A DNA stretch of 64,000 nt from Hydrolagus colliei (Eukaryota), in NCBI GenBank assembly GCA_035084275.1, contig CM068745.1, forward strand, positions 38,502,001 through 38,566,000. Reading direction: 5' to 3'. This document shows, one piece after another, positions 1 to 64,000 of this stretch. The position numbers and the translations under genes are program-made. The notes under the pieces were generated by a model. It did not search any database. It was given only the letters and a program-made list of their open reading frames with translations, and was not told where the DNA came from. Within the stretch, counting starts at the first letter, position 1. Each line of letters opens with the position of its first letter.

Positions 1-431
1 ATCCTGCGATTCTGAAATCAAATGAGTGAGTTTGCTTATGTGGCCCAATATGTGGAAAAAACCAATACAAATCAACCTCATGTATCTCAGACAAGGAAAA
101 ATGGTACCCTGTTGGCACATTAAATACAAAAAAACTAATATGTTACCTAAATGTATGTAACTCAGAAAATGTGCAAATTCTTTGAAATTAATGAAATAAA
201 TTGGAGAATAGTTGAACAAAAATTGGATTTGCTTCTAGTGTTTCATCCAGGGAACCTGCAAGTCAGTCACACCATGATTTACTGCTGGTTGCCAGCAGGA
301 TTTCCTATTAACAGCCTTGCTGTTGGGGCAGCTTGGTGTGAACTGTCACTGTTTCAACCTCAGTGAAGTTCAAGAAGATAAATTGTTGAAATAGTACAAT
401 GCTATTTTTTAGTGAATTACATTATCTTTCA

Positions 432-606
432 GACACAGCAGTGTCTCACAAACAGTCGTGGATTTAAATGACCAATTTCTTTTTGAGAGATTATTATTAG
501 GTGTGTGGAGTAAGGAAACTTGCCCAAGGTTTCACCCTGCCTAGAATTGAACCAGGTCTCTCACTTGTGAGGGAAGTGTTCTAACCACTGAACTACAGGA
601 CTCCAC
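432..606 (-). mobile_element. tRNA-derived Deu-core SINE, 5' part (short subfamily)
   Basis: Reverse complement reads GTGGAGTCCTGTAGTTCAGTGGTTAGAACACTTCCC..., with pol III A/B-box-like motifs followed by the core CTGTTTGTGAGACACTGCTGTG shared with many other copies in the window. Confidence 0.8.
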
Positions 607-1149
607 AAATTGTAGCAGGCATTTTGCAAGATTTCAGTTGAAAATTTCTAAACTGCTTTCAAGTCCACAGAACTGGTTTGCACCAGAGATCTTTTTGAAA
701 ATTTGTCTTTTTTTTGGGTGGTGGGGAAGACAAAGAAAGTTGTACACATATCTGCTCAGATCCTGTGTTTGAATGCTGCTTTTATTGAATTTAGATGATC
801 AAGTGTACCATTCTCCCCCAAATGGATTGTGATAATATTTGTGGTAGTAATAGTAGATTGGCTACCATTCTCAATAATCAGTCATGAAATAGTGTGTAGC
901 TTGTCAAACCCTAAGTAGGAGAAAAAGCTAAAAAAATTAAGCATTTATATTACCTGCAAGATAATCTTTACCAATGCTCAGCAACAGAAAATTGTCAAGT
1001 TACAGAGGACATATTAAAAGGTGGTAAATTTATTTTAATATATAGCAAAAGCTTTTCTCCTTTATTTTTATTAGTGCTAACATACTTCATGGGCAAAGGG
1101 AGAATCGGAATCTAACTAAGTGGCCAATTATATATTTTTCTGCTGTACA

Positions 1150-1790
1150 ATAGAATTCTATTTTTTAAAATAAAATGGAACAGCATTCAAGGAGGAAATC
1201 TGAGATTGCAGCAGTGCTGAAATGCTACTTAGTATTCGAAATGCTAGACCATATTCAAGAACACAGCAAAGATTTTATTTGAAGTCATTGTAAAATCTCA
1301 AAAAGAGAGAAAATATTCAATGGAGTGGAAAAGCTGAGGGAATCCAAGGAACAAATGCACCAATTACTAATAACAGGAAAGCATAAAGTTATCAAAAATT
1401 GAATATAGTTGATGGGTGTATATAAGTAGCAGTATAGAATATAAATGTAAGGAAATCACATTGGAATTGTAGAGGACATTGATTAGACTGGATTTGGAAT
1501 ACTATGTTCAATTCTAGGTACCCCATCATAGTAAGAACATTGTAGAGATGGAAAAGACATGATACAGTTTCACAATGTTGTCTCATTGGCTTTGAGACAA
1601 TATACAGTGCTTATGAAGAAAGATTGATTCATTTCAATCACTTTCTTCTGGCGCAGGGAAAACAGAGGCAGATATGATGGAAGAGTTTAAGATTCTGAAG
1701 GAGAATGACAAGGGATGCAGGGAACACCTATTTCCTTTAGCTAGGTAATTGGTTGCAAGGGGACATGGTCTCAGGGATGTTATATAAAAA
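1150..1790 (+). mobile_element. Highly degraded CR1 LINE fragment (end of ORF2)
   Basis: Remnant wording such as GATTAGACTGGATTTGGAATACTATGTTCAATTCTAGGTACCCCAT ([11 protein letters not shown]-like) and AAGGGGACATGGTCTC (RGH.L). Confidence 0.55.
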
Positions 1791-1839
1791 AAGGGGAGTT
1801 GGGAGGACAAAACATTTTCAATCAGGAGGCTTCTAACTT

Positions 1840-2172
1840 TTGGACATCATCATCCTTGCTTTCAAAGCCACCCCGCACCCCTGAAGCCTTACTCCTTTCT
1901 ACCTCTGTGATTCTTCAGCTTTTCTGCCCCCACCATTTGGAACTCCTCTATCCTAAGGTTCCTTCATCTCACCCAACTTTGGCCTTCTTCAAGGCCAATA
2001 TCAAGACTCTCCTCTGTAACCACCCCTTCTGTCACCCTACAATCCCTACCCTCCTTGCCCTCCAACCTTCCTAACCCCAACAATCAACTCGGGTCCAAAT
2101 CCTTGACTATCCAGAACCTTGGGATGACCTGTTGATGTGAAAGGCATGATACTAATGTAATCTGTTGTTGTT
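1840..2172 (+). mobile_element. L2 LINE 3' end
   Basis: AFSFSAP.IWN.L-like remnant, pyrimidine-rich 3' UTR, tail CCTTGGGATGACC...GTGAAAGGC...(GTT)n. Confidence 0.75.
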
Positions 2173-2319
2173 GACAATGTGATTAATCCTTCTATATGTT
2201 ATATGACAATATTTTACTATACAGTACATGGTTTAAAATGATATATACTTTGGTGCTTTATTCCAACATAGTTTTCATTACAAAAAATTCCAGACCTTTT
2301 TCAACATCATTCTGAATAT

Positions 2320-2475
2320 GATAGCAATGATAGATTTAAGGATAAAGGGATTAAGGGATATGAGGATAAGACAGGCAGGTGGAGTTAGATTAGAAAATCA
2401 GGCATGATCTTATTGAATGGTGGGGCAGGCTCGCAATGGCCTACTCCTGCTCCTTATTTTTATGTTCTTATGATT
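2320..2475 (+). mobile_element. CR1 LINE 3' UTR and tail
   Basis: GATCTTATTGAATGGTGGGGCAGGCTCG...ATGGCCTACTCCTGCTCC...TTATGTTCTTATG; reverse complement of the CR1 tail at 54246-54330. Confidence 0.75.
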
Positions 2476-3224
2476 TTAAATTGATTGATTGACATAGTAC
2501 TGGATTAATGATTTAATTTTTAAAGACCCGCTAAACTGATTATACATAATTTGAAAATCAGTATTGATGACTTTTACTGTAGATGGATAGAGCAACTTTA
2601 ACACTTCACTAATTTGGAAGCTTACTTTGTAATTAATGGTGCATTCACAGGAAATAGGTCTGTTCTGTTTGATGCTACCCAAGGGACTCCATATTTCTAG
2701 CATGACCAATCATATTGGAATTTTATGAGAGCAGATAATAAATATGTTAAAATCCCTGAGTCTTTTTCCAAGAGAAAATACATATGCTCACATGGCGTTC
2801 ACAAAACCTCTTTAATTAATGTCAAGCTCCAATGAGATTAGTTCAGTTTGACAAAGAAAATCATCATTCCAAGAAATATGAATTTTAAATCAGTGGTATA
2901 ATAATGCACTCATTTTCCTAATAATTAACACCAATTATAATTTTTCATTTCTTTCTCTACTGATTGGAATTGTGGTCACCCTTGATAATGCCAGACAGAG
3001 AATCAGCAGAATAGAATTCTTATCTCCCTACATCCTGTGTAATCGAGTGAGCTTCCCGTCGCTAATGTATACAAGTCCTCATTTTGTGATGTGCTATTTG
3101 TAGGAGGTTTTCAAAATTCTGAAAAAAAATTAGAGGAAACCCTCTAAATGCTGGCTTGTGAATTAGTAACAAGGAGATTAAGCACTATTCATAAAGAGAA
3201 GGGAGTTTCTCTCAGTGTTCCACC

Positions 3225-3680
3225 CAAACACCTCCACGTAAAATTGGTCATTCATTTCATTGCTGTTTGTGAGGAGTATGTAGAGGGTGAAGAGGAGGGG
3301 ACTGAGGACAGAGCCCTGAGGAACGCCACACAAGATAGTGCGGGGGCTGGAAGAAAATCCGTTAGCGGACACTAAGTGGAATATGTTATGAAAGTTAAGA
3401 CCGGAACTAGTCAAGCACAGAACCTTGAAGTTTGAGGTGGGAGAAGAGGCAGTGGAGGAGGATTGAGTGTTTCACAGTATCAAAGGTGATGGATAGGTCG
3501 AAAAGGACGAGGAGGCAGAGGGAGCCCTGGTTACAAATGGTCAGGATATCATTTATGACATTTACCAGAGCAGTTTCCTTGCTGTGGGCAGCACGAAAGT
3601 CTGATTGTAGGGGCTTATGGAAGGAGTGGGATGAGAGGAAGGAGTGAAGCTGGGAGGCAACGACTCTTTCAAGGAGGAGC
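3225..3680 (-). mobile_element. L2 LINE reverse transcriptase fragment
   Basis: ORFs 3407-3730 (LERVVASQL...QSDFRAAHSKETALV...LVLFDLSITFDTV.H) and 3178-3414 (GVPQGSVLSPLLFTLY), which are RT domain motifs. Confidence 0.9.
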
Positions 3681-4089
3681 AAGATATCTGTGGATTGGGG
3701 TTCCCTTTCCCCAGAAAAACAAGTTAACATACTATGTCAAGCTCAGAAATTGTAGACAAATTAACCTAACATATGAGGCAAATGTGGAGAACATTATAAA
3801 GACCACATACATGGGATCTAAAACATGCTATTCAAATTATTTGCAATTATGGCATTTTAAACCCTTTGAAGGTACCATCAGCTTGAAGTTCGAAATGTTA
3901 AGTCATGTTTCACAAAGTTTGGGGGAAATACTGAAATGTGAATAAAGCTCTCAAGTGGACATAACAGACTTGGATTACCCACACCCACCACAAAAAAAGC
4001 ATATGTTAGAATTCCAAATGTAAGTCTTTTAAAGAGTAAATTTCATTTAATGAAATTGACTTGACAGCTCAAGATAATATTTTGAATAG

Positions 4090-5640
4090 CTGTACACCCA
4101 TCGAGCTTGATTGATTGAAAATATGCTTAGTACAGTAGTAGGAAGCCCGAGGCAGTGAGTTGTGGAGCTTGAAAAGAGTCTGTTCCATATCCCCTACTGT
4201 TCACCCTATTCATAAATGACTTGAAGGAGAGCACTTTACGTAATATTATAACATCTACTAATGATATCAAGCTATGTTTTCAGATGAACAATATAAAGAA
4301 TGATATAAAGAGGACAAGAAGTAGCGTACAAGAAATTCTGGACTAATTAAGCAGATGTTATCAAGAATAGAGGATGGATTTTAATATAGATCAATATAAA
4401 TTAATGCATATTACACCATATGCATGCAATAGGTTTCAGTTTTTGGTTCTGGACCAGAAATGACTTTGAATGTGATTACTATATTGACCATGCACTGAAA
4501 GTTTCCAAACAGTGTGAAGCTACTGTCAACAAAACTGATCAAACTAATCAAATACTTCAGAAAGATACTTGACTGAAACTCAAAATACATTATTCTAACT
4601 GCACAGATCACCTGCAAGATCACATGTGGAATATTATGTGCAGGATATTGATGCATTGCAAAAGATTCATAGAAAATAAAACAACATTGGATTTTGGAAT
4701 GTGGCATTCAACACCTATTATTTTTTGAGATAGTAACATGCTGATTTGACAGTTGTAAAGCACAATGTATATAAACACATATACAAAGAACCAGATGAAA
4801 CATAGAAAGTTAATTGTAAAACATGGACTTGAATTAGTAATTGGTAAAGGGCAGTATGTAGAGGATAATCTTTACAAGAGCTAAGTCCCAATAATGGCGT
4901 AATATTGATGTTTTCTATATGTGTGGCGGGGGTGGGTTGGTGGGGGGGTACTAAGTACTAAGAGAGGTTTATACTAGGAACCATTCTGGTTCTACCATAA
5001 ATAAGATAACCAAGCTCAATGTATTGGCAGTTGACATTAAACTAGGAGGGAACTGTTGAATTGGAGGATTGGGCTGATGGACACCGTACTCATTTGAAAC
5101 TACTGTAATAAATTCTGGAATTATAAAATCAAAAGCCTTTTCCATCCATCCAACATCCATACTACTGTAATTTTTGGAAAGATTTGCAAATATGTGAAAT
5201 TTTTTTAAATTGTTGCTGAGGGGAGAGGGAACATAAATGGGTCTTGGAGACATGAATGATGTCAGAAAAACAAACTATTGGATTTACACCATGAAAGTAG
5301 GATTAGAGGAATTAACTTTAATTGTAGAAGGTCTTAAACAGTACTGGAGATTATTTTTCTTGCCAAATGATGTATAGGTGGAATAGGTTCCTAAGAAATG
5401 CAATTAAAAACTGCTGGATATGTATCTGCTTGAAAATGTTAGTGTAAAATATAGGGGTAGATCCAGAATTAGGTGAACAAATCTTGTGTGAGACACAACT
5501 ATATCTGTGCTGCAAGAGTGCAGGTGGGGGATTTGGCTGAAGGAAGAGGGCACAGCATACAGAGGATGTGTGGATGGATTCATACTCTTTAATTTTTGCT
5601 TTAAAACTTTCCCCAGGAGATTGTAGAATTGGTGGAATGA
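4090..5640 (+). mobile_element. Very old CR1-like LINE relics
   Basis: CCCCTACTGTTCACCCTATTCATAAATGACTTG (PLLF.LFINDL), MDFNIDQYKLMH-like stretch, later RIVELVE/W remnant. Confidence 0.45.
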
Positions 5641-5829
5641 AATTGCCAAGAAAAGCCCATTTGATCCTCCATGCTTGTTCTTTCCTTGACTGTCCAGCAC
5701 CTCATGACATCCTCCCAACATGAAAGGCACTCTATAATTTTTTGTTGTTTTTTGTTGTTGTATCCATAGATCACTTACAGCCTATACTAGTGAATTTAAT
5801 TTGTATATTACAGCAGCATTTAACAAGAA

Positions 5830-6970
5830 TGACAAAATTACATTTGCATAGCATGATTCACGTCAGAAGGACGTCCCAAGGCACCGGACAGTCAGTCAAT
5901 GTTTTGGACCTGAGCTGGGATCGGGATCAGGGAGGTTGGAGGGAAGGGAGAGAAATGGGGGTGACCGATGACATGGTCGAAGAGAAGGGTCTTGAGGTTG
6001 GACTTGAAGGTGACGTGGGAGGGGGCGAGGCGGAGAGATTGCAGGATGGAATTCTGAAGTTTGGGGGCAGAGTGGCTGAAGGCTCACCTGGGTCGAGGTA
6101 CATGGAGCAGGCTGGAGCCCACTGAGCAGAGGGAGCTGACAGGTTGGTAGAGGTTTAGGAGGTCACAGAGTAAGGGTGGGACATGGCCACGGACAGCTTT
6201 AATGGTGAAGGTCTTGAATTGAATCTTCAGACTGATGGGAAGCCAATGGAGTTGGGCAAGAATAGAGAAGATATGGTCATGGAGCTTGGTGAGGGACATG
6301 AGCTGCAGAGGTCTGGATGAACTGTGGCTTATGGAGGGAGGAGATGCAAAGTCTGACAAGCATAGTCAAATTTGGACGTGATGAAGGCACGGATGAGAGT
6401 TTCAGCGGCCTAAGTCATGAAGTAGTGGCAGAGTGGGGCGATGTTGCAGAGGTGAGACAAGGCAAAACGGGTCATGGTATGGATGTGGGGGACAAAAGAC
6501 ACCAGATTCCTGACTGGCTTGGTGAAGTGGAGTTTGCATCCATGGAGGATGATGCTGCCAGTGCCTGAAGTGTGGAGGCATTGGCATGAGCCAATCAGGT
6601 GAGCCTCATTGACATTCAACTGCAGAAAGTCAGCTCACATCCAGGATTTGATGTCCAACAGGCAGTCTGTCAGGAAAGTAGTGATAGCAGTTGTTTAGAA
6701 TGTCATTAGAGACTTTGACTAAGGCTGTCTCTGTGCTGTGGGCAGCACGGAAGCCGGATTGGAATAATTCAAAGAAGGAATAATGAGAAAGAAAGAAGTG
6801 AAGCTGGAATGCAATGACTTGTTCCAGAGCCTTGAAGAGGAATGGGAAGTTAGAGATGGAGTGGTAACTGGAGATTAGGTATAGGTCCAGGGAAGGTGTG
6901 TTCAGGATGTGGATGATGACAGCTGGGGGTGGGAACAGTGCCGATGGATAAGGAGAGGTTGATGATGGTT
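5830..6970 (-). mobile_element. L2 LINE 3' region (RT C-terminus, 3' UTR and tail)
   Basis: ORF 6084-6359 LAQLHWLPISLKIQFKT; LQLNVN motif near 6610; L2 tail at 5830-5890. Confidence 0.9.
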
Positions 6971-7051
6971 AATGATGATTTAACAATCAGTGTAAAATAT
7001 TACAATAGATTGTATAAATCTTTACAATGGGGGTTATTTATTAAAATAGTG

Positions 7052-7366
7052 GCACCTGTATGTGTTTGCACTTGGTAAATTTATCCCTGCAAAATAGACT
7101 CCAAACATTATATTAATATATGTTCGCGATGTATCCGCAACGTAATAACAAAACAACGTTGACCGAAGCAACATTAAGCAAGGTCTACCTGTACTTCCAG
7201 ACATCACATCATGAGAAGCTAGAGCATCTTTAAAGACTGGAAAAGTTAAACTACAATAAAAAAAAGGGTAGAAATCAAATCTACCTGCCAAAGCAATGTT
7301 TATTCATTTAATTTTTGTCCAAGTGACATAAACTAGTATACTAGTACAATATAACTTAACAGGTGC
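7052..7366. mobile_element. Possible MITE with imperfect TIRs
   Basis: GCACCTGT at 7052 and ACAGGTGC ending 7366; the inverted similarity extends imperfectly for about 30 bp; CpG-rich interior; no clear TSD. Confidence 0.4.
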
Positions 7367-8419
7367 ACATAGAATCATGATTTCATAGTTTTTACATTGA
7401 ATTAGTGTTTTATAAATATAAAAGGCAACTCAAGAGTTATAGACAGTAACATCTTATCAGCATTTGGAAGTCTTTAGTGAATAAATTGCTTCAGTTTTGC
7501 TCCAGTGAATTCTGCCATAATCTAAACCTGCTTTGTTATGTTACTGCAATGTAACACCTTCATGCTATCCATTAATTTATTTGTATTAATAATGATTTTC
7601 CAGATAAGTATCACCACTTATAAAAGACTACACTTATTTTCATTTGTTTAATAGTACATTACTGTGCAGCTAAACTAAAGCATTTATCAAAGATTGTGTT
7701 CTTGCATTTTTTTCACTGCAGAAAGGTAAATGTGCAGTAAATAGACAATAAATAATTTTGTTGGACTAAGACTTCGATCAGGATAAGCAACAGAGTTTAA
7801 GGCTGATAATGTGTAATTTATTTGTTGGCTTTATCTACCGAGATAGCAAAAAGCAAAAGAAAATTCTGCAATACAGAATTTAATGACCCATGTTTCACAT
7901 AACAACCATTCACCCAGACAGTGTGATACAGTGTGATAGAATTACTCTATCTGCTTGTCATGTGGATTTGACACATCTGACATTTTGATAAGTTTCAACC
8001 TTTACTGGCAATTTGTGTATCCTTCCAGCCATGAACTGGGCTAACCAAGAAACAAATATCTTTGGATAAGAAAATCACATTGAAATATTAAATTTTTTCA
8101 GGATGAATTTAAATTTAAAATTTGGATGTTTTAACTTTTTGAAATAAAGTCACATTAAATAAAGTATAAATCAGGAGTTATTTGTCATAGTTAGCCTAAG
8201 GCAAAAAAAAAATATGTCTTCCATAGTTTACTAAGACAACACAAACAACTGAAGATTCTATACTTTGCAAGACTATAAATAATAAAGTAGAAGGGCTTTG
8301 ACCAATATAGTTATAATAGGAGTATAAATGTCAAAGTACTCATTTTAATTCAATAAAGCACCTCTCATGTTATCTCACAGTTCTGTTCAAAAGGAGTACC
8401 AGTCAGAGTAGATAAAATA

Positions 8420-8740
8420 CAAGCAAGAGACCTGGGTTCCATTCCCGGTGGGGCAAAATGTTAAGCAAATTTACACGCCTGCACACAGTTCTATTTACTT
8501 AGCAGTAAGTAATAACAATTGTTAGTCAATTGGCAGATCACTTTTCTGGAGGCAATAATTCCTAAAAATATAGTCAACGACTGTTTGTGGGACACTGCTG
8601 TGTGCAACCGGCTGCCATGTTTCACCCACAAAATATACATTCAATTCACTTTACTATATATTTGATGAAGCGTCCTGAGACAGCTTCAAGACATGCTAAG
8701 GCACTATATCAACTGCAAGGATTAATATTATTATTATTAA
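8420..8740 (+). mobile_element. Deu-core SINE (long subfamily, 5'-truncated head)
   Basis: GCAAGAGACCTGGGTTCCATTCC B-box region, internal AGCAGTAAGTA insert, core, ...GCAAGGATTAAT(ATT)n tail. Confidence 0.85.
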
Positions 8741-8984
8741 AAGTGAGTAGGTTTCTGATCCACCGATTATAATGGTCTTTGCCCACTATAGGAAACTGCT
8801 CTTGCAGGCACCTGCTCAACAATTATCTTGAATACTATCAACTGACATATTACCACACACTTGCACACATGTTAAAGTGTTAAAAATATGCCCTGCATGT
8901 CTGAAACATTGACTGTCCAGTGCCTGGGGAGGTCATCTGGATGTGAAAGGCACTACACAAATGTAATTTTGTTTGTTATTCTAT

Positions 8985-9990
8985 GCAAACAGATCCCTGC
9001 TGCACATGTGAAGAGCACATTTCAAGTTTGTTAATGAATGCTTCTATCCGATCATTAACAATGAAAACATTTGCATTTCATCCCTGAAGTGATACATTGA
9101 GAGAATTCAGTCATTCCAATATGTCTCCCAGATAATCCATTGAAGCACGTCAACAAAGCAAGCCAACGAGTGTCGCTGAATTGTCGCTGAACTCTCCTAC
9201 AAATGGAGAGTTACTATTAGCAAAATAAGTATGTGCAGTTCACGGTGTCTCGTACCTTACCCCTGAACAGCCAACTAACCTCCGTATGCAGCAATAACTG
9301 TGTGAAGTTTGCCCTCACCTCTTTGAATGAAATGGCAAAAAGCCTTGAATTACTTGGCTGTGCCTTTATAAAGCTCACAATTTTCACTACATTAGTGGAA
9401 ATATTGCTGAATTTCTCCAGCATCTTCATGGCAGCAAACACTTGTCTGTGGATCATGGAATTATTCCAGATGACTGAAGGGGCAAGTGCCTGCAACCTTG
9501 TCACAAGCCTGCTATGCCGTCTTGACTTAGAGCAGGCAATTCCATCGATACAAATTCCCAAATAATATCCCCAATCAAGGCATGTATCTTGGAAAAAATA
9601 TTTAATATGTTAAAAAGCCCTTCACCAACTACTCATGTAGGTAATGAACAGCAAAACAGAAATTATTCCTTCAGTTCTGTACCAGTGAAATAATAATATA
9701 TATAAACCAACAGGTGTGCAGCGTTCGATATATTGGTAGAATCGGCAGTCTGAATGATACAGTATGGGCTCTGCAGAACACACTGATACTAAGGTACAGT
9801 GCCTTATTGCCAGACACCAGCTTAACATAAAGGATTGCGTACTGTCATTTGTCCAAACTTTATTATATACAACCCATTAAGGCTGTGACACAACGCTCGA
9901 TCCACTCCATCAGAAATCCCAGTTGTAAATAAATTCTGTTTTGCTAGAAGCTTTGCTGCTGCCTTCACTTTTTCTTGTTGGATACCGGTA
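8985..9990 (-). pseudogene. Degraded hAT-Charlie/Buster (ZBED5/SCAND3-like) transposase
   Basis: ORF 9217-9561: GICIDG...MIHRQVFAA...VVKIVSFIKAQPSNSRLF...LLLHTEVSWLFRGKV matches the Charlie motifs TDGA, CxxH and HTEVRWLSRGK; downstream LNSLNVSLQG...IEAFINKL; stops and frameshifts on both sides. Confidence 0.85.
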
Positions 9991-10849
9991 TGTTTTTCTC
10001 ACTTAGTCACAAAACAACAACAATAATTTGCATTTATATAGCACCCCTAGGGTAGAAAGGCAAGATGATCCCTTGATTGACCATGGATTGAGGATTGAGG
10101 ATTGTTTGACATACAGCCAGCAGAGCCCCACCCTCTGTTTGAGCGTGTCACCTTTTAGATGGTTATTACACAGAGAGTGACTGTCCCACCCTCCTTCTCC
10201 TTGCACTCTGATTGGTGGCCTGATTCAAATCAGGGCCTCATCTATGTCAATATAAATGTCCAGATACAAAGGTTATAAAAATAATTACAGACTAGTTAAG
10301 AAGAGATGTGAGAAGTATATGTGCTCAAAACACATTGACTGGTTTCTTTTGGCAACCATAAATCTGAGAGGACTGTCAGACCAAACAAATTCCAAGACTC
10401 AATTCTTCAAATAAATTGAAAACTTTGATTGAAAGAATTGTATCAAGTTCAGAGCAAGATTAACATTCAGACATAAAAGATTCCTGATGTGTGCAGAATT
10501 GACGTACAGAAATTGCACCACTTCTTAATCTTGTGTAGCTATTCTGAATCTGATTGGCTTTCTGATCAGCATTTTGTAATAAATATAGAGATTGTTTCTA
10601 TATGATCAGACCCAATCAAAGAAAAAGATTAGCAGAAGCCTGATTTTTCTCTACCTTGGAGTCTATGGAATAGGCAACACTTTTGATCATAGAGAAACGT
10701 AAGGGCATGTCTACTTAGTCAAGTGGATGTTAAAAAGAAGAGTTTATTTTAGTGTACCGGCCAACATTCCTACAGAATGAATTGGTAGAAAGAATTTCCC
10801 AGCTCTCTGTTTTTGTTTCCTATAGAATTAATTGGTCATTGACTTCATG

Positions 10850-11090
10850 GCAGTTTGTGGGACATTGCTGTCTACAAATTGACTGCTGCATTCAACAACA
10901 ACAACAAAACTATATTTGTAGAGTTCCTTTCACGTCGGAAGGGTATCCCAAGGTGCTGCTGTATTTATACATACACAAGTACATTCACCTACAATTACAC
11001 AGTCACTGCATAGTAAAATTATGTGAAATGCTTTGAGATGTCTCAAAATTGTGACAGGACACTATGTCACATGCAAGGATTATTATTAGA
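10850..11090 (+). mobile_element. Partial Deu-core SINE interrupted by an antisense L2 tail (about 10893-10955)
   Basis: Core GTTTGTGGGACATTGCTG, inserted (CAA)n...CCTTTCACGTCGGAAGGGTATCCCAAGG, then the SINE tail ...GCAAGGATTATTATT. Confidence 0.75.
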
Positions 11091-11104
11091 GAACTTCCAC
11101 CTGT

Positions 11105-11119
11105 AGCGCCCTCTAGTGA
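11105..11119 (-). promoter_or_regulatory. CTCF-like motif
   Basis: AGCGCCCTCTAGTGA; reverse complement TCACTAGAGGGCGCT is one mismatch from the CTCF core CCACTAGAGGGCGCT, and the CpG is retained. Confidence 0.45.
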
Positions 11120-12348
11120 GAACTCAATTATAAAAAGTTCCAAGAATCCTTGCACCCAGCTGAAGAAGAATGTGTTTCACAAGAATTAAGACAGGTGTGA
11201 GTATTACAGAAAAGATAGACTGCTGTACTGCTGTTACTAAAGGCTGTTTCATGTAGCTGAATAAGGATCTGCCTTGGTTACGCGAATGCTGTACTTTGCT
11301 CATGGTGTGATGTAATCTTTTATCTCAATACTGTAATTTTAGCAACTTGAAAAACATCGTTTTTTTAAAATCACCCAGATTTGTTTTATTTTTCATAACA
11401 TTTTAATCATGAGTTTCAATTTCTTCAGTCCGAAGCACTTGAATGCTTTTGTGGAAAGTTGTGTCTTGTGCCTCATAACACAATGTATTCATTGTAGAGT
11501 ACTGACATAACCTACCAGCCACAACATTGGCATCAGTTAATGACATTATTCTCGTGTACAAAATTTTACATTCTGGAGAGGTGGGCTTCCAATTTTGGTA
11601 TTTGGTCTAACCCTCTTATTTCAACGTATTCCAGGTCCAGGCCTAGCATGAGAGCACCATGGACCCGTAATACACTTACATGTGGTTTAGGAACTGACTA
11701 GCCAGCTTCCTGCACATAGGATGTAGATACTGATGCTTAAAGATTGCCTCCATATATCAGCTGTGTCTCTGTTGTCGTCATCCCCCAGCCTCTGGGAAAT
11801 GATCATAAAAGACTTGCAGCTGAATAGCTAGCTTCTATCACAAAATGTTCAGGGCTCATTGACATAAGCAGTGACCAAATAATTTCAAAAGTGCTGCACA
11901 ATAAAGCTTCCCCCCCACCACCCCCCACCCCACTGTTTTAAGGTAATATCTAATGTTATGGACTTTTTACTTGTATCATAATGGGGTCAGACTATAGCTC
12001 TTGAAATCAAATTAGTTTATGCTACTCATGAGTCACCACTGGAACTTTTCAAGAATGCAATTGCCTTGACACAGAAGTATATATAGCTGAAAAAAACACC
12101 AATAAAATGAAAGACCAAGAATATCATGAATATGTTGCTATGGAATGCAGCCTTGCAATATCAATTACCTTACACCTAAATTATAGGTGTATCAGAATAC
12201 AAAAAAAACACACAAAATAATTTAAAAATCTGTGAAAACATAATTTCTCATTCCATGTATCTATTATATAAAGAAAATGCATTTATGCTTTCACCAGCTG
12301 ACAAACAAGCTTTTCCTTCAAACCATTCCCCAAGAGATGATAGAATTT

Positions 12349-12645
12349 GACTCCTATAGCTTAGCGGTTGGAACACTCGCCTTGCAAGCGAGAGACCTGG
12401 GTTTGATTCCAGGCAGGGCGAAACCTTGGACAAATTTCCTTACTCCACAAGCCTGATAATAATCCCTAAACAAAAAATTGGTCATTTGAATCAACGACTG
12501 TTTGTGGGACGCTAGTATGCGCAATTGGCTGCTGCGTTTCGCCCACAAAATATATAGTCAATTTGCTTTACAGTATACTTTGTGAAGTGCTTTGAGGCGT
12601 CTCGAAGACGTGCTATATTAAAAATTCAAGGACTATTATTATTAT
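12349..12645 (+). mobile_element. Full-length tRNA-derived Deu-core SINE (short subfamily)
   Basis: Head with anticodon-like arm CTCGC-CTTGCAA-GCGAG, B box GGTTTGATTCC, core, (ATT)n tail. Confidence 0.9.
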
Positions 12646-12739
12646 AGAATTGGTAGCTGGAATAGACAAGAATAAGCCATTCGATGTTTGAGGATTACTT
12701 TCCACAGATCACTCAAAGCTTACACATCTCTCCATTTAA

Positions 12740-13707
12740 TCTTGGTAAATGGTTTCTCCTTCCGCCCTCGCTCGATCATTCCAGGCTACCCCAGGGTTCC
12801 ATCCTTGGTCCTCTTCTTTTCCTTGTCTATATGCTCCTTCTGGGTGATGTCATCTGCAGACATGCGGTAAGCTTCCACATCGATGGCACACAAATCTACT
12901 TTACCTCCTCCAGTACCAACTCCATGTCTGCCGATGTTCTATCAGCTTGTCTGGCAGACATCAGGGCCTGGATGTTTGCCAACTTCCTGCAGCTGAATGT
13001 AGACAAGATGAAAGCCATACTCCTTGACTTCAATCATCGTCTTCATTCCTGCAGATCTGAACTCCTTAACCTTCCTAGGCGTTCCCTCACAGTCACTGAA
13101 CAGGTGTGCCATCTAGGCATCCTGTTTGTCCCCCAGCATTCTTTCTCCCACCCCCCGCCACCCACTAACATCTGGTCCCTGGCTAAGTACACCACTTCTA
13201 CCGCCTCCAACCATACTTTACACCAAATGCAGCCAAAGTCCTCATGCTTGCATTTGTCACCTCCTGCCTGGATTACTCAAATGTACTCCTCGCCGATCTT
13301 CGGAGCTCCACTATTCAAAAGATCCAGCTCATTCAAAACTCTGCCACCCGCACGCTTATCCAAACCAAACTTTACACCTATATCTCTCCAGTTCTGGTCA
13401 GGCTCCACTGCTTCCCCATCACTGAATGGATCGACTTCAAAATCATCACATTAGTGTTGAAATCCCTTCACTCTCTAGCACCACCCTACCTTTTCGACCT
13501 CCTCACTCCCCAATCCACCACTCAGCACCTCCACTCAACTGGCACCGATCTTTTGCTCATCTCTCGCACTCTCCACTCTACCATTGGAGGTCGCGCTTTC
13601 AGCCACTATGCTACGAAACTCTGGAATACTCTCCTTTATTCCCTCTGCTTTGCCCCCACTCTCCACTTTTTGAAGTCCCACCTGAAAACCTTCCTCTTCG
13701 ACTACAT
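12740..13707 (+). mobile_element. L2 LINE ORF2 C-terminal fragment
   Basis: ORFs 12684-13454 (PQGSILGPLLFLVYM...DGTQIY...FLQLNVDK) and 13244-13753 (AFVTSCLDYSN...IDFK...GGRAFSHYATKLWN), frameshifted. Confidence 0.95.
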
Positions 13708-14030
13708 TTGGGTTCGATTTCCAACAGGGCAAAACATTGGCCAAGTTTCCTAACTCCACACACCTCTGTTTACCGAGCAATAAGTAGGAATCGAATTGTT
13801 AGTTAAGTGGTAGATCGCTTTTCCAGTAATAATTATTTCCCACCAGCCCCCAAAATAATTGATCACTCAATCCACAAATTTTTATCGTACAGTGTGCAAT
13901 TCACTGCCACGTTTTGCACACAAAATATACAGTCAATTCACTTTACGGTATATTCTGTGAAGCACTTTGAGACGTCTCGAAGACATGATACAGCACTCTA
14001 TCAAATGCAAGCACTATTATTGTTATTATT
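13708..14030 (+). mobile_element. Deu-core SINE (long subfamily) abutting the L2
   Basis: Starts at B box TGGGTTCGATTTCC, has the ACCTCTGTTTACC insert and the SINE tail. Confidence 0.85.
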
Positions 14031-14183
14031 TAAAGATGATCAAGTCAGGATATCAGAACAAAACACATGATCTTGAGGGTTGCTGTGCAAAAAAAAACAA
14101 TTACCAGACTCAGTATTGTGAATCGTCTGACATTCCTATAGTTGCCCACGACTGTTATGCAATCTAATATTGTATTTAAGTAT

Positions 14184-14530
14184 ACAAACAAACAAACAAA
14201 ACTTACATTTATATAGCGCCTTTCACGTCGAGAGGACATCCCAAGGCGCTGTACAGTCAGGTAGGACAAGAGCAGGGTGGGAAGGATCAGGGCAGGATAA
14301 AGCATAGTAGGAAAAGTAACTGTATTAGTGGGCGAAACATGGCAGCCAAATTGCGCACAGCAGTGTCCCACAATCAGTCACGGAAGTGGGACTAGGGGCA
14401 AAAGGGGATAAAGAAGCAAAAGGGGAGGGGTCGAGGCAGGGGGAAAAAAGGCAGGAAAGTCGACTGTATATTTGTGGGCGAAACGCGGCAGCCAAATTGC
14501 GCACAGCAGTGTCCCCACAAACAATCGCGA
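14184..14530 (-). mobile_element. Chimeric retroposon: duplicated Deu core, pyrimidine linker, L2-type tail
   Basis: (ACAA)n-CTTACATTTATATAGCGCCTTTCACG L2-type tail joined to two copies of GTGGGCGAAAC..GGCAGCCAAATTGCGCACAGCAGTGTCCC; the same junction occurs at 61018-61160. Confidence 0.75.
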
Positions 14531-14963
14531 AAATGGGGCAAGATTTGTACATAGATATGTTTCATAGAGTTTCCATGTCTGGAATGGAATACACATTTTT
14601 CCTCTAGAAAGCCACCGCCTGCTTAACCAATTCTGGAATATATAAGCCATAGATTGGCAGGAGCTTAAGCACAGGATCCTAGAGTATGCTTGGGTACTGC
14701 TGGAGTCTAACCAGATAAAACCGCATAGCTTGCCATTGAATGAGATCAAATTTAATATCTGGCAATCTTCCTATTGCTTGTCCAGCTGGGATCACCCTAC
14801 ACATTGGGGTTTGCGCTTACAGGATTAACAGGAGCTGAAAGCTAAAAACAGGAGTAGATTGATAGATTTAATGTCTTTAGCTCACTCTTTCCCTCCACCC
14901 CCAGAAATCAAAGGAGACATGTATGTGATACGAAGAAGGAATGTATATTTCTATTCTGTCAAC

Positions 14964-15515
14964 TAGGGTCCGGCGATATACCGATATATCGCTGAAACCC
15001 GATATGATTTTCATATCGATACGCCGATATAGGCATTTTAAAAATATCGATATATCAAAAGACGGCTGGGGGGTTGGGAGGGGGAGATAGATGCTGGGGG
15101 CGGTGGTGGGAGAGAGAGACGGCTGGGGGGGTGGTGGGTAGAGAGATGGCTGGGGGGGGAGGGAGAGACGGCGGGTGGGGTGTGGGGAGAGACGGGTGGA
15201 TGTGATAATATACAAATAGATAGAGATGGAGGGGATGTGAGAGAGACACAGAGACACAGACAGAAAAACACAGAGATGGAGAGACTGAGAGACACAGAGA
15301 GAGAAAGATATTTACCTCCTGAGGAGATAGGTCCCGAATGCGCACGCACCCCGAATGCGCATGCACCCAGAACGCGCACGCACTCCGAATGCGCGCGCAC
15401 TTGCTTTGCGCGCATGCGCAGTACGAAAAAACCCAAAATATCGATATTTCGGTATATCTCGATATGAGCCCATCGATATATCTAAATCGGAAAATTTCCA
15501 TATCGACGGACCCTA
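14964..15515. mobile_element. Non-autonomous hAT element (MITE), copy 1
   Basis: TIRs TAGGGTCCG / CGGACCCTA; perfect 8-bp TSD CTGTCAAC (14956-14963 and 15516-15523); many subterminal CGATAT motifs. Confidence 0.92.
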
Positions 15516-15559
15516 CTGTCAACCCATGCCTCTAATCTTTGTATAAATTGAAGCGTATT

Positions 15560-15972
15560 CTGGCTCTGTGGTAGCACTCTTCCCTCTGAGTCAGAAGATT
15601 GTGGGGACTTGTAATCACATAGTCCTAAAATGACACTCCTGTACAAGGCTGTTGCATTGTGGAGATGCTAGCCTTCAGATGATACTTTAAACCAAGTCTG
15701 TCTACCTGTTCAGGTGGATATTAAATGGTACTGTATTTGAGAAGAGAAGGGAGTTTTTCTCTGTATCCTGGCCAACAATCTCGCCCCTCCATTCCCCCAC
15801 AAATAAAACTTGCGATTCACTGCATGGCTGCTTATGGGGCACTGACTGCCACATTTTTCCCTCAATATACACAGTGAAAACATTTTTCAGTATATCCTGT
15901 GAAACGCTTTGAGATATCTCAATGATGTATTAAGGTGCCAGATCAAATACAATGATTTTTAAAATTATTATT
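15560..15972 (+). mobile_element. SacSINE1-like DeuSINE
   Basis: GGTAGCACTCTTCCCTCTGAGTCAGAAGATTGTGG head and CTGTTCAGGTGGAT...GAGAAGAGAAGGGAGTT...CCTGGCCAAC Deu domain. Confidence 0.75.
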
Positions 15973-15989
15973 GTATATCTCTATCAATT

Positions 15990-16315
15990 GTAGTCCTAAA
16001 GCTTAGTGGTTAGAGCATTCACCTCGCAAGTGAGAGGACCTGAGTTTGATTCCCGGGCAGGACGAAACATTAGGCATCCTTCCTTCATACACATTTGTTC
16101 ACCTAGCAGCAAAGAACCCGGTTGTTAATCAAATGGCTACAGTCATCTGCCTTCCCCCCGGCTCAGTATCGTGCTCTATCACTGTCAAGAACTCTGGGAT
16201 GCTACCCTGTATGAGGCGCGCTATGTAAATGCAAGTTGTTATATTCTGCAAAGTGTTCTGAAACGTCTCAAATACATGATATGGTGCTATATCAAATGCA
16301 AGGATTATTATTATT
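15990..16315 (+). mobile_element. Deu-core SINE (long subfamily) with an inserted L2 tail (about 16140-16240)
   Basis: tRNA-like head, insert, then CTCTGGGATGCTACCCTGTATGAGGCGCGCTATGTAAATGCAAGTTGTT, then the SINE tail. Confidence 0.75.
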
Positions 16316-17472
16316 GTTCCTTATTTTACTCATTCAGGCTCCTGATAGCCCATGCTTGTGATTAACCTTCATATCTAAAGCATCAAGCATCTTGCATCCT
16401 CCTACCTCTTCCTTCTGGAGTTTCTATTCACTTCTTATCTCATTTAGCTTTGAACACCCTCTGACAACTTAATGTACTTTTGAATTTTTCTCAGAAAGTT
16501 TGCCTACAAAATACACAGTTGAGTGCATTGTATAATCAATCCTATACTCCAAGGCGGATATAGTTCATGTTAATATGCTGGTAAGATATTCACAAATACA
16601 TGTTAATGTATTCCCCTACTTATGTTTTTTTTGGTTAAAAACAAACAAAAGAACAATGGAGCCAACTGAATCTGCCTTCTCTCAACAGGCTTCCATAGTC
16701 AAATTTTCCAATGTTTGCCAGTTCCTGAATCAGCTTTCTTTTTATTTCAATTTATTCTCCCTTTCTCCTCTCCTTTCTCCTCCTCAAGATAATGACTCAT
16801 GTCGCAGTTTTGTTTCAAAGGCACCAGCAACTCTCTGGTATCTCATCCAAAGCTATTGATTTTTGAGCCTAGATAGTGCATTTTAATAGGTTCTTCAACT
16901 ACTGGACACATAGCAGCCATGTTTACCAAGGTTTTGGTCTGTTACTCCTTGGACAGTGGATTTCAATTAAAGTGGAACATTTCCCAACATCTTTTCTCCT
17001 TTGTCTTTGATGAGTGCACATAGTTGTGAAATTGCACCCCCGGTCTTTGTTCTAAATCATGAGAGATCCAATCATGAGTTCATTTTATATGGAAAGTGAT
17101 GGAGGAGATAAACACAAATTATGTAATTTTGGAGCAGATATTTCAGAATTACGATGCCAGAGGCACAGTTAAATACACCATCTTGTATAACAGTTGACAA
17201 AAAATATGTAATTTATGTTGAATTTCGGGGTCTCTGGAATAAAGTATAACAATGTAGAATGGAAAACTGGGTTTATAATTCATGCTCCAGATCACTGCCA
17301 ATCAGGAGAGTCATGAAATGCACAATTTAGGTATACTTTGTGCCAAGGTATCATTGCACAGAACAATTATATGTCATATTTTAACATATTTTTTATATGA
17401 AGGCAGTGCCATTGATTTTAAAAACATGGTGGTTCCCTATACATTTAGGAGTTGCACTGTGTGAAGTATGCA

Positions 17473-18935
17473 AACAGAAACATAGAAACAGGAGTCGGCC
17501 ACTCTGCCCCTTGAGCCTGTTCCCCCATACTAAAAGATCATATCCCTTAATACCCTGATCTAACCTAAGTCTTGAAAATGTGAATGCATCCAGCATCCAC
17601 AGCCTTTTGTGGGGAGAGAAAAGTTGCAGATTTCCACAACCCTTGGGTGATTAAACGGTCTCCTAATTTCACTCCTAATTTTATTCATTCAGAACTTTGC
17701 TGCCCGCAAACAAACACTTGTGCATCATTTGTCACCTCCAGCCTGGATTACTCAAATGCAGTCCTTGTTGATCTTTGCAGCTCCACTATTCAAAAGATCC
17801 AGCTTATTCAGTACTTTGCTGCACGGATACTTTACCGAACCAAACTCCGTAACCACATCTCACCAGTTCTGGCACAGGCTCCACTAGTTCCCATCACTGA
17901 ATGGATCGACTTCAAGATCCTCACACTCATGTTCAAATCCCTTCACTCTTCAGCACCGTCCTATCTCTCCAACCTGATCACTCCCCAATCCACCACCCGC
18001 ACCTCCACTCGACTGGCACTGGCCTCCTGCTCATCCCACGCACAGTCTGCCTCACCGTCAGATGTCATGCTTTTAGCCACTATGCCCTGAAACTCCGGAA
18101 CACTCTCCCTTAATACTTCCACCTTGCCCCTCTCGCTGTTTTTTCAAGTCCCGCCATTCTCAATCCGATCACCCCTCAACCTTTGGAAATCAAGGGAATA
18201 GAGACCAAGTTTATGCTACCTGTAATCAGAATTTAACCTTTGAGTCCTGGAATAAATCTGGTGAATCTGCACTGCACCCCCTCCAGAAACAATATGTTCT
18301 TCCTGATGTACGGTGCCCAAAACTGAACACAATACTCCAGGTGGGGTTTGAACAAGGCTTTATTTTTAGTTGCAGCATAATTTCCTCTCCTTTATATTCT
18401 AGCACCTTGGAGATACAGGTAAACATCCCATCAGGTTTTTTGATAACTTTGTGTATCTGTGCACTTGTATTTAGTGATTATTGTATGTGGAAACAAAATA
18501 TTGTTAATAATAATAATAATAATAATTATTGCATTTAATACAGTATAGTGCTTTTCACATCTTCTAGATGTCTCAAAGCGTTTCACAGAATATACTGTAA
18601 AGTTAATTAATCATATATTTGTGGGCAGGACGCAACAACCATTTGCGCACAGCAGTGTCCCACAAACAGTCGTGAATTCAGTGACCAAATTATTATTGTG
18701 TTTTTTTGGAGAGATTATTATTAGGCGTGTGGAGTAAGGAAACTTGCCCAAGATTTTGCCCTGCTGGGAATTGAACCCAGGTCTTTCAATTGTAAGGTGA
18801 GTGCTCGAACCACTGAGCTACAGGACTCAATTAAGAAATAATATGAAGAGAATGTTCTGCTTTGCTACTTTTAGATCCATAGTGGATGACCCCACATTGA
18901 ATTCCATCTGCCACAATTTTGCCCACTCAGTCCAA
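17473..18935 (-). mobile_element. CR1 LINE 3' fragment interrupted by an L2 (about 17700-18150, +) and a SINE (about 18505-18830, -)
   Basis: CR1 tail AGAAACATAGAAACAGGAGT; ORF 18226-18426 SKVLEYK.EEIMLQL; WQMEFNV remnant near 18900; L2 ORF 17584-18090 SFVTSSLDYSNAVL. Confidence 0.85.
18505..18830 (-). mobile_element. Full-length Deu-core SINE (short subfamily)
   Basis: (TAA)n tail, core, head ending ...CCACTGAGCTACAGGACTC. Confidence 0.9.
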
Positions 18936-20383
18936 TAAGGGTAAAATAGTCTTCTTGAAAAATAATCTCCAATTTGAAGCATTGGTAGCTGTACATGATT
19001 CTGAAAACAATCACCTTGCTTTCAAAATTAAAACTGGTCTGCAAGGCATTGTATTTGAAATATTATATGATGATTTACTGATACCAAGTTATGTGAATCC
19101 AACAAAAATGGAGTGAAATCAAATTCACTCAATACTCCTTTTCCTTTTGTTTATAATAGTAATAATTTTATTTCAGGGATATCTCAAATCCCCTTAAATC
19201 CCCACAGGAGAGTGTAAAGTGTAATGACTGTGTATTTTGCAGACAGATGCCTCACTCAATTTGCGCACAGCAAAGTCTTACAGACGGCAATAAAGTGAAC
19301 GACCAATTTCATCTGGGAGCTGTTGGGAATAACTTTGAACAAGTATATGGGATCTCAGTTTAATGTCTCTAGTTCCAGCCTCAGAGAACTGCAGCAGATA
19401 AGTAGGGCCTAAAATGAGGCAAATGCAAATACCATTCCTCACCAAGAAATTTATGATTATGTACCTCCAACTTGAAGAAATTCCTTCCAACACACAATTT
19501 ATTTCGGATTACTGGAAGAAAGCCCCATTTTGGTTTTTGTAATTAAGGGATCACATTTGAAATTGCATGTTTTAGACTACACTAACAGTTTAAATAATAA
19601 TAATAATCCTTGCATTTCATATAGTGCTTTATCACCTCAAGATGTCTTAAAGCACTTCACAGAATATGCTGGAAAGCAAATTGACTGTATATTTTGTAAA
19701 GTGATAATCCTTTATGTATGTTATAGAATTCCATTTGGAATGGCCTTGAAATCAGTGAATGATAATCCTTCACCGAAGGCTTCTCTGTGAAATCCCAGAC
19801 AAAAGTTTCATCCAGCCAGAAATTAAATGGGCATGCTTTATTGATGACACAGCAAAGCTCAGCAGACAAGGCATGAGGTGGGGGAGCTCTCCACTAACAC
19901 GATAAATGCTTCCTGATTGATCTGTCAAAAGGAAAATTACATGGCAATGAATGACAGGTAATGGATACATTCAGTGAGGCTCCTGTTGCCTGGCATTTGG
20001 GTCTCTGGTTAGAATGAATCATCACCTCTTCTTCTCCATAGAGAACCTATTTAAGGGAGGGTTATTCTTCATTGGTAGAAATTTAATAAAACTGTAACAA
20101 TATTTCATGTAGGGGTGAAAAATATAACATAATTGTCTCCTCCCACTGGCTTCACTGTAATAGTTTGGCCTATAGATTTCTGTGTTCTTTTGCTACCCCA
20201 CCTCACAGATTGACTGTAGCTAAAAATAGGACACTGGCTTAACTCATTCAGTATCATGTGGAGCAGCACTAAAATCCTGTGTCCAAGATTTTTTACAAAC
20301 TGAGACCTGAATTTTTTTGAAATTCAAACAATCCATTGTGCAGAAATAATAATCCTTGTGCTGTATTTGATGTAAAAATTGTG

Positions 20384-20500
20384 CAGTCCTGTAGCTCAGT
20401 GGTTGGAATACTCGCCTCGTAAGTGAGAGACCTGGGTTTGATTCATGGCAGGGCGAAATGTTGGGCAAGGTTCTTTACTCCATGCGCAAGGATTATTATT
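20384..20500 (+). mobile_element. SINE head joined directly to tail (internal deletion)
   Basis: GTCCTGTAGCTCAGTGGTTGG...CTTTACTCCATGC followed at once by GCAAGGATTATTATT. Confidence 0.75.
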
Positions 20501-20624
20501 ATAGAAATCACGTTATTTTATTATTATTATAGAAGTCACATAATTGAAATGTCGCAATGTCTTACACAGGATTTATTATAGAGTTCAGTAACTATATTGT
20601 AAGCGATTGTAGAAATCAATTTAT

Positions 20625-20980
20625 AATCAATAATAATCCTTGAATTTAATATAATGCCTTTCACGTTGGGAGAATGTCTCAAAGTGCTTCACAGCATTTA
20701 CTGTAAATGTAGTAACTATATTTTTAAAAGCAAATGTGGTCGACAAATTGTACACAGCAGTGTCTCACAAACAGCCATGAAGTGAATGGTTTATTTCATC
20801 TGTGAGGTTTCACCCAGTATACCAGGTGAAACTCTCTTCTCTTTCAAATTATGCCATGGATCTTTAATGAACACACAGACAAACAGATGGTATCCCAGTT
20901 AAACATCTCATTCAAAGGAATAGAACCTCCCATAAAACAACCTCGACTATGTGAGTTCAAAAGCCTAATGTAGGGTTGGG
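20625..20980 (-). mobile_element. SacSINE1-like DeuSINE, degraded
   Basis: SINE tail and core, then ACTCTCTTCTCTTTCAAATTATGCCATGGATCTTT Deu domain in reverse. Confidence 0.65.
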
Positions 20981-21200
20981 CATGATGGAGGAGCAGTGCC
21001 TGGAGAGGCTACCAGGGAGGATATTACTGAGCTGTGCCACTTTCTATACAATCCTCTGCAGGAGCCATTCACCCTTAGGACTGCACTACAAATATGTTGT
21101 GTCACCAAAACTTTTCAGGCATCCACAGAGGATATCTCACATCAGCCAGTTTCCAAGTCTCTCTGTGAGAGAGCAACAGCAGGTACCTTACACAACTAAT
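20980..21200 (+). pseudogene. PIF/Harbinger (HARBI1-like) nuclease remnant
   Basis: Two frames give EEQCLERL / REDITELCHFL..PLQ....LRTAL....VTK.FQASTEDIS / HISQF, resembling the HARBI1-type N-terminus (EQCLRRLRF..E.VTELC.LL...L.P....RTAL...KV.....FQ...GDI..ISQ). Confidence 0.6.
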
Positions 21201-21959
21201 AGATGACTCAGACCTGTCATCTGCAGGTCTGCCATATGGAGGTATCTGCAGCACTAGCTGAATGCCACTGACAGAGGGCACTTCATCACTTGAGCTGCTC
21301 CTACATTTGAGAAAAGAGGCAACCTTGAGAGTCACTGGAACACATTTGTTTTTTCTGTTTGCTATACATACTTCTGTGAAATGTTATTGAGAACAAATTA
21401 AACCTTCTCCCAGTTGGTCTCTATAAATAGTCAAAAGCAAGAAACATTCCCAATGCCCATTCCTGTATAGGTTTTAACAAACTGGTGACAATTTGCAGAC
21501 AATTGAGAACATGTAGATTGACAGAAATGCTCTATGATCCTACTGTTCATAGAGTTTGATTTCTCCAACATCTGAACATCAATAGCTACTGGGATTTTTT
21601 TTTACATGACCCACATTTGGCTGCACTATTCTTCAAACCTATCTCTTTGATTTTGTTTATGGTCATTTTAAGCGCTTTGAGACATGTTAAACTGACCATT
21701 AGCGTGAAGACTATCTTTGCTACATAAACACACTCCCTCTCAAAGGTTAGGAACCTTTGATATACTTGTTAATATACTTAACAGTTTCTAGCTTTAAACA
21801 CAGATTTTTAAAAAAGCAAAACAAAAATCATACCTCACCCTTAGGTCAGGAGAGACTGCGACAATGCTTTCTTCACAGGCCTCCCAAATTCCAGCTTCCA
21901 CAAGCTCTAGCATAGACAAACCTCAGCAGTTCATAATCTCTCCCAAACCAAGCTTCCAT

Positions 21960-22622
21960 TATTCCCATCTACCCATCCATTATTACCATCTTTGCCAGAC
22001 TTCACGAATATCCAATATCCCAGACTTTAACACTTTGCTTCATTCATGGCTTCATCACATCCAGGTTAGACTACTCTTGTTGGCCTTCCCAATTCCTCCC
22101 TCCATGGGCTGATGATAATCCATGTCCTCTACCACTCCAAGCTTTGTGACCCCATCTTCCCCCATTCTCTCCGGACTCCATTTGCTTCCCAACACCCAAA
22201 GGATTCAATTCAAGATTCTGGTCCTCACAGTCCAAGCCCTCCATGGCCTCGCCGCACCCTACCTCTGCAAACTCCTAACCCCCTACCAACCTGCCTGCTC
22301 CCTCCGATCAGCAGGCCTGCTCCATATCCGCCGACCCACCAACCCCACCATTGGTGGGCGAACCTTCAGCCAGTCTGCCCCTAACCTCATGGAACTCCAC
22401 AGTCCTTCTGCCTCGCCCCCTCCCTAGCCTCCCTTTAAGTCCTGCCTCAACACCCTCCTCTTTGATGGTCCCATCAGTCACCCCAATTCCTAACCTTTCC
22501 CTCCACTCTCCCCATCCCTGACCCCAGTTCGCATCTGAAATAATGACTGGCCAGTGCCTTGGGACGTCCTCCTGGTGTGAAAGGCTCTATACAAGTGTAA
22601 TTTGTTTGTTGCTGTTGTTTGC
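21960..22622 (+). mobile_element. L2 LINE 3' end
   Basis: ORF 22122-22427 LSGLHLLP..QRIQFKILVL...GGRTFSQSAP; L2 tail GCCTTGGGACGTCCTCC...GTGAAAGGC. Confidence 0.9.
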
Positions 22623-23984
22623 CGTACAAGGTAAGAAGGTAGAAACGTAAAACAAACATACAAATCCAGAATGTGTTCGGCAGTGATTTTAGCTGTTACC
22701 ATGCCTTTAACAATAGTTGTTTTTCAGGAATTTGGGCATTTTACTATAAAGCAAATGCAAACAAGGAAATATGTATATTTGCATTTCCATTCCATTTAAA
22801 TAAATTCAATTTCTGCTGAAAATGTAGTCAATTTCTGTGGAAATCTATCAGGACTAATAACTAAATATAGTAAGTGAAGAATAAGATGAAGATAATAAAA
22901 TAAAACCAGTTTCCATCAGAGTCATGCAGCATCTAACAATTATCACAGGTGTTCATTGTTTCAATGCGTATAAGATCAAATTTTATAACAATTACAGCTT
23001 TGTTTCACCTGGTTTGCAATTTTAGCTGATAAAAATCCTGCAGTATTCCAACACGCATTCTGAGGTCCCCAAGCCGTAGCTCTTGTCAACCTGCACCTCA
23101 TACTTTCCAGAATTAGGTAAGCAGCATGCTTCCCTCCAGGGAGATAGTGCACATAACCTTAAAAAAAACGTTAGTCAAATGTAATTACATGCGTTATTGC
23201 AAATGCTCCCACCGTAAGACACATTTACTATGTTTAGAAATGACAGATAAACTATTATAGAGTCTGACTGCTCAGTCATATAAAAGCATATTAACTTTTA
23301 GTACAGAACACATGACAAATGTATTTGAATAAATGAAATCTAATGATATGTATGAAGAAAACAGAAAAAGGCACTTAGCAGTGCAGCGCAAAAAGCATTG
23401 TTCACATTTCTTTGCTACAACAATCACAGCACCTTCAGTAGTTTAAGACACTATGACATACTAAACCAACATGCTCATGCCCACACACATATTTTGAGCC
23501 ATTTAATACAATAGGCGATGGGATAGAACTGGCAGGGAGGAACAAAGCTGTTTGTACTGCAACCTGCCTCCGGAAGGTTTATAATACTTACAAGATCAGC
23601 CAAAATAAAGTGACTTCTTTGGTCAGGACCCATATTCAGCATCCAGATAAATCAGTAGATATTGGGGTCTATTCAAGCTGACTCACAGGTGGAATATATC
23701 ACTGAAATAATGATATATCCAGTTCCAGCCAAATTCTTTCAAACTTATTGAAAAAAAGTCTAAAATCAGCCTTCCAGCATGGTACACACACACAATGAGC
23801 AGGAAATACCACTAATGTCACTTCCTATGCAATGTGTACATGCTGTTAACAGAAAGTGCCATTTTTATATCCGTTTATGATTTAATAACCTGGAAATCTG
23901 TCTATTTTGTAATAAAATCATTGATTTTACAATCGTTCTGACAAAATATTTTGACAAATCATTAAATTACCATTTTTCTATTTG

Positions 23985-25820
23985 ACCAGATTTGGAGCTA
24001 TCTTGGACCATCTCCTTTAACTCCTCAATCCCTCTCCCACCACCACCATACCCTCTCCATCTCCTATCACCCCTGGAAAAATATCTCCCCACACCCACCC
24101 CTCTGCGGCCTTGGAGTTACCTGAACTCCTCTCCCTCTGGGCTGTTTCCCACAATATTCATGCACCAGTCACCCTCCACAATTCCCTCTCTTCCACGCTC
24201 AATTCCCTTGCTGCCCTCACTTCCTAAACCGTCTTCTACTCAAGACAGTCACCATGGTACACCAGCCACCTCTGCTTCCTTAAGACACAGATGAGTGCCA
24301 ATGATGAATGTACCTGTCTCAAATCTAACTTAACAGTCCATCGGCAGATCTGGCTGGAACTTAACAAATTCCACCCTCGCTAAATTGTCTTTCTACTCCA
24401 AGACAATCTTGGAGGCCAAGGACAACCCCAGTTCCTCTTTTCCATCACCAACCAGCTCCTCTGTCCACCCTCTCATGCCTCGCCCATTCTCTCCTCGAAC
24501 ACCAACTGTGAGGCGAAGCTGGACTTCTTCAAAACTAAAGTCAAGGGGATGCCTTCAGCTGCCGCTGCCCTTCCATCTACTACCCTTTCCCCATCTCTCC
24601 CAACCCCTACCCATCCTTCCCTCCACACCTTTGAACCTGTCTCTCACTCCAATCTCACCACCACTTTAAACTACATGAAACAGACCATCTGTTCCCTCAT
24701 CCTATCCCTACCCCTCCCCTCACCTCCTAACTCCACTTCCTTGCCCTTCTACTTACCGACATCATAAATCTCTTCCTGTCCACTGGCACCATTCCCACCC
24801 CCTTTAAAAACATCTGTCATCACTCATATCCTTAAATAAATCCTTCCTTGGACTCAACACTTCTCTCAAACTACTGCCCCATCTCCAACCTCCCTTTACT
24901 TTCCAAGGTCCTGGAATGAGCCATGGCTTCACTCTTTCCGCTCCCTTCACAAATCCCGCTAATCTTGTTTCCGTGCTTCCCACAGCACGAAACAGCTTTG
25001 GTCAATGTGACAAATTACATAATACCTATCTGAAAACAGGGCTTCCTCTGCCTCCTCGTCCTTCTTGACTTCTCTGCTGCTTTCAAAACTGTTGACCTCT
25101 CCATCCTCCTCCACCACCTCTTCTCTCACCTCAATAGTCCCAAATTTAAAATAAAGTGAAAATTTATCCCGTGGCATCATCCGCAGACATGGGCTAAATT
25201 TCCACTTTATTTTAAATTTGGAATGACACCCAACTCTACCATTCCGCTTTCACCCTCAACTCCAGGACTACCAGTGTCTTGATTGCCTGCCTGTTCCAAC
25301 GTCGAGTCCTGGATGAGGAACAACTTTCTTCAGCTGAACGTCAGCAAGATTGAGGCCCTCCTGATTGGCTCGCATCAGTGCATCCGCACTTTGGGCACTG
25401 GCAGTAGCAATATCCACGACTGCACATTCCATCTCTTAAAACCAGTCAGGAATCTGTGAGATTTGTTTGACCCTGAACTGTCCTTTCTCCCTCACATCTG
25501 CGCCATAACAAGTACTGTGTTCCACCACCTCCATTCTGCCTCACCCTCAGGCTGCCAAGGAGGGAGTTCATGCATTCATCACATCAAGGCTTCACTATGG
25601 AAACTCCCTCCTTGTCAGCCTTCCCAGCTCTTCCCTTCAAAAGCTGCAGATCAACCACAACTCTGCAGCTCTTGTCTCTCCTGCTCCATGATCCAATCAC
25701 TCCTACCCTCACCCCACCCCCATGCTCAGGAGGGGACACCTGATTGTTTGTTCAGTGCCTTGGGACATTCTTCCGATGTGAAAGGTGCTTCATAGATGTA
25801 ATTTTGTTTGTTTGTTTGTT
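23985..25820 (+). mobile_element. L2 LINE, about 1.8 kb, internally deleted ORF2 to tail
   Basis: FYSKTILEAKDNP, NYCPISNLPLLSKVLE, FRASHST, LLDFSAAF, DTQLY, FLQLNVSK, FDPELSF motifs in order; tail at about 25750-25820. Confidence 0.9.
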
Positions 25821-28767
25821 CTGTCCTTCTGTCCCACCCTGCCATCCGATCTGCCCAATCCCGATTTCCATATCATGTCTGAAACATTGAGTGTGCAGCA
25901 AATTGTGACATCCTCCCAATGTGAAAGGCGGAATACAAATGTAATTTTATTGTTGTTGTTTGATCTTCTAGGATGCTCTTTCTCTTTCCTTTTGTCCTGG
26001 AATTGTTGAATAGTCCAGTATATTTACTGATTGTAGTGAGTACATCTTACTTGTGTAGACATTTCGATCATTGGAGACAAAAATCCAGATATAGCAATGC
26101 CTGAAACCATGGGGTGTAATTGTGATGTGTCATGTGTCAATTACTGACATTATCATATTGTAGAAATGTGTGACAGCTCATACCTTAATTATTGACTAGT
26201 CCCTGTGTCTGATACCCTCTTTAATTTAATTGTTATAGTTGGGACTGATATCATACATTAGACTGCTAGTTAGTGGAACACATCATTAACATGTCCTGGC
26301 TTGACTCAACCTGAAAATCATAGTTCAATGGCTGCCAACCAGCAGTCCAATGCACGGCATAGTCACGCTCAATGGCACAACTATTGTAATAAAGTCTAAG
26401 GGCAACAGACACATGGTCCAGCCAATAATGGTAGGATATTGAAGGAAAATCAGAGGTCACTGGGATTTCCAGCATCTGCAATATTTCACGTTTTATGGTA
26501 GGATACTAATTGGCTGCATTTTTCAATAATGTGTTAATGCATTATAATTTGCAATTTTCACCCCATTACCCGGAGAGGTCAATCCCACGCAGCAGCCTGC
26601 TTAATGTTTTTTATGATTGCAATAATTCGAAATCTAATGTTGCTATTTGTGTAACATGGATCATAGAAGAGGTCAAATTGTTTAGACCAAAAATAATAAA
26701 GCACAATTTACAAACATACAACCAAATTTTATTGCAATGCTGAGCATAAGGAATGCAGTGCCATTAAAATAATTTGCTACGGGTAGCAAAGTGATACTTA
26801 GTAATGAATGGTAACCCTCAACAGGGTGAAGATGTAGCATATGCTGTGCTAAATTATCAGCATTGATTGCACCCGGTTTGTGCAAATAAAAGATGGGCTG
26901 ACGGTCATATGGGCAATGGTGTGCATATGGACTAGAGGAATGTAGTTAAAATTGGATGATTTATCCTCTGTTGTTATATGCTTCTAACCGCTGACCTAAA
27001 CCCTTGGACAATTGTTAAATAAACTTCTGTAATAAATTCTATATTTATCATGCAGTGCTAACTTAGTCACTATACTGATAATGTACAAGATGCATACAAT
27101 TTGCCACCCTATCAATGGGTCCTGCCAAAGTATTGAATTGGATCAAATTCTATTCTAAGAAATTGTCTTAAAATTGACCTATTTGGATTGGATTGTACTG
27201 TTGTAATTTATTTCAATTTTTAAGGAAACCTTCAATAAATTCCTCTCAATTTATCCAACCTGTCAGCAATAAGGGAGCCCCAATAAGGGATTTATTAGGA
27301 AATCTTGTTAAAAGTCAAGATGTAATGAGTTTAATTCATTTCTTTAGGTGGCAGAGGGAAACTGTCAGAGTCATTCAAAAAAGACTCAAATGAGATGCTG
27401 TAGTTCAAATGTAGTGAAAAGGGAACCCTTTTGCTGAAACACTTACAGTGTTTTTTTTAATTAATCTGAAATCCACAAATAAAATATAATGGAAACATTC
27501 TTCTGGTGAGATCATGTGAAGCAGTAATCAAGATAATGTTTCAAAACACTGTTCCACAGAGCTTAATCTGAATCTACACTTATCTTGATTCTCACAAGGT
27601 CCATTGCTCAATGAATGCTAAAATCTGCTTTCATTTTTATATCTTGATTTGGTGTCCTGTTATTCCGTAATATTAAATGAAAGTTTAAGCCTTCACAAAG
27701 CTGTAGTACAACAAAAGTGGACCATTCTAGGTCCATTATATTTTCAGGAGATCGGATATGATTGTCTAAAACAGATGCAGTGTGTTAGAATTACGATAAT
27801 ATAAGTGACTCTCAGCAATTAAAAAAATTAACATAAAGAGATATTGGAGCATGTTGAAACACTTAAAACATGTATACATTTATTTTAGTGGTTTAGGATT
27901 ATTATTATTATTACAGAAATAAATCATAATGTTAAATAGCTTTATTATTTTAATTTTACCTGAAAAGATACAAGATATTGGAAGATATTGGTTCATGGAT
28001 ACAGGAGTCGCCATAACCTTCACATCAGTCAAGTTTGACAAAATCTATTTTTATCTAGCTTTTGGTGTCCATTAAGGTCAGAGGTATCAGAATCAAAGAA
28101 TTGAAGACGTTCCATTTTGGGCATTCAATTTCAATATAAAATATTCCTTTCATCAAGTACAGCACAGCCAAGTGCAGCATTAAACTGTCTACTTTCTCTT
28201 GTAACAAAAACATTTCTATGATCTGAGAACAAAGATATGGAAGGGTATAGGGAAGAAGCAGGAACATGCGATTGCAAAAAAATAGCTCCAACAGGGAGCT
28301 GGAATAACACCATCACCATAGACTGCCTAGCATCCTGCTGTATTGAAATTTCTGTGACTAAATCTAAGTGCTTTAACCTCAAATGGGCACTCCTATTGTG
28401 AATAGTTCCATTGCTCACAATACATTTCTCAATTTGTGCTGATTTATGGACAGTTTTTGCTTGGAGCTTAAACCATCAAGGACTGAATTGAAACTGCACA
28501 AATTCATTTTGACCAGGAATCTTGGAGCCTGCAAAGGGAGAAATGTTTCATCATATCAGTCCAAGCAAGATTTCAGCTAAAGACAAATCATACTACAGTG
28601 TAAATAAATATTTTTAAATCTTAATTATTTCAAAGTTGATCACTGGACCCTAGGCACTTTAATTTAACATAGCCCATTAATATACAGGTGTCAACTATGA
28701 ATAAAACAGATTTAAGAAATATATACTGTATTTAACAGTCCTTAGAACACACACTAAGTGGTATTCA

Positions 28768-29051
28768 TGTGCTGCACAGAAACTCAAGACTAACCTTATC
28801 CCAGACTGTTCTCAGATCTGCCAGATGTATAATCTGCTGTAAATGCAAGAGACTATTGACTCAGTGGTGGCCTGGAGATAATAACATTGGAATAGGAGAT
28901 AGACTGTGACAAGGAATCAAACAACAGATCATAAGGACAATGGAGTTGCGACAGTCAGGATCTAGGTCAAGGATACATCTAGTTGTTTGTGTTAGTTTAT
29001 ATTTGTATCCAGATAATAAATCGTAGAACTGATGTCAAAAGACTTTTAACA
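28768..29051 (+). mobile_element. Possible solo LTR
   Basis: TG...TAACA ends, AATAAA about 30 bp before the 3' end, near-TSD ATTCA/TTTCA. Confidence 0.25.
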
Positions 29052-29569
29052 TTTCATATGAAATAGGTCATTGAGGGTGGGCTCCGCCTCACTGAAAAAC
29101 AGCAGCAACTGAGTGCCAGGCACAGCATTTGTCTTTAACAAATACTTTGTTCTTGTTCTCCTTGGTGGGCTGGCTGGCTGCTGTTTGTGGGAAGGCACAT
29201 GTGTTTCAATTCAGTGCACAGCAGATTGCTCACTGCAACAACAGTCAGACCCACCAGGGCTCTCTCGCTCACTGTGCTCTTTCTGCAGCCTTGGCAGCAC
29301 TGCCCACTGCAACCTTCTCCATCTACTTGACAATAGCAGGAAATAAGATGCTTGTGTTTTAATATATAATTGTTTTGTGTCCCAATAAACCATTTACCAG
29401 AGCATTAACGATTTGGGAAATTGCTGAGAGTTCCTGTAAAATATTTAGTTTCTTAGAGCAACATTGCTATAAAAATATAAAATTGTTGGTGTTTTACCAC
29501 ATTATAATTTCTGTATAATTTTATTGCACATGTTTTGTATAGCTCCCAGATAGAATGGCCATCAGATTG

Positions 29570-29975
29570 TCTCGGTTGGTAGCATTCCTGACTCTGAGTC
29601 AGAAGGTTGTGAGTTCAAGCCCCACATTGGCTCATAGTCTAGGCTGACTAGGGAAGTGCTGCTTTGAATGAGAGGTTAAACCAAGGTCTTGTCTCCCAGA
29701 TAGACATCAAACATCCCAAGGCACTTGTTGAAAAGAGGCACTATTTGAAAAGAGAATGGAGATTCTCCCAGTCTTGTGACCAATAATCCACCAGATAAAA
29801 TTGGTCATTCAATACAACATACTCATTACAACAACCTTTTGGTACATTACTGTGTTCTTCTACAAAATACACAGTTGCTAACCTTAATTGACAATGCTGT
29901 GAAGCATATTTTGATATCCTCTCAAGGGAAAAGATAGTACATTAAATATAAAAATTATATCAAATTCAAGGATTA
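29570..29975 (+). mobile_element. SacSINE1-like DeuSINE
   Basis: GGTAGCATTCCTGACTCTGAGTCAGAAGGTTGTGAGTTCAAGCCCCAC head plus Deu domain. Confidence 0.75.
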
Positions 29976-30034
29976 GTAATATTACAATTATAATGAGATC
30001 ATTCAGTTTACTTATTTACTCTAGTTTGTTCTGG

Positions 30035-30320
30035 TACAACAAAATTACATTTGTGTAACGCCTTTCATGTCAGGAGCATGACTGCTCTGAGATGCCGTCT
30101 GACGTGGAGGGCACTATATAAATTGAAGTTGTTGTTGTTGTTGTCCCAACGAGTTGACAATCAGTGTTTTGGATCCAAGATGGGGGTCAGGTCGGGGAGG
30201 ATGGAGGGCAGGATGGAGTTCCAGAGGGTGGGGCAGAGTGGCTGAAGGCCCACCGAAGGTGGGGCAGGGGCATATGAAGCAGACCAAAGCCCGCTAAGCG
30301 GAGGGAGCAGGTAGGTTTTG
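30035..30320. mobile_element. Cluster of L2 tail fragments in both orientations
   Basis: Antisense tail 30035-30080, sense tail of the second type 30085-30143, antisense L2 3' piece (LCPTLWNSILP) to 30320. Confidence 0.7.
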
Positions 30321-32050
30321 TTACATCTGTAACTGACCATCAAAGTTGCAATAAAATATGTAGCTCATACATTCCAAGGAGATATTCATGGGGAAAACTG
30401 TTTTACAAGATATTAGGATTAAATACATATTGGGACTAAATTTGTGATAATTCCTTAACGTGATCCTTAAGTTAAATAACTCTGGTAGCACTGAGTCCTT
30501 GATGATGATTGTAAAATTTAAAATTATATTTTTGAGGAAGTAGTTTGTGTGATTTTTACCATTCCCCTAAAAGTACAGCCTGCAATCAAAAATATAACTC
30601 TCTAAGGGCTAAGAAAAAACAAAAATCTCTGATGTCTTGCTTCAGGCTGGAATCCAAGATAGCAGTGGATCAGTGTGAAAATCGCACATTCAGGATAGGA
30701 GGCAAGGAGGATGCCACCTGTGACCAGTGAATGTATTTGGTTTAAGGAAGGAGCTGAGACGACATTATTTTTGCAGTTATCTTTATAGTTAGAGGTGTTA
30801 ATCAACACTGGCGATAACAAACACTGGCAATAATTAGTGAAGGAACATGACTCTATGTACTGGGTATTTAAACGTACATATCAAGGGTGAATAAACAAAG
30901 GCGTGATTGTGTTGTTGTCAATTTTAAAGCAATAAATAGAAAACCACACATTAAATGTGTTTAAGGCTGCAGATATAGAATCTGTATACACAAAGCAGGG
31001 CTCAGCGTGATATTCACCTGATTTATATGATTGACTTGTTCCCAGTTATTCCAGGAATTTAGGGTCTTTTCCATTGAATTGCATTGCAGTGAATCTCATG
31101 CAATAAAACTAATTTCAAACCAATGGAGTGTCTTAACGAGTTAATTTTAACATTTAAGTTCATCCAAGAGCCATAATACTAACTATGGAGCATGGGATAT
31201 TTTACTGCACAGTGGAGAAGAATCAAAACTATAGAGCATGTTCCAACCAACTGCAAATTTTAATGGAGACTTTGATGTGGCAGGAGGTGACCCACTAATT
31301 CAATGTGGAATCAGGATCATGAGGAGGGGAGGGGGAAGAAACTTTCTAAAGTAGGGATTTTTAATTGCAGTGAAAAAAATCTCGGCAAATATATACACAT
31401 TACAGCCAGCTCCAATATTAAACATTAGGAATTCTGCAATTATTTGAAAGAAAAAGTGTTTGAAACTTAGGGAATGCAGATGTTAGAGTAGATTGGTAGG
31501 TGGTTTCTCAGTATGTCATTTCATGATTTGCAATATGGTATTGTACCATCTCCTATTACAGTGACTGTACATAAGCATTGGATAGTAATTGCAATGACAA
31601 TTTTGAATTTGTGCTACGAAATTGCAACATTGCAATGTAAGTTATGAATGGATATGTGCTCACTTATACTCATAATGTGCCATCTGCTCTCTTCACAGAA
31701 AAAAAGGAGAATCCAAGTCTGCTATTTCACAGGAGTACTACACATTTAAGTACTGTATCTAATGTTATCATCCCCACTTGAAGCAACCACCAACTCAGAA
31801 ATATGCTCTGGGGGAGATTGAAGCATGCTCAGGGATTTGAACAATGAAGTTTGAGTGCAGTTATGGAGGATATAGAGAGGGCAGCCAACCAAGAGCACAG
31901 GTTCAGCTTCTGAACACCTCAACAAAAGAGCTCAATGAATCTAGTTCAAATGGAAACTTGGGCTACCGAACAGTAAAATGGAGGTGTAATTTGCCTCCAT
32001 TCCCACCTTGCTCTTCCATGCTTTACCAGCTCAAAATGAATATGAATATA

Positions 32051-32766
32051 CAGTTAACCCTCACCGAACACGGGGGTTAGGTTCCTGGAAAACTACACAC
32101 TCAATAAAATCGAGTTAGATAAGCTTAACAAATAATGGGAAAAGGGGGTTTAGGGGAATCCAGCCATAGGCTACCCGCCTCAAGCCTCCAGGCGCATCCA
32201 CACCCGACCAATGTAAGGTACGTACTGAGGTGGGCTACAGCCAGCTGGCCCGCTCTCCCTGCTTTCCCCGTGCTCCCCGCTCTCCCTGTTCTCACTGCTC
32301 TCCCTGCTCTCCCTGCTCTTGTCGCTCTCCCTGCTATCGTCGCTCTCGTCGCTCTCCCTGTTCTCCCAGTTCTCTTCACTCTTGTCTCTCTCCGCGCTCT
32401 CGTCACTCTCCCCATTCTCCCTGCTCTCGTCGCTCTCCCTGCTTTCATAACAGTCCGAGGCCGAGGAATCATCGGCCTCAAACTCCATCTAAGTGGATGC
32501 TTGGGGAGAGGCAGAAGTGGATGGCCAAGAAGATGCAGCAGCAGGTAAGTTTTCAGTGGATGACTGCTGAGACAAACAGGCAAGTTGAAAGAAGTAAGTG
32601 ATTTTCCGTTGACTTCCCGGTATCCTCGCAAGTGCGCATGAGCGCAAGGCCAGCCAGGGCGTAGACGCAAGTTGTATGCGCATTACGCAAAAAAGTGATG
32701 GATTATTTTTCTTCACGTATAGTTGAATTCGCAATCGAGAAAGTCACATTCGCCGAGGGTTAACTG
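32051..32766 (-). mobile_element. Non-autonomous Tigger/pogo (Tc1-mariner superfamily) element
   Basis: TIRs CAGTTAACCCTC / GAGGGTTAACTG, TA on both sides; CpG-rich interior with a 9-bp tandem repeat. Confidence 0.9.
32250..32445. repeat. 9-bp minisatellite (GCTCTCCCT / GCTCTCGTC variants) inside the Tigger element
   Basis: About 20 degenerate 9-mers read directly; they give the ESR/ESD, RAG and ALP repeats seen in the overlapping ORFs. Confidence 0.85.
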
Positions 32767-33720
32767 TACAGCACATTTTTTCCACATAAATGGTTATCCA
32801 CATTGGGGATATTCCATTACACTTTACTCCTTGCTGGTCTCCAGATTGCATCTGAAGATCTTACTCTTTGAATGTGCCTAAAGTAATCTCTCTTCTCTCC
32901 CCTGGTTCAGTGACAATCTCTGATTTGAATTTTAACACAGTATTGTATAACATTCGAGCTATTGTTATTGTTCTACATAGAACATTCATAGAGATCGAAT
33001 ATCTCTCGTGAATACTCCCACTTCTGCTAAGGTGTCTTTAGGGACTCTATCCTGGACATAGGAAGGACAACCTTTAACTCCCTTAGATAACAATGGGAGG
33101 CAACCATATTGGAAGATTAGAGAACCGTCTTACTTGTGCACATTTTTAATGATACACATTAATATACATTAATAATAATCCTTGCATAATCCTGGAGCAC
33201 CTTATCACATCTTTGAGATGTCTGAAAGTGCTTCACAGAATATACTGTAAAGTGAATTGATTGTATATTTTATGGGTGCTATATCAAATGCAAGTATCAT
33301 TATTACAGTGTTTATATTTATTTCCCAACTTTCTCGACTGGTTTTGAGAGGATCCGAACATTTTGACACGTTATATTTTGTATTTTTTCAGCTTATGGAA
33401 AAAAGAAGCAAATAAAATGTCAGTAAGTGCACAGTCTTTTTCTGAAACATAATCCAATAATCCAGAACTAATATGTTTTTCAGAATTTTGATGTTGTCTT
33501 TGAAAATAACAGGTTTGTGTCATGGGAGTAAATTTTTATACCTAATTAGATTAATGAACAAACTAATTAACCTTAGAACTAATTAGTCTAATGAACATCC
33601 GAATCCTACAAAGACGAGTATCTCAGCAGTCACTGAAGGGATTAGCAGCAAAATCAAAATAAATATAACATTAAGAGCCCCCACACATGAGCAAATTACG
33701 AAACACCATGGATAACTCAC

Positions 33721-33805
33721 CAAGAGACTGATGCTTGTATAATGAAGAACCATATTTAAAATTGTGAAGGTACTCCACACAGGTGAAACCGAACACCGGA
33801 GATGC
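33721..33805 (-). CDS. Candidate 85-nt internal exon of an unidentified host gene
   Basis: Minus strand: ...ttattttgatccacctttag|GCATCTCCGGTGTTCGG...CTCTTG|gtgagt; two frames open (ASPVFGFTCVEYLHNFKYGSSLYKHQSL or HLRCSVSPVWSTFTILNMVLHYTSISLL); CpGs retained; no recognised homology. Confidence 0.35.
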
Positions 33806-34254
33806 CTAAAGGTGGATCAAAATAAGCACAACAATTTTTACTGGTCCTCATATCTTTACCAAGTTCCTTCAAACACTGAGCTCATAAACTGTTACACCAT
33901 ATGAAAAACAAAACAAGATAAGCAAACATTGACACATGCCCTCAAGTGCATGAGTTCAACTATGTTCTAAAAAAAAGACCATAACATGAACAAACACATT
34001 TTAGAGTTGTAAGAATGTTATACCACCCAAGAAAGACAAGGAAACAATGGAACAAATAAATAACTGCAGCACAAATCCTCCAAATGGGGACACTGAATCA
34101 GATCAAAGAATAACACACACAAAAATAATTAAAATCTTCTTTTGATTTAATGTCCTTTGGGGGGGCCACTTCTGTAACAGTTTCTAACAGTTTAACAGCC
34201 TGTTCAAAAGAATATTTACTCGATAAATAGCCATTGTTTCCAATGATGATACAT

Positions 34255-34590
34255 TTCAGTTAATTCACTTTACACTATATTCTGTGAAGCACTTTGAGAC
34301 GTTTGGAAGATGTGAAAATTGCTATATCAAATGCAAGGATTATTATTACTAATTCTGGAGAAGCTCTGCATTGTGCAGTAATAACAATAATAATCCTTGA
34401 ATTTGATATAGCGCTTTTCATATTTTATCAACGTCTCAAAATGCTTCACAGATTATACTGTAAAGTGAATTGACTGTATATTTGTGGGCGAAACGCGGCA
34501 GCCAATTGCGCCAGTTTCGCCCTGACCTGCCTGGATACAAACACAGGTCTCACACTTGTTAGGCGAGTGGTCTAACAACTGAGCTACACT
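34255..34590. mobile_element. Tail-to-tail SINE pair (+ tail 34255-34350, - copy 34380-34590)
   Basis: SINE 3' end on +, then its reverse complement about 30 bp downstream. Confidence 0.8.
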
Positions 34591-35930
34591 GGCACCACAG
34601 AAAACAAACCACTAATCCCAAACTTTATATGTGTTCTCAGGAAATTATACAGATAATAACACTCATGATGTAATCTTGATGTAATCAAGATCATTGGGTT
34701 CAGTTTGTGTCATTTGTAAACCAGAAGTCACAACCAGGGCCGACAAATAATTTGTGAACATGGAAGTCTAATAAGCATTAATATTTTGTTCTTTTGTAGC
34801 TGGGACTCCTGAATTTTGACACTGTCAATATCAGGACATCAATATATTGGTGCCTATAGGTGGAATTTGTCCAGATTGCATCTGATGCTTCTTCTGGCTA
34901 CTAACCATTCCAAAATGACTGAAAGGTTCATAAGTAATAAATGATATAGAACATCTCACTGGCAAAAAGCACTTATTGAAATTGAAAGACTTTAGAACTG
35001 TAAAAGAATTTAAACTGTAAATTTTAGAACTGTAAGCCCACATTTCAAACCTTGACAGCCGCTGCTACGTTTCGCCCACAAATATACAATCAATTAATTT
35101 CATAGTACATTCTGTGAAGCACTTTGAGACATCTAGAAGGCATGAAAAGCATTATATCAAATGCAAGGATTATTATTATTTTTGACTGCATATGTATAAT
35201 ATTTGCTTAATTCATCAAAGAAACAATACAAAGCAAATATGTCAACCTTATTCCCTGTAGTCCGGCGGGACAAAACCATAAATACAGCATAAATTTCAAA
35301 TCCCTAAAACAACTCTCTTATTACAGTACCTGGGAATTGCATTAAGTGCCTTCACAAGATTCACATAAACATTTCTGGTACAAAAGGAGAACATTTAGCC
35401 CATCGAGCATGTGCCTTATGCTTATGCCTTATGTTTTGTTGTTACTATCCAAGTAATTATTCAGTTCCCTTTTGAATTATTCTATTGATATGGTCTCAAT
35501 AGCCACATGTAGCAATGAATTCTGAACTTTAACAACTCTTTGACATATTTTAATACAGGCAAAATTCATTGACGTTAGTGCAGGTTCATTATTTAACTTG
35601 ACTATTTGTGGAACACTGCTGTGCTCAATTGGCTATATTGTTTCTCCCACAAAATATGCAGTCGATTCACTTTAAAGTGTGTTCTGTAAAGCACTTTGAG
35701 ATGTCTCAACAATGTGCTAAGCCCAAGTACCAAACTGCCTGCAGCAATGCCTATATGATCAGATGGTTTGTCTGTAATATGCAAACATATTATGTGTTAA
35801 TTATTTGACAAATACAATACAGAGACTAGTGAACACAGAGCTCATCAGACAGGAGAAGGCAAAAATAAAATTCCCAGAAATCACCTGGCTTGAAATTCTA
35901 CCACATCTAAATTTGGAAGAACACTTTTTG

Positions 35931-36075
35931 TAAAATCTAAGTTGATGCAGAGTTATGGAAAATTCTAAATTCAGTCTTAATTTGAAAGCCTGCCTTCCAT
36001 AGTTCTTTCTAAAAAAGTTTTCAAATTAAAACCAAATTTAAGAATTTTCCACAAATTTGCATCAGCTCACATTTT
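35931..36075. repeat. Imperfect foldback palindrome (about 57-bp arms)
   Basis: GTTGATGCAGAGTTATGGAAAATTCTAAATTCAGTCTTAATTTGAAA pairs with TTTCAAATTAAAACCAAATTTAAGAATTTTCCACAAATTTGCATCAGC; about 30-nt spacer. Confidence 0.75.
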
Positions 36076-38749
36076 GAGCTATAATGTTCTTCTATCATTG
36101 GATTTTGGCCCAATAATTCAATATTCATAATGTCATATATAATCGCATTTCCAATTTAATCCTGAATTCATTTGGGGACATTTATCATACAAAAATGGCC
36201 ACTGCTTAACAACTCCTGTATAATGTATTGTTTCTTTTAGACATAAATGTGTTTTGCTGTTATTAGCAGCATTTGTTTGTGTTTGCTTTTCCAAGACGTT
36301 CTCTGGGACATTTCTAAAATATAAATGTTTTCCCCTAACACCAATGGACTCATGTTAATTGAGTCAAATTAATTGATGAATGTTCAGGTTTAGATCAAGG
36401 TAAATTTCACACAACATGCAACTCTGCTGATGGATACTTGTTAGGTTTATACAAGGTCTATACTTTCATTAATATGCTGATTAGATGAATCATGTGTTTC
36501 TCGGGGAGAGGTTTTGAAAAATATATTGATCTTCTAAATAATATTTATTCAAACATTGCTGCCTAAAACTGAAAATATGCCTAAACCAATACAAAGGTTA
36601 CATTAACATGAGGATACAGCGTTGGTAGCCAATTTCCTCTAGGAGAAGTAGCTTAAAACCTTTTTCACAGGGACTGCAGCTGGTTCATTTACCACAGGCG
36701 AGAAAATTCAGCAAATAAGTAGCAATTGGTTTAAATATTTATCATGTATTCAGGTTGGTAACTAATTGGTTGTGACTGATGCAGGTTTTATGATTTATAG
36801 TGCATAAGTGAATCCTGCTATCATTAAATGAGTGATATTCCATAATGTTCTGTTCATAACAGATTCTATTATATTGTAATTCTACTCTTAACAAGATCAA
36901 ACAATAATCTTTCAAATGAAAACACTGAAAATCCCCAACATTTACCAGAAAAATTTAAATTGTTAGAGCTCCTCCTGGATCTGAGCCAAGACTACAATCT
37001 TGGTGTTGTGCTGAGGACATTACGCCTACGCATTCTTTCCTCCCTGCAATTTGCTTTGATTTCTATGGCAGTTCATTATGCAGTGACAGGTGCAAAGATT
37101 CACTACCATGCTTGTCACTGTACCTAACCTGGAAATGACGTGAGACTAGTGACAAACAGCATGTGCTTTTCTAACCATTTCAAACAATTTTTAAAATAAA
37201 AACAAGAATCATTCCAAATGATTCTTATAGTACACCGAGGGCTTGTAGATCAAACATTGATTTTAATGACATAACATTTATAGCACAATGCTCTCTTAAT
37301 GTGGTTAACAGCAAAATTAAGGACAAAAACACACGTCAAATCTCCTTCATAATTTTTTTAAATTATCATGCTATTATCATGTATCATCAATAATATGTTT
37401 CAGAATAACAATCAGGCTTAAAACTACAGTTTATTTTATGCCTTATCTAAGCTTTTCCCCTAACTTTCTCCTTTTTAAAAATCCTTAATATTTGCTGATT
37501 TGGAGCTGGAGAGTTACTGTATTATAAAATATATTTTCACAATCTGTCTATAATTTTGCAATTATTTCAAACTGTAAATGTTCAATAATATGAGAATGTC
37601 TTATTTGAATGTATATAGGAAATGTACTTGGTGTGCCAAGCACACAATTTAGTAGCAAAACTGTGTCATATGATTGAATAAAATAAATCTAGAAAAACTA
37701 GAAAAAGTCAAGTTACATATATATATATCCAGGTTCTTATCACCAGTAAACTAGTAAAATTATGACATTTTACTAGGAAAATGATTATCTCCCCATTGAG
37801 TTGTTTGTTTTTCAGCTCATACACTGTGCTGAAACAAATCCAAATACTGTACAGTATTACGTTACAACAACAACAATAAAATTACATTTGTATAGCAAGC
37901 ATTGCCCTAAAATTGTTTTATTTTATGTAATATGAATCCATAACCAAAATAAACATCAGAAATGTAAATACTGTACTGTAATTTAAAAAAAGGGAAAGTG
38001 TTGAGTTCGCCTGTGGCTCAGAGGTTAAGCTTGGTGAGGCAAAGCTGGGTTGATGGCAAGGCACAATAATTTGTTCCTGGGCAAGAGAAAGTAATATTTT
38101 GTTAGGATTCCAGGCTTGATCACCATCAACTGACACCTGCTAGAAAGATTATACCGGTATGTGCAATTGTGAGGAGAGCGCAGGATTGGATGAAAATGTG
38201 ATTTCTCCCTAAAATGACATAGATTGCATAAACTCAAAATTCATACTGCCACAGTTGCAAATACCCACACTTTTGCCAAAAAATACACAGTAGCAATATA
38301 TAACAGTGTATCCTGTGAAATACTTTTGAGAGATTTCAATGATGGGATGAGATGCTATATCAAATGCAAAGATTATTATTATATAAAGAGTGAAACTTTG
38401 GTATTATATTGGACTATATTGACTTTCTATTCTCTCTTTTGTTGCTTTCATTATGTGCCCTATTTGATTTGTTTGATCTAATTCATCCTATATTTCTACT
38501 TTTAAGTTTAAATGTTCTGTTTTGTCCCCTCTCATGATTTCTACACTCCACCTTGATTGGAGGGTTTGTTTTTATAAAGATGATTATTTCAGCCTTTTTT
38601 AAGAGTTGCAGTAAATTGTTTTCTAAAGTAAAATTGATCAAAAGAATTTTCAAAAAATCAAGGCAATCTTTAAACTTTAATACAAAATAGTCTCCCAAAC
38701 TAAGACAAAAACTACTGTAACGGGAAAACTGTCATTTCTCTGCTTTTGT

Positions 38750-39172
38750 GCATTAATCTTTGAATTTGATATAGTAGCTTTCATGCCAGGAGAGCATCTC
38801 AAAGTGCTCCACATGACATACTGCAAACTGTAGGAACCATGTATTTTATGAGGCAAATGCCTCAACTATTTTGCCAAATCAATGTCTCAGCCAAGAAGCC
38901 ATGAAGTGAATAAAATATATTCGGGGTGTTATTGTCTAAGACATCAAGAGAAACTCTCTTCCCTTTTTCTCTTTTCAAGTAGAACCATGGTATTTTTAAT
39001 AACCACCCAAACTGACATACAACATCTTCCAAGCATCAGCTCCTCCACACCCCCAGTGTATTAGAGTGTCTGCATAGACCTATAGTTCCTATAGTTCCAA
39101 GTCCCAACATGGGGCTTGAACCTACAATGTTCTGATTCAGAAGCAGGGGTGCTATCAACTGAGCCAGGTTGA
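38750..39172 (-). mobile_element. SacSINE1-like DeuSINE, degraded
   Basis: Ends GGGGCTTGAACCTACAATGTTCTGATTCAGAAGCAGGGGTGCTATCAACTGAGCCA, the reverse of the SacSINE head. Confidence 0.7.
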
Positions 39173-39219
39173 CATATAATTAGAGGTGGTCAGGAAAATG
39201 GTGGTGAAAAATTGTATTG

Positions 39220-39875
39220 TAACCCTCCTCATCGACCTTCCCAACTCTTCCCTTCACAAACTGCAGATCATGCAAAACTTTGCAGCTCATGTCCTCTCCC
39301 GCACCAGGTTCCACAACCTTATCACTCCCATCCTCATGAGGCCCCATGCATCAGAGGATAGAATTCAAGATCCTCATCCTCGCTTTCAAGGCCATCCATA
39401 GCCTTGCCTCCTCCTACCTCTCTGAACTGCTGACACCCTACCAACCTGCCCACTCCTGCCATTCAGCAGGCTCTGTTCTGCACCATGTCTCCATCTGACC
39501 CATCCTACCATCGGTAGCTGGGCTTTCAGTTTCTCTGCCCCCACACTTTGGAACTCAATCCTATAGTCCCCCTGCCTCACTTCATACCTTAACTCCTTCA
39601 AGGCTGGTCTCAAGACTTCCTTTTCAACCATGCCTTCAACTGCCATCCCACCTCTCTGCCTAACCTCACCTCTACCCCACCTCTCCCCCATGCTCAGGTC
39701 CCAACTATCCAGTGCCTTGGGAGGTCCTCCCAACATGAAAGGCGCTATATAAATGAAATTTTGTTGTTGTAATGGTGGAGCTGGGGAGAAGATTTGTGAT
39801 GGTCCATATGTGAAGCACTCTGAGACGCTGTTTGGCATGGAGGGCACTATATAAATGCAAGTTATTGTTGTTGTT
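39220..39875 (+). mobile_element. L2 LINE 3' end plus an extra tail of the second type
   Basis: LLIDLPNSSLHKLQIMQNFAAHVL, RIEFKILILAFK remnant, tails at about 39710-39770 and 39810-39875. Confidence 0.88.
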
Positions 39876-40559
39876 GCTGCAAGGCCTTGGCAAATAAATG
39901 TGCTTGTTGTGTGCTCCTCATCCAGGGTGCTTAGCAACAAGTCAACGTAGGCTGAAGTTCTCCCTCCCTGCTGCCATTTCCTATTCCCACTTTCCACTGC
40001 ATCACCAGGAGCTGAGATCCATATTTGCACACAGGTCTTACATGCCATAAGCTTGATCTGCATTGAGATTTTGCTGTCTTTGAAGAGGCACGAGCATGAT
40101 CACAGTGCCACTTCCCCCTGCTCAGCGCAGTCCTTCAGGACAGTGTCAAGGCAAAAGCGGTGTCCCAACGTTTTAATGGCAATGTGGAACATAATAAAGT
40201 TTTGTAATCATGTACTCACAACAGCAATTTGGTTTCCTTCCATATTAGAGCAGAGATTCACACCTCATGAATGTACAATTAACACATTTCATTATTATGG
40301 TTTGCAACTCAGTTTCAAAATTGTTTTGTTATTTTCAAAGGTGGTTTGAAATTGGATTTTATTAGTAAATTATAATACTGATTTTCTGCTAGAGTTTACA
40401 TCTGAAACAAATGTGTTATCTTTAGCGCCACCTTAAAGATTTTTCTAACTGAGTTTAGTTTTGGTTGTACTGTACTATTAGAAAACATGCAAAAAGGAGT
40501 TTGAACACTGATCTAATCCCAAGTTAATGTGAATGAGGTGCAAAGAAAGATAAAAGAGA

Positions 40560-40900
40560 CTTACAGTCCAGAAAGAAGGCAGTTAAGGAAGATTTTCATT
40601 TAAGTGGATAAAATATTAAATGTTATAGATAAGGTAAAACCAGATTATTACTTCAAAGTAAACTGAAAAAGTAGGACCAGAGGACATGAATGGCAATTAA
40701 GTGAAAAATAAATTTAGGACAGATATCAGCAAAATTGCTTTAACCCAAGAGTGATAAATTCCTGGGATAACCGACCAAGTGAAGTAATAGAAGCAAAATA
40801 CATTGGGGTACTCAAAATACAATTAGATGTTGTGATACAAGAGTGATAAGCAATAAGCTTCAGTTACCATTTTTCATCCCTGACGTTTCTTAGGTTCTTT
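40560..40900 (+). mobile_element. Old CR1 3' fragment
   Basis: RTRGH.W.L....FRTDISK..F.QRVINSW..L remnant. Confidence 0.6.
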
Positions 40901-41294
40901 AATTTGTTAACATTGAAATATCCTGCTCTCAATGTTGCCATCCCCATTTAGTAATTTCATTATGTAGTTCCAGTACATTTCAATATTTTATATGTATTTT
41001 TTATACCTGTTGCAAAGTGGCAATGGTACTGTATATAAATAGGGTTTTGCTGATGGAGTGGGCATGAACATTCATATGTGGGTTTACATCCTACCAGGCA
41101 GAAGTAATGATATCAGCCTTGGCTGCTGTTCAAGTTCATACGTGAAACTAATTTGTGTATTTCTAATTTTAAATGTCAATCTCTCTTTTACACAATGACC
41201 TTAATGGTCAAACAACATGGCTTTGATTGGTGCCTGCAATTCATCCCATCGGTACGAGCAGTGATTGAATCCTGCTTCACTAGATATTGTATCA

Positions 41295-41628
41295 CAGTAA
41301 AACTTCGATAATCCGACATTCCGAAAGGCGACAACTTCCCAAAACTGGCTAGATTTCAAAATCCATTCAGTATTAGATTTTCTTCTGGTGTCGGGCAAAT
41401 CTCCCGAAGTTTGGAACAGCTGCTTGTAGTTCCCATTGTGGCCTCTGTGTCACTCGGCGCTGTGGTTGCCGCTCGGGCATTCTTTGGCTTCAGTGCTGTG
41501 TTTACAGCACATGTGGTGTATGGGGTGGAGCTTCCCCAGCCATTTCTAGCATAGGTTCTAAATACCAGCAAACTCCGAAATCTGGGAAGTGAGTGGGCCA
41601 ACCGTGCCGCATTATTGAGGTTTTACTG
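41295..41628. mobile_element. Tigger-type MITE
   Basis: TIRs CAGTAAAACTTCGATAAT / ATTATTGAGGTTTTACTG (16/18), flanked by CA on both sides; CpG-rich. Confidence 0.8.
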
Positions 41629-43036
41629 CATCTTGAAATTAAGATGATAAAATAACAATTAAAAGAGTTACTCCTTGCACATAATGTCCATATGTAGCAT
41701 GAGGAAAGTGACACTAGTGATACTTCTTGCGTATAGCACACAATGCCTACAGGTGACATTAATGACAAGTTGACCATCCAGACTGGCCAATTTGTAGCAT
41801 AGAAAACCATCCCCCAAATGAGCGAGTCTGCATCAAATTCTGGGTGTACTGAACTTCTAAGAAAGCCTGCACATTCTAATGGGTCCATCTGCAATATCCT
41901 TTTCTAAACCACATAGGAGCTATATTTAGGGATTGGGCACACAGTGACGCCACTAAATTTGAGATTTATTTTAGTCAATGATGTTTACGTCTAGACATAT
42001 ATTTCTGTTTTCAAATACTGAGTTTGAATGCAGAATTGCTTGTACATTGTGAAATTGGACTTTTACTTTTATTTCAAGTTTCACTGTCAGAATGGAAATC
42101 ACTCAATATTTTCTCAACCGAACACTGTCTTCCAATGCTTTTAATATCACCCGTACTATATCCCTCCCGAACGCAAATCTTTAGAGGAGTTGTGCTCACT
42201 GCGGTTTTTAATATAAATAATACATTTGCTTCTATTTAGTAGGAATTCTCATTTCCTACCTAGAATTACAGTGCTGTCTATAGTGCCATCTTTTCCAGTC
42301 TGCCCTCCTGTCAATCTTATGTATTGCATTATTTCAAAACGAAGATGATTCATTTTTATGCAGCCTCTACTCATCAGGCACGACAGTCTGCCTGTCTAAA
42401 TGATTGTAGTACCACAGTGCTTCATTTGCTAAAGTAAATGGAAACACCATCTTTTTTGCAGCAGCTTCTCAGCAATACATTTAACAAATGCAGCAATCTG
42501 AAGTTAAGTCCCAGGCTGATTCTAGCAGCTAAAAGCAAGTTTTTCTTCTATCGAGGCAAATTTTAAGTTTCTGCTTTCCTTAGAAGATCCAAAACTTAAC
42601 AGAAAATAGATTTTATTTTCGCAGCCATGCTTTGCATCTGGTAGTTCAAGCTGCAATGGAAATGCACTTGCCTGAGTGCTTTTGGCAGCTGCTATCTCAG
42701 TGGTAATCTGACGCCTCCAATATCCTGTTAATGTTTCCCAGTTTGTAAACTGCGGATGCTTTTCTGGGCATGTGTCCCATCCGCAGCCTGTAATTATCAC
42801 CAATCACTACTTGCGATCCCGTCATACCACCCAGAGAACAAGCAGGTGGAAAAGACGCATCTGTAAAGGATGGTGTTTTATCAAAATGATTGACATTAAA
42901 ATGACACTTTTCCCCATCCCTGCTAAAAATGAATTTCATCCTGATTTTGTTATACTGTACACCCACAGAGGTGTCAACACAATGTAACAGTTTGCAGATG
43001 TCTGTATTAGCGTGATTTTAGCGCATAATCTAATGC

Positions 43037-43552
43037 AGTGTTTCTCAACATTTTTACTTTGAGCACTGGCTCAGATTCTTCTTAAAATGTGCTGGACCAT
43101 AAGTAATTAATATAATCATTTCATTTCATATGATGTAGTTTACATCATTGAAATGTCACCAAACACTTTGAGGCATCATCCCAATGTATGAAACAATTTA
43201 ACTGAATTCCGGCTAGAAAATTTTTATTTAGTTGTAGACGAATGTCATGTGGGAGTTTGGCAGGACATGAGGAGAATGGAATTTGTTTATGTATTTTCAT
43301 AACGATTACAGTATAGAATATAATGATGTTTAATGGGACTCCTTAATAAAAGAATGGGGCCCCCTTCAGGGATCTAAAATATGTTCTGCCCACTCACCAG
43401 AACTCTGCTTTGAAAGAATATTGCATCAGAGGGTATTTCTGCAAGCCAGTGTGACATTCTTCCAGATTTCTTTAAATATAGATTTCTTTGTATACATCAG
43501 ATTTTCAGTCCAAGGCAATCTGGAAGTCTAGGAAACCAGTTTGAGCATTCAG
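43037..43552. mobile_element. Possible old hAT-Charlie MITE
   Basis: Left end CAGTGTTTCTCAAC; degenerate right end CCAGTTTGAGCATTC; no TSD verified. Confidence 0.3.
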
Positions 43553-44086
43553 GCAGCTTATTACAACAACAACAACAACAACAACACAATTACATTTATT
43601 TTACAAAAGTTTATACATAGCAACGTTTTGAAGAAGGCACATGGTGAATACAAGTTTAGCTATGGATCAATACCTGGACATTTATTGCAATGCTTTGAAA
43701 CAATTACTTGAGAGTCCCAACAAGCTATTGAACCCCGGAACAGGTTAAGTGGGTACGACTAGGGTGAGTAGGCACTCAGTAAAAATGTATAATCTATTGG
43801 AACGTCTCCTGTTTGATGCTGAGTCAAAATCCAGCAACTCGTTATGTTGACTGCAATGGGCCAAGCTCACATTATATTTACAGCTCTCCACTGTTTAAAT
43901 AAAAGAAAATGATTGTTTATAATTTTAAATTTTGAACACCAATCAAGCTTACAGACAGGTGCCCCTTCAATAACCCGTTTTATTAAAGAAATCTTTGTGT
44001 AGCAATGTGTATGTACAGAAAGGAATAGTTAGTAATCAGTTATCTTTATTGTCTTCTTCTTTCTGGAGGTTGTTTTAACTTTAGGC

Positions 44087-44990
44087 TACAACAACAACAT
44101 GCATTCATATGGACGCCCCTCATGCAAGGTAGCATCCCAGAGCACTTGACAAAGGTGAAGCACTGAGCTGTGGGGGGAGGGGGAGGGTGGTGGCCATAAA
44201 CATGGTCGAATGGGAAGGTTTTTAAGACATGACCTGCAGAAAGAGAAGGAAGAGGCAAGGCAGAGGGATAGAGGACGAGCATTCCAGAGTTTTGTGGTGC
44301 AGTGCCTGAAAGTGCGGTTACGGATGGTAGAATGGAGGGCACGACGAGCATGCAGAAGGCCAGAGCCAGTCGAGTGGACGCAGTGGATAGTGAGCTTGAG
44401 GTACACAGGTCAAAGAGGTAGGGAGGAGCCAGAGTAAGGGATTTGAAAACAAGTGTGAAGATCTTGAAATTGATAGGAAGCCACTGGAGCCTGGCTAGGT
44501 CTAGTTTGGTGGGGGTACGAAGAATAGTGCTGGTCAATATGCAGGTAGAGGAGTTGTACATCAGCTGGATCTTGTGGATGATGGAGCTGCAGCAGGCATT
44601 TGAAAAGTCAAGTTGGATTGTGACGAACGCATGGACGAGTGTCTGTGGTAAGGTATGGTCGAAGACGGGCAATGTGCTAGTGGTAGAGGATGGATATGGG
44701 AAAAGAAAGGGATGGATGCAGGGAAAGAAAGACAGCTATCGGTTAACTCTGATGCCTAAATCGGGCACTGGTTTGGTGAATTTAAGGGATACAGGGGGGA
44801 AGTTGAGGAGGTCAGAGCCTCAGGACAGAAGATATTGATGGAAACCAAGGACTATGCCTTCCGTTTAGTTGCAAGAAATTTGCAAGACATTTGCACTCAT
44901 TCAGGCCCTGATGTCTGCTAGACAAGCCAACAGAACATCAGCAAACCTGGAGTCGCAGCTGGAGGAGGAAAAGTCTAGCTTGTAACCATA
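44087..44990 (-). mobile_element. L2 LINE 3' fragment (second tail type)
   Basis: ORF 44046-44672 TLVHAFVTIQLDFSN...LARLQWLPINFKIFTLVFKSL; tail (CAA)n...GGTAGCATCCCAGAGCACTT. Confidence 0.9.
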
Positions 44991-45330
44991 CCACCCTTAG
45001 TAGCATTTTCCTGAACTTGTGCTCACCCTTCCCCTTTCCAATCAATCATTATTTTCCAATCATGTTACAATTCGTCATACTTGCAGCAGACAGTTTTTAT
45101 CAAAGGTTATCCTTGATATCATCTCATTTACTTAAGAAAACAAACACTTCAAACTGTTTCCTATACCAAAGACACCTCTCACATATCTTTTTTCTACATG
45201 ACTACTGTCATGATTACCCTGTTTTTGCAATCCTTAGTCATGTATAAAAAACATATACTGAACACAATATATAATATTTCTTAAGGGAAAGGGAGAGACC
45301 TGTGCCTTTAATTGAATTCTTTTCAGAAAA

Positions 45331-45789
45331 TGCTTGCAAAAGACTTAGCGAACAGAGCATATGAGATGCCCAAGTTGCAACAATATCTAGGCTCAAGGTT
45401 ACTTGATTGACAGGCAGTTAACTAGCAGTCTGGAAAGTAAATAACATGAGGATGCTTGTGCGTGATAAAATGCATTCACATCATACTGTTGACAGAGCCA
45501 TATGCTTATAAAAGGCAATGCTCGGCGCCTTGTGGTCACTAACTAATGGTTGTCATCCAGTATATACTGGTTGTACAGGACTACTAGTCAGGTTGGTTGA
45601 AGCCTCTTTACTAATGTAGTATTGTATTGTGCTGCTAGTTGTATAGTTATTTTAGTTAGTTATATTTGACCCCATTGTTGTTTATCTTACTTTGTTATAT
45701 CCCTTATATGCAAGATAGCCTAAGGTTGCTGGGACTTAATAAAGAGCTGTTGGTTCTAATGAATGTATCCTCATTAATACTCTAAAACA
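45331..45789 (+). mobile_element. Probable solo LTR
   Basis: TG...CA ends, flanking direct repeat AGAAAA (45325-45330 and 45790-45795), internal TATAAAA and an AATAAA about 50 bp from the 3' end. Confidence 0.45.
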
Positions 45790-46029
45790 AGAAAAGTACT
45801 TCAGAGAGTAGCTGTCGACGTTCTGGCAGTATGTGCAAATTCCAATTAAACATTCCAGTAATTGGGCATTGGAGTTAACTGGAAATACCAATCCGAGTGG
45901 CTAATTGTGATTCGGTGGAGCCACCTTTGAACAGGGACTAACAGTGACAGAGTTAAGAGAGAGCAGAGGCCATTTAGTACAAAAACATTACTAAAGTTCG
46001 CACATATATCAAGGAGTGAGGATCGTTGC

Positions 46030-46258
46030 ATTGACTGTATATTTGTGGGTGAAACACAGCAGCCAATTGCACATAGCAGTGTCCCACAAACAGTCATGGA
46101 TTGAAATTGACCAATTTTTTGGGGGGGGGTTTTCGTGGGATTATTATTAGGCATGTGGAGTAAGGAAACTTGCCCAAGGTTTCACCCTGCCTGGAATTGA
46201 ACCCAGTTCTCTTGCTTGCAAGGTGAGTGCTCTAACCACTTCGCTACAGATTTCCACA
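46030..46258 (-). mobile_element. Deu-core SINE (short subfamily)
   Basis: Core plus reverse tRNA-like head. Confidence 0.88.
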
Positions 46259-46446
46259 ATAAAATGGTTATAATATTAAAATGAGAATCCAGAATCAAAT
46301 GGTTATTTGATGGTGGTATTAAAATGATTACCAACGTATGGTTCATAATGGCAAAGTTAAGCAAAAGTATATACACATTCCCATGATGCATCATTCTTAT
46401 GCAAGGAATAGTTCATCCAGGATGTTTCACTTTGTTGACCCATCAT

Positions 46447-46820
46447 GGAGTCCTGTAACTCAGTGGTTAGAGCAGCCACCTCGCAACCTTGGTTTGACTC
46501 CCTGCAAAGCAAAATGTTGGACAAGTTTCCTTACTCCACACACCTCTGTTTACCAAGCAGTAAGTAGGAACCCAGTTAGGTGTTTGGCGGATCGCCTTTC
46601 CATGGTTTATATTCCTACAAATGACAATAATAATAAATTGGTCACTTCAATCCATGATTTGTACTGTTTTGTTAGTGGGACACTGCTGTGAGCAATTTGC
46701 TGCCACATTTTGCTTACAAAATATATAGTCAATTCACTTTACAGTATATTCTGTGAAGCAATTTCAGGCATCTCGAAGATGTGATGAGGCCCTGTATCAA
46801 ATGCAAGGATTATTATTATA
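46447..46820 (+). mobile_element. Full-length Deu-core SINE (long subfamily)
   Basis: TGGAGTCCTGTAACTCAGTGGTTAGAGCA head, ACCTCTGTTTACC insert, core, (ATT)n tail. Confidence 0.9.
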
Positions 46821-47300
46821 CTTTTATTATTATAGCATGACCAGAAGGATTGCAGTGGTTTAAAGAGAAAGCCCACAATCATCTCAGGGAAACAGACGAT
46901 GGACAATAAATGCCAGTGTTACTCACATGCAGAGATGAGAAAAAATAATATGCATAAGCCAGATGGCGATTGGTGAGTCAACAGTCAGCAGAAAACTGTC
47001 ACTCACAGATGTCTGCACAATTAATTTGTAAACCCTGAAGTTGCACATTTGGCACATGATTATAGCAGAGCCTCATTTGGTCATAGAATCAGAAATAAAA
47101 ATATCAGTTACAGTGTTTGCCTCATTGTTGTTTTGCCAACAGTTTGTATTGTGAGCATCCGCATGTAATAAAACCACGCATTACGCAACAGTTCAAAAGA
47201 TGCAAAAGATGCAACACACTAAAATAAAGACATTACAAAGAGACATTGGAGAGCAAACTTATGACCTCAGGTAGGCAGAGGGATACATATATAGTTATTA

Positions 47301-47518
47301 CAGTGAAACACGGATAACTTGTCACCCCATGGGAAATAGCTCAATTGACTACTTATCAGAGTTGACTAGTTATCCAAAGTATCGTAACTCAAAACAACAT
47401 TACATTTTTATAGCACCTTTCACATCGGAAGCACAATATACTCAAATAACTTGGATATTCAGTGATTGACTAGTGCTGTGGGGTTGAAGACCAAAGGTGA
47501 ATTATCAGAGCGTCACTG
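47301..47518. mobile_element. Old Tigger-type MITE
   Basis: TA|CAGTGAAACACGGATAACT ... AATTATCAGAGCGTCACTG|TA, degenerate TIRs; short L2 tail inserted at about 47395-47430. Confidence 0.6.
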
Positions 47519-47611
47519 TAAGGCATACTGAGAGAGGTATTTAACAGCAAAGGCACATTGCCATGAATTGTATTGTATATGTTCAGCATTACAAGAAATC
47601 CTGCCTATCCA

Positions 47612-47779
47612 TCTTCTATACTAATAAAACAACAATGTCTGTCTGTGTGTCAGCCAAAATGTGAATAACCGATTGATGTACTGCACGAAAGTACGGAATG
47701 TACGGAAAGACCTTGGATTTGGGAATGTCATGACCATATTTTTGTTCAGGGATCTCCTATCTTTGCAAGCCTCCACTAG
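47612..47779 (+). mobile_element. Short non-autonomous Helitron
   Basis: A|TCTTCTATACTAATAAAA...TGTCTGTCTGTGTGTC 5' signature; ends CTAG|T, i.e. inserted between A and T with no TSD. Confidence 0.6.
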
Positions 47780-48160
47780 TATACAAGAAAGAAAAAAAAG
47801 ACAAATGCTGTGACTCAATCACTAAACTGGATAAAATCACAATCACAAGCACAAACATATATAGCCTAATTTACAGAGGAAACATTACAATCAGTTTTAT
47901 ATTTTTGAGAATATGCAATAATTCTATTACTTTCTCTTATTACTCTAATTTCAACAACCGATCAGGCACATGGTATTCTTTGACTCCACCGAGTTTAGCA
48001 AAAGTGAGCAATTTGGATTGGATTACAATCTGCAGCTACCCACTCCCAGAACAGTTCAGTACTGTACAATCAAACCCAACCTGCTCAGTATCAATGAACC
48101 ATTCTGCAGTGTTGCCAGCTCCTCATTATGCTGGCAGAGCAGGATCTGACAGGTTCCAGG

Positions 48161-50376
48161 CAGGGCCGTACGCAGGATGTTTAATGGGGGGGTGCGAATT
48201 GCTAGTGATGGGACCAACAATGGCCGGGGGCTTGGGGGCTGCCCCCGAAGCCCCCTCGAGGCTCCGACGTTTTACACAGTTTGAGGTCTTATTTAATCGA
48301 TTCAGAAGATCCAATATGAACGGTAAATGTTTCATGCCCTTGGTGTTTAAGAGCATCATTATTTATTCAGTGTTTTTATTTTCCCCGGTAGTCCGTGTCT
48401 AATTCGGAAGGTCGAATGTGTTCGCCGATAAAAGCAAACACGATTGTTGACTCGATGATGTATGGAAAGCGAACGATAAAGTAAATTACAATCCAATTAA
48501 CACAGTACAATGACGAATGCTTGATAAATGTATGCGTATAGAGAAAATGATCATAAACTACAGATTGACGGTAATTAATAAGTTGTTCTGCATTGTTATC
48601 CTAAGACTAAATTTCTTTCGGACTGTAATGAACAATAATGTAAGAGTAAAGCATGAATTATGTGCTCAGATATTCCAGCAAAGCAAATTTTATAAAAGAC
48701 AAGAAAATATACAGAAACTGAAAATCAGTGTCAAACAGTTAATTCACACGTGTTACAAGCCTGTTATCAGCATTATCCTGAAAATATCGTTGAACTGTGA
48801 GCAATAGTGTAGTTAGTTTTTATTTATTTATTTAGAATCAAAATGAAAGGCAGTGACCCATCAAGCAATACTGACCTGACGAAAAAATACTTGAAAAAAT
48901 AAGGGAGGGGAAATTAATTCTTTAATAGCGTTCCGTATTCGAGACGCCTCGGTCGCTTTGAAGCCAATACGTCAACCGCTCTACCAATATCGATTTCCAT
49001 ATTATAATGAATGTGCATTAACGCGAGGGCTGAAAGTCGCTCCTATACGGAGCAGAATGCTGGACACTTAGGCAAACCTTGACCAGGAGATTAGATGACT
49101 CGTGAGGTATATACCAGGCTTCTAAGAGACGCCCTGAACGTTTACTGGCGACAGCATCTGACAAATAGCTATATGGTACACTACCACACTGGTATCACAG
49201 ACATTACTGCAGAGGCGTCTTAGGTTTAGCGGACATAGCTGGAGAAGCCGGGAGGGAACCATTGCACGGTCACAGAACACGAGGTAGACCGGCCCTAACC
49301 TACATCGATACTCTGGAGCGCGATTGGGGTATTGGCAGGCGGGAGTTGTCAGGCTGCATGGAGAGAAGGGATCAGTGGAGAAGTGTGGTTGTCAATGCCC
49401 GAGTTCGCTCGATCAGATGACGGTGAAACTATTTTTATGCCAAATTCGTGCGACATTGATGTTTTTTCACTCTGGGTACAAAACTGAATGTGAAATAAAG
49501 TCGCACTGTTTATCTTTGCGGTCATATGTTTTTTGCATGCCAGTGGACGTCTCTAAAAGCAATTTTTAATGACAGGAATACATTTTTAATAATATAAATC
49601 AAATGTGATAATCAAGACAAAACAAGAAACGTGATATTTCAGAAACACGCCTATCAAAACTTAAGTCATTTTTACTTACATTTATCAGATTAAAATACGA
49701 TTTCAGCTTCCACAAAGTGGTGCTACCTTTTTATGTAGTGACTGTATACGGGATGATTTCCGATTGACACACCACGTGGAATAGGCGCTAAAGCCTAGGC
49801 CTACGTCCATGAGTATTTTTTTAAAAGATAGGCATTCCCGTCCAGACACATATAACTTTTTTGTTGGGTTCTCAAAAGCTTTAATTTCTCAGAAGCTTGT
49901 ACATATGTTGTCATTGTTTGCTAGCATTACAGTCACACCTCTCAAAACTTGAGTAATTTTTACTTACGGTGATCAGATGAAAAGATGATTTTAACTCCAG
50001 AATTGGTGCTGTCCCTTGTGGCTGTTTACGGGATGATTTCCAAACGAGGATTTGAGTCTTGGCGCCTATGTTTATCCAATCACGAGTCACAGACTCGCCG
50101 CGTCATGGACTGGTCTATCCACGCGGTATGTTTTGGGTAGACGCCGATTCTGGTGTGCGACTCGATAATTTTATATTAATACTAAATCATTCAAAGATGT
50201 GAGTTTATAATTTAAATATAGTTTTGAAGAACTGATTGTTGCACAAATGGTCAATAAATTTACTTGGTATTTAAATTTGATAAAAAATGCAATTCTCTAC
50301 CCCGGAAAATGTGGACCTTTTATAATTTGGGGGGGGTGCGTACGCACCCGTCGCACCCCCCCTGCGTACGGCCTTG
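48161..50376. mobile_element. 2.2-kb non-autonomous TIR DNA transposon (hAT-like termini), CpG-rich
   Basis: TIRs CAGGGCCGTACGCAGG / CCTGCGTACGGCCTTG (15/16); flanking direct repeat CCAGG on both sides; GGGGGGTGCG subterminal motifs; no transposase ORF. Confidence 0.85.
49030..49425 (+). mobile_element. 5'-truncated RTE-clade LINE 3' end nested in the DNA transposon
   Basis: Frameshifted translation LLYGAECWTL...YTRLLRDALNVYWRQHLTN..LYG...LQRRLRFSGHSWR...RGRPALTYIDTLERD...MERRDQWRSVVVNARVRSIR*, typical of the RTE/RTE-X C-terminus. Confidence 0.8.
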
Positions 50377-52292
50377 CCAGGTACTCTACTAAAGCAATGG
50401 TTCCTAGCCCCACTGAAATATTTATTTGATAGCAATGTTATTTTTCTGAAATTTCTAGTGGGATCATGTTGAACTATATTTTGTTTCTCTTTTAAAAGCC
50501 ACAAGAGGCAAGGGGTTGATTTATTACAAAATATTATAAAATCTTACTCTTAACCATGAGATAGGATCTGAAATGCCATAAAAATAATATTTTGCTAAAT
50601 AAATATTCCCATCAAAGGTATAAATATTATACTTGTACAGTATCAGGGTTCCTCAATCATGAGAATTAATAAAAATGAAACACTGTAAATCTTTCCTTAA
50701 ATCAGATATGTTTTTATTATAACAAATATTTTATTTATTCCAAATGGTTATGTTATAATTTTACACACTTAATGTAAAGTTGGCAACAGGATGATAATTG
50801 TCAAATAATATGCTTTCATTAGAAACTGTTGCTATCTTAATTCTCATTTTTGTTGTTACATGTACAAGCCATGAAAATTCACTCAGAAATATCGAAAAAT
50901 TCCCATTGTACTTGTAATTTCAGAATTACAATGGAATCCCATTAAATGTTTCCCACATCACTTAGTCGTTTGTGTCTGCATTTCTACCTTGATTCAGCAG
51001 TTAAATAATTTCAAGAGGTGACAGGACAGTAAATCCTGCCAGCAGTAATGAAGTACTAAGCATAAAGTACTTTCTGACATGGAATGAGGATTTCAATGCA
51101 GACCAAGTCTAAGCAATTAGAAACAATATCCATACTTTCATAAAGATATTCTAAATTCTGAACAATCATATTTGAGCTGAGAACAGCAATTGTTTTTGAG
51201 TGAAAAATGTGATGCGATATCACTTGTGATGATTATCAAAGTGCTGAAAATAGTCTTTATGAATTAGTTTGGGTTTGATCAGTACCTACGTTAGTACACC
51301 TCTTTGATCCTAAACTTGCAATCATGTCATTGACTGCAGAGTGCATCTTAGTACCACTGTACAGGGTACTTGCTCACCTCAGTTAAAATTAAGCCATTCT
51401 CCCATGAAACAGCAGCAACAACTATGGTACTCTTAGACGAAACCATTGTGTCAAAGAAAAGATGTGTTCACAATGAAGCCTGTCAATAATTAAAAACTAT
51501 TTGAGATAGTCCAGAAAAACGAGGGATTAGATAGGGGAGAAATGCAGAGCAGACTCACTCAGTCCTGGAGTGCATGTGCGTAAATGCACGGAGTGTGACA
51601 AATAAGATTAGTGAGCTGCAGGCTCAATTTGCCATATAGGGTTATGATGTAGTGACAATAATGGAGACCTGGCTCAAACAACAACAAAAAATTACGTTTA
51701 TAGAGGGCCTTTTATGTTGAGAGGATGTTCCAAGGTCCTGGAAAGGGACAATATGTTAGAGGGTCCAAAAATAGAATCTAGTTGGTTAGAGTTAAGGAGC
51801 AGAAAAGGGGCTGTTTACTCTGATAGGTGTAAACTATAGACCACCAAATAGTGGGAAGGAGACAGACGAGTAAATCCATAAACAGATTTCAGAAAAATGC
51901 AATAATGTAGGATTCCAATTATCCAGAAATAGACTAGAAAAATAACAGTGTAAAGGGCAAGGAGTGGGGAGAATTCCTGAAATGCATGCAGGGCAACTTT
52001 CAGTATGTTTCCAGCCCAATGAGGGAGAAATCAGTGCTGTTTATAGTTCTGGGAAATGAAGTGGGGGCAAGTGGAACAGGTTTCAGTAGGAGAGCATCTG
52101 GACAACAGTGATCACAGCATCATTAGGTTTAGAGTATTTATGGAATGGGACAAGGAATAATCAACGGTGACGATAGTCAATGGGAAGAAGGCTAATTTCA
52201 CTGAGTTAAAAAGGGACCTAGCCAAGGTGGACTGGAAAGAAAGATTGGCGGGCACAACAGTTAATGAGCAATAGAAATCCTTCAAGGAGGAG

Positions 52293-52617
52293 ATAATAAT
52301 AATACTAATAATAATTCTTGCATTTTGATATAGCGCTTTTCACATATTCTAGACACCTCAAAGTGCTTCACAGAATATACCGTCAAGTGAATTGATTGTA
52401 TATTTGTGGGAGAAATGCGGCAGCCAATTGCACACAGCAGGGTCCCACAAACAGTCGTGGATTGAAATAAACAATTTTATTATTGTGGGTTTTTTGGAGG
52501 GATTATTATTAGGCGTGTGGAAACTTACCCAAGGTTTTGCCCTGACCTGCCTGGATTCGAACACAGGTCTCACGATTGTAAGGTGAGTGCTCTAACCACT
52601 GAGCTACAAGACTCCAC
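52293..52617 (-). mobile_element. Full-length Deu-core SINE nested in CR1
   Basis: (AAT)n tail, core, reverse head ending GACTCCAC. Confidence 0.9.
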
Positions 52618-52786
52618 AATAGTTTGGGGACAGAACAAATCCATTCTCATGAAGAGGAAAAGTTGGGCATCCAAACCTCCCTGTATGACGAAGACAATTG
52701 TGATTAGAATAAAACAGAAAAAGGAGGCTTATGATAAATGTCATGTCCAAACTACAGAAGATAATCAAATAGAATATAGAATGTAT

Positions 52787-53325
52787 AACAACAACAAAAT
52801 TACATTTGTTGAGTACCTCCCAAGTCGCTGAACAGTTAGGCGTCAGGACCTGAGCATGGAGGCAGGCTGGTGTTGAAGGAGGGCAGAGAATTATGGGGGC
52901 GGCTGCAGGCATGGTCAAAAAGGAGGGTCTTGAATCGGGCCTTAAAGGAGGCAAGGGAGAGAGCAAGTTGAAAAGATTATGGGATGTAATTCGAAGGAGT
53001 GGAAGCAGAGAGGCTGAAAGCCTGGCCGCCAATCGTCAGGCGGGTCTGGCGGGAGACATGGAGCAGGTTGGAGCTTGCTGAACAGAGGAAGCAGACAGGT
53101 TAATAGGGTGTCAGCAGGTCAAAGAGGTAGAAGGGGGTAAGGGCATGGAGGGCCTCATGTTCTCTCTGAAATTGAGAACAAGGATCTTGAATTCTATCCT
53201 CCTAGGGATGGAGAGCCAGTGGAGCCGAGAAAGGGTGAGAGTGATGGGATCATTGATATTGGATCTGCATCTTGTGGAGGAAAGATTTGAGGAGACCCAC
53301 AAGGAAGTAGTTTCCATAGTCAACC
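52787..53325 (-). mobile_element. L2 3' fragment nested in CR1
   Basis: ORF 53111-53371 LSRLHWLSIPRRIEFKILVL; (CAA)n tail at 52787. Confidence 0.85.
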
Positions 53326-54245
53326 TTGAGAGAAAACAGAGGAGAACTGAAAAGGCACATAACAGAAGCAAAGCGATTGTATAAGAAAAGATTAAAGGGT
53401 AGTGTAAAAGGGAACCCTAAGGCATTTTATAAGCATATAAAGAATAACAGGTTAGTACAAAGGTAGTGTGGGTCCAACTAGGGATATAAAGGAAATCTTC
53501 TTTTGAAGGTAGAGGGCATGGCGGACATACTGAATGAGCACTTTGCATCTGTCTTCACAAAAGAAGACGATGCAGCCTAAGCCACAGTGTCAAAGCAGAG
53601 GGTAGAGAAATTGGATAAGATAAGAATAAACCGAGAGAAGATACTAAGAAGGCTTTTGGTGCTAAAGGTAGTAACTCGGTCCAGATGGGTTGCATCCTAG
53701 TGTACTGAGGGAAGTAAGGATGGAAATAACGGAGGATCTGGCCACAAACTTTTAAACCTTCTTGGACACTGGGGTGGTGTCAGAGGACTGGAGGGTTGCA
53801 AATGTTACTCCCCTGTACAAACAGGGGCAGAAAGATAAACATGGGAACTACAGTCCAGTCAATCTAACGTCAGTAGCAGGGAAACGTCAGTAGCAGGGAA
53901 AACTCTGAGACTATAATCTGAGACAAAATAAATTAGCACGTAGAAACTGAACACAGATTTGGTAAAGGCAAATCTTTTCTGATAAAACATTTTTGATGAA
54001 GTAATCGAGAGAGTAATGCAATTGATGCAGTTTATATGGATTTTCAAAAGGTGTTTGATAAAGTGCCACATAATATTAAGCAAAATAGAAGTCCAAAGTA
54101 TTAAAGGGACAGTCGCAGCATGGATATAGAACTGGCTCGGAGACAGAAAGCAGAGAGTGGTAGTGAATAGTTGTTTTTCTGACTAGGGGGAAGTGTGCAA
54201 TGGTGTCCCCCAGGGATTGGTACTGTTGTTCTTGATCTATATAAA

Positions 54246-54945
54246 TAAGAACATAAGAACATAAGAATTAGAAGCAGGAGTAGGCCATTCGGCACCTCGA
54301 GCCTGCTCCGCCATTTAACAAGATCATGGCTGATCTTCTCACCTAACTTTGATTAACTGCCCTATCCCTATATCCCCTAATCCCTCTATTTTTCAAAAAT
54401 CTATCAGTCTCAGCCTTGAAAATGTTCAAGGACTGAGCATCTACAGCCTTCTGGGGTAGTGAATTCCACAAATTCACTACCCTCTGAGTGAAGAAATGTT
54501 TCCTCAACTCTGTTCTAAAAGGCTGACCCTTAATTTTAAGACTGTGACTCCTGGTTATAGATTCTCCTACCAGGGGAAACAGTCCCTCCCTACTTTATCT
54601 AGCCCTTTAAGAATCTTATATGTTTCAATAAGATCCCCCCTAATTCTTCTGTACTCCAGAGAATACAGCCCTAGTTTATTCAACCTATCCTCATAGGTCA
54701 GTCCCCTCATCCCAGGAACTAACCTAGTGAATCTACGCTGCACGTAGATCTAAGGCAAGTATGTCCTTTTTTAAATAAGGAGACCAAAACTGCCCACAAT
54801 ACTCTGGGTGCGGTCTCACCAGAGCCCTATACAGTTGCAGCAAGACTTCTCTACTCTTATACTCTAAACCTTTTGAAATGAACGCTAGCATGCCGTTCGC
54901 CTTTTTTTGGGACTGGTGTACAAGGACACTCAAATCCCTTTGAAT
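54246..54945 (-). mobile_element. Antisense CR1 3' fragment nested in CR1
   Basis: (ATAAGAAC)n tail; ORF 54733-54933 KKANGMLAFISKGLEYKSREVLLQLYRALVRPHPEYCGQFWSPYLKKD. Confidence 0.92.
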
Positions 54946-57689
54946 ACTAAATAATTAGGACTTGGATATAGAGGGTACAATTTTCAAGTTTGCAGATAAT
55001 ATTAAACTAGGAAAAGTATTACAGTGAAGAGGATAGTAGAAAACTGCAAGTGGAGATAGAAAGACTTGTAAAATGGGCAGACACGTGGCAGATGAAGTTT
55101 AATGTAGAGATATGTAAGGTAATGCATTTTGGGAGGAAGAAATTAGGAAAGCTACATAGTAGAATCTTATAGCAGGTGAAGGAGCAGAGAGAATTTGGGG
55201 TTCATATAAGTAAATCTTTGAAGGTGGCAGGATAGGTCGATAAAGCTGTTAAAAAAAAGCATATGGAATACTAAGCTTTATAAATATAATATAAATTTAT
55301 AAATACGGGCTTAAGTCTTGACAAAGTCAAGAAGTTATGGTGAACTTCTATAAAAACCTCTGTAAAACACTGGTTAGGCCTCAGCTAGAGTTCAGGGCAC
55401 CACAATTTAGAAAGGAAGTTTTGGCATTGGAGAGTATCCAAAGGAGATTTACCAGGATGTTACCAGGAATGAGGGACTTCAATTATCAGGAGAGGCAAGA
55501 GAAACTAGGATTATTCACCTTGGGGTAGAGAAGGTTAAGAGTAGACTTTATAGAAGTTTTCAAAATGATCAGGGGATTCGATAGGGTGAACAAGCAGAAA
55601 CTATTTCCACTGGTAGGTGGGTTGGTAACCCAAGGAAATCAATATAAAGTAGTTGTTAAAAGCAATTGAGGGAAGGTGAGAATAATTTTTTTCACCCAGC
55701 AAATTGTCCAGATCTGGAATGCAATTTCTGGAAGTATAGTGGAAGCCAATTCGATAACAGCTTTTGAGAGAATAGTAGATAATTATTTGGGAAGACAAGT
55801 TTCCAGGGCTAATGGGAGAGGGTGGGGGAGTGGGATTCATTTGGATGGCTGTTTTCAAAGAGCAGGTACAGATACAATGGACCAAATGGCCTCTTTTTGA
55901 GCTGTATAATTTTATGATTCTATAATTCTTTGATAATTATCACATTACATAGCACATTTTTGTCACTTGATTAGTTAATCATTTATTTTTGATTATTGGA
56001 AAATTCTAGATGAAGAAACATTTTTCTGGAGTTTATTTGGAAAGCCATGATTCTCTTAAATATCAAACATATGACAGCATGCGTGAAGTCTGAAAATTAT
56101 CATTTGTAGTAAAGAAAGCACATGGAAGACTGAGCTGGGAGAAGGGTCAGCAGGGTTGGGAGGGTGACCGAAAGCACGGTCAAAAAGATGGTTTATATCA
56201 GTCAACTACAAAAGTCAATTTCTGAGCCAAATCATACAATACAAATTTGCATTTATATAGCACCTTTCACACTAAGTGGGTGTCCCAAGGTATTTGGCAG
56301 TCCTGGCTTGGCACTCAAATATTCTGCTAATGAATTCTAAAATGCATATTCACATGACTGCTTTGTTGTACTAATTGTGACAGCTATTGTGGGGAAATAT
56401 CAAGATGCAAAGTTTCCAGCCACAATTGATGGCTAGTGAATATAAATGTCAAGGTGGCAAGGATTGAAAACAGTTGAACAAGCCAATTGTCATTTCTCAG
56501 CACTAAACTCACCGAATTCACAGCCTTGGTGATTTGCTAATTGTGAATTTTGTAATCCAATTTTTGCAGACGGTAATTGAAAATTTGGAATTGTAATTGT
56601 AATTAATGCAATGACCCCAATTTACAATTTGGATTTTTAGACCATTATGGTTTTCCATTTCTAGAGACCATGACAATGGAATTGCTAAATAAGACACTGC
56701 TAGCCATCCGTGGGTGTGTACATACCCACAGGAACTTTGTTTCCATCAGAGTAAAGTTCCTAAGTGTCAGCCTGATATATTTCCAATCTCCTTGTTGTAA
56801 GAATCCTATTAGAAATCATGCTGTAATATCACAGCATCTGAAAAGATTTGATTGATTAAACCAGTGGCTCAAATAGGTCAGAAGCTTTCTTTTTAAGGAT
56901 CTAACAGACTTTTGTTCAGGAAAAGTCATGATGGCAATTAACAATTAGCTCTTTACCTTTTATTCAAGCATTACCCTTTGTGACTGAAAGTTCATAAAGG
57001 CTAATAACCATGTGCCAACCAGAAATAGAATAAGATTTGCATTCAGAATGCAGATTACCCTTAAATCTTCCTTATAGTTATAAGGGTCACCTAATACAAT
57101 AAGTTACTGAAAAAATGTGTCAATGATTGTGATGTTAAACTCAATGCGCAGATAATACACTCATATAGTAAATTCACTCAAAGACACGCAGATCACATTT
57201 GCACAGAGGAATCAGTTTCTCAGGTATTGCACTGTAATACAAATACATATATCTGTACTACCAAGTAAACATAATGCTAGAGATGTCTATTCAGTAAACA
57301 AAACATTATACTGTAGTTAAGCACAACACATGTTTTCCTATATTTTATGGAGTATAATGTTTTATTAAACAACCATGGTTCAGGGTTATAAGGTTAATCC
57401 ATAAACCTTGATACTGGTGTCTTATATATGGTTAGATCTCAAGGGATTTGTTAATAATGTCAAGCGGTAAGAACTCTGACCTGAAATTAGATCACTGGAA
57501 TGGAGTTTCCCTGTGTCAGCTTGATGTACTTCTGGGTTTTTTTGAGGAACCTGGTAGAAATTGAAGCATATAGGACTCCATTATTTTCTTGTTTGAATCA
57601 ATCCATGATGTTGCAAGTTGAAATAATTGTGCTACAGTCACCTGAAATATAAATATCTAATGCTGCCAATTCAAATATTGGGTGGATTA

Positions 57690-57960
57690 AACACCAATGA
57701 ATCCTCTCTTAATACTGATCTGATATACAGATGAGATGTACTAAACTCTTGGTTGAAGGGAATTATGGAATCAGGGGAATAGCAAAGTTCTTAGAGAAAT
57801 TGAAAGAGTACGCACAAATGGGCTGATCACTGCAAATTAAGTTCAATGCTGATAAATGCAAGTATTGGAAATAGGAAGTAAACATAAATGGAACAGAACT
57901 TTGCAAGGGGGAAGTTGAAAAAGACATTGGGGTGTTTGATGCCTCATTACTTACTATGTC
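57690..57960 (+). mobile_element. Old CR1 RT relic
   Basis: IYTDEMY*TL (ADD-like), WAD..QIKFNADKCK, EKDIGV motifs. Confidence 0.55.
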
Positions 57961-58007
57961 AAGATCTCCAGAAATCATTTTCAAACTGTACAGTACTTCG
58001 ATCACTG

Positions 58008-58430
58008 TGGAGTCCTGTAGGTTATTGGTTCCAGCCTTACAAGTGAGAGACCTGGGTTCGATTCCTGGGCAGTGCAAAATGTTCGGCAAGTTTCCTTACT
58101 CCATACGCTTCTGTTTACCTAGCAATATGTAGGAACCCCATTATTAGTCGATTGGTGGGTTGCTTTTACCAGGGTTAATAATCCCTTCAAAAAAAAATTG
58201 GTCACTTCAATCAACAACTGTTGTGGGACACTGCTGTGTGCAAGTGGTTGCTGCTTTATGCCCTTGGGATGTCCTCCCGACGTGAAAGGCGCTCTATAAA
58301 TGTAATTTTATTGTTGTTGTTATGCTCACAAAATAGTCAGTCAATTCACTTTGCAGTTTATTCTGTGAAGTGCTTTGAGACATCTCAAAAATGTGATAAG
58401 GCACTATATAAATGCAAGGATTATTATTAT
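58008..58430 (+). mobile_element. Deu-core SINE (long subfamily) with an L2 tail inserted at 58262-58320
   Basis: Head, insert, core; about 60-bp L2 tail flanked by a TTATGC direct repeat. Confidence 0.88.
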
Positions 58431-58538
58431 ATAGTTATTGTTTCTGTAACATAAGGGGTTGCCAGGCCGACAAGCAGTGCAGAGAAAAGCGGTGAGAATG
58501 ATCCCCACAGAAATGAGCAATGAAGAATGACTAGAAAG

Positions 58539-59167
58539 TAGGGTCCAGCGATATATCGGTTATATAGATATAATTTTTCATATTGATATGCCGATATCGG
58601 AATTTAAAATATATCAATATATCGAAAAATTCGATATGAAAAAATATATCGGTATATCGTAAATATCGGTATATCGTTTCCGGTATAAAGCAATCTTTTC
58701 CGGCTTAGCTTGTCAACAGCATTGCAACCTCCTGGGCCTAGAGCATGGAATGCACGTGCATATCGGAAAGCGCTCGTACCTTCGAATGCGCACGTGCCCC
58801 CAAATGCGGACACGCCTCCGAATGCTCACACGCCCCGAATACGCCCGCACATCCGAATGCGTGTGCACCTCCAAATGCACGCGCACCCCCGAATGCGCGC
58901 GCACCTCCGAATGCTCACACCCCCCCGAATGTGCGCGCACATCCGAATGCATGTGCGTCTCCGAATGCGCGCGCACCTCCAAATGCGTGCGTACCTCTGA
59001 ATGCGTGCACACCTCCGAATGCGCACGCACCCCTGAATGTGCGCGCACCCCAGAATGCGCGCCCATGTGCAGTATAAAACCCCCCGGAAATATCGATATA
59101 TCAGTATATATCGATATGAGCCGACCGATATATCGATATCGGAAAGTTTCCATATCGACGGACCCTA
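58539..59167. mobile_element. Non-autonomous hAT element (MITE), copy 2
   Basis: TIRs TAGGGTCC / GGACCCTA; perfect 8-bp TSD CTAGAAAG (58531-58538 and 59168-59175); right end nearly identical to copy 1. Confidence 0.93.
58748..59070. repeat. 18-bp minisatellite GAATGCGCGCGCACCTCC, about 17-18 units
   Basis: Units counted by eye, contiguous with no spacers. Confidence 0.9.
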
Positions 59168-59184
59168 CTAGAAAGATATTTCTA

Positions 59185-61017
59185 CAACAACAACAACAAA
59201 ATTGCATTTGTACAGCACCTTTCACATCGGGAGGACATCCCAAGGTGCTTGACAGTCAATGTTTCAGAACCAAGCTGGGGGTTAGGATTGGGGAGGATGG
59301 AGGAAAAGGAGGGGATTTGGGGTGACCAATGGGACCATCGAAGAGGAGGGTCTTGAGGCAGGATGTGATGGAGGCTCGGGAGGGGACAAGGTGGAAGGAC
59401 TGTGGGATGGAATTCCAGAGGTTAGATCAGAATAGCTGAAGGCTTGCCTGCCAATGGTGGGGCGGGTGGTTCAGGGCATGTGGAGCAGGCAGGAGACTAC
59501 TGAGTGGAGGGGACAGGTAGGGTGTTAGGAGGTAACAGAGGTAGTGTGGGGCAAGGCCATGGAGGGCTTTGAAGTTGAGGACCAGGATCTTTAATTAAAT
59601 CCTCTGGGTGATGGGGAACCAATGGTTAAGTGAGAATAGGGAAGATGGGGTCACAGAGCTTTACGCGCTCTGAGATGCCGTCCTGTGTGGAGGGTACTAT
59701 ATAAATCCAAGTTGTTATTGTTGTAGCTTGGAGCAGTAGAAGACATGAGCCGCAGAGTTCTGGATTATCTGCAACCTATGGAGGGAGGAATTTAGAAGGC
59801 CAACAAGCAGGGCATTAGCATAGTCGAGCCTGCATGTAATGAAGTCATGAATGAGGGTTTCAGCATCCTGAGGGGCATAATAGTTGCGAAGTCAGTCAAT
59901 ATTGCGCAGGTGAGGGAAGGCAAAGTGGGTCATGGCTTGGATGTGGGGGAGGAAAGACAGTTGAGGATAGAACAAGACACAGGTTCCTGACTGGCTTGGT
60001 GAGGTGGAGCATGCAAGCATGGAGGTTGATGCTGCCAGTGCCTGATGTGGGAAGGCGCTGGCACGAGCCAATCAAAAGGGCCACGGTCTTGTTCATTTTC
60101 AACTTTAGAAAGTTGGCTCTTATCCAGGACTTGATGTCTGACAGGCAGTCTGTCAGGACAGCAGTGGTCCTGGAATCGATGGTACAGACAGAAAGCTAGA
60201 GTTGGGTGTCATCCGCGTACATGTGGAAGTTGACCCCATGTCTGTGGATAATGTCGCCAAGGGGGAGCATGTAGATATTAATAATAATAATGTAATAATC
60301 CTTGAATTTTGTTATAGCATTTTTCACGTCTTCTAGACGTCTCAATGCACTTCACAGAATATACTGTAAATGAGTTGACTATATATTTGCAGGCGAAACA
60401 CAGCAACCAATTGCACACAGTAGTCATGGATTGAAAAATAGGGGGCCAAAGACAGAACCCTTGGTGACAGTGCGGGGCCTAGAAGAGAAACCATTGGTGG
60501 TCACAAAGTGGAGATGGTGAGAAAGGTAAGAGTCAAACCAGGCGAGGGCAGGTCAATGAAGATTGAGCTGGGAAGAGAGGCAGTGTAGGAGAATGGAATG
60601 TCAAGGAGGACAAGAAGGCAGAGAGAGCCTTGGTCACAGATGTTTAAACTATCATTGGAGATTTTGACCAGAGCTGTCTCCATACTATGGGCAGCACAGA
60701 AATCAGATTGTACGGTTCAAAGAAGGAATGACGAGAGAGAATGGACCGAAGCTGGGACTCAACAACCTATTCCAGAGCCTTAAAGAGGAAGGGGAGGTTG
60801 AAGATGGGCTGGTAGTTGGAGTAGGGATGGATCCAAAGGTGTGTAAATGGGTGGGAGGGGGTGGCTTCTGAGGGAGAGGTAACGGGAGTTACCAGTAGAT
60901 GGGATAGAGGTGGCTGAACTGATCCCCTCAATTTTAGATTCAAGGAAGTCCAGCACCTCCTCATAGTTGGAGGTGGAGAAGAGGATGGGTCAGGCATGGG
61001 AGGGTGGATGGAGGAGA
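59185..61017 (-). mobile_element. L2 LINE about 1.8 kb with a nested tail (59665-59724) and SINE (60280-60435)
   Basis: Reverse strand has [10 protein letters not shown] (60200-60230), ETALVKISND, NYQPIFNLPFLFKALE, LHW.PI.QRI.KILVL and the L2 tail at 59185. Confidence 0.92.
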
Positions 61018-61160
61018 TCAATCAATCAAACTTACATTTATTTAGCGCCTTTCACATCGTGAGGACATCCTAGTCAGGTAGGGACAAGAGCAGGGTGGGG
61101 AGGGGTCGGGGCAGGATGAAGAAGTGTACGAAAATTGACTATATATTTGTGGGCGAAACA
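61018..61160 (-). mobile_element. Chimeric Deu-core/L2-tail retroposon, second copy
   Basis: (TCAA)n-CTTACATTTATTTAGCGCCTTTCAC...AGTCAGGTAGGGACAAGAGCAGGGTGGG...GACTATATATTTGTGGGCGAAACA, colinear with 14184-14340. Confidence 0.75.
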
Positions 61161-62670
61161 AGATGGTTTATGGTGGAAAAGAAGAGCCTGAGGTTATCCT
61201 TGCCTCCATAATAATATAATATTATAGTATATATAATATAATGCTTCCAGGAAGGCAGTATAGATATACAGTTTAAGATGTTTCATAGATTATTCAAACT
61301 AAATGCAGAAGAATACTTTCAGATTCAGACCAACAGAACAAGATGATACAAATTTGTTTGTTTTGATATACGTACTAGTCAGCAACATAACATATTAAAC
61401 ATTTAACATTTCTGTGTGTGATATACTCCACACGACTGAATTGGGCTTGATTCCAAGTGCAATTGTCCCTAAATACGTCCACTGCATTATACAAAATCCA
61501 TTATATTGACTTACCACACATCCCTTTCATGATACTTTACACAGCCTGTTTATCAACAAAGCATTCACTTCAGAACATATGGGGCGATTCATATGCCAAA
61601 CCATTAGGTGCACTGTTCACAGTCATTAAATTGTGTGTCACCTCTAGTTTATGCTGGTGTCGCTTGGTACAGGGAGTACAGGGTATTGTTGAAGGCCATT
61701 ATTTCCTGATACATAGTTGGACAGAATGTAAAACTGTAGCTATAAAACCTTAAAAGCTGTCTAATGCCTTAGTCAGGAAAATGATAGTTAATGGCACTTT
61801 AGTGTCCATGTGTCGTAAATGAATGTTTCATCTTAAGTAAGTTAGCCACCAATTACTGCCTTTTCAATTACCACACTGAGCATTCCAAGCATACTGTTAA
61901 AATTTTTGCAAAATTCATTTTGACAGTCAAATTACTAACCTTTAATTTTCTGCCTTTGTTACTTATTTTGCTGCACTATTTTCTGTATAACAGTCGATCA
62001 AACTACTTTGCTGGAACAAATAAATTGTTAAAAATGTGTGGAAAAACCTACAAGAAAACAATCATCAAGAAAGCTTTACTACAAATATAAATTTTAGTAG
62101 TTTGCAAAGCACATATCAGTGATGGAATATTTTGGCTGAAATTAGGGTTAGCATTACAGTTAGCAACTTTGATGATATCGACCATGAATGAGATTATCCT
62201 ATTATAATTGAATAATGCCAACTGGAATATCAACTCAATTCAAGGGCTGTTTCAGAAATGAATGTACTCCTTGCACGAGGAATCAACACAAACTAAGACA
62301 ATTCAGACCAGTAGAATAGTTGAGGACAGCTTACTTTAATGGAAGAGTCCCTCTTCCTCTTCAAAGACGTGTAGGTAAGCTATTGATCCTTTGTATTATT
62401 ATGATTGTAGCAGTTCCATTAGAGTTATTAACAATTTTGAAGTAACCAAGAACTTATTTTGTGTGCTACGTCAAATAATGCTCCGTCAAATAAATTCACC
62501 AAATAACAAATTAATTTGTTATTCATCATGTTGCTTTTGAGGACATTTCAAGCGCAGATTAGCTGCCACATATACCCATATAATAACAATCATTACATTT
62601 CAAAATAATTAATTGTACAAAGCACTTTGAGACATTTCAACGTACTAAAGTACTATATCAAATGCCAGTA

Positions 62671-62881
62671 CAGTAAAAGCCTATTTATCCGACATCCTTG
62701 AGACCTGGCCAATGCTCGTCAAAGTTCATGCCGGATATTCGGCCGAAAACACACAACATTTTTTTTTAAATTATGCATTGTGCCGGATAAATTCCGGTTA
62801 ATCGAATGTGGACCTTTTTTTGAGGTGCCGGTTATATGGAAGTTACAGTTGATCAGGTCACAGATAAACAGGCTTTTACTG
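62671..62881. mobile_element. Tigger-type MITE
   Basis: TA|CAGTAAAAGCCTATTTATC ... GATAAACAGGCTTTTACTG|TA (18/19 TIR match); internal CCGG/ATCCG motifs. Confidence 0.9.
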
Positions 62882-63110
62882 TAGCACTATTATTCAAGTC
62901 TTTCTGTGTTCAAAGTTACAACCAAATAAAAATCCATGAGACATCCATCCTTGTTATAGATGCTTCTCGGTATATTATGCAACTCTGCCTACTACACACA
63001 AAAAAGGAATGCTACACATTATCCTAACAACTAACCTATTTGATAATTCCAGCTTGATTTAAGTAGAAACCATTGGTTTTCAATATAATATTGAAAAGAT
63101 TAAAACCTAC

Positions 63111-63239
63111 ATTTGCGGTGGATCTGTAAACATCAAGAATAGCCTTGCATCCTACTGGTAGTTTATTTTGCTCTTCTAGGTAGTGAATATAAGCTTTTAC
63201 TGTCACTGGGGCCCAATCCTTCACAATCGGAATTTCAGC
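63111..63239 (-). CDS. Candidate 129-nt phase-0 exon, or a transposase relic
   Basis: ...ttgtgggtgtag|GCTGAAATT...GCAAAT|gtaggt; the only open frame is AEIPIVKDWAPVTVKAYIHYLEEQNKLPVGCKAILDVYRSTAN; weak acceptor; no recognised homologue. Confidence 0.25.
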
Positions 63240-64000
63240 CTACACCCACAAATAGCCAACAAACCCTTCATCAGTCACCAACAATCAATAAGTGGTGAAA
63301 TTATCCATCATTCACTGATGTAGAATAATTAGTACATTCAGAGTAATCATCACTCAAGTGTATAACATTCCCAGATGCTATGAGTGAAGCTGTACATAAC
63401 AAGAGTTTTCCACAATAAGTGATGTTTACAGGCAGGAGGAAATTGGCCTGGTTCAGATATTCAGCTTAGTGTTAATGGCAACTTATTTGGATTGCCTCGA
63501 AGCAAATCATTGAGGTTAACAGATATTTATGTTGATTAAAGACAAATTTTGTCATTTGATGTTTCACATTTCCCTAAAAACAGTCAGTGGGGACCTTGAC
63601 TTAACTTATCAACCACCAATGCAACACTTTACCAACTGAAATGGAGTGGCAGCTATAAACACGGTTTCTCAATCCGTGGGTCACAAGCCAACATTTGGTC
63701 ACCAGAATGTGTCAAAGGGAAGAAAACAGTTCCAAAAAGTTACGCATTTTACATTTTATTAAAATAAATCAATGGTACTAGTGCTACACTTAGGGTTGGC
63801 AATTGCAGTTTTTTTCACTGCAAAAGAGAGAGAGAGAGAGAGAGTACACTGGAATGGACCAGACAAAGTGAGAGCACAGACATGGAATGGGGCAACAGCC
63901 TGTGACTCAAGGCAGGGAGAGAACCCAGCAATATGTACGTGAGGCTTTGTGGCAGCAAGATCTTCAGATGAAAGATAAGGTGCTTGCAATTTTCTACCCC

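What the first reader, a model, noticed from the sequence alone, without database searches (positions are those of the whole stretch)
48161..50376. CpG-rich TIR transposon carrying a decayed RTE LINE: horizontal-transfer candidate
Seen: a 16-bp TIR pair bounds 2.2 kb that is AT-rich yet full of CpGs (e.g. TTCGGAAGGTCGAATGTGTTCGCCGAT), unlike the CpG-depleted flanks. Inside is an RTE-clade LINE 3' end (49030-49425) with frameshifts and deletions, a clade found nowhere else in this L2/CR1-dominated window. Established: globally methylated vertebrate genomes erode CpGs in repeats as they age. Inference: the cargo is decayed but kept its CpGs, so it probably decayed in a weakly methylated (e.g. 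invertebrate) genome and entered this one recently as a passenger of the DNA transposon.
Basis: partly seen in the sequence, partly recalled or inferred. Interest (0 to 1): 0.7.

Follow-up and report, generated by a model that had tools for sequence, protein, structure and literature searches.

The report
Imported transposon carrying a foreign LINE
This is a shortened copy of a young cut-and-paste transposon, present in many hundreds of copies in this vertebrate, that carries a piece of a retrotransposon not found on its own in the genome; its enzyme is closest to one from a deep-sea snail, so the pair likely arrived by horizontal transfer.

Summary
In detail: 16-bp TIRs, a 5-bp target duplication, CpG o/e 1.03 against 0.29 in the flanks, and an RTE 3' fragment. 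The element is an internal-deletion derivative of a ~4.9-kb hAT5-type transposon. The RTE is a 5'-truncated insertion with its own 9-bp duplication inside the master. No free RTE copy was found: 634 of 655 RTE 3' ends sit in the hAT context, and the source-like RT region matches the host at 34% at best. The transposase groups with Gigantopelta aegis (78-86% aa) and an unnamed contig, not with fish hATs (AU p~1e-55). Horizontal transfer with the LINE as passenger is therefore likely. The CpG argument is weak: the RTE piece (0.74) is no richer than young host LINEs (0.77, 0.83) or RAG1 (0.67), and part of its decay happened in the host. Close relatives hold the element at far lower depth, so arrival likely predates their split. 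The donor is unidentified. The scan had not noted this family before.

The parts
48156..48160 (.). 5-bp target site duplication, left copy (CCAGG)
   Evidence: 22 of 30 copies have an exact 5-bp duplication, 3 a longer match, 5 none
48161..48176 (+). left 16-bp terminal inverted repeat
   Evidence: 1,632 exact TIR ends genome-wide, 0 in the control
48177..48913 (.). AT-rich subterminal arm downstream of the transposase gene; CpG o/e 1.01
   Evidence: 48161-48913; 94-98% identical to the same arm of full-length copies
48914..49039 (-). last ~41 codons and stop of the hAT transposase (dimerisation-domain end)
   Evidence: tblastn with P0001 residues 804-845, 86% identity, E 8e-17; Pfam Dimer_Tnp_hAT at 761-816 of P0001
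49039..49040 (.). junction of the ~2.6-kb internal deletion that removed most of the transposase, the spacer and the 5' end of the RTE piece
   Evidence: alignment with full-length copies; copies L097, L116, L117 match master positions 1-889 and 3514-4921
49040..49425 (+). 3' end of an RTE-clade LINE (ORF C-terminus, stop at 49418-49420, short GAT-type tail); 7-nt and 2-nt insertions shared by nearly all copies, 4-bp and 29-bp deletions that arose among host copies
49426..49434 (+). 3' copy of the 9-bp duplication (AAACTATTT) made by the RTE insertion; the 5' copy survives in the ~4.9-kb masters
   Evidence: L068, L070-L072, L079
49646..50041 (+). two diverged ~110-bp direct repeats (49646-49761, 49934-50041) in the arm upstream of the transposase gene
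   Evidence: function not tested
50361..50376 (-). right 16-bp terminal inverted repeat (one mismatch)
50377..50381 (.). 5-bp target site duplication, right copy (CCAGG)

Best explanation
The element is a 2.2-kb deletion derivative of a young, high-copy hAT transposon with 5-bp target duplications that carries an RTE LINE fragment, and the full-length parent likely entered this vertebrate lineage horizontally, probably from a marine invertebrate, with the fragment likely already on board. Order of events: (1) an RTE inserted, 5'-truncated and with a 9-bp duplication, into the arm upstream of the transposase gene (structure shown; that this happened outside the host is inferred from the lack of free copies and of an RTE-less parent). 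(2) The ~4.9-kb composite entered an ancestor of the host and three close relatives (inferred). (3) Internal deletions gave non-autonomous size classes of 1.3-2.7 kb (shown), which were likely moved in trans by intact copies through cut-and-paste. (4) A burst in the host species' lineage gave on the order of 1,000 copies (copy number shown, lineage restriction inferred from read depth), now evolving neutrally and losing CpGs. The RTE piece is likely inert cargo.
For: Family and youth: 35 near-full-length matches at 94-100% among 40 scored candidates; 30 copies 0.9-1.8% from the majority; 1,632 TIR ends. Parent: 4.5-4.9-kb copies with the same ends and a transposase; L053 has an 845-aa ORF with DUF4371 and Dimer_Tnp_hAT. 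Passenger: 9-bp duplication around the RTE in masters; 634 of 655 RTE 3' ends are followed by the hAT flank; the 4 exceptions among the first 100 listed and the top 20 protein hits all lie in the hAT; none of 117 scored hits of a 345-aa source-like RTE extends upstream of residue 193; its upstream 187 aa match the host at 34% at best, 95 of 95 candidates scored; 0 matches to the RTE-less junction. Source-like RTE family P0127/P0137 in unnamed metagenome contigs, 89% to a copy. Transposase: best hits an unnamed ENA protein (79% by BLASTP) and Gigantopelta aegis (78%, 82%), Hydra cluster 63%, the four named teleost genera 45-47% where given; 82-86% to the majority frame. The host groups with these at SH-aLRT 100; a host+teleost clade is rejected, p-AU 2e-55. 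The host is a jawed vertebrate (RAG1). Private changes in transposase copies are neutral: 76 synonymous of 264, 70 expected. CpG transitions run 2.7-fold above other C/G sites among copies, so CpG richness is not being maintained.
Against: The donor is not identified: the nearest transposase (P0002) and the source-like RTE cluster are unnamed, and could come from another vertebrate. No distant taxon with near-identical DNA was found; the 4 of 13 holder runs that were laid on the element include three organisms shown to be close relatives of the host. At 78-86% protein identity the snail element is a cousin, not the donor, and no DNA was available for Ks. Shark and ray hAT transposases may be under-represented in the protein database. 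CpG o/e does not separate the cargo from host coding DNA. Genome searches score only the best candidates, and the junction and 3'-end patterns allow few or no mismatches, so rare diverged free RTE copies could be missed; 17 of the 21 non-matching 3' ends were not inspected. Only 150 of 279 candidates were scored in the search for older transposase relatives.
Confidence: 0.75

Rival explanations
1. The composite arrived horizontally, but the immediate donor was another vertebrate (or a fish parasite carrying fish-derived DNA) in which the RTE family is active and methylated; the invertebrate link is one step further back.
For: The source-like RTE cluster and P0002 are unnamed. The stop fixed in 24 of 24 rows that keep this part is TGA where 31 of 49 matched homologues have Arg, as CpG deamination would give. 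Transfers among fishes are common (PMC7070016, abstract and parts 1-2 read).
Against: No named vertebrate protein lies above ~51% identity to the transposase among the 120 listed; the only named animal among the 120 listed RTE hits is a shrimp at 58%; the AT-rich arms have CpG o/e ~1.0. The stop is one site and could have arisen early in the host.
Confidence: 0.18
2. The hAT is an old vertically inherited resident that was recently reactivated, and it captured the RTE piece from a host family that has since vanished.
For: Three close relatives hold the element; young host retroelements have similar CpG o/e.
Against: 82-86% protein identity to a mollusc element across hundreds of residues while copies evolve neutrally; all 150 listed transposase hits are 85-100% identical, with no older tail among them; a LINE only ~5-10% diverged from its source should have left free copies, and none were found.
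Confidence: 0.05
3. The element is contamination or an assembly artefact from a co-sequenced invertebrate.
For: Foreign-looking composition.
Against: Hundreds of insertions with individual 5-bp duplications on chromosome-scale contigs; held by runs of several studies and organisms.
Confidence: 0.01

Closest known systems
hAT5 group of hAT DNA transposons (Kapitonov and Jurka 2007, as cited in PMC12730594; passages read)
   Same: hAT transposase with 5-bp instead of 8-bp target duplications; short TIRs; non-autonomous derivatives.
   Different: No reference hAT5 sequence was available, so clade membership was not tested; the master carries an RTE insertion.
Gigantopelta aegis proteins XP_041374266.1 and XP_041364202.1 (annotated ZMYM1-like / 52 kDa repressor-like)
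   Same: 78-82% identity to P0001, 82-86% to the majority frame; same starred clade.
   Different: 14-22% diverged, so not the donor; its TIRs, target duplication and any RTE cargo could not be seen.
MER6/MER6A (PMC6887750; abstract and passages read)
   Same: A retroelement piece (fish V-SINE) spread in genomes that lack the free element by riding a DNA transposon burst; horizontal transfer is raised as one option.
   Different: MER6 is an ancient mariner-derived MITE. Here the carrier is a young hAT with near-intact full-length copies, the cargo is a LINE ORF end with its own duplication, and a source-like family is in the databases.
Horizontal transposon transfer in vertebrates (PMC7070016; abstract and parts 1-2 of 7 read)
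   Same: DNA transposons evolve neutrally inside genomes after transfer, as seen here; aquatic bias.
   Different: That survey compared vertebrates with vertebrates, and 93.7% of events involved ray-finned fishes; this case links a likely non-teleost fish to invertebrates.

Membership tests
hAT superfamily | Transposase with hAT C-terminal dimerisation domain | tested here: met
   PF05699 36.4 bits (cut-off 21.4) and PF14291 in P0001 from full-length copy L053; tail present in the window
hAT superfamily | DDE triad with CxxH and conserved Trp | tested here: inconclusive
   Motifs ADEVT 347, GYDGA 411, HCSGH 440, TRW 506, CECERS 781 are present, but their catalytic assignment is recalled; the PDB sequence search gave no hAT hit
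hAT superfamily | Short TIRs | tested here: met
   16 bp
canonical hAT | 8-bp target site duplication | tested here: not met
   0 of 30 copies have 8 bp; 22 of 30 have 5 bp
hAT5 | hAT transposase with 5-bp target site duplication | tested here: met
   definition from PMC12730594
hAT5 | Phylogenetic grouping with reference hAT5 transposases | not testable with these tools
   no Repbase or Dfam sequences available
RTE-clade non-LTR retrotransposon (cargo) | ORF C-terminus contiguous with a reverse transcriptase domain in full-length relatives | tested here: met
   89% to P0127; cluster member P0137 extends into the RT region and its homologues carry PF00078. The clade label 'RTE' is recalled from motif resemblance; no clade reference tree was built
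RTE-clade non-LTR retrotransposon (cargo) | 5' truncation, short-repeat 3' tail and target duplication of a retrotransposed copy | tested here: met
   9-bp duplication and GAT-repeat tail in masters
Horizontally transferred element | Tree incongruent with host phylogeny | tested here: met
   (14 named or top rows, LG+G4 quick tree; the AU test on the 34-row mixture tree did not finish)
Horizontally transferred element | Synonymous divergence below that of orthologous genes | not testable with these tools
   no DNA of the invertebrate homologues was obtained
Horizontally transferred element | Patchy taxonomic distribution | tested here: inconclusive
   protein hits skip from this host to a mollusc and cnidarians; DNA holders laid on the flanks are close relatives only; no distant vertebrate genomes could be searched

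The most novel reading that the evidence does not exclude
A hAT5 transposon crossed from a deep-sea invertebrate into a cartilaginous-fish lineage carrying a LINE insertion that tags its previous host, so the donor can be named by finding the one genome that holds both the free RTE family and the empty hAT. The family may still be mobile through copies with a full-length open frame.
Probability: 0.5. Interest if true: 0.6.

Novelty: new member of a known kind. Interest (0 to 1): 0.46.

Why it matters
Horizontal transposon transfers usually lack a marker of direction or donor. Here a LINE insertion with its own target duplication rides inside the transposon while its family was not found free in the host, which gives a direction (into this host) and a testable fingerprint of the donor. 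It also shows a young DNA transposon burst in a genome of the L2/CR1-dominated type, described as poor in other transposons for the elephant shark (PMC5381603, passage read). And it is a caution: CpG richness here marks youth rather than foreign origin. Both horizontal transfer in aquatic animals and retroelement passengers in DNA transposons are already known.

Tried and rejected
CpG content of the cargo as proof of decay in an unmethylated genome: rejected (0.74 against 0.77, 0.83, 0.67). Organisms B, C and D as distant transfer partners: rejected, they share the host's unique flanks at 97-99%. Runs X5-X9 (unnamed) and X7 (fish gut metagenome) hold 0.44-0.45 of the words; X5 was laid only on the element, the others not at all, so they give no evidence on kinship or habitat. 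Empty orthologous site in relatives: no joint across 48160-50381 among the 15 listed of over 12,000 joints, so undecided. DNA of the RTE source family: the metagenome scan gave only 49%, 27% and 46% relatives. Viral vector: none of 10 and none of 8 candidate stretches in viral contigs encodes a relative; prokaryote genomes, none of 22. PDB sequence search: nothing relevant. The careful 34-row tree and its AU test did not finish; a quick tree and a 14-row test were used. Paper searches (listings only, except the papers named) showed no report of this family or transfer; Repbase and Dfam could not be searched, so the family may be catalogued there. Term look-ups in PMC7070016 and PMC6004678 returned no hits. 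No supplements were read.

Full report
Observation. The element runs from 48161 to 50376, bounded by 16-bp inverted repeats with one mismatch and flanked by a 5-bp duplication, CCAGG. CpG o/e is 1.03 at 40.6% GC, against 0.29 in each 3-kb flank; none of 287 equal-sized stretches elsewhere in the window exceeds 0.86. An RTE-like ORF end lies at 49040-49420 across shifting frames, with no second hit in the window.

The family. A DNA search of the own genome (1.0 Gb) gave 1,668 candidates; of 40 scored, 35 matches are near full length at 94-100%. The 30 best copies, which are biased towards the window copy, lie 0.9-1.8% from their majority, with mean pairwise distance 2.0%. Target duplications are 5 bp in 22 of 30, longer in 3 and absent in 5. 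The TIR 16-mer occurs 1,632 times, the control 0 times; 64 of the first 100 listed are left-type ends, which suggests about 1,000 elements. Twenty sampled elements fall into classes of about 1.3, 1.5, 1.6, 2.1, 2.25, 2.5-2.7 and 4.5 kb.

The parent. The 4.5-4.9-kb copies hold a transposase on the strand opposite to the RTE. L053 has an 845-aa ORF (P0001) with DUF4371 and Dimer_Tnp_hAT. The window copy keeps the last ~41 codons at 48914-49039, joined directly to the RTE piece; about 2.6 kb are deleted. A hAT transposase with 5-bp duplications matches the definition of hAT5 (PMC12730594, passages). Of 150 listed hits for the N-terminal region, all are 85-100% identical, and two have a frame of 850 aa or more with no stop in the match. 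Private substitutions in 14 transposase copies are neutral: 76 synonymous of 264 against 70 expected. Mobilisation of the short copies in trans by cut-and-paste follows from established hAT biology and is inferred.

The cargo. In the longest masters the RTE piece is about 470 bp, 5'-truncated, ends in a GAT-repeat tail and is flanked by a 9-bp duplication: a retrotransposition event into the hAT arm. A source-like family exists in unnamed metagenome contigs (P0127, 89% to a copy; 11 members, some extending into the reverse transcriptase); other relatives are at 60% or less. In the host, none of 117 scored hits to P0137 reaches upstream of residue 193. The upstream 187 residues match at 34% at best. 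634 of 655 exact RTE 3'-end matches are followed by the hAT flank, and the 4 exceptions among the first 100 listed, like the top 20 protein hits, are inside hAT copies; 17 exceptions were not inspected. A pattern for the hAT without the insertion has 0 matches at up to 2 mismatches. So the LINE was likely on board before the hAT reached this genome.

Origin of the carrier. Among 120 listed homologues, the best are an unnamed ENA protein and two Gigantopelta aegis proteins (78-82%), then a Hydra vulgaris cluster (63%); named teleost proteins are at 45-47% where identity is given. Against the majority frame the top three reach 82-86% and teleosts 47-51%. In a 34-row quick tree and a 14-row tree the host groups with the snail and the unnamed protein at SH-aLRT 100, inside a clade with Hydra and Stylophora; forcing host and teleosts together is rejected (p-AU 2e-55, 14 rows, LG+G4). 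The group was named before the tree was seen. The host is a jawed vertebrate (RAG1 in one 1,086-aa open frame). Its size and L2/CR1-type landscape resemble those described for the elephant shark (PMC5381603, passage), so a cartilaginous fish is likely; this is inference. Such identity between a vertebrate and a mollusc, for a gene that evolves neutrally in the host, is hard to explain without at least one horizontal transfer. The donor itself is not in hand.

Timing. Thirteen runs from 7 studies hold the element. Four laid on the master (X5, X10, X11, X13) cover nearly all of it, RTE included, at about 98%. X10, X11 and X13 also share the window's unique flanks at 97-99%, so they are close relatives. 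Relative to a neighbouring high-copy host repeat, depth over the element is about 200-700 times lower in these three than in X12, the organism whose flanks match the window (depth is not a copy number). Arrival therefore likely predates their split, and the large burst is likely specific to the host species' lineage.

The CpG argument. Within the element the RTE piece has the lowest o/e, 0.74, against 1.01 and 1.04 for the arms. An intact host L2-type ORF has 0.77 and a multi-copy intact RT ORF 0.83 (labels recalled); host RAG1 has 0.67. These controls are more GC-rich than the arms, which remain unusual. Among copies, singleton transitions occur at 32 of 186 CpG positions against 46 of 721 other C/G positions (p 1e-5), so the host is eroding the CpGs and the richness reflects youth. 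Part of the cargo's decay is host-era: the 29-bp deletion is in 2 of 30 copies, the 4-bp deletion is absent from about 9 of 30, and two residues that match the source family survive in relatives and in 7 of 82 host rows, some of them duplicate loci. Shared by nearly all measurable rows are a 7-nt insertion (70 of 77 at that spacing), a 2-nt insertion (80 of 80) and a stop (24 of 24); these could date from the donor or from early in the host. The stop stands where 31 of 49 matched homologues have Arg, as CpG deamination would give: a weak hint against an unmethylated history.

Comparison and novelty. A retroelement piece spread by a DNA transposon is known from MER6 (PMC6887750, abstract and passages), and horizontal transfer is common in aquatic vertebrates (PMC7070016, abstract and parts 1-2; PMC5055719, abstract). 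Seven paper searches showed no report of this family; Repbase and Dfam could not be checked. The scan's notes hold a different CpG-rich hAT MITE family in this genome and nothing like this transposase. Verdict: a real, young hAT5-type family, likely horizontally acquired with a LINE passenger that can fingerprint the donor; a new member of a known kind, interest 0.46.

Noticed in passing
window 58700-59300 and about 14900-15530: Two related palindromic, MITE-like elements, one with an 18-bp tandem array (58748-59062, 17.6 copies); the 1-kb bins have CpG o/e 1.09 and 0.73, so other host repeats are also CpG-rich.
   Followed up: no
window 9220-9609 (minus): 130-aa open frame resembling an old hAT-Charlie/ZBED-type transposase remnant (resemblance recalled, not tested).
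   Followed up: no
L101-L109: Near-identical intact reverse-transcriptase ORFs of up to 1,058 aa near contig ends, likely R2-type elements in rDNA (label recalled); used only as a CpG control.
   Followed up: partly
G000:C3 104.1-104.85 Mb (L058-L061, L063) and C36: Clusters of near-identical full-length copies sharing flanks and stops, likely segmental duplications rather than transpositions.
   Followed up: no
L068:676-4870 (runs X5, X10, X11, X13): All four laid runs show a joint that skips 4.2 kb, a ~0.7-kb miniature derivative, deeper than the full element in X5 and X10; some also carry 92- and 142-base segments absent from L068.
   Followed up: no
L051-L053, L055, L059, L060, L065: A 4.5-4.6-kb subfamily, including the intact-ORF copy, has deleted most of the RTE piece by a short-homology deletion and keeps only its last ~140 bp.
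   Followed up: partly
G000:C517:177396-178088: A second copy with an 851-aa open frame, besides L053.
   Followed up: no
window 46027-46820 and 52300-52800: Very high-copy host repeats, SINE-like, in inverted orientation on either side of the element.
   Followed up: no
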